64,000 bases of DNA from NCBI GenBank assembly GCA_000002435.2, contig CM018792.1; one strand, 5' to 3'. Positions within the stretch are counted from its first letter, which is position 1. The number at the start of each line of letters is the position of its first letter. Source of the stretch: Giardia intestinalis. Lineage: Eukaryota. This document shows, in pieces, positions 1 through 64,000 of this stretch. Made by a program: the position numbers and the translations under genes. The notes under the pieces are model-generated. The model had not been told where the DNA came from, did no database searches, and saw only the letters and a list, made by a program, of their open reading frames with translations.

Positions 1-189
1 AATCTGCTCTTCAACTTCCAGAGGTGGTAATTGAGATACGACAGACACATAATCAGCACAAGAGACACCTTCCGGGAGCAGTTGTGAACATATCTGTTTC
101 CGCTTTTGCAACAAGCAGCGCATGCAGGAGGCAAGACTTGCTGTCTGGTTGCTCTCTGGTAAAGGTTTTACCACAGCGTATAAAAAATA

Positions 190-741
190 ATGGCCAAGCA
201 AAAGGATCTCAAGAGCAAGCCAGTAAAGCCGCTGACAGCCTTCTTCATTTACTTCAAAGAGCAGTCTGTGGGCATGACAGAGAAATCTACAATCGAAAAG
301 GGCAGGATTTTGGGACAGAAGTGGAAGGAGCTATCAGACAAGGAGAAACAGCATTACTATGACATCTATGAGAAAAACATGAAGGCATATAGTACTGATA
401 TTGCTAACTGGTATCATGCGCATCCAGAGGATAAGATTGCAGATGAGGAGAAAGCCATGAATGCCAAGCACAAGAATAAGACCAAGCAGAGCATTGCCAA
501 AGAGAAAGAAGTCGCAATGTTTTTTGCCATAGGACACATGCGGAAGCACGCAATGCTCACCGGGGACACCCTTGAGTACAACGAGAAGCTGGCAAAGATC
601 CTCAAGTCTCGCTTCTACATGCTCAGCGATGCAGACAAGCATGTATGGGAAAAGTTCTGGCATAAGATGGACCCAACCAAGCAAGAGGAAATTGTTGGTC
701 TTTACAAGTCGTGGAAGGGAGTAAAAAGCTCTACTAAATAG
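190..741 (+). CDS. HMG-box DNA-binding protein (one clear HMG box, possible degenerate second box)
   Basis: ATG at 190 sits on an AT-rich initiator (gtataaaaaataATG). Residues ~12-80 (KPLTAFFIYF...GQKWKELSDKEKQHYYDIYEKNMKAYSTDIANW) match the HMG-box consensus. The protein is lysine-rich. Family assignment is from motif recognition only. Confidence 0.72.
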   Translation: MAKQKDLKSKPVKPLTAFFIYFKEQSVGMTEKSTIEKGRILGQKWKELSDKEKQHYYDIYEKNMKAYSTDIANWYHAHPEDKIADEEKAMNAKHKNKTKQSIAKEKEVAMFFAIGHMRKHAMLTGDTLEYNEKLAKILKSRFYMLSDADKHVWEKFWHKMDPTKQEEIVGLYKSWKGVKSSTK

Positions 742-797
742 AAGCAGCATAGTCCAGTTTTTACTCTTCTTTGCTATTACTTTTCTTTACCTCGCCC

Positions 798-3700
798 CTA
801 CTCCATTTTAGCGGAGGGGGCCGTAACTAGAAACCTCCTAATGAGGTCACAAAAAGGCTTGAGTGAACTTCTGTATGAAAAGTCATTCGCCACCACAAAC
901 TTCGACGCGCTTGTGATGGTCTCGGAGAAGATGGCAAGGTTTATCTGCATGTTTATCAGCTGCTTAGCGTCTATTAGTACATTTGAATACTTCACTGTCT
1001 CGTCTAAGAGGTTGCTCAGTAAGGCGGTGATCTCACACTGCCTGCACTGCGAATAAAGACACACCTTGACGTAGTCTCTTAGTATTTCCTCTTTCAGTGC
1101 AAACGACACCTTAACACTAGCGCATTCGGGGATTCCCATAAAGTGTGCAATCATGCCAGTGACAAAGTGGTGAATAAATGAGTTCATCATTTGCATCCCA
1201 AGAGCAAACATGTTACTGCTTCTAATCCCCGAGTCACTCGGGTAGGATATCCGGTATCCCAGTTGTTGTTCCAGAGACAGGAATTTGTACTTGTTAAAGA
1301 GGCGTGTATATTCCTGTTGCTGATCAATGTAGAGATTCTCATGTGTGGCAAATTCCTGGCTCAATGGAATCAGCTTCTTATCCAATTTGAACCACAAGGA
1401 ATCAAGCTCAGTACCATAAGAAGATAGATGCGTAGATGATAATTTGAAGATGCAATCACTAGATAAGATGAAGGTAGACACTACATTTGAAATGGCGCTA
1501 TATTCAACCATCCCTAATTTCACTAATTCAACTAACAGCAGCCCTGTGGCTGATGCTTGCTGCTCATTACCAATAGCAATAGCCGACTCCAATGTGTCCA
1601 TCAGTGCTGCCATTATTCGCCGAGACCCTATCTGTAGGTTCTTGCTATCGGAATGGTGCATACATGTAATTAGTGCAGCTAAGGGTCTTACGGTGTCTGA
1701 GGATAGAACGTCTAGTGACAAGAAGACAGTAGAGAGTTCGTGGGGCGTGGGTGCTGGAGGAAGAAGGCGATCGTTGTACATAGCATAGTCGTTCTCAATG
1801 TGATGGAACCGGTTATGCTTATCATACTTTTCTTTAATTTCCTTATAAATCCGGTCATAGAATCCTGCAGGTAGAAAGTCTATCGGATCAGTTCCATGGG
1901 AAAGGTCGGTAAAGTTTAAAAGAGAAAGAGTTTTTGTTAGAAAGCTATGCAAGAGGGGCTCGACATTTGGGGAAAAGTGTGCGATAATGCTGTTCCTCAG
2001 GTCCAGTAAAATGTCCTCCATCGAGACAACTGTCGAGGCAGAGAAATCCTCCACATATGAAAGGCCGTTTTCATTGTCCTCCGGTTCGCTGGAGGATGTC
2101 GTTGTGACGGCAGACCTGCTGTCGTTATTGAGCCTTGTGAGCAAGCTGGTAATATATTGAGGAAACGTGGTGTCAAGCTGCTTAGAATATAATGGCTGAG
2201 CCTCTTTGAGAAAAGAAAGGAGACGTTTCTTGAGCCACTGGTAGGCTAGGGAATGGGTAAAGCGGCCACTGTTAGTATTAAGATAGGAGCGGACGCTGTT
2301 GCTGTATTCTTCGTGAATCCTTTCAAGGTTCGGTGTGCTCCCCTTTCTTTCTTGCTGCTCCTGAATATACTTATCAATGTGCGCCAATAGTGGTTTATAT
2401 CGCACATTCACAAGAACCTCATACCAATCTTTAATCGCCTTTGACTCCTGTCTCTTTACAACATCAGAAACGATGGAGTGAATCTTATTGACATTGATGC
2501 AGATTTCGGGGCAGGAGCTGTACCAGAAGTAATAGTTGTGGTATATAATATTGTATAAGGTCATGATTAGCCGTTTGCTCTTGAAGGATATCTGCTCAAC
2601 ACGAGACAGGCGATTCGACGCCTTAGTCATACAAGATATCAGATCTTTGATTTTTAATAGGTTGAAACACGAAAGGTGGTTGACGCATCTGATAAGGTGA
2701 AAGGTGGCGTCGTCGCGCTCCACATCACGATCCTCATTTATTAAGATCCTAGAGAGGGCATTCTGACATTGGATGTGAGCAGGGTACAGTTTGTGTTCAT
2801 CAGAGTCTGTTTGTAAAGGTCCAACAATTGGAATAATTCTATTAATACAGAGGCATGCATATAGGTGAGCATAGTAGTGGCAACACGTTTCAGGAATGGC
2901 AAACCTCCTGCAAAAGACTTGTCTAAATACACTGTTGATGGTAATGATACTAGTGGTATCCTTGAAATTGAGAAACTTCACCAGAAGAAGTATAATAACA
3001 TGCTCTTCAGTCTGATTTCTTATGGATTGCAGTAGTAATGTAATGTCACCAGGGTTAATACCAATCCTAGTAATCCGCTTGGGGTCAAAAAGAAGATGCT
3101 GCAGCTTCTCAACGGAGCTTGCCCTCGGGGTACTATCATAGTACTGTTTGAAAACACTATCTATAGCCTTCTGTATATCTTTGTTGAGCAGCGCATACAC
3201 AGTGTCTAGATTCTCTTTATACTTATCCTCCAGTACTCTATAGCTCTGTGTTAGGGAAAGGGGATATCTACGCAAGCTATCTATTTCGCTAATCTCGTTT
3301 GTATAAACGTCTGCCAGCTTTCCAGACTCAAAGTTAATAATCGACACATAACGCTCCCGCTCAGATGGGCAAAGATCAAAGGCACTGGTAATGAAAGCCT
3401 TGGTAGATCGCGGACTTACAGAAAGCTGGTTTAAAACAGTAGGTACAATCATATTTAATCCGAGAGTATTGAGGATGTTGCAGAAATAGGTGTTGCACTT
3501 ACATAGATGGTTACCCCATTCAAGCTCTCCGTCGCAAAGTGATTCCTTAGACAAGGCGCCAAACTCCTGCGACAAGATAGAAACTGTCTCCTTGAAAAGA
3601 GCGTAGATTTTGTATTCAACGTGGAAAAGCCTTATCATGTAATCAAAACAGCTAAGGATGCCGCGAGGCAACGTAGACAGCTCTTCACGAGGGATAAGAG

Positions 3701-4589
3701 GCTTAGCGGGGACGAGTGCAAGTGCATCGTGGGATGTGTCAAGCTGGAAAAGCATTGCAATGTGATGTATCAAGGAATTCCTTTCTTCTTGAGAGATGAG
3801 CATCGGAGTATGCTTATCTGGAGTGCAGGGAGTGTTTATGTTATTATTAGTAATCTCTCCGTGTAGCGGACTTATACCGAAGCCGTCCTCAACTGTCTGG
3901 CATAAGAAAGTGTGTAAGAAGGCTGATGTAAAATAAGTTGGATGATAGGCACCGTTAAATACATATGATGAGAGAGTGATTCTTTTGGCTTCTGAAAGGT
4001 TTGCTGGTCGCGGCGGAAGAGAGGAATATTGGCTGATGACTTGTCGAAGGATTGTAAAGGATTCCCTGGCGAGGAGACCGACTAACTCTTCCAGTTTATC
4101 ACTTTTTGCAATCATGCCATAGCGCCACAGTGCGCAAAAAAGAGATACTGCGGAAACACGTTGCTGTCTATTCACGTCCGAGGGTGCAAGGGTTTCATCG
4201 ATATTGTCTCGGAAGGCAGGACCTTTTGGAACTAGCAACTTCTGTACCTGTGAGAGGATAAGCTCTACAATGTTCCTAAAAAAGATCTCTGAGACAAGAA
4301 GCATGTTGAGGACAAACGTCTCTATCTCAGCACGCCTATCTTCCGGGTATTTGAACTCACATATGGCCTTTGCTATATCAATTCCTTGAGTACCGTATTT
4401 GTACGTGTGCATGGTCGAAAAGTAATTATCTGGAGCAGATTCAATGCCTCTAAGCCTCCTTAAGAGGGTATCGACTACACTTTTTTTCGGCACGGGATAT
4501 GCTTCTGAATCAAAGTCGTCGCTCTCCATACCTCTTAGCTCTGCTATGCGGGTCTTACGCTCCTTTCTGTTGATTCGCGGAGGATACAT
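798..4589 (-). CDS. large hypothetical protein (1263 aa), no recognisable domain
   Basis: Uninterrupted 3.8 kb ORF with a real ATG at 4589..4587 preceded by TTTTAAAAA. It is convergent with the HMG gene with a 56 nt gap. Nothing in the translation let me assign a function. Confidence 0.55.
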   Translation of the reverse strand: MYPPRINRKERKTRIAELRGMESDDFDSEAYPVPKKSVVDTLLRRLRGIESAPDNYFSTMHTYKYGTQGIDIAKAICEFKYPEDRRAEIETFVLNMLLVSEIFFRNIVELILSQVQKLLVPKGPAFRDNIDETLAPSDVNRQQRVSAVSLFCALWRYGMIAKSDKLEELVGLLARESFTILRQVISQYSSLPPRPANLSEAKRITLSSYVFNGAYHPTYFTSAFLHTFLCQTVEDGFGISPLHGEITNNNINTPCTPDKHTPMLISQEERNSLIHHIAMLFQLDTSHDALALVPAKPLIPREELSTLPRGILSCFDYMIRLFHVEYKIYALFKETVSILSQEFGALSKESLCDGELEWGNHLCKCNTYFCNILNTLGLNMIVPTVLNQLSVSPRSTKAFITSAFDLCPSERERYVSIINFESGKLADVYTNEISEIDSLRRYPLSLTQSYRVLEDKYKENLDTVYALLNKDIQKAIDSVFKQYYDSTPRASSVEKLQHLLFDPKRITRIGINPGDITLLLQSIRNQTEEHVIILLLVKFLNFKDTTSIITINSVFRQVFCRRFAIPETCCHYYAHLYACLCINRIIPIVGPLQTDSDEHKLYPAHIQCQNALSRILINEDRDVERDDATFHLIRCVNHLSCFNLLKIKDLISCMTKASNRLSRVEQISFKSKRLIMTLYNIIYHNYYFWYSSCPEICINVNKIHSIVSDVVKRQESKAIKDWYEVLVNVRYKPLLAHIDKYIQEQQERKGSTPNLERIHEEYSNSVRSYLNTNSGRFTHSLAYQWLKKRLLSFLKEAQPLYSKQLDTTFPQYITSLLTRLNNDSRSAVTTTSSSEPEDNENGLSYVEDFSASTVVSMEDILLDLRNSIIAHFSPNVEPLLHSFLTKTLSLLNFTDLSHGTDPIDFLPAGFYDRIYKEIKEKYDKHNRFHHIENDYAMYNDRLLPPAPTPHELSTVFLSLDVLSSDTVRPLAALITCMHHSDSKNLQIGSRRIMAALMDTLESAIAIGNEQQASATGLLLVELVKLGMVEYSAISNVVSTFILSSDCIFKLSSTHLSSYGTELDSLWFKLDKKLIPLSQEFATHENLYIDQQQEYTRLFNKYKFLSLEQQLGYRISYPSDSGIRSSNMFALGMQMMNSFIHHFVTGMIAHFMGIPECASVKVSFALKEEILRDYVKVCLYSQCRQCEITALLSNLLDETVKYSNVLIDAKQLINMQINLAIFSETITSASKFVVANDFSYRSSLKPFCDLIRRFLVTAPSAKME

Positions 4590-4782
4590 TTTTTAAAACA
4601 GACAGGGCCAGTTTACTGATTGCTGATTGGCTTTTCCCGAAAGCTTGCGAGGCTTAACTGTAGGCCGGCGGGCGTCTCTGATAGATCCTGATAGACAGCT
4701 CTGTTGTCAAACACTTTGCACCCGTTGAGAGCAATGGGAGTAAATCTAAAGTTCCACATCAACAAACATTAGAACATTTTAA

Positions 4783-5202
4783 ATGGCTGACATAGCAGGC
4801 TATATCACAGAGGACCTTAAGTGTACAAACATGCTTACTGATGGTCTCAAGAATATCGCTCTTGAGGCCCGTGAGACAGTTATTTCTCAGTTGGCGACAA
4901 TTCGAGAACTGGAAGAGGAGCACCAAGTCAGCAGCGCACAGCTGCAAAGATTGATGGAGAATATTGGGACGAGATCTGAAACTGCAGCAAGCATGCACAA
5001 GTATCTTACAGAGCTCGAAGAGGAGGACCGACAGATTGCGAAACTTCTTTCAGCTATCAAATACCAAGTGAACACATACTATGGGTGTATCTATCTTTTA
5101 CTGGGTAAGAGGCCACTTGCTATGCCATGGGACGTCGACAGAGTCAGTCCGGTATCTTTGCGTAACAGTTGCACAGTTGACCTCTGTGTAGGGGATCAAT
5201 AG
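4783..5202 (+). CDS. small hypothetical coiled-coil protein (139 aa); 3' end overlaps Kae1 on the opposite strand
   Basis: Real ATG at 4783 on an AT-rich initiator (aacattttaaATG). The first ~100 aa look like a heptad/coiled coil (ELEEEHQVSSAQLQRLMENIG...LTELEEEDRQIAKLL). The last ~35 codons overlap the Kae1 3' end (5098-5202) and look less protein-like. Confidence 0.35.
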   Translation: MADIAGYITEDLKCTNMLTDGLKNIALEARETVISQLATIRELEEEHQVSSAQLQRLMENIGTRSETAASMHKYLTELEEEDRQIAKLLSAIKYQVNTYYGCIYLLLGKRPLAMPWDVDRVSPVSLRNSCTVDLCVGDQ

Positions 5203-6288
5203 ATCCATTGATAATGGAGCCTGAAGCATACACGCCCCGCACCAGGCGATCATTGCCCCGTTATCGACACAATAGCTATCGTCCATCGCCCCCAATCGCC
5301 CATTTCTCTCTGCGGCCATAATTTGGAGCATCTCCTGAAGACGCAGGTTGCAGCCCACACCTCCTACGGCCAGAATGTCGGCTGCACCCACGTGAGCAGC
5401 AGCCCTTTCAGTTATTTCCACCAGAGATCCGAAGAGCGTCTCCTGGAGGCTATAGCAAATTAGCCGGGGATCGAGAGAGGTGTGTGTCTCTACATATGTT
5501 TTCAGATATGTCGAAATGCCACTACATGAGATGTCCATTCCCTTTATGGGAACAGGGATCGTTGTGATAATTGGTATATCGTAACTTGTATCTATACCTG
5601 CCTCGGGATGGTTAGCAGAATACAGCTCAAGTTGTTCTTTAAGAAGCTCCTTAGACCGTGGCAGTGTGGTGTATCGAGGCACAATATCCGGGTCTAGATG
5701 GACACAATCCTCCTCACGGAAAATAGCTGCCCACTCAGCTGCAAGCCGCTCGATATTGAGCCCGGGGGCAGGGGTGTTAGAAATCAGTAGGTATCGAGCA
5801 ATCCGGTCCAAGGCATTTCCTACTGCTATGTCTAGAGCCTCCCCGAAGACACGATATCGGCCTTGAGAGTAGGCTATGACCTGGGTGTTTCCTCCAGACG
5901 CGTATAGAACGACTGGATTGGGCAGCTGCGTGACCAAGCGGCCCATTTCTATATGGGCGACGCAGTGATTCACTGCAAGCAGCGGCACCTTCCAGAGCTG
6001 TGAAAGGGTACGCGCAACTACGGCTACTGCGGCCAACGGTGCCCCAAGACCCGGCCCGCGGGTGTATGCAATGTGAGTTATCTTATCGGAGGATATTTCT
6101 GCCTCCAAAAGGGCTCTTTCGATAAGGCCTATAATGTGCTGCCTGTGATGCGCCGCAACGTCGTTTGGTTGGAAGCCTTGCCCCGGCGGCGCGTTATATG
6201 TACTCCTTAGATTTGCATGCACAACACCCGAGGCGTCTACGATACCTACACCAAGCTTGTTTGCAGATCCCTCCAAGCCAAGGATCAT
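5098..6288 (-). CDS. KAE1: Kae1/OSGEP, tRNA N6-threonylcarbamoyladenosine (t6A) synthesis protein of the KEOPS complex
   Basis: Full-length match to the Kae1/OSGEP/Gcp family. It has the N-terminal MILGLEGSANKLGVGIV, the metal-binding HCVAH (HxxxH) motif, and GGNTQVIAY and GGVGCN motifs. Real ATG at 6288..6286. Confidence 0.88.
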   Translation of the reverse strand: MILGLEGSANKLGVGIVDASGVVHANLRSTYNAPPGQGFQPNDVAAHHRQHIIGLIERALLEAEISSDKITHIAYTRGPGLGAPLAAVAVVARTLSQLWKVPLLAVNHCVAHIEMGRLVTQLPNPVVLYASGGNTQVIAYSQGRYRVFGEALDIAVGNALDRIARYLLISNTPAPGLNIERLAAEWAAIFREEDCVHLDPDIVPRYTTLPRSKELLKEQLELYSANHPEAGIDTSYDIPIITTIPVPIKGMDISCSGISTYLKTYVETHTSLDPRLICYSLQETLFGSLVEITERAAAHVGAADILAVGGVGCNLRLQEMLQIMAAERNGRLGAMDDSYCVDNGAMIAWCGACMLQAPLSMDLLIPYTEVNCATVTQRYRTDSVDVPWHSKWPLTQ

Positions 6289-6366
6289 TCACTTTATCTG
6301 TCCAGGCAGTGTAGTGTATGGTAGGGTAAGCTAAAGATTTACAAGCACAGAGTACAGAGTGTATGG

Positions 6367-8238
6367 TTACTTGCGATATGTCCCTGTCAGGAGGCGGCGC
6401 ATCTCTTTGTCATGACGTTCCTTAAGCTCATTCATCTCATCTGTCGCCGCAAGACGCTCCCGCGTGAAGAGGGTTGTAAGACGACGCCGCTCTGTGGGGT
6501 CGTTAGTCCTTGCTAGCTCTGCGCGACGTTCCTCTTCCTTTGCTTGCTCATAGTTAATGCGCTGGAGAATCTCTGCATTGTGTTTTTGTCTTAATTGTAC
6601 AATATCATCCTGTGTAATCACAGGCCTGGGCCTGTCCAGCTTCGTTGTGTCATGCAGAGACTTGTGTAACGTTGCCAGAACGGCCTCTGCTTCCTCATTT
6701 GTCAAGGCATGGTCATCTGAGTTGGAGACAGCCGTTTTTTTGGTGGCCTTGCGTGCTGTCCCGTAGCTTCTGGCACGCTTGGGTTTCTCCTCATATTCCA
6801 TGGAGTTGCTGCGATTTCTGGCCGTTTGGGAATCGGAGATACCTGCCAAGTCCTCAACCTTGATATTAAGGTGGAGCATGAGGTCCTTTTGGCCCAACTT
6901 TTGTCTCTGGTGCTCTAAGGCGTTGTCCATTCGGGCTTCTAACTTAGTGAGGGCAACTCGCTTAGAGTATTCTGTTTGCTCCCACAACCTCTTTGCATTC
7001 TCGATTCTATCTTTGACGCGAAGCTTCTCTTCTTCAAGTTTGAGCTTTTCCTCCAACCGGCGAGCCTCGGCCTGTTCACGAGCTCGTTCTTCACGCTCCT
7101 TTTCGCGCTGCAACGCCTCAATGCGTTTCTTCTCTGCCAGTTCCCGCTGTTTAGCCAAGAGCTCTAGGCGAGCCTTTTCTTTCTCCTCCGCCAACTTGTG
7201 CTCTTCTTCCAATCGTAGGCGCTCCTCTTCCTTCCTCTTTGCTAGCCGCTCCTCGCCTTGCTGAAGCTTCAGAAGTGTGCTAGCGCGGCGCTCTGCATCG
7301 TCCTTAGCCCGCTGTCGGTTGACTTCATTGAGTTTTCGCTCCGCCTCTCGTTGCCGCTCCTCATTTTCACGGCGTTTCCGCTCACGCTCTTCTGCTAACT
7401 GTTGCATCCGCTCGGCCTCCTTCTGCTCCATCATGCGGCGACGATGCTCGGTGGCCTCCTCCATCTGCCGTTGGTATTCTCGGGCTCGTTGCTCCATCAT
7501 TCTGTTCTTTTCCTCTTGCTCCTGGTTGCGGCGGCGGGCCTCCTCTTCCAGCTGTTTTTTATGAGCTTCTTGGCGAGCTTGGATTTGCTCGCGCTTGGCA
7601 GCTTCCTTTGCCTCCATTTCTTTCCGCTCTTTCTCCTTCTTTTCCTTATAGCGACGTTTTTCTTCCTCTATACGCTGTTGTTTTTCTAGCTCAGCAATAC
7701 GCGCGATTTCGCGCTGCTCTTGCTGCTTTGCCATGGCCTTAAACTTCGCCTCCTCTGCCAGTTTGGCGCGCTCTTCCTTCTGTCTCATGCGTTCCTCCAT
7801 TTCTGCTTTGTGCTGTGCCTCCCTCGCTTGCCGTTTTTGCATTGCCTCGAGTGCTCTTACCTTAGATATGTAGGCAAGAGAAGACTTGTCTATTTCGCTA
7901 CTCATAACCTTTCCGCTGCAGGATAAGTCTTCATTAACTAACTTCTTGATTTCAGGCGGAGACCCCAAAAAGAGAAACTCCTCCCGCGATATGCCAAGCT
8001 CGCAAACTTTGTTGAATTCTGCCCTAACGTCCTCTAACAAACTCTGTCTTTTTTCTTCGTATTTTTTATAGTGCAAATCTGCAATAGCAGGCTCTGGATA
8101 GTCCCGCTGAAAGTTGCTATATGGTAGAGGCTTTATGTCTGAAAAGCGAATAGCACGCCGACGCATTGCAACTATTGATCGAGGAGATGTTATGCGTTTC
8201 TTTGTCTCATCGGTGAAATTTTGGAGGCTAATCCGCAT
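6367..8238 (-). CDS. E/R/K-rich coiled-coil protein (trichohyalin-like charged repeat region)
   Basis: 623 aa ORF with ATG at 8238..8236. The central ~350 aa are almost entirely E/R/K/Q/A/L heptads (EERARLAEEAKFKAMAKQQEQREIARIAELEKQQRIEEEKRRYKEKKEKERKE...). The low-complexity coding explains the many spurious ORFs on the opposite strand. Confidence 0.6.
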   Translation of the reverse strand: MRISLQNFTDETKKRITSPRSIVAMRRRAIRFSDIKPLPYSNFQRDYPEPAIADLHYKKYEEKRQSLLEDVRAEFNKVCELGISREEFLFLGSPPEIKKLVNEDLSCSGKVMSSEIDKSSLAYISKVRALEAMQKRQAREAQHKAEMEERMRQKEERAKLAEEAKFKAMAKQQEQREIARIAELEKQQRIEEEKRRYKEKKEKERKEMEAKEAAKREQIQARQEAHKKQLEEEARRRNQEQEEKNRMMEQRAREYQRQMEEATEHRRRMMEQKEAERMQQLAEERERKRRENEERQREAERKLNEVNRQRAKDDAERRASTLLKLQQGEERLAKRKEEERLRLEEEHKLAEEKEKARLELLAKQRELAEKKRIEALQREKEREERAREQAEARRLEEKLKLEEEKLRVKDRIENAKRLWEQTEYSKRVALTKLEARMDNALEHQRQKLGQKDLMLHLNIKVEDLAGISDSQTARNRSNSMEYEEKPKRARSYGTARKATKKTAVSNSDDHALTNEEAEAVLATLHKSLHDTTKLDRPRPVITQDDIVQLRQKHNAEILQRINYEQAKEEERRAELARTNDPTERRRLTTLFTRERLAATDEMNELKERHDKEMRRLLTGTYRK

Positions 8239-8536
8239 GGCACAATGGCTTAGAATTTTGAATTTTTATTTACCTTTTTGCACTGTGCTACACCGAGCCC
8301 GAGGGCTAGGTATGTTGAGCGAGCTTTACAGAGTAGGGTGTACAAATACTCCAAGAGTGTGCAATAAATATTTGATATTTCGTCCAGCAAGCCTTTTAAG
8401 GAAGAATCTCATCCTTTTTTGCGAAAGATTCTACAAAAGGTTATCAATCATTCAAGTAAATGCTTTGCAGATTAATATAAAAGACTGCTCCATTAGTTGA
8501 TTGACCCAGGACAAAAAAGCTTTAAAGATAAAACCC

Positions 8537-11512
8537 ATGTTGCTACATTCGGGGTTTTGCGAAGTCTTTCATGATTTACGGAATAGAGATTACCAAACTG
8601 AGTACCAGAAAGTCTTACTAACCACGTACTGGGAGCTGGGACGAGCGCTTGGCCATGATTGCACACAGGGCATTTCTCTCGAACGGTTAATACCACCGAG
8701 CACGCAGGCCGGACGCAAATCTCGGTCGTCCACAACTATATCCATACTTGAGAAAAGGCAAGAAGCGATAATAGAGGCAGCTTTAAATAGAACATATAGT
8801 GATGGTCCCTTCCGGTTACGGCTCCCAACAGAAGTGGTTCAGCTCATTGTCATGGGTCAGCAGAGTAAGGCTGTGGTTGCGCGGATTACACTAAAAGATG
8901 GTGCTCTAGTACTTTCTATCGTTTTTAAACATACGACTAAGGCAAAGTCTAAGACAAGTGTTTCCACAGCCGGCTCAGAACCAGAAATTCCATTGGCAAG
9001 AGGCACTCGGTGGATTGAGAATAATGAACAGTTCAGCAAGACAGTCATTTGTGAGGCTGTCCGGTGTCACCTGAAGTCAGCATTTCGCAACATTTATAAC
9101 ACATGGTCTCCAACGATTACAGAGTACTTTATAAACCAGGAGCATCTACCGCAGATTATCTATGCATGCCGCAGTGCTCTTAAACGGTCAATGGCTGTGG
9201 ACGTGGATGAAAATATTGAAGACTATCACCAGCATGTTATTCGGGGCATAGCTCTGCGTAAAACTACGGCCATAAGGCTAGGTAGGTCACAGCACAATGA
9301 TAGCACCTTTAACTCCCTGGCTGTGCCGCTTGTTAGTTACTACATGAACTCCTGGTCTCCTAGCGAAAGTGACGCGCTGCTGCTTTCCGAGCGCTTCCTT
9401 GCAGAAAATTTGTCTGCGCGTAGCATAGAAGAACACATTAATAGCATACGACATATACTCAACGCCTATGTCAGGCTCAACACACTTTATGGCGAACGTG
9501 TCCAGTCAGCTCTCCCCACTTTGGATAATGATTCTGCCCAACTAGATGGTAAAGTCTCTGCGCACGAAGGTACAGATACGAAGGTTACGGGGATTTGTAG
9601 TATTGGACACCCTGCACATACATTCAAAACAGCAATGCTCCTGTTTGTACCCACGCCCATGCAAATCAAGATGATCTTCAGCACTGCAAGGGAAGTGCTC
9701 GACAGGCCAGACTCTGAGGTGCTGGATTTAGACGAGCTCTACACAGAATTCACAGATCAACCCTACAAGGTTCTTTCTAACGATACTTCCTTTCTGTTTG
9801 GTAAAGAGCATGCTATTGACGATTATTCCACCATTTATCCTGTGCGCACAGTGAGTCCATTCTTGCTGCGTGAACGGGGGTTTACAGAGCATAAGCGAGT
9901 AACCCCTTTGGCCAGTACGACCAAATCTTCCGTAAGCGTAACCGGAGAATCAGACAAAGGATCTTCACAGTCGCGGAAACCTGTTTCTATACCTGTTTAT
10001 CACGACCTTAGTATTTGCTATCTCCCAGTCAGAGCAGAAAATCAATCTGTTCATCGGCAGAATAAAGAATATGATATGTTCAGCGGAATTTTTCGGCACA
10101 CAGCCAGAAGCTATAGTGAGGTCGTTTCTATTATTAAGTCTCGAAAAAACCACTTAAAGGCGATACTCCAGGGCTCCGGTAACTCTGGCAGCTCTTCATC
10201 TGCAGCAATAGATCTGCAAAGCAAAAGCGTGGACTATGAAGGTAATCAGCCCCAAGCATACTCAGCCTCAACTGATAACGAAGCGCTGAATCACAAGCGG
10301 TACAGTCGGATGCCGTGTTCAAACTCTATGCACAACAGTACCTTTGTTAAATCTGCATCTAATAACATGACTGGAGCCATCTATTCTCTTAAGGGTTCCT
10401 CGTTGTCTGCTGATAACGCTTATAGACCCGAAAGAGTATCTGCCCATCATGAGCACTATTCTGAGCCGGGCCGGAAACAGCTATTTTCATACTCTTCGAG
10501 GTGCAACTCTCACTCTGACCACAACTTTGGATCTAGTACTAAGGATAACGTTGTTGTTAATCTCGATACACCATCTTCCAAAACGTTTAACTTTATACGC
10601 ATGCCGTTTGGAGGGTCAAAGACCGCCCAGGATAAGGTGGAGCAGCAAGCCAAGCAAAAGCGCGAGTTGGAACAAAAACTCTTAGAAGATGCTCTTGCTG
10701 AGCAAAAGGAGAGGCTGCTGTCAGAGCAGCAAGCCCATAAGGAGGACCAGAAGCGGCTACTCGAGCTCGAAAAGCAATTGAGCGAGCAAAGAGAGCTTAT
10801 GTTGCAGCGACAAGAAGTAGAAATTCAGGTTCAAAGCATAAGCACACCATTGCCCACCGATAGGTCTGAGTTAGAACGCCAGTGTAGCCACGGAGACACC
10901 GGACCCTCGCTGAATAACTGCTCCCACTCCAACTCCTGTGGCTCCGTTGAGGCTGTGCCACAAGAGCGCGTCCAGGACACCCAATACTACAAGTATATCG
11001 TGGAATCAGAGGCTATGCGTATTGACCAGCTTGGCCGACTAACTAGCTTAAAGGCGCATGCGAAGTTTTTAGAGTTCCACCAGGGGTCGTTTGGTCCTGA
11101 GAGGCTCTGCCTTCTCTCTGCCTCTGTGTATAGGGAGCTGGAAGCATATCCCTTTGCTGGAACCATGAAGGACATCATTTTCACCATGTGGATGGGCTAT
11201 GACATTTCGAAGAGCCTAATGGCACTTTTTTCCTCTGTGCGGGCATGTGCATTGGCCACCCCAACGATGTTTGAGGGGATTGAACGTAACACAATGAAAA
11301 ATGTAATTAAGGCACCCAACATGAATGTGATTAGTGAGCGGGATGAAAGGTCGAAGCAGGTTTGGTACGATCGAGACAAGGAGATACTAGAAACCATCTT
11401 GAACTTGTTGCACGTGGAAACAAAGCATTCGGTACTTGAGTTGATTAATTTTTGCTCAACCATGACTAGGCTTCTGAGCACGGTGAAGCAATCTCCATCC
11501 TCTAGCTCCTAA
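8537..11512 (+). CDS. hypothetical protein with internal coiled-coil segment
   Basis: The ORF track starts at TTG 8501. The first ATG is at 8537, preceded by aaaaaagctttaaagataaaaccc. There is a coiled-coil stretch (QQAKQKRELEQKLLEDALAEQKERLLSEQQAHKEDQKRLLELEKQL). AGTAAAC at 11588-11594 is a likely poly(A) signal. Confidence 0.55.
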   Translation: MLLHSGFCEVFHDLRNRDYQTEYQKVLLTTYWELGRALGHDCTQGISLERLIPPSTQAGRKSRSSTTISILEKRQEAIIEAALNRTYSDGPFRLRLPTEVVQLIVMGQQSKAVVARITLKDGALVLSIVFKHTTKAKSKTSVSTAGSEPEIPLARGTRWIENNEQFSKTVICEAVRCHLKSAFRNIYNTWSPTITEYFINQEHLPQIIYACRSALKRSMAVDVDENIEDYHQHVIRGIALRKTTAIRLGRSQHNDSTFNSLAVPLVSYYMNSWSPSESDALLLSERFLAENLSARSIEEHINSIRHILNAYVRLNTLYGERVQSALPTLDNDSAQLDGKVSAHEGTDTKVTGICSIGHPAHTFKTAMLLFVPTPMQIKMIFSTAREVLDRPDSEVLDLDELYTEFTDQPYKVLSNDTSFLFGKEHAIDDYSTIYPVRTVSPFLLRERGFTEHKRVTPLASTTKSSVSVTGESDKGSSQSRKPVSIPVYHDLSICYLPVRAENQSVHRQNKEYDMFSGIFRHTARSYSEVVSIIKSRKNHLKAILQGSGNSGSSSSAAIDLQSKSVDYEGNQPQAYSASTDNEALNHKRYSRMPCSNSMHNSTFVKSASNNMTGAIYSLKGSSLSADNAYRPERVSAHHEHYSEPGRKQLFSYSSRCNSHSDHNFGSSTKDNVVVNLDTPSSKTFNFIRMPFGGSKTAQDKVEQQAKQKRELEQKLLEDALAEQKERLLSEQQAHKEDQKRLLELEKQLSEQRELMLQRQEVEIQVQSISTPLPTDRSELERQCSHGDTGPSLNNCSHSNSCGSVEAVPQERVQDTQYYKYIVESEAMRIDQLGRLTSLKAHAKFLEFHQGSFGPERLCLLSASVYRELEAYPFAGTMKDIIFTMWMGYDISKSLMALFSSVRACALATPTMFEGIERNTMKNVIKAPNMNVISERDERSKQVWYDRDKEILETILNLLHVETKHSVLELINFCSTMTRLLSTVKQSPSSSS

Positions 11513-11626
11513 CTGTTATCCGGGTGAGGACAGCCGCTCTGAACTTATACTATGTATTCAATCCGTCAACTTACCATTATCGGTGTTAGTAAACGGCAGG
11601 ATTCTACTAACTAAATTTCTTGAACA

Positions 11627-13189
11627 ATGGGGGTCGCTGCTCTCGTGCCAGGGCTAGAGGTATGGATGGAGGTCATCGTAGCCATTGTCTGCGCACTGTT
11701 CGCAATGCTGGCATCTGCAGGAGGTATTGGCGGCGGTGTAATTTTTGTCTCTATGCTGCAGCTTTTTGGGGTAAGTCCCCACGTTGCAGCACCACTCAGC
11801 AAAGCGATGATCTTTGGTGGGTCGTGTGTTCTCACGTGCATGAACATATTTCAGCACGAGGACAATGAGCCCACAAAACCGTCCATTATTTGGGACCTCG
11901 TCTTCATCATCGAACCAGCAGCCGTTTCTGGGGCCCTTATAGGAGCGTTGATTAATGTGGTATTACCAGAGTGGCTTTTGCTTGTTCTAGAAGTAGCATT
12001 TCTTCTATACACGACACAGAAAATGCTGAGGAGCAGTCTAGCTACTTTAAATAAGGAGAGAATAGCTGCTGGCAAGAGGCTCCTTTGTACAAGAAAGAGC
12101 AGGGCACCAGCACTATCCATTGACGAAAGAGGCTCCCCACATCAACCTTCTACATTCATTGAAGACCAATCCACAAGAAGTGGCAATACTACATCTAACG
12201 AGATACAGGCTTACTCTACAGAGTGCTCTACAGAGATAGCACCATTACTGGATCGTCAAGAACTGACTGTGAAAGCAGAGCCTCAGGTTCAGGCTACGAC
12301 TAAGAAAGGAAGAGGACGCCTGGGAAGTTGTGGAGTTGCCCATTTTAAATCCATATCAGCTGTCCGTATGATTATGTTCATCTTATCTACAGTCCTCATA
12401 ATGACCTGTCAAGTAATTTCACAAGAGTTTGAACGATGTTCCACAGGATACTGGATTGCGTTCGGAGTTTGTTTCAGTATTTCCATCATAACCATCATCA
12501 TCATTATACTCTCAATAAAACGCTCTCTTAGGATCTATAATCAGTTCATGTCTGCGTCTGAGCATGTCCACCACTTCCTGAACGAATCTAGTGATACCAT
12601 TTTCAATAGAACTGATCAAGCAGAGGAAGAAAGAGATCTCCAGCTTTCATCTATTGACCAAAGAGTCACTCCCGAAGATAAAGAGGCTCTTCACCTAGAA
12701 GCTATACGATGCTCCAAGCTTCTCATAGGCACAGACTCCTTGGGTGCCTTCCACAGTATCCTATTTTATGTGAAGCTTGTACTGGCCGGTCTATTTGCTG
12801 GCATTCTGGGTGCAATGTTGGGTATTGGTGGGGGCCTCTTGAAGAACCCTATTCTCATCTCCTTTGGAATAGACCCTGAGCGTGCTCGCACAGCATCTAC
12901 CGTTATGATAGCCTTCACATCTATGTCGTCCATGATTTCATATGTTGTTATCGGTGGGCTGCACTTTGAATATGCCTGGCCTCTGATGTTAACTGTAGGG
13001 GCCTTTTTCGTGAGTGGATACTATTTAAGCGAGCTTATAATTCGGTGCTTTAAGACTAAGTCGTTTATTCCATTTCTGATTACTGCCTTGATAGTAGTTT
13101 GTACATGTTTCATAGTGGCCAACATGATAATAGTGTTTATTGACATCGCTAAGACAGGGCATTTGCCCGGTTTTACCAGTCTTTGCTAG
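11627..13189 (+). CDS. TauE/SafE (TSUP, DUF81) family membrane transporter
   Basis: Real ATG at 11627 (ctaaatttcttgaacaATG). It has two repeated 4-TM halves, each with the TSUP glycine motif (LASAGGIGGGVIFVSML and LGAMLGIGGGLLKNPIL), separated by a hydrophilic loop. Confidence 0.65.
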   Translation: MGVAALVPGLEVWMEVIVAIVCALFAMLASAGGIGGGVIFVSMLQLFGVSPHVAAPLSKAMIFGGSCVLTCMNIFQHEDNEPTKPSIIWDLVFIIEPAAVSGALIGALINVVLPEWLLLVLEVAFLLYTTQKMLRSSLATLNKERIAAGKRLLCTRKSRAPALSIDERGSPHQPSTFIEDQSTRSGNTTSNEIQAYSTECSTEIAPLLDRQELTVKAEPQVQATTKKGRGRLGSCGVAHFKSISAVRMIMFILSTVLIMTCQVISQEFERCSTGYWIAFGVCFSISIITIIIIILSIKRSLRIYNQFMSASEHVHHFLNESSDTIFNRTDQAEEERDLQLSSIDQRVTPEDKEALHLEAIRCSKLLIGTDSLGAFHSILFYVKLVLAGLFAGILGAMLGIGGGLLKNPILISFGIDPERARTASTVMIAFTSMSSMISYVVIGGLHFEYAWPLMLTVGAFFVSGYYLSELIIRCFKTKSFIPFLITALIVVCTCFIVANMIIVFIDIAKTGHLPGFTSLC

Positions 13190-13221
13190 TCACAAAAAAG
13201 TCTAGAGCATTTGCTCTACGT

Positions 13222-13776
13222 ATGACTTGCTGCAGGCCACGCAAAGATAGACCGGATAGCAATTGCACTAATGGAGCTATGAATTGTTCTGCAATCGCAG
13301 TAGCAGATACCCCCACTACAGCTAGAGCGGCTATGCATTGCGCGACCTCACCCTCACATGATCAGCAGCCAGTTGGAGATGTTTCTGGCGAGGAGATAGT
13401 CGTTACGCCTGCGCGAGTGCCGCAATTCAGAAGCTTTGGGCATCAAGACCAAAGTTCATCTTCCTCTATTAGCCTCCACGAGGGGGCTAAAAGCTTTCGG
13501 CTCGACTCCTGTGACTCTTGTAGGCATGTGAACCATCGCCGTCGCAAGCGGAAACACCGGAGGGATGAGGAAAATCATAAATCTACAACTATTGAAGATA
13601 TTGTTCAGTTATGTAAGAGCACATTTGACGCGGTGGAAAAACAGTCATCAGCAATGCTGTTAGAGGAAAAAAGAGTCTCGGAGGTCGCTGCCAATGATGG
13701 AAAAAGTGTGCACATACAAAGAAAACTTCTTAATGACCCGCTAACTCCAATATCATCATCTAGGCTAAATCCTTGA
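13222..13776 (+). CDS. hypothetical protein (questionable)
   Basis: ORF 13183-13776 in the track starts at TTG; the first ATG is at 13222 and has no clear AT-rich initiator. It has no recognisable domains and is Ser/Cys/basic-rich. It may be a real small gene or a chance ORF immediately after the TSUP stop. Confidence 0.25.
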   Translation: MTCCRPRKDRPDSNCTNGAMNCSAIAVADTPTTARAAMHCATSPSHDQQPVGDVSGEEIVVTPARVPQFRSFGHQDQSSSSSISLHEGAKSFRLDSCDSCRHVNHRRRKRKHRRDEENHKSTTIEDIVQLCKSTFDAVEKQSSAMLLEEKRVSEVAANDGKSVHIQRKLLNDPLTPISSSRLNP

Positions 13777-13876
13777 TAAAATTCACCGGTCGTTGGCGCA
13801 CACCCTTGGCGTTTTCCTTAAGCTCTTTAATTACACTGTCTGAGGTTGTAAAGGCCTAAAACTTAAACTTAAGTAA

Positions 13877-15964
13877 ATGTTTGCTCCTGGCAATTCAGCC
13901 AGAGCCCAGCGGCAAGTCATCCCCGGTGACCACTTCGGCCTGGTGATAACAAGTGGTAGATCGGTCAGCAAGGGCAGAGATCAGGCCAGTGATGCGCCGC
14001 CACCTCCACCAGCTCGCTCCGCCGCGGTGGCCCGTGCACGTCGTCCATACAAAATTGGCCCAACCGGCACATCTGGGACCAACCTCATCTTTGCCCCTGC
14101 CTCGTCTATAGTCCATAAGGCTGTATCTGTACCAAAGCAGTACAAGCACTACGCAAGGGACCCCGACGACAAGATAGAGCCTTTCTCCGCTGCGGCCTCC
14201 AAGGACACTACATCAAAAGGTAGCAGCGTGACTACTCAGCCAATGTCGTCACAGAGATCCAAGACAACATCTGTTCGCCAGCCCAAAGCAGTAACTCAGA
14301 CCTTATATCAGCAACAGCAGGAAGCCTCTCTTCTCCATGGCAACAAGCTAGGTGCTAACTATGCGGGGAAGAATCAGCCCATTGTTTACATTAAAAGCAA
14401 ACCCCCCTCTACCACAAACTCCCGCACCACAACCCCAAAGCGAGGGGCTTCTACCAGCACACGATCAGAAAGAACAGCATCCACCTCTGTTTCCCCAAGG
14501 GCTGTCGCGACAAAGCTCAGTCAACGCACACCATCCAGCAAGGGCCGGGGTGTTGTCGCCGCAACCACAACGCCAGCTGATCAAAACAGATCACAGCTGA
14601 AGGGAAGTGCTTTTCCCCGCGAAATTACAGCAGCAGAAGTCCTTTCCTCGCACAAATCCGATCTTACACCGTTTGAGCAATCAGAGATCCAACGGTTCGC
14701 CAAGATATACTACTGGGGCCAGCAGGCAAATAAGCAATACAACGGAGCAATCAACCACGGATATGATGATAGCCGTGGGGACTACATCGGAGTCATCAAT
14801 GATCACATCATGTACAGATATGAACTAGTCTCGAAGCTGGGGTCAGGGTCGTTTGGGAAAGTATATAAGGCTCTGGATCATAAGGAACAGCAGTTTGTCG
14901 CTCTAAAGATTATAAAGAACAGGAAGCGCTTCCAGAGGCAGGGCCTGGTCGAAGTAAAGATTCTAGAGCTACTACGTGACAACGATCCCAATGGAGACCA
15001 ATGCTGCGTGAAGGTACTTAGCAGCTTCTACTTTCGCTCACATCTCTGCATAGCGTTTGAGCTGCTGTCGATAAACCTATATGAATTGCTAACTAAAAAG
15101 GATCTTAAGGGCCTTTCTTTGTCGTTGGTCCGGAAGTTTTCTCTACAACTTTTAATTGCATTTGCATACGCTCGGAAGCTGAGGATTATACACGCAGATG
15201 TCAAACCCGAGAACATTCTCTTGCGGGAACCCGACAAAAGCAGTATCAAAGTCATTGACTGGGGCTCGGGGGCAATGGTGTCAGAGACAATCTACTCCTA
15301 TATTCAGTCCCGCTTTTATCGAGCCCCAGAGGTTATTCTTGGTCTTCCTTACGGTCAAGAGATAGATATCTGGAGCATTGGTTGCGTTCTCTGTGAGCTA
15401 TACACCGGGCTGCCTATCTTCCCGGGCGATGACGAAAGGGATCAGCTAGGAAAGATATGTGAGCTGCTGGGGATGCCACCCAATGACATGATCTTCAAGA
15501 GTCCCCGTAAGAACGACTTCTTTGTTAACATAGGAACGGGGATGGGTGTGGCAGGGGTATCAGAGGGTGGAAACCCCATCTTCAGCGGCAATCTGCAACA
15601 GCTTTCCAGTGTCAACGAATATCTGCAAGCAACAGGTCGAGGAGCCGGCGGCAGTGAGGTGCCAGGGATAAGGCTCCGCACGACCCACAAGGTTAATTCT
15701 AAAACTCTGTCTGGTGTCCTCAATGCACCAGACGACTTCATATCCTTCATCAGTCTTTTTCTTCAGTGGGACCCTCAAAGAAGGTGTACACCCGAGGTTG
15801 CTATGTCGCATCCGTGGATACAAGAGGGAATACGACAAATTAATGAGCGTAATGCTCGTCCTAGTAGTACTGCAGTACGTGCGGTGGATGCACGACCAGA
15901 CTCTAGGCGCGTTGCATCTGCCAGCCAGCGGCCGCTGCTTCCTGCACTCAGTCCAAAAAAGTAA
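13877..15964 (+). CDS. DYRK-family dual-specificity protein kinase
   Basis: Real ATG at 13877 (cttaagtaaATG). It has an N-terminal S/T/P-rich low-complexity region. The kinase domain has GSGSFGKV, VALKII, HADVKPENILL, and a DYRK-type activation loop (IYSYIQSRFYRAPEVILG) with the YxY motif. The stop TAA is embedded in AGTAAAC (15960-15966). Confidence 0.85.
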   Translation: MFAPGNSARAQRQVIPGDHFGLVITSGRSVSKGRDQASDAPPPPPARSAAVARARRPYKIGPTGTSGTNLIFAPASSIVHKAVSVPKQYKHYARDPDDKIEPFSAAASKDTTSKGSSVTTQPMSSQRSKTTSVRQPKAVTQTLYQQQQEASLLHGNKLGANYAGKNQPIVYIKSKPPSTTNSRTTTPKRGASTSTRSERTASTSVSPRAVATKLSQRTPSSKGRGVVAATTTPADQNRSQLKGSAFPREITAAEVLSSHKSDLTPFEQSEIQRFAKIYYWGQQANKQYNGAINHGYDDSRGDYIGVINDHIMYRYELVSKLGSGSFGKVYKALDHKEQQFVALKIIKNRKRFQRQGLVEVKILELLRDNDPNGDQCCVKVLSSFYFRSHLCIAFELLSINLYELLTKKDLKGLSLSLVRKFSLQLLIAFAYARKLRIIHADVKPENILLREPDKSSIKVIDWGSGAMVSETIYSYIQSRFYRAPEVILGLPYGQEIDIWSIGCVLCELYTGLPIFPGDDERDQLGKICELLGMPPNDMIFKSPRKNDFFVNIGTGMGVAGVSEGGNPIFSGNLQQLSSVNEYLQATGRGAGGSEVPGIRLRTTHKVNSKTLSGVLNAPDDFISFISLFLQWDPQRRCTPEVAMSHPWIQEGIRQINERNARPSSTAVRAVDARPDSRRVASASQRPLLPALSPKK

Positions 15965-15966
15965 AC
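15960..15966 (+). promoter_or_regulatory. polyadenylation signal AGTAAAC overlapping DYRK stop, 3 nt before next gene's ATG
   Basis: aaaaAGTAAACgagATG. The stop TAA (15962-15964) lies inside the signal. Confidence 0.6.
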
Positions 15967-15969
15967 GAG

Positions 15970-16689
15970 ATGTTTGTCGAGCACCCTATTCAGGTGCGAC
16001 GCCTCCCGGGCGGCTACCACAACACACATGACGACCTGATTCAAGCCATCTGCGACAATGAACTTCAGACAGTTTCAAGCCTCTTGAAGCACAGTGGTCA
16101 ACTAAACAAACACGGGTACACCGCACTGGCAGTAGCCGCGTCCAGAGGCAACTACGGAGCCTGCAAACTCCTTGTAGAGAAAGAGGCGGGCCACAAGACA
16201 AAGATTCAATACAAGCTCCGCAACTGGAAGTTCAATTGCTGTTCTGCCCTGATGATGGCAGCCTGGCATGGCCACACAAATATTGTCCAGTTGCTCGTCA
16301 AATATGAGGCAGGGATGCGGGATGGTTACTGGGGGGTGACAGCGTTGATGGGCGCAGCCTATACAGACCTGCTTTTAGTTTGCAAGGCATTGAAGCCATA
16401 CGAAGTGGGCTATCTTTCTGCCCGTGGATACTCTGCTTTAATGTGGGCTATTATGGGCGGTTCCAGAGAGTGCTTTGACTTGCTGTTAGAAGACGAATAC
16501 ATGCTAGAAGACGGAGAAGCTCTTCCATTGGCTGTGCAACATGATTTTTTATATGGTGTAGAGGCACTAGCGCCCCTGCTGATAGAAGTCAGCGGAAAGC
16601 GAGCTCTTCAACGTATACCACAAACAGAACTAGGTACCTTAATGGAGCGCGCAATTCGGAATTCTATAAAGCCAGGCATGTGGATTTAA
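15970..16689 (+). CDS. ankyrin-repeat protein (Giardia 'protein 21.1' type)
   Basis: ATG lies 5 nt after the DYRK stop. It has tandem ankyrin repeats (HGYTALAVAASRGNYGACKLLVEKEAG; SALMMAAWHGHTNIVQLLVKYEAGMRD; VTALMGAAY...; YSALMWAIMGGSRECFDLLLE). Confidence 0.8.
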   Translation: MFVEHPIQVRRLPGGYHNTHDDLIQAICDNELQTVSSLLKHSGQLNKHGYTALAVAASRGNYGACKLLVEKEAGHKTKIQYKLRNWKFNCCSALMMAAWHGHTNIVQLLVKYEAGMRDGYWGVTALMGAAYTDLLLVCKALKPYEVGYLSARGYSALMWAIMGGSRECFDLLLEDEYMLEDGEALPLAVQHDFLYGVEALAPLLIEVSGKRALQRIPQTELGTLMERAIRNSIKPGMWI

Positions 16690-16691
16690 TG

Positions 16692-17012
16692 TTAATTGTT
16701 GCTATTCTTTGAGTTTTGTCCTCTTTGACTCAGACAGATTGAGTATGGGTTGACCTTTTCTTTGCGGCACGAGATGGGATCTACTTTTCCAGTTTGTTTG
16801 TTCGATTTTGGCCTTACCTCTATATGCTTTAGTAGTGGGAGCCGTATCTTTGCTTCAACCTTTTCCCCCTCGCACTCTTTTACCGAAGAGAGATAGGAGA
16901 CCCACACTTCCAGCGTCTCTTTTCTACTTCTATGGCCGCGGATCCATGCTTGTATGACTATCGCAGCGCTCTGCTCTACACCGGAGTGCGCGCTGAGAAG
17001 AGATGACCTCAT
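16692..17012 (-). CDS. small hypothetical protein with IQ-like motif (106 aa)
   Basis: Real ATG at 17012..17010 preceded on its strand by AAGCTTTTTAAATCTTA. It contains AAIVIQAWIRGHRSRKE (IQxxxRGxxxR-like). It is convergent with the ankyrin gene with a 2 nt gap. It is small and unsupported beyond initiator context. Confidence 0.3.
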   Translation of the reverse strand: MRSSLLSAHSGVEQSAAIVIQAWIRGHRSRKETLEVWVSYLSSVKECEGEKVEAKIRLPLLKHIEVRPKSNKQTGKVDPISCRKEKVNPYSICLSQRGQNSKNSNN

Positions 17013-17096
17013 TAAGATTTAAAAAGCTTTTCACTTACCTTCTGTGGTTACATCTTTAGGCCACGGCCTGTCGAACCAACACGCAGCTCACTTCGC

Positions 17097-19481
17097 ATGA
17101 TCAAACTTAATGGGTATGCCTTTCTGTCTTCACAGTCCTCCCACACCGTCTCAAGGCTATCTGGAAAGTCATGCGCACACGTCTCATTGCACACCATTCC
17201 TGTTTATACAGTGCTTTCGGTTTCATTAGAGAAGACTCTTCACAGCGAGCTGAACCTAGGAACTATCCTTTTAACATTCAAAAGTCTAGAGGACTCACAG
17301 CTTGATATCATCGCATGCGAGCTGTCTCTCTTCTTTAGACTGAGCTCCCTCATACCATTTTGTGCAGTTACACATACTCTGTGTCTTCGTCTTTCCTCAG
17401 TCATTTCGTGCGAGATTGAGTGTGGCAGTTCGCTCACTGATATGGAAGTGCTCTCGTACATACATAAACGTGCAACACAACTTCTCATTGATTCACGAAC
17501 ACCGTTTATTCTGCAGGGTATAAGGACAAATAGCGTGCTTAAATGTATAAATATACCAAAGTCATACAAGGCCCGGGTTGCTTATCCTTTTAGCGACAAA
17601 AGGATCATGCGGTTGGGCACGATTGGAAAGATGGCCTTTTTGGATGTTGACGAGATAAAGCGTGTCATAGGGAATGCGCATTTCACTGATATTCTTGACA
17701 ATGCAAGTCACGGAGCACGCATATGTTTGCTTATTATAATAAAGGATACTGGACGGTTCTTAGTTCCACTGTCCTCCATCACTGCCTTTAGCTTCTTTCA
17801 CCGCGACCGAGAACTGACACTTCTTCTTCCCGTTCGACCTAAGGGTAAGCGCCATATCTCAATGGAACCCATCGTGCTTGTTTTCAAGAAGTTGTCTACG
17901 TTTATAGAATTTGAAGAAAGGTTCTGTACAAACATCTCGGCTTCGAGCCCGCACAGTCTCTACCCCTCTGTCTCCACTCCAGAGGTGGCTTTCGAAGAGA
18001 CTGTGATACATCAATACACAACCAAGAATTCCGATACTGTTGTTGGGAGTTCATACACACTTTCTCCTCTGGGGTGTTTAGAAACCAAGCTCCCAGGCAG
18101 TGTCTATACAACTCACCGATCGGTTCTATCTAGTAGGACTGGTGGTGAAATCGATAGGTTTTTAACCCTAAAGTCTGAAATAGGCCATATCTACAACGTA
18201 GATCACAGTTTTAGCTGCTCTGATGTGGTTTTTAGAGCAAATAGAAATGCGCCACGGTCTCGCAACACATGCTTTACGGAATCGGGGGCCTATGTAGCAG
18301 CCACAATGGGACGGTACCTGGATCTCCTATGTCTTAAAAACATAAATGATAGTACTGATGAGAAGTTCTCCGTCACCACGTGCAAGTTAGGCGCATCGTT
18401 ATTTGTACCATCAAAGATATGTTTCGACTACAACTTCGGTTCCTCTGGATTGTTATTCGTTAGCAATGAACAGAATAGATCAAAGATAGACTCTTCCGTT
18501 CTCAGCTCCATGTTTAGCTCCGTGCTGGATGTAGATTCTGTAATCCTTCAAGAAGGCATGGAACACTCTGTTCTGGGTGACTATACTGAATGCAGTAATA
18601 GCCATGGCCTCTATGGATTTGATGTAGCTACAGGGAGAGTCAGTGAGCACATTCTTTTGTATAATGTAGCTGCAGATCGCTTTCTTTCACCTACGGATTT
18701 CTGTATATGTAAAGAAGGCTCTATCCCGACGGCAGTGGTGGGGTGCAACATATCGCCAAGCGATGCCATCGTAGCAATCACTCACTCCAGCATCCAGCTC
18801 ATTGACAGACGGCTTTCTGGGAAGACCCATCTCACAGGGCATAGCTACACGTATAAGGCTGTCGCTAACCTGTCAGTAGGGTGCTTATCTGGCAAAGGAA
18901 ATCTCGTTGTGGCTACTGACACAGGGGATATCAGTTTCTTCCACACAATGGCGCGTGCAGCGACAAGCTTCGGAGGCTTCGGTCTTCCAATCATAGGTCT
19001 ATGCTTAACTACCGATGAAGATTGGCTTGTAGCGACAATGCCAACCATGATTGCAGTATACTACCTGAGGGGAGAAACGAGCAGTGTGTTCAAGCACAAC
19101 GGGTTAAGGCTCTCTGAACGTCAGCAGCCTCGCTTACTGCGGCTAACACAGGACTTGATAACAGTTTTACTCTCGGCCACAACACAAAAGCCTACCAGTC
19201 TACAATTCTCTCCTGCGACGCTCTCCCCAAACGAAGAGCTCCTGGTGGCAAGCGTGGGGGAGTATGCAATCCTTTGGGACTTTAAGCAGGTATGTCTTGG
19301 GGTAACGGATTACAGCAATGCAGTTATCACAAGAACATCTGGAGAGATTTTAGGTGCATGCCTTGTAACTTGTGGAACCATTGAAGGGACAGAAGATGAA
19401 AAAGAGTCTTGTCCATACTTAGTGACAGCAACAGCTTCTGCCATAGATGTCCTCCGTTGCAGGTTTCCATACACACCCTAG
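17097..19481 (+). CDS. hypothetical protein (794 aa)
   Basis: Long ORF with ATG at 17097 but no AT-rich initiator, so the start is uncertain. No recognised domains. The C-terminal half has a pattern suggestive of beta-strand repeats. Confidence 0.5.
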   Translation: MIKLNGYAFLSSQSSHTVSRLSGKSCAHVSLHTIPVYTVLSVSLEKTLHSELNLGTILLTFKSLEDSQLDIIACELSLFFRLSSLIPFCAVTHTLCLRLSSVISCEIECGSSLTDMEVLSYIHKRATQLLIDSRTPFILQGIRTNSVLKCINIPKSYKARVAYPFSDKRIMRLGTIGKMAFLDVDEIKRVIGNAHFTDILDNASHGARICLLIIIKDTGRFLVPLSSITAFSFFHRDRELTLLLPVRPKGKRHISMEPIVLVFKKLSTFIEFEERFCTNISASSPHSLYPSVSTPEVAFEETVIHQYTTKNSDTVVGSSYTLSPLGCLETKLPGSVYTTHRSVLSSRTGGEIDRFLTLKSEIGHIYNVDHSFSCSDVVFRANRNAPRSRNTCFTESGAYVAATMGRYLDLLCLKNINDSTDEKFSVTTCKLGASLFVPSKICFDYNFGSSGLLFVSNEQNRSKIDSSVLSSMFSSVLDVDSVILQEGMEHSVLGDYTECSNSHGLYGFDVATGRVSEHILLYNVAADRFLSPTDFCICKEGSIPTAVVGCNISPSDAIVAITHSSIQLIDRRLSGKTHLTGHSYTYKAVANLSVGCLSGKGNLVVATDTGDISFFHTMARAATSFGGFGLPIIGLCLTTDEDWLVATMPTMIAVYYLRGETSSVFKHNGLRLSERQQPRLLRLTQDLITVLLSATTQKPTSLQFSPATLSPNEELLVASVGEYAILWDFKQVCLGVTDYSNAVITRTSGEILGACLVTCGTIEGTEDEKESCPYLVTATASAIDVLRCRFPYTP

Positions 19482-19515
19482 CTGCTTCTGGACCATAGTT
19501 CTGTATGTTGTGGAT

Positions 19516-20205
19516 TTATTTCTTTTGTCGTTCCTTCAGTTCTTTTTCTCTTTCGGCTTTCTTCTTTGCTGCAGCCTCCTCCTTTCGCTTCCGCTCCTTT
19601 TCCTCCTCTGGTAGAAGACACGTGCCGGTCTGAATACTGAAGTTCATCACTTTAATTATCTCGCGGATGTCTGTCTTGTCGCTCTTGTAGACGGCGTCCA
19701 TGGCCGCCTTGATTTCTTCTTGGCTTTTTCCCTCCCCGATCATTTGTCGCTGAAGGTCTTGGGCCATGTTTTTCTGCACATGCTTGAGGAGCCATTTTAT
19801 TTCTTTAGGAGATACTTTAAACTCCCCTACACAGAGAATAGAGTTTAGAGTCTTGATCTCCTGAATGGGGCCTGTTCGCACCTCCGATAAGTTCAAAATA
19901 GAAAAGAACTCCTCTTTCATTCTATCTGCTATGTGCATGTTTTCACGGACCTCTCTGACAAACTCTGTAGCGATGGCGATATCGATTGCTGTAAACGTAG
20001 ACTCGACGCGCTCTTCCAATTCTGGGGGTAGCGGAGAGCATACAGCTTTCATGAAGTAAGGAAACTCTTTGATGGACAAGAAGCCATCCCGATCTGCATC
20101 GTAGAGCTCGAAGATGGGCTGGATTTCTTGCTGAATCTCCTGTGCTGCAATTTCGTCTGGCGATAGCTTCTTTTTACCTTTGCTACCCTTCTTGCCCTTC
20201 GGCAT
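19516..20205 (-). CDS. EF-hand containing, lysine-rich protein
   Basis: The track ORF starts at GTG 20292; the first ATG is at 20205..20203 with an AT-rich initiator (gccaaaattgtaaatcaaaaATG). It has a canonical EF-hand loop (DADRDGFLSIKE). The N-terminus (KGKKGSKGKKK) and C-terminus (KKKAEREKELKERQKK) are polybasic. Confidence 0.55.
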   Translation of the reverse strand: MPKGKKGSKGKKKLSPDEIAAQEIQQEIQPIFELYDADRDGFLSIKEFPYFMKAVCSPLPPELEERVESTFTAIDIAIATEFVREVRENMHIADRMKEEFFSILNLSEVRTGPIQEIKTLNSILCVGEFKVSPKEIKWLLKHVQKNMAQDLQRQMIGEGKSQEEIKAAMDAVYKSDKTDIREIIKVMNFSIQTGTCLLPEEEKERKRKEEAAAKKKAEREKELKERQKK

Positions 20206-20707
20206 TTTTGATTTACAATTTTGGCTTCTGAAGAACCAGCTATTAGCGCGGGGATTGGAACATAGACAGGTGTCAACCTTGTTCACGAGCACATGGGCTA
20301 GGCGCTTCTATCAGCATTAGTCAGTTTGTGCCGTAAAGATCGCGACAGTCCCAAACGCCGGATGGGAACCAGCCAGCTTGAGTAAAGGGTGTTTCTGGGC
20401 TGTGGAATCGGCGGATCTACCGCAGACGCAATGGCCACCCAGTGCGTGTCTCGTCACGGCATTTCCCTAGCCCATCGTAGGCACGAGGCGGCCAGACGAT
20501 TTTTTATCGCAGCTGCAGTATGTCAGTATCTAAGTCTGTAAGTGGTGAATGGCACAGACTACGCAATTCGATTTTATGAAGTACCAGTTCCGCCTTGTGG
20601 CGCGCTAGGCCTGGCATAGAGTGCGTTAGTACAAAGTAGGCTACTGCCACGGTCAAACGTCAAATGGTGACATTTAAAAAAATGCTTGTAAATTAATTCT
20701 TCTCAAC

Positions 20708-22057
20708 ATGGTTCTTGGACTTCTCTGTACACTTGCGCTCCTTGGCTCTGTGAGCGCAGAGGTCTTGGTTCTCACGCAAGACAACTTCAAGAGCGAGCTT
20801 GAGAAGCACAAGAACCTCTTTGTAAAGTTCTACGCTCCGTGGTGTGGACACTGCAAGCAGTTGGCTCCTACCTGGGAGGAGATGTCTGGGGAATTCTCTG
20901 TGATGCCCGTGGCTGAGGTTGACTGCACTACGCACACGGAGATCTGCGGGAAGTACGGCGTCAATGGCTATCCGACCATCAAGCTCCTGCAGAGTAATGG
21001 GGCAGTGATGGACTACGACGGCCCCAGGGAGAAGCAGAGCATGATGCAGTGGGCCGAGGCGATGCTCAAGCCCGCGCTTGTGGAGTACAACGATATCAAT
21101 GACATCAAGGACAAAGCCTCGAAGACGTCGCAGCCCGACATCTACTACGTCATGGAAGGCCCTCAGCTCCTCGATAAATTTGAGGACTTCTTTACACCCA
21201 TGAAGGGAAAGCATTTCTTTGGATTCCTCAAAAGCGCGAAGGAGAAGCTCTATGTGATGCGCGAAGGTGTGAAGCTAGACTTCAAGGGCAAGTTCGACAA
21301 GGCCTCTGTCCAGGCCTTTCTGCAAGATAACAGGTTCCCCTTCTTCCCTGAGCTCGGGCCTAGCAACTTCCAGGACCTTCTCAAGAGGCCTGGCCGTCTT
21401 CTGACTTTTCTCGCGATTGATCCCTCTGAGCATGAAGACACGCGTAGCAAGCTCGCCAGCTTTGCACGTAAGCTCCAGACCGGTGTTGCAGATTTGGATT
21501 CTAAGTTTGTCAACGACTATTACACATTGACGTCCATCGATGGGGTGCAGTGGGCGCAGTTCATGGAACAGTTTGAGATCAAGAAGGAAGACTTGCCCCA
21601 GCTGGTCGTTTATGACGTTCTTGCAGGCAGCAAGAAGTACTTCAAGGCATCCATTGGTGACTCAGTGGTTGAGGACGTCACGGCGTTCCTCCGCAAGCAC
21701 AAGTCTGGGGCTGTCCCGCCTTCCTATATGGACAAGGAGGAGGCCAAGGCCGCCAAAAAGACGGCCCAGGGCGAGGAGTACACCCCATCTGGAGGCAATA
21801 TTGCTGACCGCATCATGGAGTACATGAACACAATGCTCAATGAGAACTTCGCGCTCTTCGTCGCCATGGTCCTTATAGGGTCGGCCATCGTCATGAGCCT
21901 GGTCGTCGGGTGTTGCTGCACGGGCAAGAAGAAGAGAACTCCGAAGAAGAGCCCCCCGAAGACCGCCAAGAGGGACAGCGAGAGCACGGACCCGAAGCAG
22001 AGCCCCAAAAAGGCCTCTGCCGTCAACAAGCCTGCGCAGGAGAAGCGCAAGAAGTAA
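20708..22057 (+). CDS. protein disulfide isomerase, single thioredoxin domain, C-terminal membrane anchor
   Basis: Real ATG (taaattaattcttctcaacATG). It has a signal peptide (MVLGLLCTLALLGSVSA), a thioredoxin active site (APWCGHCK), a C-terminal TM helix (FALFVAMVLIGSAIVMSLVVG) and a polybasic tail. The stop TAA is embedded in AGTAAAC (22053-22059). Confidence 0.85.
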   Translation: MVLGLLCTLALLGSVSAEVLVLTQDNFKSELEKHKNLFVKFYAPWCGHCKQLAPTWEEMSGEFSVMPVAEVDCTTHTEICGKYGVNGYPTIKLLQSNGAVMDYDGPREKQSMMQWAEAMLKPALVEYNDINDIKDKASKTSQPDIYYVMEGPQLLDKFEDFFTPMKGKHFFGFLKSAKEKLYVMREGVKLDFKGKFDKASVQAFLQDNRFPFFPELGPSNFQDLLKRPGRLLTFLAIDPSEHEDTRSKLASFARKLQTGVADLDSKFVNDYYTLTSIDGVQWAQFMEQFEIKKEDLPQLVVYDVLAGSKKYFKASIGDSVVEDVTAFLRKHKSGAVPPSYMDKEEAKAAKKTAQGEEYTPSGGNIADRIMEYMNTMLNENFALFVAMVLIGSAIVMSLVVGCCCTGKKKRTPKKSPPKTAKRDSESTDPKQSPKKASAVNKPAQEKRKK

Positions 22058-22059
22058 AC
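22053..22059 (+). promoter_or_regulatory. Giardia polyadenylation signal AGTAAAC overlapping PDI stop codon
   Basis: gaAGTAAACc. It matches the AGTRAAY consensus and is positioned at the stop, as is typical for Giardia mRNAs. Confidence 0.6.
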
Positions 22060-22119
22060 CGTTCTTGTCTGCAGACACTGGAACCCCCAGAGTAATTCCG
22101 GCCTGTTCCTGGCGCCGAG

Positions 22120-22191
22120 GCTCTTGTAGTGTAATGGTTAGCACCTCGGACTTTGAATCCGGTAGTCTGGGTTCGATCCCCAGCGAGAGCG
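22120..22191 (+). tRNA. tRNA-Gln (anticodon UUG)
   Basis: I folded a 72 nt cloverleaf by hand. The acceptor pairs GCTCTTG with CGAGAGC (one G-U pair). The D-arm is GTGT/AATGGTTA/GCAC. The anticodon arm is TCGGA-CTTTGAA-TCCGG with anticodon TTG. The T-arm is CTGGG-TTCGATC-CCCAG, and the discriminator is G. It has an A-box (TAGTGTAATGG) and a B-box (GGTTCGATCC). It is followed by CTTTT, a Pol III terminator-like run, and there is no encoded CCA. Confidence 0.85.
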
Positions 22192-22198
22192 CTTTTCA

Positions 22199-25100
22199 AT
22201 GCAGCCGGACGCCTACCTCCGCCGGCTCGGGCTCTTTGCGGCTGGCCGGCCCGCAGACGCGGCTCTGCTTCTCTCCCGCGACGAGCATGACGAGCTCCTC
22301 GGTCTGGCGGCCCGCGTCCTTCTACCGGCGGGATCACACCTCCTGCGCCAAAGGCTCGTTGACGCCGCCCTGAACTGGTTTGAGGAGCTTAGCAGCACCT
22401 ACGGCTTTGTGACAACAGACTTTCGGCAGCTACCGAATCAGTCCAAGGACACGGTGCACATCGAGGCCCGGGCCCGGTACGCCCTAGTCAGTCTCTTCTG
22501 CTGCATGATCCACGATGAAACGCCAGCCCATCGACTCCCATCTAGGGCTCCTGAGGCCAATTCAGACAGCTTTTCCAAGCTCTGTGAGTTTCTGCGCACA
22601 TCTCTTGATGAAGAGGAGCAGATCTATTGGGACAATATGGTTCTGTTTCTTTGTGACACACTTGCCTGGGTCTGCAATGTGAACATCAATGACGATGATG
22701 CTGATCTGGCTTGGGTCTATTCTCCTGACTTCTACTCAGATATCATAGTTACAGACAACATACTTGATCCCGCCTTCACAAATTCCGTTGAGTCCTCTAG
22801 CATCCCCTATTTGCGCTTTGAACAATATCCCAGGTTGTACAATACAGTGACGTACATATCGCGCTCCGTCCGGGGCCTGTACTATCACTCGCTGGCTGTT
22901 CTCTCCTCACTGCGACGAGTTGAGCACCTTATGCAGATATCCAACATTTCTTGCCGCCTTCTTCAGACACTATCATCCGTTATTGTCGACGAGTATCTTT
23001 CAGACAGTTCCAACGCCGTCGCATTCACTATGCATACGCCTACTCAAAGCAGTCACAGTATGTTCAGATCACGCAAGCTCTTTAAGCAGCATGAGACACT
23101 TATCATGAAGCTTTTGGGGTTTGCGACTGCTCTGGGGAATGCCTATGCTCAGGCCCTGGCAAGCTATTACTTCATTCATGCTGAGCTGTATATGATGGAT
23201 GCCACTGAAGAAGATATGAGCTTGTTGGAGGAGCTCATTAGCAACCTCTCCGAGGAGATAGCCGTCACCATAGTACGGTTTACTCGCGCATTTCTTGTTG
23301 AAGACGAACTCCAGCACAGCTCTGAGACAATCATAACATGGCTTCTAGATACAGATTTCCATTCTCCGGATGGAAGACAACGGTCCCATACACTCACGCG
23401 GGAATACGACCTCTTTCGATACGACGCTTTCTTTTACATAATGCTTGGGTTTATTTCACCCATTCGATCTGTTTGCAATTACTTTACAAGGGAGTTCGAC
23501 CTCCATGTGTATTCGTTCCGCAATTTTATGGAAACCAACGTTCCTCTTTCGTGTGTTTCAGAATTTCTTCTGTCGCGATTTTCAATAAAACGGCCGGCCT
23601 TAGGGCTCACTGCCATGTCACAGATGATCTTCTATGATATCTTCTTAGATGCATATGAACTTAGGAGTGATGAAGAGCTAGATATTCTCTTGACAGAATT
23701 TAAGCCATCCCTCCGAGACTCGTTAGAAAACTTAACCAATGAACCTCTTTCGCTGAGAATTCTTCGCTTTGTCTTGACATCTCCGTACTTCAATGACGCC
23801 TACAGCAATTCCTCAGAAGTAACTGCAACTAGACTATGCGCATGCACGAGCTATATAACCCCTAAATATCTCGCAAGCTCCCTATCTGGTCCTTCTAGTA
23901 TTCTTTTAATCGGTGAGTTTTTGGCCCAAACACTGGGCACATATAGCACCAGCCTCTATTTGGCCCGCTTCATACAGGCGGCTAAAGCATTGGACGACAA
24001 GATTGATAAGCCAATAAATGTTATGAAGGCATGGATAAGCATTTTTCGAGGATTGAAGCTGGCACAGGAGTATATTATTAACACACATCCTTTGGCGCTA
24101 TTCGAGTTGACAGATATGGATCCTTCCCAACCATTTTGTATACACGAATCCTTAGTTCTCTATAATTCCATTCTACCATCTTTTGTACTAGTGAGAGTTC
24201 CAGACACTAGTCTGTCCCATCAAATGAATGATGTTCTTGCGCAGCTGTTCGGAGAACTACTCTATTCTTTGGGATTAGCTTCCCAACTACATAGCATACC
24301 CAATACTTTGTTGCAAAAAGCCAAACCGACTCACACACTGGTACCAGCTAACACACTTATCCAGGAGATGTATATTCTCATATCAACCGCACACGATGAT
24401 AAGGATAACATATGGGCCTGTTCTGCCATGATTGACGGGCTTTTGTATACTCTAGAAGCGTTCACCCCACTCAGCAACAAGTACTCATATATTGACCATT
24501 GTCTGCTTCTAGATATGACGCTAAAATATGGTTCGTCCAAGCAAATAACTAGCATGCTCAATCGATTCTCTGCGCTAACTGCTGGGCCAGTCGTAATAGC
24601 AGACCTTATTGCAGGCATAATGTCAGGGAGTCGGAGGTCCAGTAGTTTAATCTCTAATCATATACTTTCATTTCAATATTCTCTTATAAACTTGACCAGT
24701 ATTACCAATGTAATCGATACGGAAGTGTGGACGCAGCTGCTTCGAGATAAACAGAGCCTTCTCCAGGTTACATGCGCCGAAGAATTGCCCCCTGACCTTG
24801 CAGATATTTTATATGAAATACTAATCGATGAAATACTTTGTGATGACAGTTGTATAAAGATACTCTTTGATCACAGACAATCACCACAACGACTAATGCG
24901 GCTTCCTATTTTTCGGCACTTCCCCCTAGAGATCGTCGCTGCTTTTCTCTCTGATCTCTTGCACTTGGTAGCCAGCGATTTCTCTTACTCTTTGGATACC
25001 AAGAATTCCACTGGATGCATTATTGATACAGAAAATCCGTTCCAGCTTCAGCGCAGCAATCCTCCTGTGCCACTAAGATCTCTGCTACTTACTTTCATCA

Positions 25101-28100
25101 AGTCTATGGAAGGTAATAGTGCACCAGTTGATTTGCAAATATTGTATTCTCTAGACTCATTTCAGACTCAATGCCAAGAGAAGAAGACGATTGCCTTTGG
25201 GGGTACAGTATTACATTTGCAATATCTTCTACATGGAGTTTTAGCACTCGCTGAAATATGCGCTTACCTAAACAACGTTACCTCATCATTACCCGGGTTT
25301 ACCGATATTTCTCGCTACATATCATTATTTGAAAAATCAACTGCATTAGGATATTCTGGAGTGTATTCATTCACAGACTCTCACGAGGTCAGTCGATTAC
25401 CTAAACCTGACAGCACGGAGAACAATACTCTTCCCGGCTTCACCAGATCGATTGATAGATGGACACAAAATACTATTGACATTCTGGCACACAATCCTAT
25501 ACTTGTTACCAGACTTATCAGTATTCGGTCCGCCATAATGTTGGTCGGACGAGAGCTGGCAAGGCAGGGCAGTGCCTTGCTGATAAAGCTGGAAGTGCTG
25601 TTAAACATAGGCGCATCCGGAGACTTTCTCTACAAACATACTACTCATCTATTTGAAACCCACGCAGAAAACAACCAAAAGGAGCTTAGCGGTGCTGAGA
25701 ATGACGCCATTAGTATGACTGCAATGAGATTGCTTGCCTGCTTTACACGAATAGTCAGAACAGACTTCTACGAATTCAATAAAAAGGAAAAGCTTCATCT
25801 TCTTCAATATGCTAGAACGCGTAATGAGTTCTTGCCCCACTATCAGCAGGCAACGGTACTGTCAGATACAATGTTAGAAGACGACGAGCATTACTTGTGG
25901 ACAAAAAACGCACTAGAGAACGTAATAAGCACCGGGATGACGACGATTTTCAGCATACCTCTTGCAGATCAGGCGTGCTACTACTTTCTACTTGCTTTTA
26001 TAAGCGGCAGGCCCCGAGACAATGCCAGCGAATTCATGTTTTCTTCATCAGTTGACCTGTGCATGGTTGTCCTAGCGTTATATAGCTCATTCCTGGTATG
26101 CTTATACTATCCAGAGAAAAAGGATGACACAGCAGCTCCCAAACGATCAGTGTTTCTTCGCACGGTCTATCTCCTGGGAAATTTTCTTTACCTCAATTTC
26201 AATCCTGTTCTTCGAAAAGCCAGCAAAGTTTTCCCAAACATTCCGACTGAAAATAGATCACCGTATCAGAAATCTCTTCATCTCAACAATGCAACGAGGT
26301 CTGAAGAAATGGCTTCCACAACTAATTGGGAAGAAACGGTTGCAGCCATGACCCTCACTATCCTGCTGCACATCCTCAAGAGATCACTAAGTGGTACAGA
26401 TAATCACACCATCAACATATTAGAATGGACTGTCCTAATCTCGTCAGAAACAGTCGAGTTCTTTACCCTGCTACTCTCTGCTCTTTCTGCCCTTTTTAAG
26501 TATTTTAACCAGTGCCTTCAATCCTCAGGTATGCTCTTATCTTCTAATCGATTTTCCTGCGACTCAGCTTTCGTTAGGGTGATCTCAATACAGTCACAGT
26601 TAAGATTGACCCTACATGCAACGATAGGGGATATGTTATCGACTCTTACTTTACCGTTGTCAGGACATGTTATAGGCTTGAAGGTGCCACAATACTCTTT
26701 ATTTATAAATATTTTGGAGGCCGAGAAAAGTGAAGCGCGTAGAGAGGCTATCGATCTTGATGAGGCTACACATAATAAGGCCATCAACTCCGTAGATGGT
26801 AGCCTAACCAAGGATCTTTTTAAAGAGCTCCATGGAAAGCATTTTTCCTTAAAAGAAAAAGTAGCATATGCCAGAGAAAATATATCTAGCTTAGCAATGC
26901 TCTCATATCGATATGCTAGGGAGCGAGCGCCGGCAAAGTCTCCGAAGAAGTTTCGGTTAATGTCTATGAAGGCTCTGCCTCCGCATCAGGTAGATGAAAA
27001 ACGTGTCTTAACGCTGTCCTTTTTCAGTGCCAATGATCTGCTGACTTTGCATGCCATCCATCCTTTCAACTCAAAGCTTTTGGTAGATCTTATTAAAACA
27101 CCTATATTTGCGTTTCCATTCTCTGACACGGCTTTCTGGGGGTCTATTCTTTGCACTAAGAATTGTGGACACGCACTCCTGAAACTCTTTATCAGAGCAT
27201 CTCTTGATGGGAGTCAATCTCTAATTCAGCTGCCACTACCCCTACTATATATGTCGAGATTGTCTCCGTATCTAGAGGTATCCATATTGGCAGAGAAACT
27301 CCTGACCAGGCGTTTTGGTTCCAATGGCTGGCAATCTTTAAATGCCTACTTAATGAATTCTTACCTAGCAGAAGCAGATATCCTTCTTTTGTCACTGCCG
27401 ACAGTTGAAGAACATAGCATATATGAAAGTGGCAACTATGACTTAGACTTTTTAATGTGGATTCGTGACAGCTTTCTTCGTGCAACAAGCGCTTTGTTTT
27501 GTACACTAAACCTTCAGGAAGATCATAAGAAGGCGTCTGGAATCTCCTTCTCAATTTGTCAAAGTTTGTTAAAGTACATAAAACCAGATAAATGGAGGGA
27601 GTATGCACTAAATTGGATTGAAACATCAGGGCTGAACACAGGGTTTTACAATTGTAACGTGGTAGATTTAGGTTCTTCTAAAGGACAAACTATGCATTGT
27701 GTGTTTGAGTGTATGGCGCTTGATGCTATAAAGTCACTATCCCAAGCCCCCGCCAACATTTCAACACTGTTAAGTAGAGAACTACAAAGGCGATTTTCAA
27801 AGGACGCGCGTACATCACTTTGCTACCTAGTGCTTCTATTCAATCCAACGGAATACATGAGGTATATTATTGACCAGTGGACGAAGGAGCCAGAGTGGTG
27901 CGGATCTCTCCTGGTTTATTTGGGATCTCCAATACATGATCTTCAACGATCATTACCTATAGAAGTAATGTTTATAAAGCTCTTTGATTTTGAAAACATA
28001 TTCAAGCCTTGGCTAAACTGCCCCTCCGCGGGGCATCTTCTTGAATTCTTCAATCAAACCACAGAAACTACTGTCTCACCAGAGGTAAAAAGCAGTCTTG

Positions 28101-29311
28101 ATAATGTCGACAAAATAGATCCTAAATATATTCCTAAAGACCTCATCTCTCGAATATACGAATATCAGAAAAACAAGTGCCTCTTCGGTCTCGTCACCAT
28201 AGTAACAATTGTGCTATCTTTGTTTCTTTCCGACAAGAATACAGAAAGCGAACTAAGCGGATTCCAATCCGCTGCTCTCAGTCTCTTCGCCGCTGCGTCC
28301 GACTTCTTTTATCTTGACGAGCTAGGAGCAAGCGATCCTATAGAAAGTTATTCGTCCTTATCTGGTTATCTATGCTATGCATCCCTAGATATTGTTGTAC
28401 TAGCTAATAAGATAGCAACTGCTGCAAGCTACAATTCATTTTTGAAACTTCCCAACTTGCACAACCAATTGTTATACTATAATTTTTCTCCAGTTCATAG
28501 TATCTCCCATCAAAGGGAGTCCAGCTTGCTGCAGTTTTTAACCGCGCAGACAGGGATTGTGACAATGCAGAAGAGATTAAAGCGAGGAGTGACATCAATT
28601 AGTTCGAAGTCCATCTTCATTGACGCATTTGTTTCATTCCTGGAGAAAATTCAGCATATGTTCAACGCCTCTGACGCGATATCAGTTTCTGGCATTGCTC
28701 CGATGATGATAACATTTTATCATGATATGCTACTTAATAAAGGATTCTCGTCTGTTCCTGCCCTAACAGTGGAGAAAGTTATTCAAGGTACTGTAGAGGC
28801 GTGTATGTCCAGCTCCGTCAGCAAAAGTGACATCCCGGTCACGTCAATCAAAGCGCTCATAGACATCCTAGCAATTAAGGCATGCAATTATACTTTATCA
28901 GGAGGTAGTCAGCATGAATTCCAGGCTGTCTCACAGACCCTCACGACCATATTCAGTAAGTGGGACCTTATGTTATTGTCGCCAAAAAGCTTAAAGATGC
29001 TAATTACCGATCTTTATATGATTCCATGCTCATACCCTATTCCCGATCTATCACACCAGATTGGCTTACTCGTTTTCCAAATTTTACGGCTACTTAGGAG
29101 GATGGACACAGATACTTTTCCATTACAAGCAGCACTTGCGGGCGCTGCTCTATTATGTGACGGAGATGATGTTGCAGCCATCGATATATTACAGTCACAC
29201 GGGTTTTCAAGCCTTCAAGGAAAGGAGAACGTAAAAGAGTGCATTACTGAATACATAGTATCGTCACCTATTGAACAAGCGATTCTAAGATTATTGAGTG
29301 ACACCACTTGA
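22199..29311 (+). CDS. very large hypothetical protein (up to 2370 aa), helical-repeat-like, no recognised domain
   Basis: 7.1 kb uninterrupted ORF. Its ATG at 22199 lies only 7 nt after the tRNA. The first ~200 nt are strongly GC-rich, unlike the rest of the gene, so the true start may be downstream (e.g. ATG ~22505). No motifs recognised. Confidence 0.55.
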   Translation: MQPDAYLRRLGLFAAGRPADAALLLSRDEHDELLGLAARVLLPAGSHLLRQRLVDAALNWFEELSSTYGFVTTDFRQLPNQSKDTVHIEARARYALVSLFCCMIHDETPAHRLPSRAPEANSDSFSKLCEFLRTSLDEEEQIYWDNMVLFLCDTLAWVCNVNINDDDADLAWVYSPDFYSDIIVTDNILDPAFTNSVESSSIPYLRFEQYPRLYNTVTYISRSVRGLYYHSLAVLSSLRRVEHLMQISNISCRLLQTLSSVIVDEYLSDSSNAVAFTMHTPTQSSHSMFRSRKLFKQHETLIMKLLGFATALGNAYAQALASYYFIHAELYMMDATEEDMSLLEELISNLSEEIAVTIVRFTRAFLVEDELQHSSETIITWLLDTDFHSPDGRQRSHTLTREYDLFRYDAFFYIMLGFISPIRSVCNYFTREFDLHVYSFRNFMETNVPLSCVSEFLLSRFSIKRPALGLTAMSQMIFYDIFLDAYELRSDEELDILLTEFKPSLRDSLENLTNEPLSLRILRFVLTSPYFNDAYSNSSEVTATRLCACTSYITPKYLASSLSGPSSILLIGEFLAQTLGTYSTSLYLARFIQAAKALDDKIDKPINVMKAWISIFRGLKLAQEYIINTHPLALFELTDMDPSQPFCIHESLVLYNSILPSFVLVRVPDTSLSHQMNDVLAQLFGELLYSLGLASQLHSIPNTLLQKAKPTHTLVPANTLIQEMYILISTAHDDKDNIWACSAMIDGLLYTLEAFTPLSNKYSYIDHCLLLDMTLKYGSSKQITSMLNRFSALTAGPVVIADLIAGIMSGSRRSSSLISNHILSFQYSLINLTSITNVIDTEVWTQLLRDKQSLLQVTCAEELPPDLADILYEILIDEILCDDSCIKILFDHRQSPQRLMRLPIFRHFPLEIVAAFLSDLLHLVASDFSYSLDTKNSTGCIIDTENPFQLQRSNPPVPLRSLLLTFIKSMEGNSAPVDLQILYSLDSFQTQCQEKKTIAFGGTVLHLQYLLHGVLALAEICAYLNNVTSSLPGFTDISRYISLFEKSTALGYSGVYSFTDSHEVSRLPKPDSTENNTLPGFTRSIDRWTQNTIDILAHNPILVTRLISIRSAIMLVGRELARQGSALLIKLEVLLNIGASGDFLYKHTTHLFETHAENNQKELSGAENDAISMTAMRLLACFTRIVRTDFYEFNKKEKLHLLQYARTRNEFLPHYQQATVLSDTMLEDDEHYLWTKNALENVISTGMTTIFSIPLADQACYYFLLAFISGRPRDNASEFMFSSSVDLCMVVLALYSSFLVCLYYPEKKDDTAAPKRSVFLRTVYLLGNFLYLNFNPVLRKASKVFPNIPTENRSPYQKSLHLNNATRSEEMASTTNWEETVAAMTLTILLHILKRSLSGTDNHTINILEWTVLISSETVEFFTLLLSALSALFKYFNQCLQSSGMLLSSNRFSCDSAFVRVISIQSQLRLTLHATIGDMLSTLTLPLSGHVIGLKVPQYSLFINILEAEKSEARREAIDLDEATHNKAINSVDGSLTKDLFKELHGKHFSLKEKVAYARENISSLAMLSYRYARERAPAKSPKKFRLMSMKALPPHQVDEKRVLTLSFFSANDLLTLHAIHPFNSKLLVDLIKTPIFAFPFSDTAFWGSILCTKNCGHALLKLFIRASLDGSQSLIQLPLPLLYMSRLSPYLEVSILAEKLLTRRFGSNGWQSLNAYLMNSYLAEADILLLSLPTVEEHSIYESGNYDLDFLMWIRDSFLRATSALFCTLNLQEDHKKASGISFSICQSLLKYIKPDKWREYALNWIETSGLNTGFYNCNVVDLGSSKGQTMHCVFECMALDAIKSLSQAPANISTLLSRELQRRFSKDARTSLCYLVLLFNPTEYMRYIIDQWTKEPEWCGSLLVYLGSPIHDLQRSLPIEVMFIKLFDFENIFKPWLNCPSAGHLLEFFNQTTETTVSPEVKSSLDNVDKIDPKYIPKDLISRIYEYQKNKCLFGLVTIVTIVLSLFLSDKNTESELSGFQSAALSLFAAASDFFYLDELGASDPIESYSSLSGYLCYASLDIVVLANKIATAASYNSFLKLPNLHNQLLYYNFSPVHSISHQRESSLLQFLTAQTGIVTMQKRLKRGVTSISSKSIFIDAFVSFLEKIQHMFNASDAISVSGIAPMMITFYHDMLLNKGFSSVPALTVEKVIQGTVEACMSSSVSKSDIPVTSIKALIDILAIKACNYTLSGGSQHEFQAVSQTLTTIFSKWDLMLLSPKSLKMLITDLYMIPCSYPIPDLSHQIGLLVFQILRLLRRMDTDTFPLQAALAGAALLCDGDDVAAIDILQSHGFSSLQGKENVKECITEYIVSSPIEQAILRLLSDTT

Positions 29312-29910
29312 TTGTACGGTCTTTCCCCCAAATCTTGCGTTTTTCCGCATTAAAAGTAGTTGATTATTAGTACAATCATCAATCATAAAACATATAATTA
29401 TCTATTTAAAAGATAGTAGGGCATGCATGCACAATGCTCAGTTGGGCAGATTATGTCAGCTATTGATCAAAACATGCAATCGTTGCTCAGGACCTGTACA
29501 GTCAGGTAAATATTAAATTTAGATTTTAGATATCTCTTACTCGATTGTTGACTTCACAATTGCTTTGCCGTAGGGGAGACTGCTTCCAGTAAACTAAACG
29601 GCATAACAGTTAAGCCACCCAGTGTCTAAGGTAGAGTTCTGTAAAAAACATGCTGGGGGTGGATTATCTACTAAGCTGTCTTTGTGCCATTTGATGCCAC
29701 AAGCTTTTACTGGACATCAAGCCAAAACCAGCAAAAAATCGTGACATTGATATGCCAACAGAGTCCGAGAAGTAGTCTAAACGTACCTAACAAGAGTAGC
29801 CATTGGATATAGAGCAGGCCTAATTGATAGTTGATGCTACTGGATACCATGCAGCCGGCAACCCTTCCAGTTCTTGTCAGTTGCCATCCAATCAAAATTT
29901 AAAATCAGGA

Positions 29911-32211
29911 ATGCCGCCACAGTTTCGATTTATTCAAGCCGATCCGGATGAATTTGATGATTTGGATGGATTCGATGTGGATTACGCTGGCGTTTTTAAC
30001 GGTGTAACAGCAAAGTATACGAATGTGGTCGATGATCTAGACTCACTATCCTTAAAGCAAGACCCCGTTCCTGCAGAGGCAAAGGCTCCAGAAAAACACA
30101 GGAAGAGAAAAAAGCGCTCTGCAAGTTCTGTTAAGCTAACTGAGGAGGCCCACACTTTGTCTCCTCGTTCCAACAAAAGGGATAGCAACAGATCCATTTC
30201 TGCTTATAGTCAGCAATTGGGAAAGGAGATTGAAGGACGCCGGTCAGTATCTGCAAGATCTCCATCTCCGCAACCGAAAACAGCTATTCAGCAAGTAAAA
30301 GAAGTCTCCGCATCCAGCGGCATGAACCGTGATAATGCGTCTACAGCAGTAATGGGAATAGAAGAGAAAGAGGAGAAAAAACACAGAAGGCGTAAAGTTA
30401 AGAAGCATACAGTCCAATCATATAAGAATGAGCCTACACCAGGTCCATTAACAGAGCATACCAATAACAACGCGTCTCTAGCCGAAGGTGACAATAAGGC
30501 TGGTATGGATGTGTCTCCTATCAATACTTGGAATCCGTACAAACAGGGGAAAACACCAAACCTTAGCTCTGCAGGCTTCGCCATATCTGCTTCCCCGATA
30601 AATCGGTCAATAGGAAGCAGGGGGTCGCATGTGGAGCCATATGCATCATCAACTCCCGCTATTCCAGAGCTAGAGTCGTTCTATGCCGATTTACCTATAG
30701 AACTGAATGATCCTGGCAACAATAGCCTTGCCAAGTCGATAGCACTTGACTTATCTGTCGCTGACGGTGCTAAAGAGACGTCAGTTGCCTCAGAGTTGAG
30801 CCTTCACGAGGGTCTCTCAGAACATCGTACAGGCAGCTCCACAAAGCTATCTGCACACTCTCCACTCTCCATACACTCTGCACTGGAAACTAAATCATTG
30901 ACAAGCAACATAGTAGGGCTATCTACGCCCAAAATTAAGTTTGAGGGCAACCAATCTGTAAAGGCAGACAATGCACCAGCTGCTCTTAGTGGCCACGCTG
31001 CTAGCCTTTCTGTTGAAGTTGCCGATGAAACCATATCTTTACGAGCCAGGATAAAGGAGCTAGAAGACGCACAAAAGGAGGTATTACTGCAAAAGATGGA
31101 AGAGGAAAAGAAGTCTCTCTTGATAGAGCAAAGTATGCTAGCATCAAGATTGGAGCAAGAGCGATCAAAGATAGCAGATATATCATATAAAATAGTACAC
31201 CATTCTGTCACTGCTAGTATGGTCGGGGAACCAGAAACAGACACTGAGAGAGGAGATGGACACAACCATATGGATCAAGATTTGGCAATCCTTGGGCCAG
31301 CACCTGGTGCAGACAGCAATCAGGGTGAGATTGTACTAACATCATCAAGCGGTAGACAAGATACGTTTCAAGAAACGTCAAAGGTCCAGTATAGTGTGGT
31401 AGCGAATGATTCCAAGCAAAGCTCTGCTATCTCAACTGTAAAATCCAGCCCAGGAAAAAGCGGACTTTGTCTGAATGAAAGTACACAACCCATAAAATCA
31501 AAATCTCTACACACCAGAAAGCGGAAAAAATATATCAGATCTTCCTCTACAAGTAGTCTAAGTACTGAGTCTTCTGACTCATCCACAGCCTCACAAGAGC
31601 GATATCACATTCACCGTATCAGATCCAAAGGCTCCTATCGATCGTATAGACGGCGATCAAAATCAGAATATAAGTACTTGTATGCATCTATAAAGGAAAT
31701 GGAAGCTCGGCAATTTGAACTGCTCGACCGGATTGCGGAACTAGCAAACGAAACGAAGACTGTCCGGAGTATTGGTACGGATAGCGTGCCCCTAGGTGCA
31801 TCTGTAACATCATCAGCTGAGCATTCTAATTCCGGATATGCACACCACGGGTCATTTCCGGTTATGACCCCTAACTTTGGCATGATGTCCCTTCCAGTAA
31901 TGCCCATGATGCCCATGGTGTCCCCCATGTGCATGACATCTATCAGTGGAGCTCCTTATCCACACATCTTACCTACAACCCCGCTCCAAGGACAGATCTT
32001 TCCACAGTATGTAACTCCACCTGTGAGCCACCAATCTACATATCCCATGTTTCCTTACTATAACGCTGCACCCCAGCAACAAGTACCGATCTCAAACGAG
32101 ACAGCTGCGCTCATATCGACTGTATCTCATGTGATGGGCACGACATCTGTACGACCAAGCGTGCGTGACACGATTAAGGGTATCATGACGAATTACGGTC
32201 TACAAAACTAA
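29911..32211 (+). CDS. hypothetical Ser-rich protein with Met/Pro-rich C-terminal region
   Basis: The track ORF starts at TTG 29824; the first ATG is at 29911 on an AT-rich initiator (caatcaaaatttaaaatcaggaATG). The protein is S/T/K-rich and acidic with a central coiled coil (LRARIKELEDAQKEVLLQKMEEEKKSLLIEQ). The C-terminus is Met/Pro-rich (MMSLPVMPMMPMVSPMCMTS...). Confidence 0.5.
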   Translation: MPPQFRFIQADPDEFDDLDGFDVDYAGVFNGVTAKYTNVVDDLDSLSLKQDPVPAEAKAPEKHRKRKKRSASSVKLTEEAHTLSPRSNKRDSNRSISAYSQQLGKEIEGRRSVSARSPSPQPKTAIQQVKEVSASSGMNRDNASTAVMGIEEKEEKKHRRRKVKKHTVQSYKNEPTPGPLTEHTNNNASLAEGDNKAGMDVSPINTWNPYKQGKTPNLSSAGFAISASPINRSIGSRGSHVEPYASSTPAIPELESFYADLPIELNDPGNNSLAKSIALDLSVADGAKETSVASELSLHEGLSEHRTGSSTKLSAHSPLSIHSALETKSLTSNIVGLSTPKIKFEGNQSVKADNAPAALSGHAASLSVEVADETISLRARIKELEDAQKEVLLQKMEEEKKSLLIEQSMLASRLEQERSKIADISYKIVHHSVTASMVGEPETDTERGDGHNHMDQDLAILGPAPGADSNQGEIVLTSSSGRQDTFQETSKVQYSVVANDSKQSSAISTVKSSPGKSGLCLNESTQPIKSKSLHTRKRKKYIRSSSTSSLSTESSDSSTASQERYHIHRIRSKGSYRSYRRRSKSEYKYLYASIKEMEARQFELLDRIAELANETKTVRSIGTDSVPLGASVTSSAEHSNSGYAHHGSFPVMTPNFGMMSLPVMPMMPMVSPMCMTSISGAPYPHILPTTPLQGQIFPQYVTPPVSHQSTYPMFPYYNAAPQQQVPISNETAALISTVSHVMGTTSVRPSVRDTIKGIMTNYGLQN

Positions 32212-32280
32212 GAACGTTGACATGAAAATCGAACATTACACGGAAGCTAGTCTAATAAGCCATAGGAACGGTATAAATCT

Positions 32281-34650
32281 TTAGTCCCACTTCACATCGT
32301 CCATTGCAGCCCACAGATACGTAACAGAGTTATTTGAACTCTTAAGGTGTTTCTTCATATCGGTTATCACTGCAATCATTGGAATGTCGTATAGTAGCTC
32401 ATACATATTTCCTCTGTCATCAGATAAGATGGCGTGTACATCACTACTAAATACAATCTGTCTTATCCTTCCATTAAAATCTAGCGAACAGTGCACTGAC
32501 CCTGTACCAAATTCATAAATGGTAAGTGTAGACGCATTGTGCTTATGAAAAACTGTGGACACCAAGAAATAGGCACCCACTGGGTCAAAGTAGATAGTGT
32601 GCTCGCCTTCGTCAAAGATCTTATGCGCAGATACAGACACTAACTTGCAATCCGGTAGAGTATAAAGCCCAACACCAACATCATGCACTATTACGGTATA
32701 CATCGATGAAGGATGAACAGCAGCACACGAGAGGGTCATGGATGCCAAGGAGTACACTCCACATATACGAATATATGGTGGCTCTGCAGTTGTAGCGAGG
32801 ACAGAAACGGACTTCTGGTAACGGGTAGAAAGCAAGAGATAGTCACCATATGCCACACCTCTGTCGCATGCCAAAAAAGAAGTCAATGCGTTGAATGTGC
32901 ACTTTCTTGAGAAAAGGCTGTAAGCGGCCAGACTATCTAAAGCAGGAACAGAGAGCAGATGTAGTTCTTGGTCCGTTAGAAGGCAAATCCAAAGTGGCAT
33001 GTTTTCCTCCTGGTTCATCAGTACTGCATTCTGAGACAGATCCTTTTGAGTAGGCGCAAGAGGGCCAGCAACAAAACATCCAGCTTGGTAGCTGTTGCTA
33101 TCAAACGTAAGGCCCTTTTTACTGCATTTCCTTATATGCTTAAGCCTGAAGTAAGACTCCATAGATCTCGATTCATCCGGACGATGCATTAGTGCTTCTA
33201 AAAGAATTAGATGTGTGTCAGTAACAATAAAGGCGTAGTGTTGGTAGTAGGGATCTATAACAAAATCTAAGCAGGGACCGTGGAAACTTGGTTCAAGAAA
33301 GAAGGATCTGGGCACGTAGACGTGCAGCTTAGGACTAAAAGATGTCTGGAAACTAATAATTCTTAACGTGGTAGTGCCAGTTGTAACAAGACAAAGGTCT
33401 CGAAAGGGAATAATGAAGGCTGGGTGCGTGCAAAGTCCAAGGCAAGGTGCAATGGAACGTGATGCAATATCACCAAGAAATACTGCGCCTATCCTAAAGA
33501 CTACAAACACATTTGGATAGCTATTTATATCCAAGAAAGCAACTGCCAGAATAGCTCCGTTGACACGTGCATGCTGTCGGAGATCTAAGGTGGTGATAAG
33601 AGCAAGAGATGTACAATTATATATAGAAACATATCCTGATACGTGACCCACTACTAAGTAGTTGTTTTCTAGGTGAATGTAGCTGGCCAAAACGGTATCT
33701 CCCGCCAAGTCTTTGCGAGAAAGAATTGACCAATCAGAACCGTATAGGTAGAGCATGTCCTTGCACACACAGAGCACATGGTTTGAAAGCAAAACTCTCA
33801 CATCAAGGACTGTGCGCCCCCGGGTACCAGGTAATTGTCTGGAGGATGCCGATAATGTTTTATCACTTGTCAATTGTACCATAGAATTAGATTGATCACA
33901 TGGGATGGATGCTGATTGGACTGTTAAATGCTGTCTGTACCTAGCTTTGACAGATCTTAGCTCGAGATCTGTTAATAGAGGTAAATCCGTCCGCTCTACG
34001 TGCTCAGTGAATTGCGGAAAGACATCGCGCATTGCAATCCTACTTTGAGCAGCGCTTGAGGCGTGATTGAAAGGGCTTCGGGTAGTCCATATGTGAACAT
34101 AGTTGTCAATCTCCTGATCTTCTTGGACTTGTACTACCAAAAAATAGCTATATAACGTATCAGTCTGCACCACTCCTGCTGAAATAATAGTGCCCAGAGT
34201 CATTTGAGGGGCTAGTGGAAGGTCGTGAAACAGAGAAAGGATATTTTCTGAAAGCTTGTAGCTCCGAGCGAAATGCATCCCTATAATAAGCAGTATATCT
34301 CCACAAGCCCATAAGAGTGCAGTGTTCTTAACGGATATCTCCGCTAGCTTGGTATGAGTGTTCAAGTTCCAGCAAAAAATGGAACTTTCGTCAGCCGAAT
34401 AGATACGTCCAGATCCCGCAGCAATACATATAACGGATGAAGCATGTTCGCAAAGAGAGCCAAACACCCCGGTTTTGGAGCACCAGTAAATAACTTCTTT
34501 GCCGACTCGAAAATAGACCCGTCCTGCTTCTGCAACTGGAGATAGACGGGGTACGGATATGTCTGTCTCTGCATAGATTTCTGCATTGTGCATGTGCAGG
34601 TCTATTGGGAAAAGCGTGGGCACCGCGGGACCCACGCAACCTATCTGCAT
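32281..34650 (-). CDS. hypothetical protein (~790 aa), possibly beta-propeller-like
   Basis: The track ORF starts at TTG 34779; the first ATG is at 34650..34648 (MQIGCVGP...). It abuts the AT-rich element shared with the divergent gene. No recognised catalytic motif. Confidence 0.5.
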   Translation of the reverse strand: MQIGCVGPAVPTLFPIDLHMHNAEIYAETDISVPRLSPVAEAGRVYFRVGKEVIYWCSKTGVFGSLCEHASSVICIAAGSGRIYSADESSIFCWNLNTHTKLAEISVKNTALLWACGDILLIIGMHFARSYKLSENILSLFHDLPLAPQMTLGTIISAGVVQTDTLYSYFLVVQVQEDQEIDNYVHIWTTRSPFNHASSAAQSRIAMRDVFPQFTEHVERTDLPLLTDLELRSVKARYRQHLTVQSASIPCDQSNSMVQLTSDKTLSASSRQLPGTRGRTVLDVRVLLSNHVLCVCKDMLYLYGSDWSILSRKDLAGDTVLASYIHLENNYLVVGHVSGYVSIYNCTSLALITTLDLRQHARVNGAILAVAFLDINSYPNVFVVFRIGAVFLGDIASRSIAPCLGLCTHPAFIIPFRDLCLVTTGTTTLRIISFQTSFSPKLHVYVPRSFFLEPSFHGPCLDFVIDPYYQHYAFIVTDTHLILLEALMHRPDESRSMESYFRLKHIRKCSKKGLTFDSNSYQAGCFVAGPLAPTQKDLSQNAVLMNQEENMPLWICLLTDQELHLLSVPALDSLAAYSLFSRKCTFNALTSFLACDRGVAYGDYLLLSTRYQKSVSVLATTAEPPYIRICGVYSLASMTLSCAAVHPSSMYTVIVHDVGVGLYTLPDCKLVSVSAHKIFDEGEHTIYFDPVGAYFLVSTVFHKHNASTLTIYEFGTGSVHCSLDFNGRIRQIVFSSDVHAILSDDRGNMYELLYDIPMIAVITDMKKHLKSSNNSVTYLWAAMDDVKWD

Positions 34651-34662
34651 GTGATAAAAATT
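34651..34662. promoter_or_regulatory. 12-bp AT-rich bidirectional initiator element between head-to-head ATGs
   Basis: GTGATAAAAATT lies exactly between the minus-strand ATG (34650) and the plus-strand ATG (34663). Giardia promoters are short AT-rich initiators placed just 5' of the ATG. Confidence 0.5.
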
Positions 34663-37600
34663 ATGCGTCCCGCTGCCAATAGTACTGTCTATGATACATT
34701 CTACGATCCCGATTTGGTGATGCCACCACTCAAGAATCCCATGGCGACGACAGCAAAACAGCCCGGCGTTTATCCACAACTTACGTCCCGTGTAGCCACT
34801 CTGAGCACATACTCTGGCGATGCACTTTCTGCCAATCCGCGGCGAAGTTACTCTACCGACAGAAGCATGCAGTCGGCAGAGAACCTCATTGCCTCTCTTT
34901 ACGGGAAGAACAGAGCAGTACCCGAGCCGCGGAAGTTGAATGACAATACTTTTGTTGACACACTCCCGATTAATAAGCCCACAATTTCGACCTCTAACAC
35001 GAACTCAGTGTATGATAAGCTTATTAAAGATCCGGCAAAGCGGCAAACTAAGGCTTTGGCAAAGATCGATAAAGAGTCTCTGATGGATGAGATACAGACA
35101 CTTCGCAAGCAAAAGAACGCGCTTGAGGAGCTCACGCGTAAGCAGCAGACAAGAATTTCCCGCCTCGAGGAGCTTTTGAAGTCTAGAGACAAGGAGTTGC
35201 AGAATTTGACGCGAATGATAGCCACCGGCATTCCAGATCCAACCAAAGTGACGGATATGATGGCACTCAAGCAGAAGGAGACCGCTCCGACAATGGACTA
35301 CGTAAAGGGGCTAAAGCATAAGATGAAGGAATATTACGTTAGAAACCAAGAACTGCTCAGCTTTATCGACAGACTGAAGGACAGTATGAACTTTCAACGC
35401 ATGAGGCAGCTAGAGAAAAACCTCCTAATCTATTACGATAAATATAACCAGCTGCGAGTGAAAAATGGTTCCCTTAATCAACACTGCATCGAGCTTGAAG
35501 AGGAGCTTGGAGTGGTTCATGACAAGATGCTTCAAAGCTTACGAGCGAGCAAGAAGTACCAAGGAATGAGGCTATCTGGAGATGCTCAGGATGCTCGGGA
35601 TGACATTATTGCTAGCGTAAGCTCAAGCAAAGACGGAAAGTACACTGGTCCGAGTGCACATGCTTCTCTCATTAGTGGTTCGAAGCAGCGTGAACCAGCT
35701 GCAGAGCCAGATGGCAAGTTTGTCTCTGATATATTTGATGTTTCCAATGTCATGCCGAATGCCAGTGAATCAGGGAAGGCCATCCAGGATCAACTGAACA
35801 AACACTCCATGGCGCTTCAGACCTCGATGATTGCAAATCAGAAGAAGCCTGCCGAACGGGGCCACAGCAAGACGAAGAATGCGAACGAGAAAAACGACCC
35901 TATAGCAGAGCTTGCTGCACGGTTCTATGAGAGCAGGCTGGAGCGTGAACGTAAGCGCTTGGAGTGCTCCTTTATTCCTGATGTCCCTGCTCCCCTTGAA
36001 CAGGTGGAATATAAGCTTATTGAGGATGAGTTTGAAGAGTTTCTGAAGAACTATCGAATTGATAAGACTAGCGACCTTCTTGAAACACAAGGGAATCAGC
36101 AATCCGCGCCGAACCTAGGGAAGCCTACAGGAAACCAGGGAGGAGCTATGGTTCTTAGTAGGGATGCTGGTGCTAAGCAGGCCCAAACAAAGCCCGAAAA
36201 GCTTGCGCGCCGCTTGGTTACGGAGATAAAGCGCTCAGAAGTGGCCTCTGCAGTTTCGGCACAGGCTTCTAACTCACACGAGTCTACAAGTAAGACGTCT
36301 CCTAATGCTATGAAGCGGGAAGAAAACCCTTACTTTGTGCAGAGACGGCCATCTAAGGATACCTGTAGCGAGAAGCCAACCTCGGTATCTGGCAATAGGC
36401 CATATGAAGACACCGACAACGGCTCGACTATATGCGATTGGAACTCGTTTGTCGAACCAGAAATGGTTAGCCGCGTTGGTGTGACAATGACAGAAGTAAC
36501 ATCTGCTGGTGGTCCACGACCGCGGCCAAAGACTCCCTTAAGTGACACATCTGGGCTAGGAGGTGATTCAAAACCATCCAAAAATCCTAATAGCTTTTAT
36601 CCCAATCTGCCGTCACAAAGTGACAAGTCGGCACCTGCTCAATCAGTGCCAGAGGAGGATTCTGGTGTCAAGAATAAGAAACCAGCTGAACAGCTGTCTA
36701 ATTCCGATACTGACTTGCGTAATGAAAACGATCAGAAAAGCACAGATAGAACTGAGGAAGAACCAGCCCAAGAGCAACAGAAGACTATCTCATTTGATCC
36801 TCTCTTTGATCGCTCCCCCGATGAAGCTAAAACGATTAGCGATGCCGTTCCCCCTCCTGAGATAGCGTCTCTTAAGTCAAGTCCTCACGCAACAGATCAG
36901 ACGCAGGATCCTATTATTGTGCAAAGTGTGACGCCAAGAGAGCTCATTGACGAAGCACCAGCTGATGTGCCATCTCAGGCTTCAGTGCAAGATGAGGCCC
37001 AGTATCCTGAGGATGACGAGACGTTCTTGGCCAGTACAGCCAAGCACGTCATAATCCATGAAGAGAACGACGGTGTTATTAACGATTCTGTGAATATAAC
37101 GACGATGGATAGCAAGCCAACAGATACAAAGACTGAGGATATAAGCCTTGGAAATGCCACGTTTGACAGTGGGGTAGAAGAAAACTCGATTCTCACTAGG
37201 TTCCCTCTTACTAATGTGGCTCACGCCAAGCAGGACAACTGCTCTTTGCTTTCACAATCACATATTGACAAGGATGAGCAAAACTCTAACTTGCCGGACT
37301 TGTCCGGGAATCAGACACACGAGTCAAAGACTACGATTAAGGATTACTCTTCTCTAGTTTTAGATTCGCATATGTTCGACGATCCCAAGGCCGTGCAGGA
37401 GCCTTCTGGAGAGGGCACAAAAGACTATTCTTCCCTTCAATTGTATAGTGGGATGTTCGATGGCGGAAACCAGAAGAGCGTTACCGGACCAGACAGTGTC
37501 CGCGATTACTCCTCTCTACAACTTCACAGTGCCATGTTTGACGAGCCCCCTGCATCAAAGTCACACCCGCTCCAAAACAGTGGTGATTATTCATCTCTCC

Positions 37601-46579: not shown

Positions 46580-47599
46580 TTAAGTGACGCCTTGGTTATC
46601 GGGCGTATTCTGGCTCATTGAGTAAATCGCGTACCGAAGGTTTAGTGACGTTTCCGTGAGGTCACCTAGTGTATTACGGACGCTGCGGAGCATTGTAGGA
46701 GTGACTGCCGGGATCTCTTGGTCCGGTGGGATACTTATTATGTCCGAAATTGTGCTATCGACAGCTGAAAGATTGGCTAAGAGTCTGGTTGTTTCTGATG
46801 CCCGCAAAGTTGACTCCCGAGTCTTATTGGATTGCACAGGCTGAGGAATACCAGCAGAAGCGTGGCAGTTCGTTGCTATTTCATCTGCGTCATGCTTATT
46901 ATGATAGTCTGAAAGCATTTCCAGGGCCACGCTCATATCCTTCGCCAGCCTAGTGGCCGTTGATGCAAGGATGCTACCTCGACGGCGGCTGCTGCCAACC
47001 TCCTCTACAACTGTGCGTTGCTTTTCGCCCAGGTCAGCCGTCAGCGCGTTGTATTGCTGATTTGCGATAAGACATAGTTCGCGATAACCTTCCGTAGCTG
47101 CCCAGATATCCTCTGTGTTCATCTGGGACGGTACCACAGATGTATTTGTGGCCAAAAGCCTCTCTACGACAGAGATAAACCACCGCACAGTCTTTAGGAG
47201 ATTCGTATGAGGGCATGTATCTAATACTACACGCCCAGTGCTATCTGTAAGGTGGAAGGGCAGGGATTGCTGAGGGCAGACGAGCTGAAAGTGGCGTCTG
47301 GGATCAGCCAGAGATGAAAATATGACAGTGAGTGCCAACTGATGCACCTGCGTTCCAATATAATAGTCTACCGAGCCAATTAGCCCGATGACTGTCTGTT
47401 TTGCTGCTCTTCTAGGAAGCTGAAGGCCGAGAAGCTTTGGTACAAATGTCGGGAACTCCGAGAGAAGGCCAAGAGCCTCCTGCAGCACATTGCTCACATC
47501 AATAGGTGAGTCTGCTCCCTGTGCAAGGTAGCGGATCTGTTTGGTAACCTCCTCATCTTGGCCCTTCAGTCCTTTTGCGTGTGACGCTGCATTGTGCAT
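46580..47599 (-). CDS. hypothetical protein (339 aa)
   Basis: Real ATG at 47599..47597. It is divergent from the PCI-domain gene with a 57 nt spacer. No recognised motifs. Confidence 0.5.
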   Translation of the reverse strand: MHNAASHAKGLKGQDEEVTKQIRYLAQGADSPIDVSNVLQEALGLLSEFPTFVPKLLGLQLPRRAAKQTVIGLIGSVDYYIGTQVHQLALTVIFSSLADPRRHFQLVCPQQSLPFHLTDSTGRVVLDTCPHTNLLKTVRWFISVVERLLATNTSVVPSQMNTEDIWAATEGYRELCLIANQQYNALTADLGEKQRTVVEEVGSSRRRGSILASTATRLAKDMSVALEMLSDYHNKHDADEIATNCHASAGIPQPVQSNKTRESTLRASETTRLLANLSAVDSTISDIISIPPDQEIPAVTPTMLRSVRNTLGDLTETSLNLRYAIYSMSQNTPDNQGVT

Positions 47600-47656
47600 G
47601 CACTGATCTATATTTCATTTCCAAAAGGCATATTAAATACCATGTTGTGGTAAAAG

Positions 47657-49099
47657 ATGAGCAGCAGTGTAGCAGCAGACACCTTTGCAATGCTCGCGTC
47701 TGGGACCCTTTCTTCGAGTGTTAGTAGTCTGCTCACGAAGATTTCAAGCCACGTTAAAGACATATCACTGTCTTCAGTTCTTCAACACCTGCAGAAAGGC
47801 TTTCCGCAGATTCTTGATCTGTCCGCCGCTAAGTCAGATATGTCTGAGAAGAAGGTCCCAGCGCCAGGATCCCCTCTTCCAAAGATTTTGGGCACCCCCT
47901 CCAAACGCTCTGCAGCCATATCGTCTCAGAGGGCAGAGCTCGGGGAAGCTGAACAGGACCATCTTACAAATGCTATGCTGGCGTCTTTCTTTACACTGTA
48001 CAAGTACCCTGCATCTCCTGAAGTCACAGCCATCAAGCGAGCTCTCTCTACAATGGACACACTTGCATTTCTCACTAAAGCGTCTGCCGACTCATGTAGC
48101 GTGTTCTTACTAGCGCAAGTGATTCATTTGGTGCTTATGGATGTAATTGCTATCTACACAACCAAGGCGGCCACTGTCTCTTCAGAAAATAATCATCATA
48201 ATAAGTTACAGCTGGACACTGAGTACGAAGCCATCGAGCGAGGGATTGTTTCCAGCCTTCGCAGCTTTTCCTCTAAGAACAATCACGATGAAATTGTTAT
48301 TGTCCTCCTCAATGCTCTTCTGAGGCTACAGCTTTTGACGTCCAATTATTTATCTGCCTATAGATCGATTTTGAACTATCGAGTGATAGTATTCAGCATC
48401 TCACATCCACAGCTCATACGCTTTTATTTTTATTCTTCTCTAACCGTAGCTATAATTGGCCAGCATGCTCGAGCACTAAAACTAATTTCTAATGCCAACC
48501 AGTTGTTTGCAGATTATTCGCCCACAATGTCCATGAAGACGCAGCTTTCTGTTGATTTGGCCGCGTTCACAACTCTTTTCAAAACGCTCACATGCACAGA
48601 TTCAAGTGCACCACAGTCTTCTGCAAACGATTGCTGTGAAGCGATGCTGTGCAAAGTCTCGTTTCCAGACATATATAGAGTTCTCCTGTTCAAGCGCATG
48701 GCGCGCATAAAGACACAACTAGCATATATAGCCAAAATATTCAAACGAATAAGCCTGAGTGAGGTTTGTCGTCGAATAAATGCTTCTGAAGGCGAAGCTA
48801 AGGACTATCTCATATCGGGCGCGATGGAAAAGGCATTCAACGTTAGATTTGACGAGGACGAAGACGGAAATTGCATCGTGACTATTATCCAGCGCCAGGA
48901 GCAGTTACTATCTAGCAAGGCCAACTTCCGTACAGAGGCTCTCCAGCTGGTCGATAGGCTCAGCTTTATAAGAAGTAGTCTGACTCAGCAGGACGTTTTG
49001 CTATCGCGGCACGATGAAAAGCGTGACCAGGATAATAATACAGAAACATACCTGGACATGTTGGACCTTATGGACGCTGGCTTTAGTGACACTGATTAA
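47657..49099 (+). CDS. PCI-domain protein (proteasome lid Rpn3/PSMD3- or CSN3-like)
   Basis: Real ATG (tggtaaaagATG). It has a helical-repeat N-terminus. The C-terminal PCI winged-helix signature is KRISLSEVCRRINASEGEAKDYLISGAMEKAFNVRFDEDEDGNCIVTI. This matches the RISLxDIAxxLxL...EDAE..VAKAIRDGVI..xIDHE pattern of Rpn3/CSN3. Confidence 0.45.
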   Translation: MSSSVAADTFAMLASGTLSSSVSSLLTKISSHVKDISLSSVLQHLQKGFPQILDLSAAKSDMSEKKVPAPGSPLPKILGTPSKRSAAISSQRAELGEAEQDHLTNAMLASFFTLYKYPASPEVTAIKRALSTMDTLAFLTKASADSCSVFLLAQVIHLVLMDVIAIYTTKAATVSSENNHHNKLQLDTEYEAIERGIVSSLRSFSSKNNHDEIVIVLLNALLRLQLLTSNYLSAYRSILNYRVIVFSISHPQLIRFYFYSSLTVAIIGQHARALKLISNANQLFADYSPTMSMKTQLSVDLAAFTTLFKTLTCTDSSAPQSSANDCCEAMLCKVSFPDIYRVLLFKRMARIKTQLAYIAKIFKRISLSEVCRRINASEGEAKDYLISGAMEKAFNVRFDEDEDGNCIVTIIQRQEQLLSSKANFRTEALQLVDRLSFIRSSLTQQDVLLSRHDEKRDQDNNTETYLDMLDLMDAGFSDTD

Positions 49100-49216
49100 G
49101 CAGGTAATCTACCAAGACGAATGAACAATCTATTTGCCACATGTCTACTAGGCAAAGGAATACAGCACCCAGATGCAAGGTACTACATGTAAATCATCCT
49201 CGTCAATTACATTTAA

Positions 49217-50704
49217 ATGAACTCCGACACGGACCCAGGCCAGACTGTTTTAGACACGCTGAGGCACAAGTCACTCCTCCACGAGCAGGACAGAGGAGCA
49301 ATGAACTGGCTTCCACGGGATATGCATTTAACTGAGAAGACCTCTGGTTCTCGGTCACGGAGTAAGAGTTGGAAAAGGGGTTCACGGGTTCCGGAGCAAG
49401 AACAACGTCAGCGAGAAGATGAGGATAGCTCCGAAGCCGAAAACTTGGTCATTGGAGAGGCTCTTAAAGCTGAAAAGCGCGCCCATGGTTTTGGACAGGC
49501 AGATGCGTTGGATCCGGCACTTCTGGAGCTTGCCCAACAGCAAGCACACGAACTGACAGCAAAGGATTCCGGAAAAGCTGTCAACTTTAAGCTTCAGCAG
49601 GATCTTCCCGTCTTCGCTGAACTTCTTACATCAAAGTACAATGAGTTGCATGGAATAGACAATGCCTCCTCTCGTTCTAGACATTCTAGATTACTAGCCA
49701 GACACTCATCAATCTCTGCGTATAAGTGCATGCTAGCCATGCTTATTTCATACATCTTATTCATCTTTGCCCACGCATCGAGTGGGTTGTCGATCCGGCA
49801 CCCAGTGTTTTTGCGGATCACCGAATTAAAGAAGCAACTGGATGCGATGCAGCCGGAGGTGCACAGTATTCTGCAGCGAGCGCAAGTCCAGCCTAGGATG
49901 CGGTCTACTAGAGTCACAGACACTCCCGAGTCCTCTGGGAATGATACTGAGACCGATGGAATCAAGACTGTGGGGGCTCGTGAGCGCAGTTCTGCAACTA
50001 ATGAAGATTCTGCTTCTACTTCAATGGAGGACCTGGTGGTCTTCGGGTCGGACGAGTCTGACGCTTCGAGTGCATATGAGCTAGAAGACCTTGCAGCCGG
50101 TGGCAGACCTGTCAATAGACATAGTAAGCCAGGCATAAGTGTTCTTGACAACTTGGGCTTGGAGTTGGACCTGTCCGCTCAATCGCACCCCATATCAGGA
50201 GACAGGAGCGTGAGCGCCTATGAGCAGCGAGTTCAGCGGTCAGCCGAGCGTCGTGAAGCTCAGCGTCTAAAAGCTATCCAGGCTGCAGAGAACCGTAAGC
50301 TTAAGAAGCCGAAAGAGCAAGCTGGTGTCGATATCCGGTCTAAACAACTAGCTGATGCAATATTACAAAAGGAGGAAGCGACGAAAGAGATACGAAAGGC
50401 CATAGCTCAGAATCAGAAGGGGTATGAGCCAACATACTACGATCCTACACAGGATAAGATTGACCCTACAGATAGGGTCGGCTACCGGCCTGTGTCTATT
50501 AACATGAAGAAAGGCCAAGGAGATCTAAAGCGCCATAAGAGCAAACATGCCTCCACTAGCAGGACTCTTCTTCGGTACAAATATGAAAAGGCGGTGGAGA
50601 TCAACAAACGGACAGCAGTGCCAACCAGGGAGCAAAATGGTGCATATACAGGCGAAAGTAAGGGAATTCGCACAAATGTCACCCATTCCCGCAAGCTGAG
50701 CTAA
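49217..50704 (+). CDS. hypothetical protein (495 aa), acidic/Ser-rich
   Basis: Real ATG with AT-rich initiator (caattacatttaaATG). No recognised domains. There is one hydrophobic segment (MLAMLISYILFIFAHA). Confidence 0.5.
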   Translation: MNSDTDPGQTVLDTLRHKSLLHEQDRGAMNWLPRDMHLTEKTSGSRSRSKSWKRGSRVPEQEQRQREDEDSSEAENLVIGEALKAEKRAHGFGQADALDPALLELAQQQAHELTAKDSGKAVNFKLQQDLPVFAELLTSKYNELHGIDNASSRSRHSRLLARHSSISAYKCMLAMLISYILFIFAHASSGLSIRHPVFLRITELKKQLDAMQPEVHSILQRAQVQPRMRSTRVTDTPESSGNDTETDGIKTVGARERSSATNEDSASTSMEDLVVFGSDESDASSAYELEDLAAGGRPVNRHSKPGISVLDNLGLELDLSAQSHPISGDRSVSAYEQRVQRSAERREAQRLKAIQAAENRKLKKPKEQAGVDIRSKQLADAILQKEEATKEIRKAIAQNQKGYEPTYYDPTQDKIDPTDRVGYRPVSINMKKGQGDLKRHKSKHASTSRTLLRYKYEKAVEINKRTAVPTREQNGAYTGESKGIRTNVTHSRKLS

Positions 50705-50776
50705 GTTGTGTAAACCTTATAGCAATGGCCATTACAGATCTTGGCTTACATTCAACCAAAACAAGCTGGCTATAAA

Positions 50777-51733
50777 ATGAAGGGGTACCGGCCAAGCTTC
50801 TTGTCGAATCCATGCATAGCCATCCTTTCAGCCTTTACCTTTATTGTGCCCACGTTGCTATTGATTCTCATGAGTATATTTAGGACCCAGCTGGCAGAGC
50901 TCGACAAGATGATAGCTGCATATATGCGTTATGCTCCAGATGATTCACTGCACCAAAAGCCCCTTCCATACAACACTGGTTTCATCTATTACTTAAACGT
51001 CTCTGAGAATGCCATTATAACCATTCCAATCATCTATGTCGGAGCAATGCTTGGTCTCTTTTGGACGGCAACAAGGACCAAAGCGCTTCTCCCGTACCTA
51101 TATGTCCTTGTTGCTGCGATAGTGTACATTGGCATGGCAAATCTGACGACTCTTGTACTCAAGATAGCTCTAAACAGACCTCGACCGCGGCAGATAGCGG
51201 AGTTTACCACGGTTAGCGGCCCTACTGTGACATTCATGCCTGTGTTCAGCAGGTACACCGGCCCCAATCCGGCAAATCTGAAGCTGTACTCCACTCCATC
51301 GGGTCACACAATGTTCATGGCTAGTGCATTATTCCCGCTTCCCATATTAACATATCTGCTGGCTCAAATGTATATCAAGGTTGTAGATAGCGAGCGTACT
51401 CCCAGCACAAGTGGCCAGGGACGGCTTAAGTACATGCTTTGGCTTGTATTCTTTTATCTCGGCGTTGCCATCACGGCTGTCTTCGCTATACTTATGCCCC
51501 CGACAATGGCGTACGCTAGGTACGCGGCGAGTGCACACTTCTTTACAGATACAGTTGTTTCGATCGTGCTAGCGTTCCTCCATTTGGTGCTGATTTTCCT
51601 ATCTCTTCCGGATCTTCGCTGTCTAGAAAAGGCTCCCAGTTCAACGAAATATGCAGAGAGCAATGATAACGACACAGCTCAAGCAGTCTCTTCAAGCGCG
51701 CTATCAACAACTATCAGTGCCCTGCCTCCCTAG
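50777..51733 (+). CDS. PAP2-superfamily lipid phosphate phosphatase (membrane)
   Basis: The track ORF starts at TTG 50741; the first ATG is at 50777 on gctataaaATG. It has multiple TM helices and the three PAP2 motifs: KIALNRPRP (KxxxxxxRP), PSGH, and SAHFFTD (SRxxxxxHxxxD-like). Confidence 0.65.
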   Translation: MKGYRPSFLSNPCIAILSAFTFIVPTLLLILMSIFRTQLAELDKMIAAYMRYAPDDSLHQKPLPYNTGFIYYLNVSENAIITIPIIYVGAMLGLFWTATRTKALLPYLYVLVAAIVYIGMANLTTLVLKIALNRPRPRQIAEFTTVSGPTVTFMPVFSRYTGPNPANLKLYSTPSGHTMFMASALFPLPILTYLLAQMYIKVVDSERTPSTSGQGRLKYMLWLVFFYLGVAITAVFAILMPPTMAYARYAASAHFFTDTVVSIVLAFLHLVLIFLSLPDLRCLEKAPSSTKYAESNDNDTAQAVSSSALSTTISALPP

Positions 51734-51805
51734 CCACGGAAGCATATGATGCAACGATGGCAAGACCTTTAGTAAACCTCTGGCGTGTGCTGATTTTGTT
51801 TACAA

Positions 51806-52525
51806 CTAAACTGATAGGGGAAGATTTAAGTAGTAGCGTATAGGACCATCTGCCTGCGTGTCCACCAACAGCTGTCCCTTACTCTTCATATACTCAAGCT
51901 CCTGCTCGCATTGCTCCCTTGACCACTGACTTAGCTCCCTCAAATTATCAACGGTGGTGAAAGGCATTGCTACGTCGGTATCAAATAGGAAAGAGAGAAT
52001 TCTCAGAGAGTTTTCGCCCATATTGCTGTCACCCAAACTTATATATTTCTTCTCGTCACTACCAATCCTGTTTGGAAGTAATTCGTAGTCACTGGAAAGC
52101 TCCCTCAGACGTTTGAGGGATGCTACAATGTCTCTTAGCTCGATGGCGTGGGCGCTAGGTCTATCCTTGTTGAGGTAATTGTGGAGTACTTTCAGAGGCA
52201 TAATCCTCCCCGATGAGTGCCTGTGATAAGAGCAGAACTCAGCTATCTTAACGTCGAGTTGCGTCTGAAGTTGGTCGCTCGGTATCCCAGTTGCACCTGG
52301 AATACAGAAGACATCCGCCCTCAGCGATGTGCACAGGTTGTTCAGAGAATTCAACAGGGACCCCTTGTCTTCCGCGTTATGCACTTCACTCATGTGATCT
52401 CGGAGAAAATTAACGACCATGTCACAGCATTCGTCGCGCTTTCTGGAAAGTGTGTTGTAATAGTCACGGTTCAGGCTCTGCAGTTGTTCGCAGACGGCGT
52501 TGGAAAGCTTGATATCGTCAGCCAT
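51806..52525 (-). CDS. VPS22: ESCRT-II subunit Vps22/SNF8 (EAP30)-like
   Basis: Real ATG at 52525..52523 (aaaaaatcataATG). The C-terminal half aligns to SNF8 tandem winged helices (GRIMPLKVL ~ GGLITLEEL; SQWSREQCEQELEYMKSKGQLLVDTQADGPIRYYLNLP ~ LKWETERARQVLEHLLKEGLAWLDLQAPGEAHYWLP). The alignment was done by eye. Confidence 0.55.
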   Translation of the reverse strand: MADDIKLSNAVCEQLQSLNRDYYNTLSRKRDECCDMVVNFLRDHMSEVHNAEDKGSLLNSLNNLCTSLRADVFCIPGATGIPSDQLQTQLDVKIAEFCSYHRHSSGRIMPLKVLHNYLNKDRPSAHAIELRDIVASLKRLRELSSDYELLPNRIGSDEKKYISLGDSNMGENSLRILSFLFDTDVAMPFTTVDNLRELSQWSREQCEQELEYMKSKGQLLVDTQADGPIRYYLNLPLSV

Positions 52526-52544
52526 TATGATTTTTTATCTGATC
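52526..52544. promoter_or_regulatory. 19-bp AT-rich element between head-to-head ATGs (Vps22-like / AAA ATPase)
   Basis: TATGATTTTTTATCTGATC separates the minus ATG 52525 and the plus ATG 52545. The plus track ORF begins at TTG 52500, inside the Vps22 CDS. Confidence 0.4.
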
Positions 52545-54953
52545 ATGGAGCCCGGAAGAAGGTACCCCGGCACACTCAAGACCGCTGCATTAACAACTGA
52601 AGAGGGGAGGCCGTTTCCTGGTTGTTTTGCTACCTGTCGTACCATCGTCGAAATTAGCAGCTATTTGGAGTTTATTAAGGAGTCAAAGCGTCTAGAAGGC
52701 AGGCGTGAAAGGACTGACCCTCCTTTGGTGGCCCAGCCTCCCACTTACATTAAGACAGAGAAAAAGCCTGAGCCCGTGGACATTAGGCCAGAAAGCGTCA
52801 AGAACGCTCAAGCGAATTCTGGAAAAAAGTCCAAGACAGACGCTGCCCAGGAGGACGTTGGATCGCACCCTACATTGAAAAACCAAAAGCAACCAGCCGA
52901 TAAGACACCAGAGAAAAAGCTTTCTCATAATTCCAAGCAAACTCGGACTGTGGAATCCTTCTGCATTACTCCGCATAACATTCTGTTTGAGCAACTAGGT
53001 GGCATAAAGGATATCGAGAAGGAGCTCACAGAAAGAGTGCTCTGGCCCATTCTACAAGCCGATCAATACAGGTATCTCGGAGTGACTTTTGGAACGGGGA
53101 TTCTCTTGCATGCCCCAACAGGCTCAGGAAAAACAGCAATCGTACACGCACTAATAAATAAAATTCACAAGGAGCTCGGTCGGCAAATCAGTTTCTACTG
53201 CATCAACTCCACTGAAATAATCATGAGTAGAACGGGCGAAACAGAGGAGCTCTTGCGAGAGATCTTCCTAGAAGCAAAAGAGAATGCACCTAGCGTCATA
53301 TTTTTAGACAATGTGGAGATTATCTCCACACGCGGTGAGAATGTTAGCAGAGAGATGGAGAAACGCATTGTTGCCCAGCTCTGCAGTTGTATGGACGAAG
53401 TCGCATCTCATGCAAGACCTGTCTTGGAGTCCCTTTCAAGGTCGAAGTCAAACTTCACCAGCAATGCGGCGCGTGGACAAATAAGCCAGTCTGAGCCTGT
53501 TACTTCGTCAACTATAGTGCTGAATGCGCGGCCTCAACCTCAACAACCCAATGGATCTGGTGGACGAGCTGAGAATCGACAAGGAGCTCCAAAGGAGAAA
53601 CCTGGATTAGTAGGTATTGAGTCGGCAAGCACTGGCCAATACCGTGCTGTGTCACAATTAGATCAAAATAAAATAGTCATAGTTATAGGCGCAACAAGCA
53701 AAATCAACGCAATTGATGAAAGCCTTCGCCGAGCAGGACGATTCGATAAGGATATTCCCATTCCAATACCGTCTAAGAGACAGAGGATCGATATCTTGCA
53801 AAAGCTACTGATAGGCTGCAAAATAGACCCCAACCTTGACATACAGCGCATTGCAGAGAACACTCCGGGCTATGTTGGTGCAGACCTTGCTGCACTGTGC
53901 AGAGAAGCGGGGCACAGGTGTGTTTGTCGAATCATGCAAAGCTCAAACATACTGGATGGAATGGCCAAGTCAATGATAACCCTCAACGACTTCCTCTTTG
54001 CTACACAGAGCCTCATCCCCACTGCCCTGCGTGAGGGCTTTGCAACCGTCCCAGACGTATCCTTGGACGATATAGGTGCACTGGACTTCCTCAAAGCAGA
54101 GCTTGACCGTTATCTCTTGCAACCGTTGAAGAATCCGGAGCGCTTTGAACGCTTGGGACTTAACCGCTTTAGCGGGATTATCATGTTTTCTGTACCGGGT
54201 CAAGGAAAAACGCTTATTTGCAAGGCTCTCAGCGCCAAGGCAGAGATTAACTTTATATCTGTTAAAGGGCCTGAGCTATTAAATATGTACTATGGCGAAT
54301 CTGAACGGGCAATAAGAAATGTGTTTGCCCGTGCGAGAGCAAGTGCGCCGTGTATCCTCTTTTTAGATGAGTTTGACTCTCTGGCCAAACGGCGTGGTTC
54401 TGGTGGATCAAGCAGCGACGTGAGTGACAAGGTGGTGAATACTCTACTGACTGAGTTGGACGGGCTACACAACAACTTGTCCGGAGAGCACTCTCTCAAT
54501 GCTAAAAATGCCCAGGATCAGATCTTCATTATTGCTGCGACAAACAGAATTGATATCATTGACCCAGGACTACTACGACCAGGACGCTTCGACAAAATCA
54601 TATATATTCCCCTTCCCAACCTAGAAGACCGCGTCAACATCCTTTATACCATAATAACTAGACGACAGATTTCCCTAGACAAGAGCCTACAAAATCCACA
54701 AGATCTCAGAGAGTTCTTAACGGAATATTTGGCAAAGCAGACAAAGGGATGCACTGGAGCAGACCTGGAGGGCCTTGTTAGGCGCGCAGCCATGGCAGTA
54801 ATAGCAGAGTCCCAGACCGGTACAGAAATCTGCAAAAGGCACTTTATGACAGCCTTGTCACAAACAAAAGCCTCTGTCAACGAGGAAGACAGGATCAAGT
54901 ACGATATGATGGCGGCGCATTACTCCAAGCTATGCATATCGGAAAATAAGTGA
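52545..54953 (+). CDS. double AAA+ ATPase of the CDC48/NVL/Rix7 family
   Basis: It has a K-rich N-terminal region (nuclear-type). D1 Walker A is LHAPTGSGKTAIVHAL. D1 has a long insertion after Walker B (VIFLDN...), then RFDKDIPIPIPS (arginine finger/sensor). D2 has VPGQGKTLICKAL, ILFLDEFDSL, ATNRIDIIDPGLLRPGRFD and GCTGADLEGL. Confidence 0.75.
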   Translation: MEPGRRYPGTLKTAALTTEEGRPFPGCFATCRTIVEISSYLEFIKESKRLEGRRERTDPPLVAQPPTYIKTEKKPEPVDIRPESVKNAQANSGKKSKTDAAQEDVGSHPTLKNQKQPADKTPEKKLSHNSKQTRTVESFCITPHNILFEQLGGIKDIEKELTERVLWPILQADQYRYLGVTFGTGILLHAPTGSGKTAIVHALINKIHKELGRQISFYCINSTEIIMSRTGETEELLREIFLEAKENAPSVIFLDNVEIISTRGENVSREMEKRIVAQLCSCMDEVASHARPVLESLSRSKSNFTSNAARGQISQSEPVTSSTIVLNARPQPQQPNGSGGRAENRQGAPKEKPGLVGIESASTGQYRAVSQLDQNKIVIVIGATSKINAIDESLRRAGRFDKDIPIPIPSKRQRIDILQKLLIGCKIDPNLDIQRIAENTPGYVGADLAALCREAGHRCVCRIMQSSNILDGMAKSMITLNDFLFATQSLIPTALREGFATVPDVSLDDIGALDFLKAELDRYLLQPLKNPERFERLGLNRFSGIIMFSVPGQGKTLICKALSAKAEINFISVKGPELLNMYYGESERAIRNVFARARASAPCILFLDEFDSLAKRRGSGGSSSDVSDKVVNTLLTELDGLHNNLSGEHSLNAKNAQDQIFIIAATNRIDIIDPGLLRPGRFDKIIYIPLPNLEDRVNILYTIITRRQISLDKSLQNPQDLREFLTEYLAKQTKGCTGADLEGLVRRAAMAVIAESQTGTEICKRHFMTALSQTKASVNEEDRIKYDMMAAHYSKLCISENK

Positions 54954-54968
54954 GGTGACGGCTAAACC

Positions 54969-57900
54969 TCAATGCTGACTCCTACTTCCGACTGAGAGTC
55001 TTGCTTCTGTCTGAGCGTCGCTAGTTCTGAATGCTAGAGCAGCAGACTTTCGAATGCTCCCAGAACGATGCACTCCAGTAAACGCATCAGAGATCTGTGG
55101 CGCCTCCTTGCTTCCTGACTGTTTAGTTTCTTCACTGATGAACATGTCTGTTATATTTGTAATGCTGATGTTGACAGGCTCCTCAGCCTGCTGAGTAGAT
55201 GCGCAAATAGACTTTAGTGGCTTAGTTGGTAGACGACCGCATATCTTGGCAGATGCTCCCGGAGTAAGGGAAGCATTGCCAGATTTGGCTAGCTCAACTG
55301 AACTGCTCAGTAATGTGACACTCTTGCTGAGTTCATCTAGTCGTGAATCATCGATTTGCGAGTGTATCTTAGCTTGTACTGAGAGCTTTCCGCTTGTGTT
55401 ACTATCATAGCTGTGAACAGTCTTGGAGCCCAGATGTATTCCAGAAACGTGTAGCTGCGCGCAGCTATCCCGGGGAGAATATGAGTCACAAGTACTACTG
55501 TAAAGAGGTGGATACCGCGCCTTGTTATTCTGTAAAGATGGTGTTGGTATAATTGGCTTACCCATAACAGTGCTTCCGGCAATGATAGAGCTGACATGTG
55601 CTTGCTTATTATACCGTTCATACTCTGGAATGTACAGTCTAGAATTAGAGTCAGCCTTACCCAATTGACTCCCCTGAATTCCGGATAAGAGCAGGCGGGG
55701 TGATGATGCTGGAATAGTCAGATCTGTGGGTGGCTTCCCTTGAGGAACTGAATTTACCAGGCTACTATCTGTTGATCTGGTGCAGTCTCGAAGTTGAGAC
55801 GAGTCCCCGTCACCGGTAAGTGCGGTGTCTGGAACAACTGAATCAGTACAAACGTAAGTGGCCTGAGGAGTATGGGCGCTCATGCTTAAGTCAGTAACTA
55901 GGGATGGGTTTTCCTTCATAGGCTGGTGGATGGGAAGGCCGCTTTGAGAATGCTTACTGATACCAGAACCAGGTACGTACACACGTGCTTGTCGGTATCT
56001 ATTAAATAGATCTGCTTCTAATAATAGTTTTGCTTGGAATCGCCTTTCATATTTTTCTCGTAATTCGCGCGCGTTTTGATAGAGTCGTATAAAGATATCA
56101 CGAGGATCATCGGGAATAACCCAGTTTAGTTTGTGATAAAGTGGGCACTTCCGTACGTAGTGCGTTATGACACTCTGCACAGCGTCTGATGCCCGCTTGG
56201 CTCTGATCATATGTTGCTTGCTACTATAGTCTTTTTGCGACAAGTGCAGCTGCCGTCGTAGAAAATTATCAGTTTCCTCGGAGAGGCTCACGATTTGTGC
56301 TTTTCCTTCCTTTGATAGCATGGAAATCTCCATAGACATGCCAAGGAAATTGGTAGCGTTGGGGCCAACCACGTGTGGAGTTCTCGCGGCAAAGGCAACT
56401 GGAATGTTCATGATATTGTACTGGTAGTTGATGGGGTGCCTAGTATTTTGCTGGGGGATGGACAGTAGGCCCAATCGTTCTTGGAGTTCTTTGGCTCTTT
56501 CTTTGTTCTTAATTAGTAATTGGCGGTATTTCTGATTGACCTTTTTGCCAACAAAGCCCATGATTGGCAAGTGTTCAGCATAGCGTGAACGATTGCCTGT
56601 AATCAGCGTTGTGACGGCTGCGTTGGCTACATCAGGGGCTAGTACTGGATGCAATCTGGAAACATCACCGTCACGGTTGGAACAAGCTTCCCGGGAAACT
56701 TTCGATGCAGAAGGATTAGTGCTTGTGTCTAAGTGATCTAAGCACAAGTCTGAGCCGGGTAAAAAGTCCAAGCGAATAGCCTCACCTTCTGTTCCTGATT
56801 GTGATGGAAGGCGTCCTAGAGAGCGGACGCCTGGCGCAGAAGATGCCCTGGAGGAGCGCGTGATTTCCTGACCACATGTAGAACAGATAGCAACATCAGA
56901 GATTCTCGCTCCCTCGGGGCACTGAGTCTCTTCGCTAATTGGTGCCTCATAGGATAGCCTTGCAGCATGTTCTGCTTGGCGCAGAATATAAAGTTGCTGC
57001 TTAAGCATAGAGAGCTCATCCAGTTTCTCCTGTTCCAGTATGAGCTTGTCTTTAATGAACTTAAGGGTTTCAGGAGGGATGCTGGTCTCCAAGTCCTGCC
57101 ACTCTGAGTCAGTAAAAATTCCGAGCACCTGATTCTCTAATGTAGGAAGGTCTTGATCAACTCCATCTGAGATGTGAGCTGGATCTTTGATTGTGTCGTA
57201 TTTGTCAAAAGAATCCTCTCTTTTAGAAGAACTTTGGATCCTAGTAAATAAGATCTGCACGATTGCATCATAATTAATATGTGTCAATGCGTTCAAAAGT
57301 TGCATGATGGGGTTTTCTGCTTGATCTTTTGATGGACTGGAAGTCAAGGATTCCGATGGGATAACAGCAGTACTTTGCTGGTCCTTTAATAGTTTTGCTA
57401 TCTCATAGATCAGCTGCTGCTGGTCAGAAGGAAGCGCTTCAAGAAAGCGCTTCAGATCTGCTGTATTTGTAGATAAGTCTGCGGAGCTAACACCGGTAAC
57501 ACCTTCTATACTTCTGGCGAAAATTTGTGACGCAAATAGGATATTTGATAGTTCATCCAAGCATTTATCTTCTTCAACCAAGTCATCAACTAAGGGCTTA
57601 TTTCTTATGTCACTGTTTCTACTGAGCTGGCTGCAAAGGTCCATAAGGTAGTTCATAATGGGAGACGCATGCTCAAACACTGCCTTTAGATCACCCCAGG
57701 TAATTTGTTTTGCAAGAATGGCCTCAAGAAACAATGTCAGTTTGTCGTCCTTGGACAAGGCCTTAAGGCTATCGGTGAGTTCATGTGTATCGAGGGTTGT
57801 AGGACAGGAATGCTTGTGCTCTAGTCTGTCAGCACAGTTGATTAGCTTGATGTCGAAAAGTTGGGGATCATGTCCCAGCATTTTCAAAATCATCCTTATG

Positions 57901-64000: not shown

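Follow-up and report, generated by a model that had tools for sequence, protein, structure and literature searches.

A conserved A/T-rich element between two divergent Giardia genes and its probable use as a shared initiator

The window analysed here, a 64,000-nt stretch of DNA from Giardia duodenalis strain WB, contains two real divergent genes, GL50803_14949 (789 aa) and GL50803_14950 (1097 aa), which start at their first ATGs and leave 12 nt of non-coding sequence between them (they are abbreviated below to 14949 and 14950). The best explanation overall, to which we assign a probability of roughly 0.6, is that of two such genes flanking a non-coding spacer whose A/T initiator most likely serves both. 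Initiation in both directions from one A/T element is plausible and agrees with published Giardia biology, and shared bidirectional initiation of head-to-head genes is an idea that is already in print for this organism (PMC1885649, PMC3792122).

Table 1. Positions of the genes and sequence features considered, in window coordinates
Feature	Position	Strand	Remarks
GL50803_14949 CDS, hypothetical protein, 789 aa	32281..34650	-	100% match to P0001 = GL50803_0014949
Candidate upstream promoter segment, first 13 codons of 14949	34612..34650	-	Weak: excess synonymous conservation
Variable linker between 14949 ATG and A/T element	34651..34653	.	GTG in WB
Initiator-like A/T-rich element ATAAAAATT, abutting 14950 ATG	34654..34662	+	Invariant in five lineages
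GL50803_14950 CDS, hypothetical protein, 1097 aa	34663..37956	+	Exact match to XP_001707787.1 / GL50803_0014950
EAP30/Vps36-family gene	ATG 52525	-	Second tight head-to-head pair
AAA ATPase gene	ATG 52545	+	Second tight head-to-head pair

The gene pair and its start codons

The minus-strand ATG of 14949 (CAT at 34648-34650, with its A at 34650) and the plus-strand ATG of 14950 (34663-34665) flank GTGATAAAAATT, and the spacer between them (34651-34662, 12 nt) reads GTG followed by ATAAAAATT. Each is the first ATG of its open frame, and the same ATGs are used as starts by the WB, DH (A2) and GS (B) annotations, giving proteins of 789 and 1097/1094 aa. The mechanical open reading frames (32281..34779 on the minus strand, with a TTG start, and 34588..37956 on the plus strand, with a GTG start) share a stretch of 192 nt because the track permitted bacterial TTG and GTG starts. 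From pseudo-start to in-frame ATG the distance is 129 nt for the minus and 75 nt for the plus frame. An earlier note on this DNA had placed the first ATGs at 34650 and 34663 with a gap of 12 nt, and had attributed an overlap of ~190 nt to the TTG and GTG starts; the sequence bears out both claims, and use of the real ATGs removes all of the shared stretch.

In both genes, which are conserved, substitutions follow a coding-type pattern, as befits divergent protein-coding genes. In 14949, for example, the fractions of invariant sites are 0.52, 0.66 and 0.24 at the first, second and third codon positions. Pfam scans returned sub-threshold hints alone, to a Vps8 beta-propeller for 14949 (E = 0.036) and to ANG-1 for 14950 (E = 0.004). 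The orthologues of 14949 in assemblage B and two further lineages are all exactly 2370 nt long and start with MQI, and those of 14950 in other assemblages have identities of 78-85%. Five G. duodenalis lineages keep the head-to-head arrangement, and so does G. muris. In the latter species the match to 14949 has an identity of 25% (E = 1e-18), and GMRT_14530 begins at the Met homologous to that of 14950, with M, eight residues and YD in both species. A comparison of orthologue starts, the check proposed in the earlier note, therefore returned the same ATGs in the other assemblages and, for 14950, in G. muris as well.

In three lineages a stop ends the open frame 39-51 nt before the 14949 ATG, and in assemblage B one does so 24 nt before the 14950 ATG. 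Since such stops cut off the upstream extensions in other lineages, the coding regions do not overlap. Conserved coding sequence upstream of either ATG, which would have contradicted the earlier note, was not found, given the indel in the spacer and the upstream stops. Downstream Met codons were also considered as the true start of 14949 and were rejected, none of them being conserved among four lineages. Gene-caller versions of this protein with 767, 770, 780 or 784 aa merely dodge overlaps with over-extended neighbours.

The A/T element and the published initiator

Neither the CAT nor the ATG varies among the five G. duodenalis lineages, and a 1-nt indel gives the spacer a length of 12 or 13 nt. 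The variation lies in the linker, which reads GTG, GCG, GTGT, CGGT or GGAT and in WB places ATAAAAATT 3 nt from the 14949 ATG. The longest invariant block in the 413-nt alignment of these lineages is ATAAAAATTATGCG. All nine positions of the element are invariant, compared with 19% of four-fold sites (naive P ~3e-7), and ATAAAAATT is thus under purifying selection. The earlier note had described a 12-bp AT element here. Its A/T-rich, initiator-like character stands, but its length does not, because conservation covers only 9 nt, the 3-4 nt on the side of the 14949 ATG being freely variable. The orthologous G. muris pair has a spacer of 11 nt, TCCAAAAAAAG, which is A-rich in the same orientation.

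The pure A/T run extends over 11 nt (34654-34664) when the AT of the 14950 ATG is counted, and no other A/T run as long as 9 nt occurs between 33625 and 35438, or within ~780 nt on either side. The element is more than chance, because it is the only run of this length locally and is invariant where neutral sites are mostly substituted. The whole window has 69 A/T runs of 9 nt or more, and 12 of these lie immediately before gene starts, in a zone that makes up 1.2% of the sequence; a sense-oriented ATAAAA is found within 25 nt upstream of five gene starts, with 0.23 expected. In G. duodenalis and G. muris alike, the element has its canonical A-rich form only when read in the sense of 14950; for 14949 it is T-rich. 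The 14949 leader is rich in T (7 of 13 bases), which is unusual for this window and a point against shared use of the element.

Initiator sequences for Giardia have been given by Holberton & Marshall (AATTAAAAA) and Yee et al. (ATTTTAAAAT), and a TSS-seq consensus by Tolba et al. 2013, in which the surroundings of the start site are A/T-rich from -5 to +5 with an A at the start itself (PMC3792122). By its composition, ATAAAAATT appears to fit this published AT-rich initiator. It has eight contiguous bases, ATAAAAAT, in common with the published TSS-seq variant AAAATAAAAAT (PMC3792122), and it shares with the known elements a pure A/T block of 8-11 nt right before the ATG, a leader that would be shorter than 14 nt, and enrichment at gene starts in this window. 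It differs from them in that the three bases on its 5' side are GTG instead of A/T, and in that the opposite strand, AATTTTTATCAC, lacks an A-run following the putative start. When 17 published consensus variants, the top ones only, were turned into a weight matrix, which is crude and too strict, the plus orientation scored 1.3 bits (top 0.4% of positions) and the minus orientation yielded no site with a positive score.

Probable initiation in both directions and alternative readings

On the model of the TSS-seq consensus, transcription of 14950 by RNA polymerase II would begin on an A within ATAAAAATT, at ~34654-34656, which would leave a leader of 7-9 nt. Read on the other strand, as AATTTTTATCAC, the same element most likely also gives the start of the 14949 mRNA, with the A's at 34655 or 34661/34662 as candidate start bases and a predicted leader of 5-12 nt. 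We infer this shared start because Giardia promoters are inherently bidirectional, with ran/phd as the precedent (PMC1885649), and because very short leaders are needed. Leaders in Giardia measure 1-14 nt and are used without AUG scanning (PMC3610916), and short ones have been reported as necessary for translation (PMC3610916; PMC1885649). Bidirectional initiation from the same nucleotide between adjacent Giardia genes has been detected by TSS-seq (PMC3792122). A literature search for recent long-read or TSS studies in Giardia returned none of relevance.

The present pair resembles ran/phd, with its 153-bp intergenic region (PMC1885649), and the TSS-seq cases of Figure 6A,B (PMC3792122) in that two divergent coding genes have a short upstream region in common, of which the element between the genes is the sole A/T patch. 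In contrast to ran/phd, the spacer is ~10 times shorter and fits one element, TATA-like or upstream elements would need coding sequence, and divergent transcription is putative for 14949 and 14950.

Two separate initiators could produce the same arrangement, an explanation that we regard as unlikely. The A/T element would then serve 14950 only, and the 14949 mRNA would start at most ~35 nt into the 14950 coding sequence, with overlapping 5' ends. Such a division would suit the A-rich orientation of the element, confined in both species to the 14950 sense, and the missing match of the minus orientation to the overly strict matrix. It would also have precedents, since Tolba et al. found consensus symmetry to be no predictor of bidirectional use, resolved many seemingly bidirectional loci into two nearby or overlapping unidirectional initiators, and placed ~31% of transcription regions up to 40 nt from the ATG instead of within 14 nt (PMC3792122). 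The minus-sense sequence has no upstream ATG as far as 34696, which is also in keeping with this explanation. Against it, the first 20 codons of 14950 are free of A/T runs of 9 nt or more and show no excess synonymous conservation (3/12 codons invariant, P = 0.58). The sequence right after the plus-strand ATG, CGTCCCGCTGCC, is G/C-rich, and the reported need for short leaders also argues against a start at this distance.

For the preferred reading of a shared initiator, the extent of the promoter has to be considered. Complete published Giardia promoters measure ~50-60 bp (PMC1885649, PMC12209930), and therefore further elements would sit in the coding sequence of the neighbour. Extra upstream promoter information for 14950, if any, would be located within the first ~13 codons of 14949, about -6 to -45 relative to the predicted 14950 start site. 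In this segment, each of the five degenerate codons whose amino acid is conserved is the same codon in four lineages, compared with 22% gene-wide. When the variable sixth informative codon (position 17) is added the count becomes 5/6 (binomial P ~0.003), a level reached by 2 of 308 sliding windows in what is a post hoc test on a small sample. This is a weak sign that part of the promoter may lie within the coding sequence of 14949. It seems to us quite improbable that ATAAAAATT, in its 12-13-nt spacer, forms a full bidirectional core promoter with no need of other sequence, firing from neighbouring nucleotides on the two strands (~34655 and 34656) in an arrangement kept since before G. duodenalis and G. 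muris split. Such a self-sufficient 9-nt promoter, if real, would be among the shortest divergent promoters used by RNA polymerase II in nature, and would offer a ready-made minimal system for how the Giardia polymerase picks direction.

The conservation of ATAAAAATT could in part reflect the leader or translation context of 14950 and not the choice of start site. In its strong form, in which the block is kept mainly as leader and start-codon context and the transcription start is set within the 14949 coding sequence, we give this explanation little chance. A is enriched up to 13 nt before start codons in both Giardia species (PMC7641422), the Giardia TBP has in vitro no preference for A/T-rich initiators (PMC12209930), and the synonymous conservation in codons 1-13 of 14949 would be in line with signals placed there. 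On the accounts given in PMC3792122, citing Yee et al., and in PMC1885649, however, mutagenesis and TSS-seq put start sites inside such A/T elements, and changing these elements severely cuts expression; moreover, roles in transcription and in translation are not mutually exclusive. A true coding overlap, with one or both proteins beginning upstream at a non-ATG codon or another start, is effectively refuted: the WB frames are open upstream by 354 nt and 117 nt and in-frame upstream 14950 ATGs occur in some lineages (at -15 in B and L003, at -18 in the A2-like L005), but these ATGs are not conserved, WB has none in frame, the 1-nt spacer indel shifts the upstream frame between lineages, the stops described above intervene, and the G. 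muris protein starts at the homologous Met.

Compact head-to-head pairs in the window

The 12-nt head-to-head arrangement is an ordinary feature of the compact Giardia genome, and the locus adds a further compact and conserved case of minimal promoter architecture in this organism. Whether a single initiator is used in two directions was explicitly left open by Teodorovic et al. 2007 and debated by Tolba et al. 2013 (PMC3792122); because two conserved genes have one A/T patch here, the pair is a convenient natural substrate for this question. The main value of the analysis lies in quality control, as bacterial-style ORF tracks that allow TTG and GTG starts make false overlaps in Giardia.

A second tight head-to-head pair in the window, formed by the EAP30/Vps36-family and AAA ATPase genes, is built along similar lines. 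It too has just one A/T element, which is asymmetric and reads ATAAAAAAT in the sense of EAP30, along with a T-rich leader for the partner gene and ATGs that are both conserved in five lineages. It differs from 14949/14950 in its spacer of 15-23 nt, which is more variable in length, and in an extra, non-conserved ATG (52527) that WB and P15 carry 1 nt from the partner's start. A first-ATG rule, which mends 14949 and 14950, would mis-call the AAA ATPase at 52527.

The junction between GL50803_14949 and GL50803_14950

The two hypothetical-protein genes 14949 and 14950 lie head-to-head across the sequence ...cctatctgCAT GTGATAAAAATT ATGcgtccc..., in which exactly 12 nt separate the opposed ATGs. 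The earlier note had described these as the first ATGs in their frames, and reading of the junction at 34648-34665 together with the ORF frames bears this out: both are in frame with the mechanical ORFs, each is the first ATG past the upstream stop, and no in-frame ATG precedes either of them in WB, the isolate of the window. The six-frame ORF list was compiled mechanically with bacterial (table-11) start codons allowed, and it is because these were applied to a eukaryote that the two ORFs overlap by 192 nt. The claim that real ATGs remove an overlap of ~190 nt was thus correct, the overlap being an artefact of TTG and GTG starts.

Coordinates of the features and junctions of the orthologous pair
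Feature	Position	Strand	Start codon or junction
Mechanical ORF	32281..34779	-	TTG
Mechanical ORF	34588..37956	+	GTG
14949	32281..34650	-	ATG 34648-34650 (CAT in reverse complement)
14950	34663..37956	+	ATG 34663-34665
Spacer	34651-34662
A/T element	34654-34662
EAP30/Vps36-family gene	51806..52525	-	ATG 52525
Double-AAA ATPase	52545..54953	+	ATG 52545
Junction, WB			CAT-GTG-ATAAAAATT-ATG
Junction, L005			CAT-GCG-ATAAAAATT-ATG
Junction, L001			CAT-GTGT-ATAAAAATT-ATG
Junction, L002			CAT-CGGT-ATAAAAATT-ATG
Junction, L003			CAT-GGAT-ATAAAAATT-ATG

Read from these ATGs, the minus-strand product matches GL50803_0014949 (789 aa) at 100% identity and the plus-strand product is an exact match to XP_001707787.1 / GL50803_0014950 (1097 aa), both of Giardia duodenalis WB. 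The same starts are used in the assemblage A2 isolate DH (DHA2_151457, 789 aa; DHA2_14950, 1097 aa) and in the assemblage B isolate GS (GL50581_866, 789 aa; GL50581_867, 1094 aa). The overlap-free gene model is already the reference annotation.

The orthologous junction was taken from four further G. duodenalis lineages: L005, an A2-like isolate (Logan SRR3177919); L001, of assemblage-B type, whose proteins cluster with those of GS; and L002 and L003, two more divergent lineages from Logan assemblies. As the earlier note had proposed, the starts were compared between orthologues, and in the junction alignment both ATGs are fixed in 5/5 lineages. The 14949 orthologues are exactly 2370 nt (789 codons) in 4/4 cases and start with MQI, while all 14950 orthologues start with MR, and GMRT_14530 of G. 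muris starts at the Met homologous to that of 14950 (MSVEGGAQTYDSYYDPD vs MRPAANSTVYDTFYDPD). The spacer measures 12 or 13 nt depending on the lineage, so that a reading frame crossing it changes phase from one lineage to the next. In L001, L002 and L003, a stop lies 39-51 nt before the 14949 ATG and closes its upstream frame, and in L001 the frame leading into the 14950 ATG is shut after 24 nt. In-frame ATGs do occur upstream of 14950, at -15 in B and L003, where they arise from a CATG junction, and at -18 in L005, owing to a change of CTGCAT to the palindrome ATGCAT; none is conserved, and they account for the longer gene-caller products of 1099, 1103 and 1120 aa. A true coding overlap is refuted by the length shift, the stops and the lack of conservation of these ATGs. 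The L005 palindrome (4001-4006, homologous to 34645-34650), which yields the 1103-aa product, is a polymorphism that also causes a Q2H change in 14949 and sets the two start codons back-to-back.

A conserved A/T element resembling the Giardia initiator

The block ATAAAAATTATGCG is the longest invariant block of the 413-nt G. duodenalis alignment. Only 19% of four-fold degenerate sites are invariant among WB, L001, L002 and L003 (28/144 and 41/217), and at that rate a run of nine invariant bases in non-coding sequence has a naive probability of ~3e-7. Since the 3-4 nt beside the 14949 ATG vary freely among lineages, the conserved element comprises 9 nt; the proposed A/T block is present and conserved, but it is asymmetric and smaller than the 12 bp claimed for it. 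The G. muris orthologues of 14950 (L004 6001..9042) and of 14949 (a 716-aa gene at 3839..5989; 25% identity, E=1e-18) likewise form a head-to-head pair, with an 11-nt spacer, TCCAAAAAAAG, and here too the strand rich in A reads in the sense of 14950. This deep conservation of the tight arrangement is mildly notable.

For the dominant start sites of 8000 transcription regions, Tolba et al. (PMC3792122) derived an A/T-rich consensus that covers -5 to +5. The local GTGATAAAAAT and AAAATAAAAAT, a frequent variant listed there, have the last eight bases in common. With a crude matrix built from only 17 listed variants, too narrow to decide, the element scored 1.3 bits in plus orientation (top 0.4% of positions) and no positive-scoring site was found in minus orientation. 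Of the 69 pure A/T stretches in the window that reach 9 nt, 12 fall in the last 25 nt before a predicted gene start, a region making up 1.2% of the sequence. Five gene ATGs have a sense-oriented ATAAAA no more than 25 nt ahead of them (0.23 expected). From 33625 to 35438, no stretch of 9 nt or longer occurs other than that at 34654-34664.

Possible use of the element in two directions

That a single element serves as bidirectional core promoter, as the earlier note suggested, is a plausible case of a published Giardia phenomenon. By 5'-RACE and dual reporter, Teodorovic et al. (PMC1885649) found Giardia promoters to be inherently bidirectional, citing the ran/phd pair with its 153-bp shared region as head-to-head precedent, and left open whether the Inr itself works bidirectionally. 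TSS-seq has shown divergent initiation at one and the same nucleotide between neighbouring genes; cases of two nearby or overlapping initiators, and of symmetric sites active in one direction only, have also been reported (PMC3792122). Transcription of 14950 from a central A of the element would give a leader of ~7-9 nt, and that of 14949 from the opposite strand (AATTTTTATCAC-ATG), at the A's at 34655 or 34661/34662, one of 5-12 nt. Both predicted leaders are inside the 1-14 nt range of Giardia mRNAs, whose ribosomes are reported as non-scanning (PMC3610916).

Sharing is favoured because leaders must be short, no second A/T patch is available, and 14950 begins with G/C-rich codons and shows, over its first 20, no excess synonymous constraint (3/12 informative codons invariant, P=0.58). 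It is disfavoured by the asymmetry of the element and by the T-rich 14949 leader: with 7 T in 13, it and the leader of the analogous partner in a second tight pair are the two T-richest of the window.

Complete Giardia promoters span ~50-60 bp (PMC1885649; PMC12209930), and beside this spacer the space for them is coding sequence, which probably contributes promoter information. No TATA-like A/T box for 14950 was found at -20 to -40, a G/C-rich region (GTGGGCACCGCGGGACCCACG). Among codons 1-13 of 14949 (34612-34650), 5/5 degenerate conserved-residue codons are identical in four lineages, compared with 22% gene-wide; adding the variable sixth informative codon (position 17) gives 5/6 (binomial P ~0.003), a score that only 2/308 sliding windows attain in this post hoc test on few sites. 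The pattern hints that these codons may hold upstream elements for 14950; constraint on the 5' end of the 14949 mRNA would explain it equally well. A plus-strand block, AAGCG(T/C)GG, is conserved at 34612-34619. The locus is a suitable natural minimal test case.

Other tight pairs and the encoded proteins

The architecture is not unusual for Giardia. Intergenic regions have a median length of 81 bp in G. intestinalis WB; in G. muris the median is 37 bp, and 9.5% of its genes overlap (PMC7641422). The six head-to-head spacers of the window measure 298, 502, 12, 509, 57 and 19 nt, and those of a 15-kb G. muris locus 11, 23 and 56 nt. Tandem genes are as little as 5 nt apart (15964/15970), from which we infer that the downstream promoter lies within the upstream gene; here an A-run (AAAAAAG) before the second ATG is part of the upstream gene's coding sequence.

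The same architecture recurs in the second tight pair, where a gene of the EAP30/Vps36 family and one for a double-AAA ATPase are 19 nt apart and have one A/T element between them (ATAAAAAAT in EAP30 sense); the junction of this pair reads CCAT-[15-23 nt containing AATTTTTT]-ATGGA(G/A)CC in five lineages. In WB, the first ATG of the ATPase gene lies at 52527, 1 nt away from that of its partner, and lacks conservation. Every orthologue compared, from P15 and three further lineages, begins at the MEPG ATG (52545); the first-ATG rule of the earlier note is therefore not universally safe.

The neighbours 14949 and 14950 evolve at very different rates, with amino-acid identities across the same lineages of 58-61% and 78-85%, respectively, and despite this divergence the 14949 orthologues keep their exact length in all four cases. 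Only sub-threshold β-propeller hints were obtained for 14949 (Vps8 β-propeller, E=0.036). Residues 894-987 of 14950 (37342-37623) contain four copies of DYSSL(V/Q)L(D/Y/H)S(H/G/A)MFD at an exact interval of 27 residues; the motif matched no Pfam family and is kept in the G. muris orthologue as DYSSLVLNSRMFD, DHSTLNLHSGMFD, DYSSLNLHSGMFD and AYSSLNLHSGMFD.
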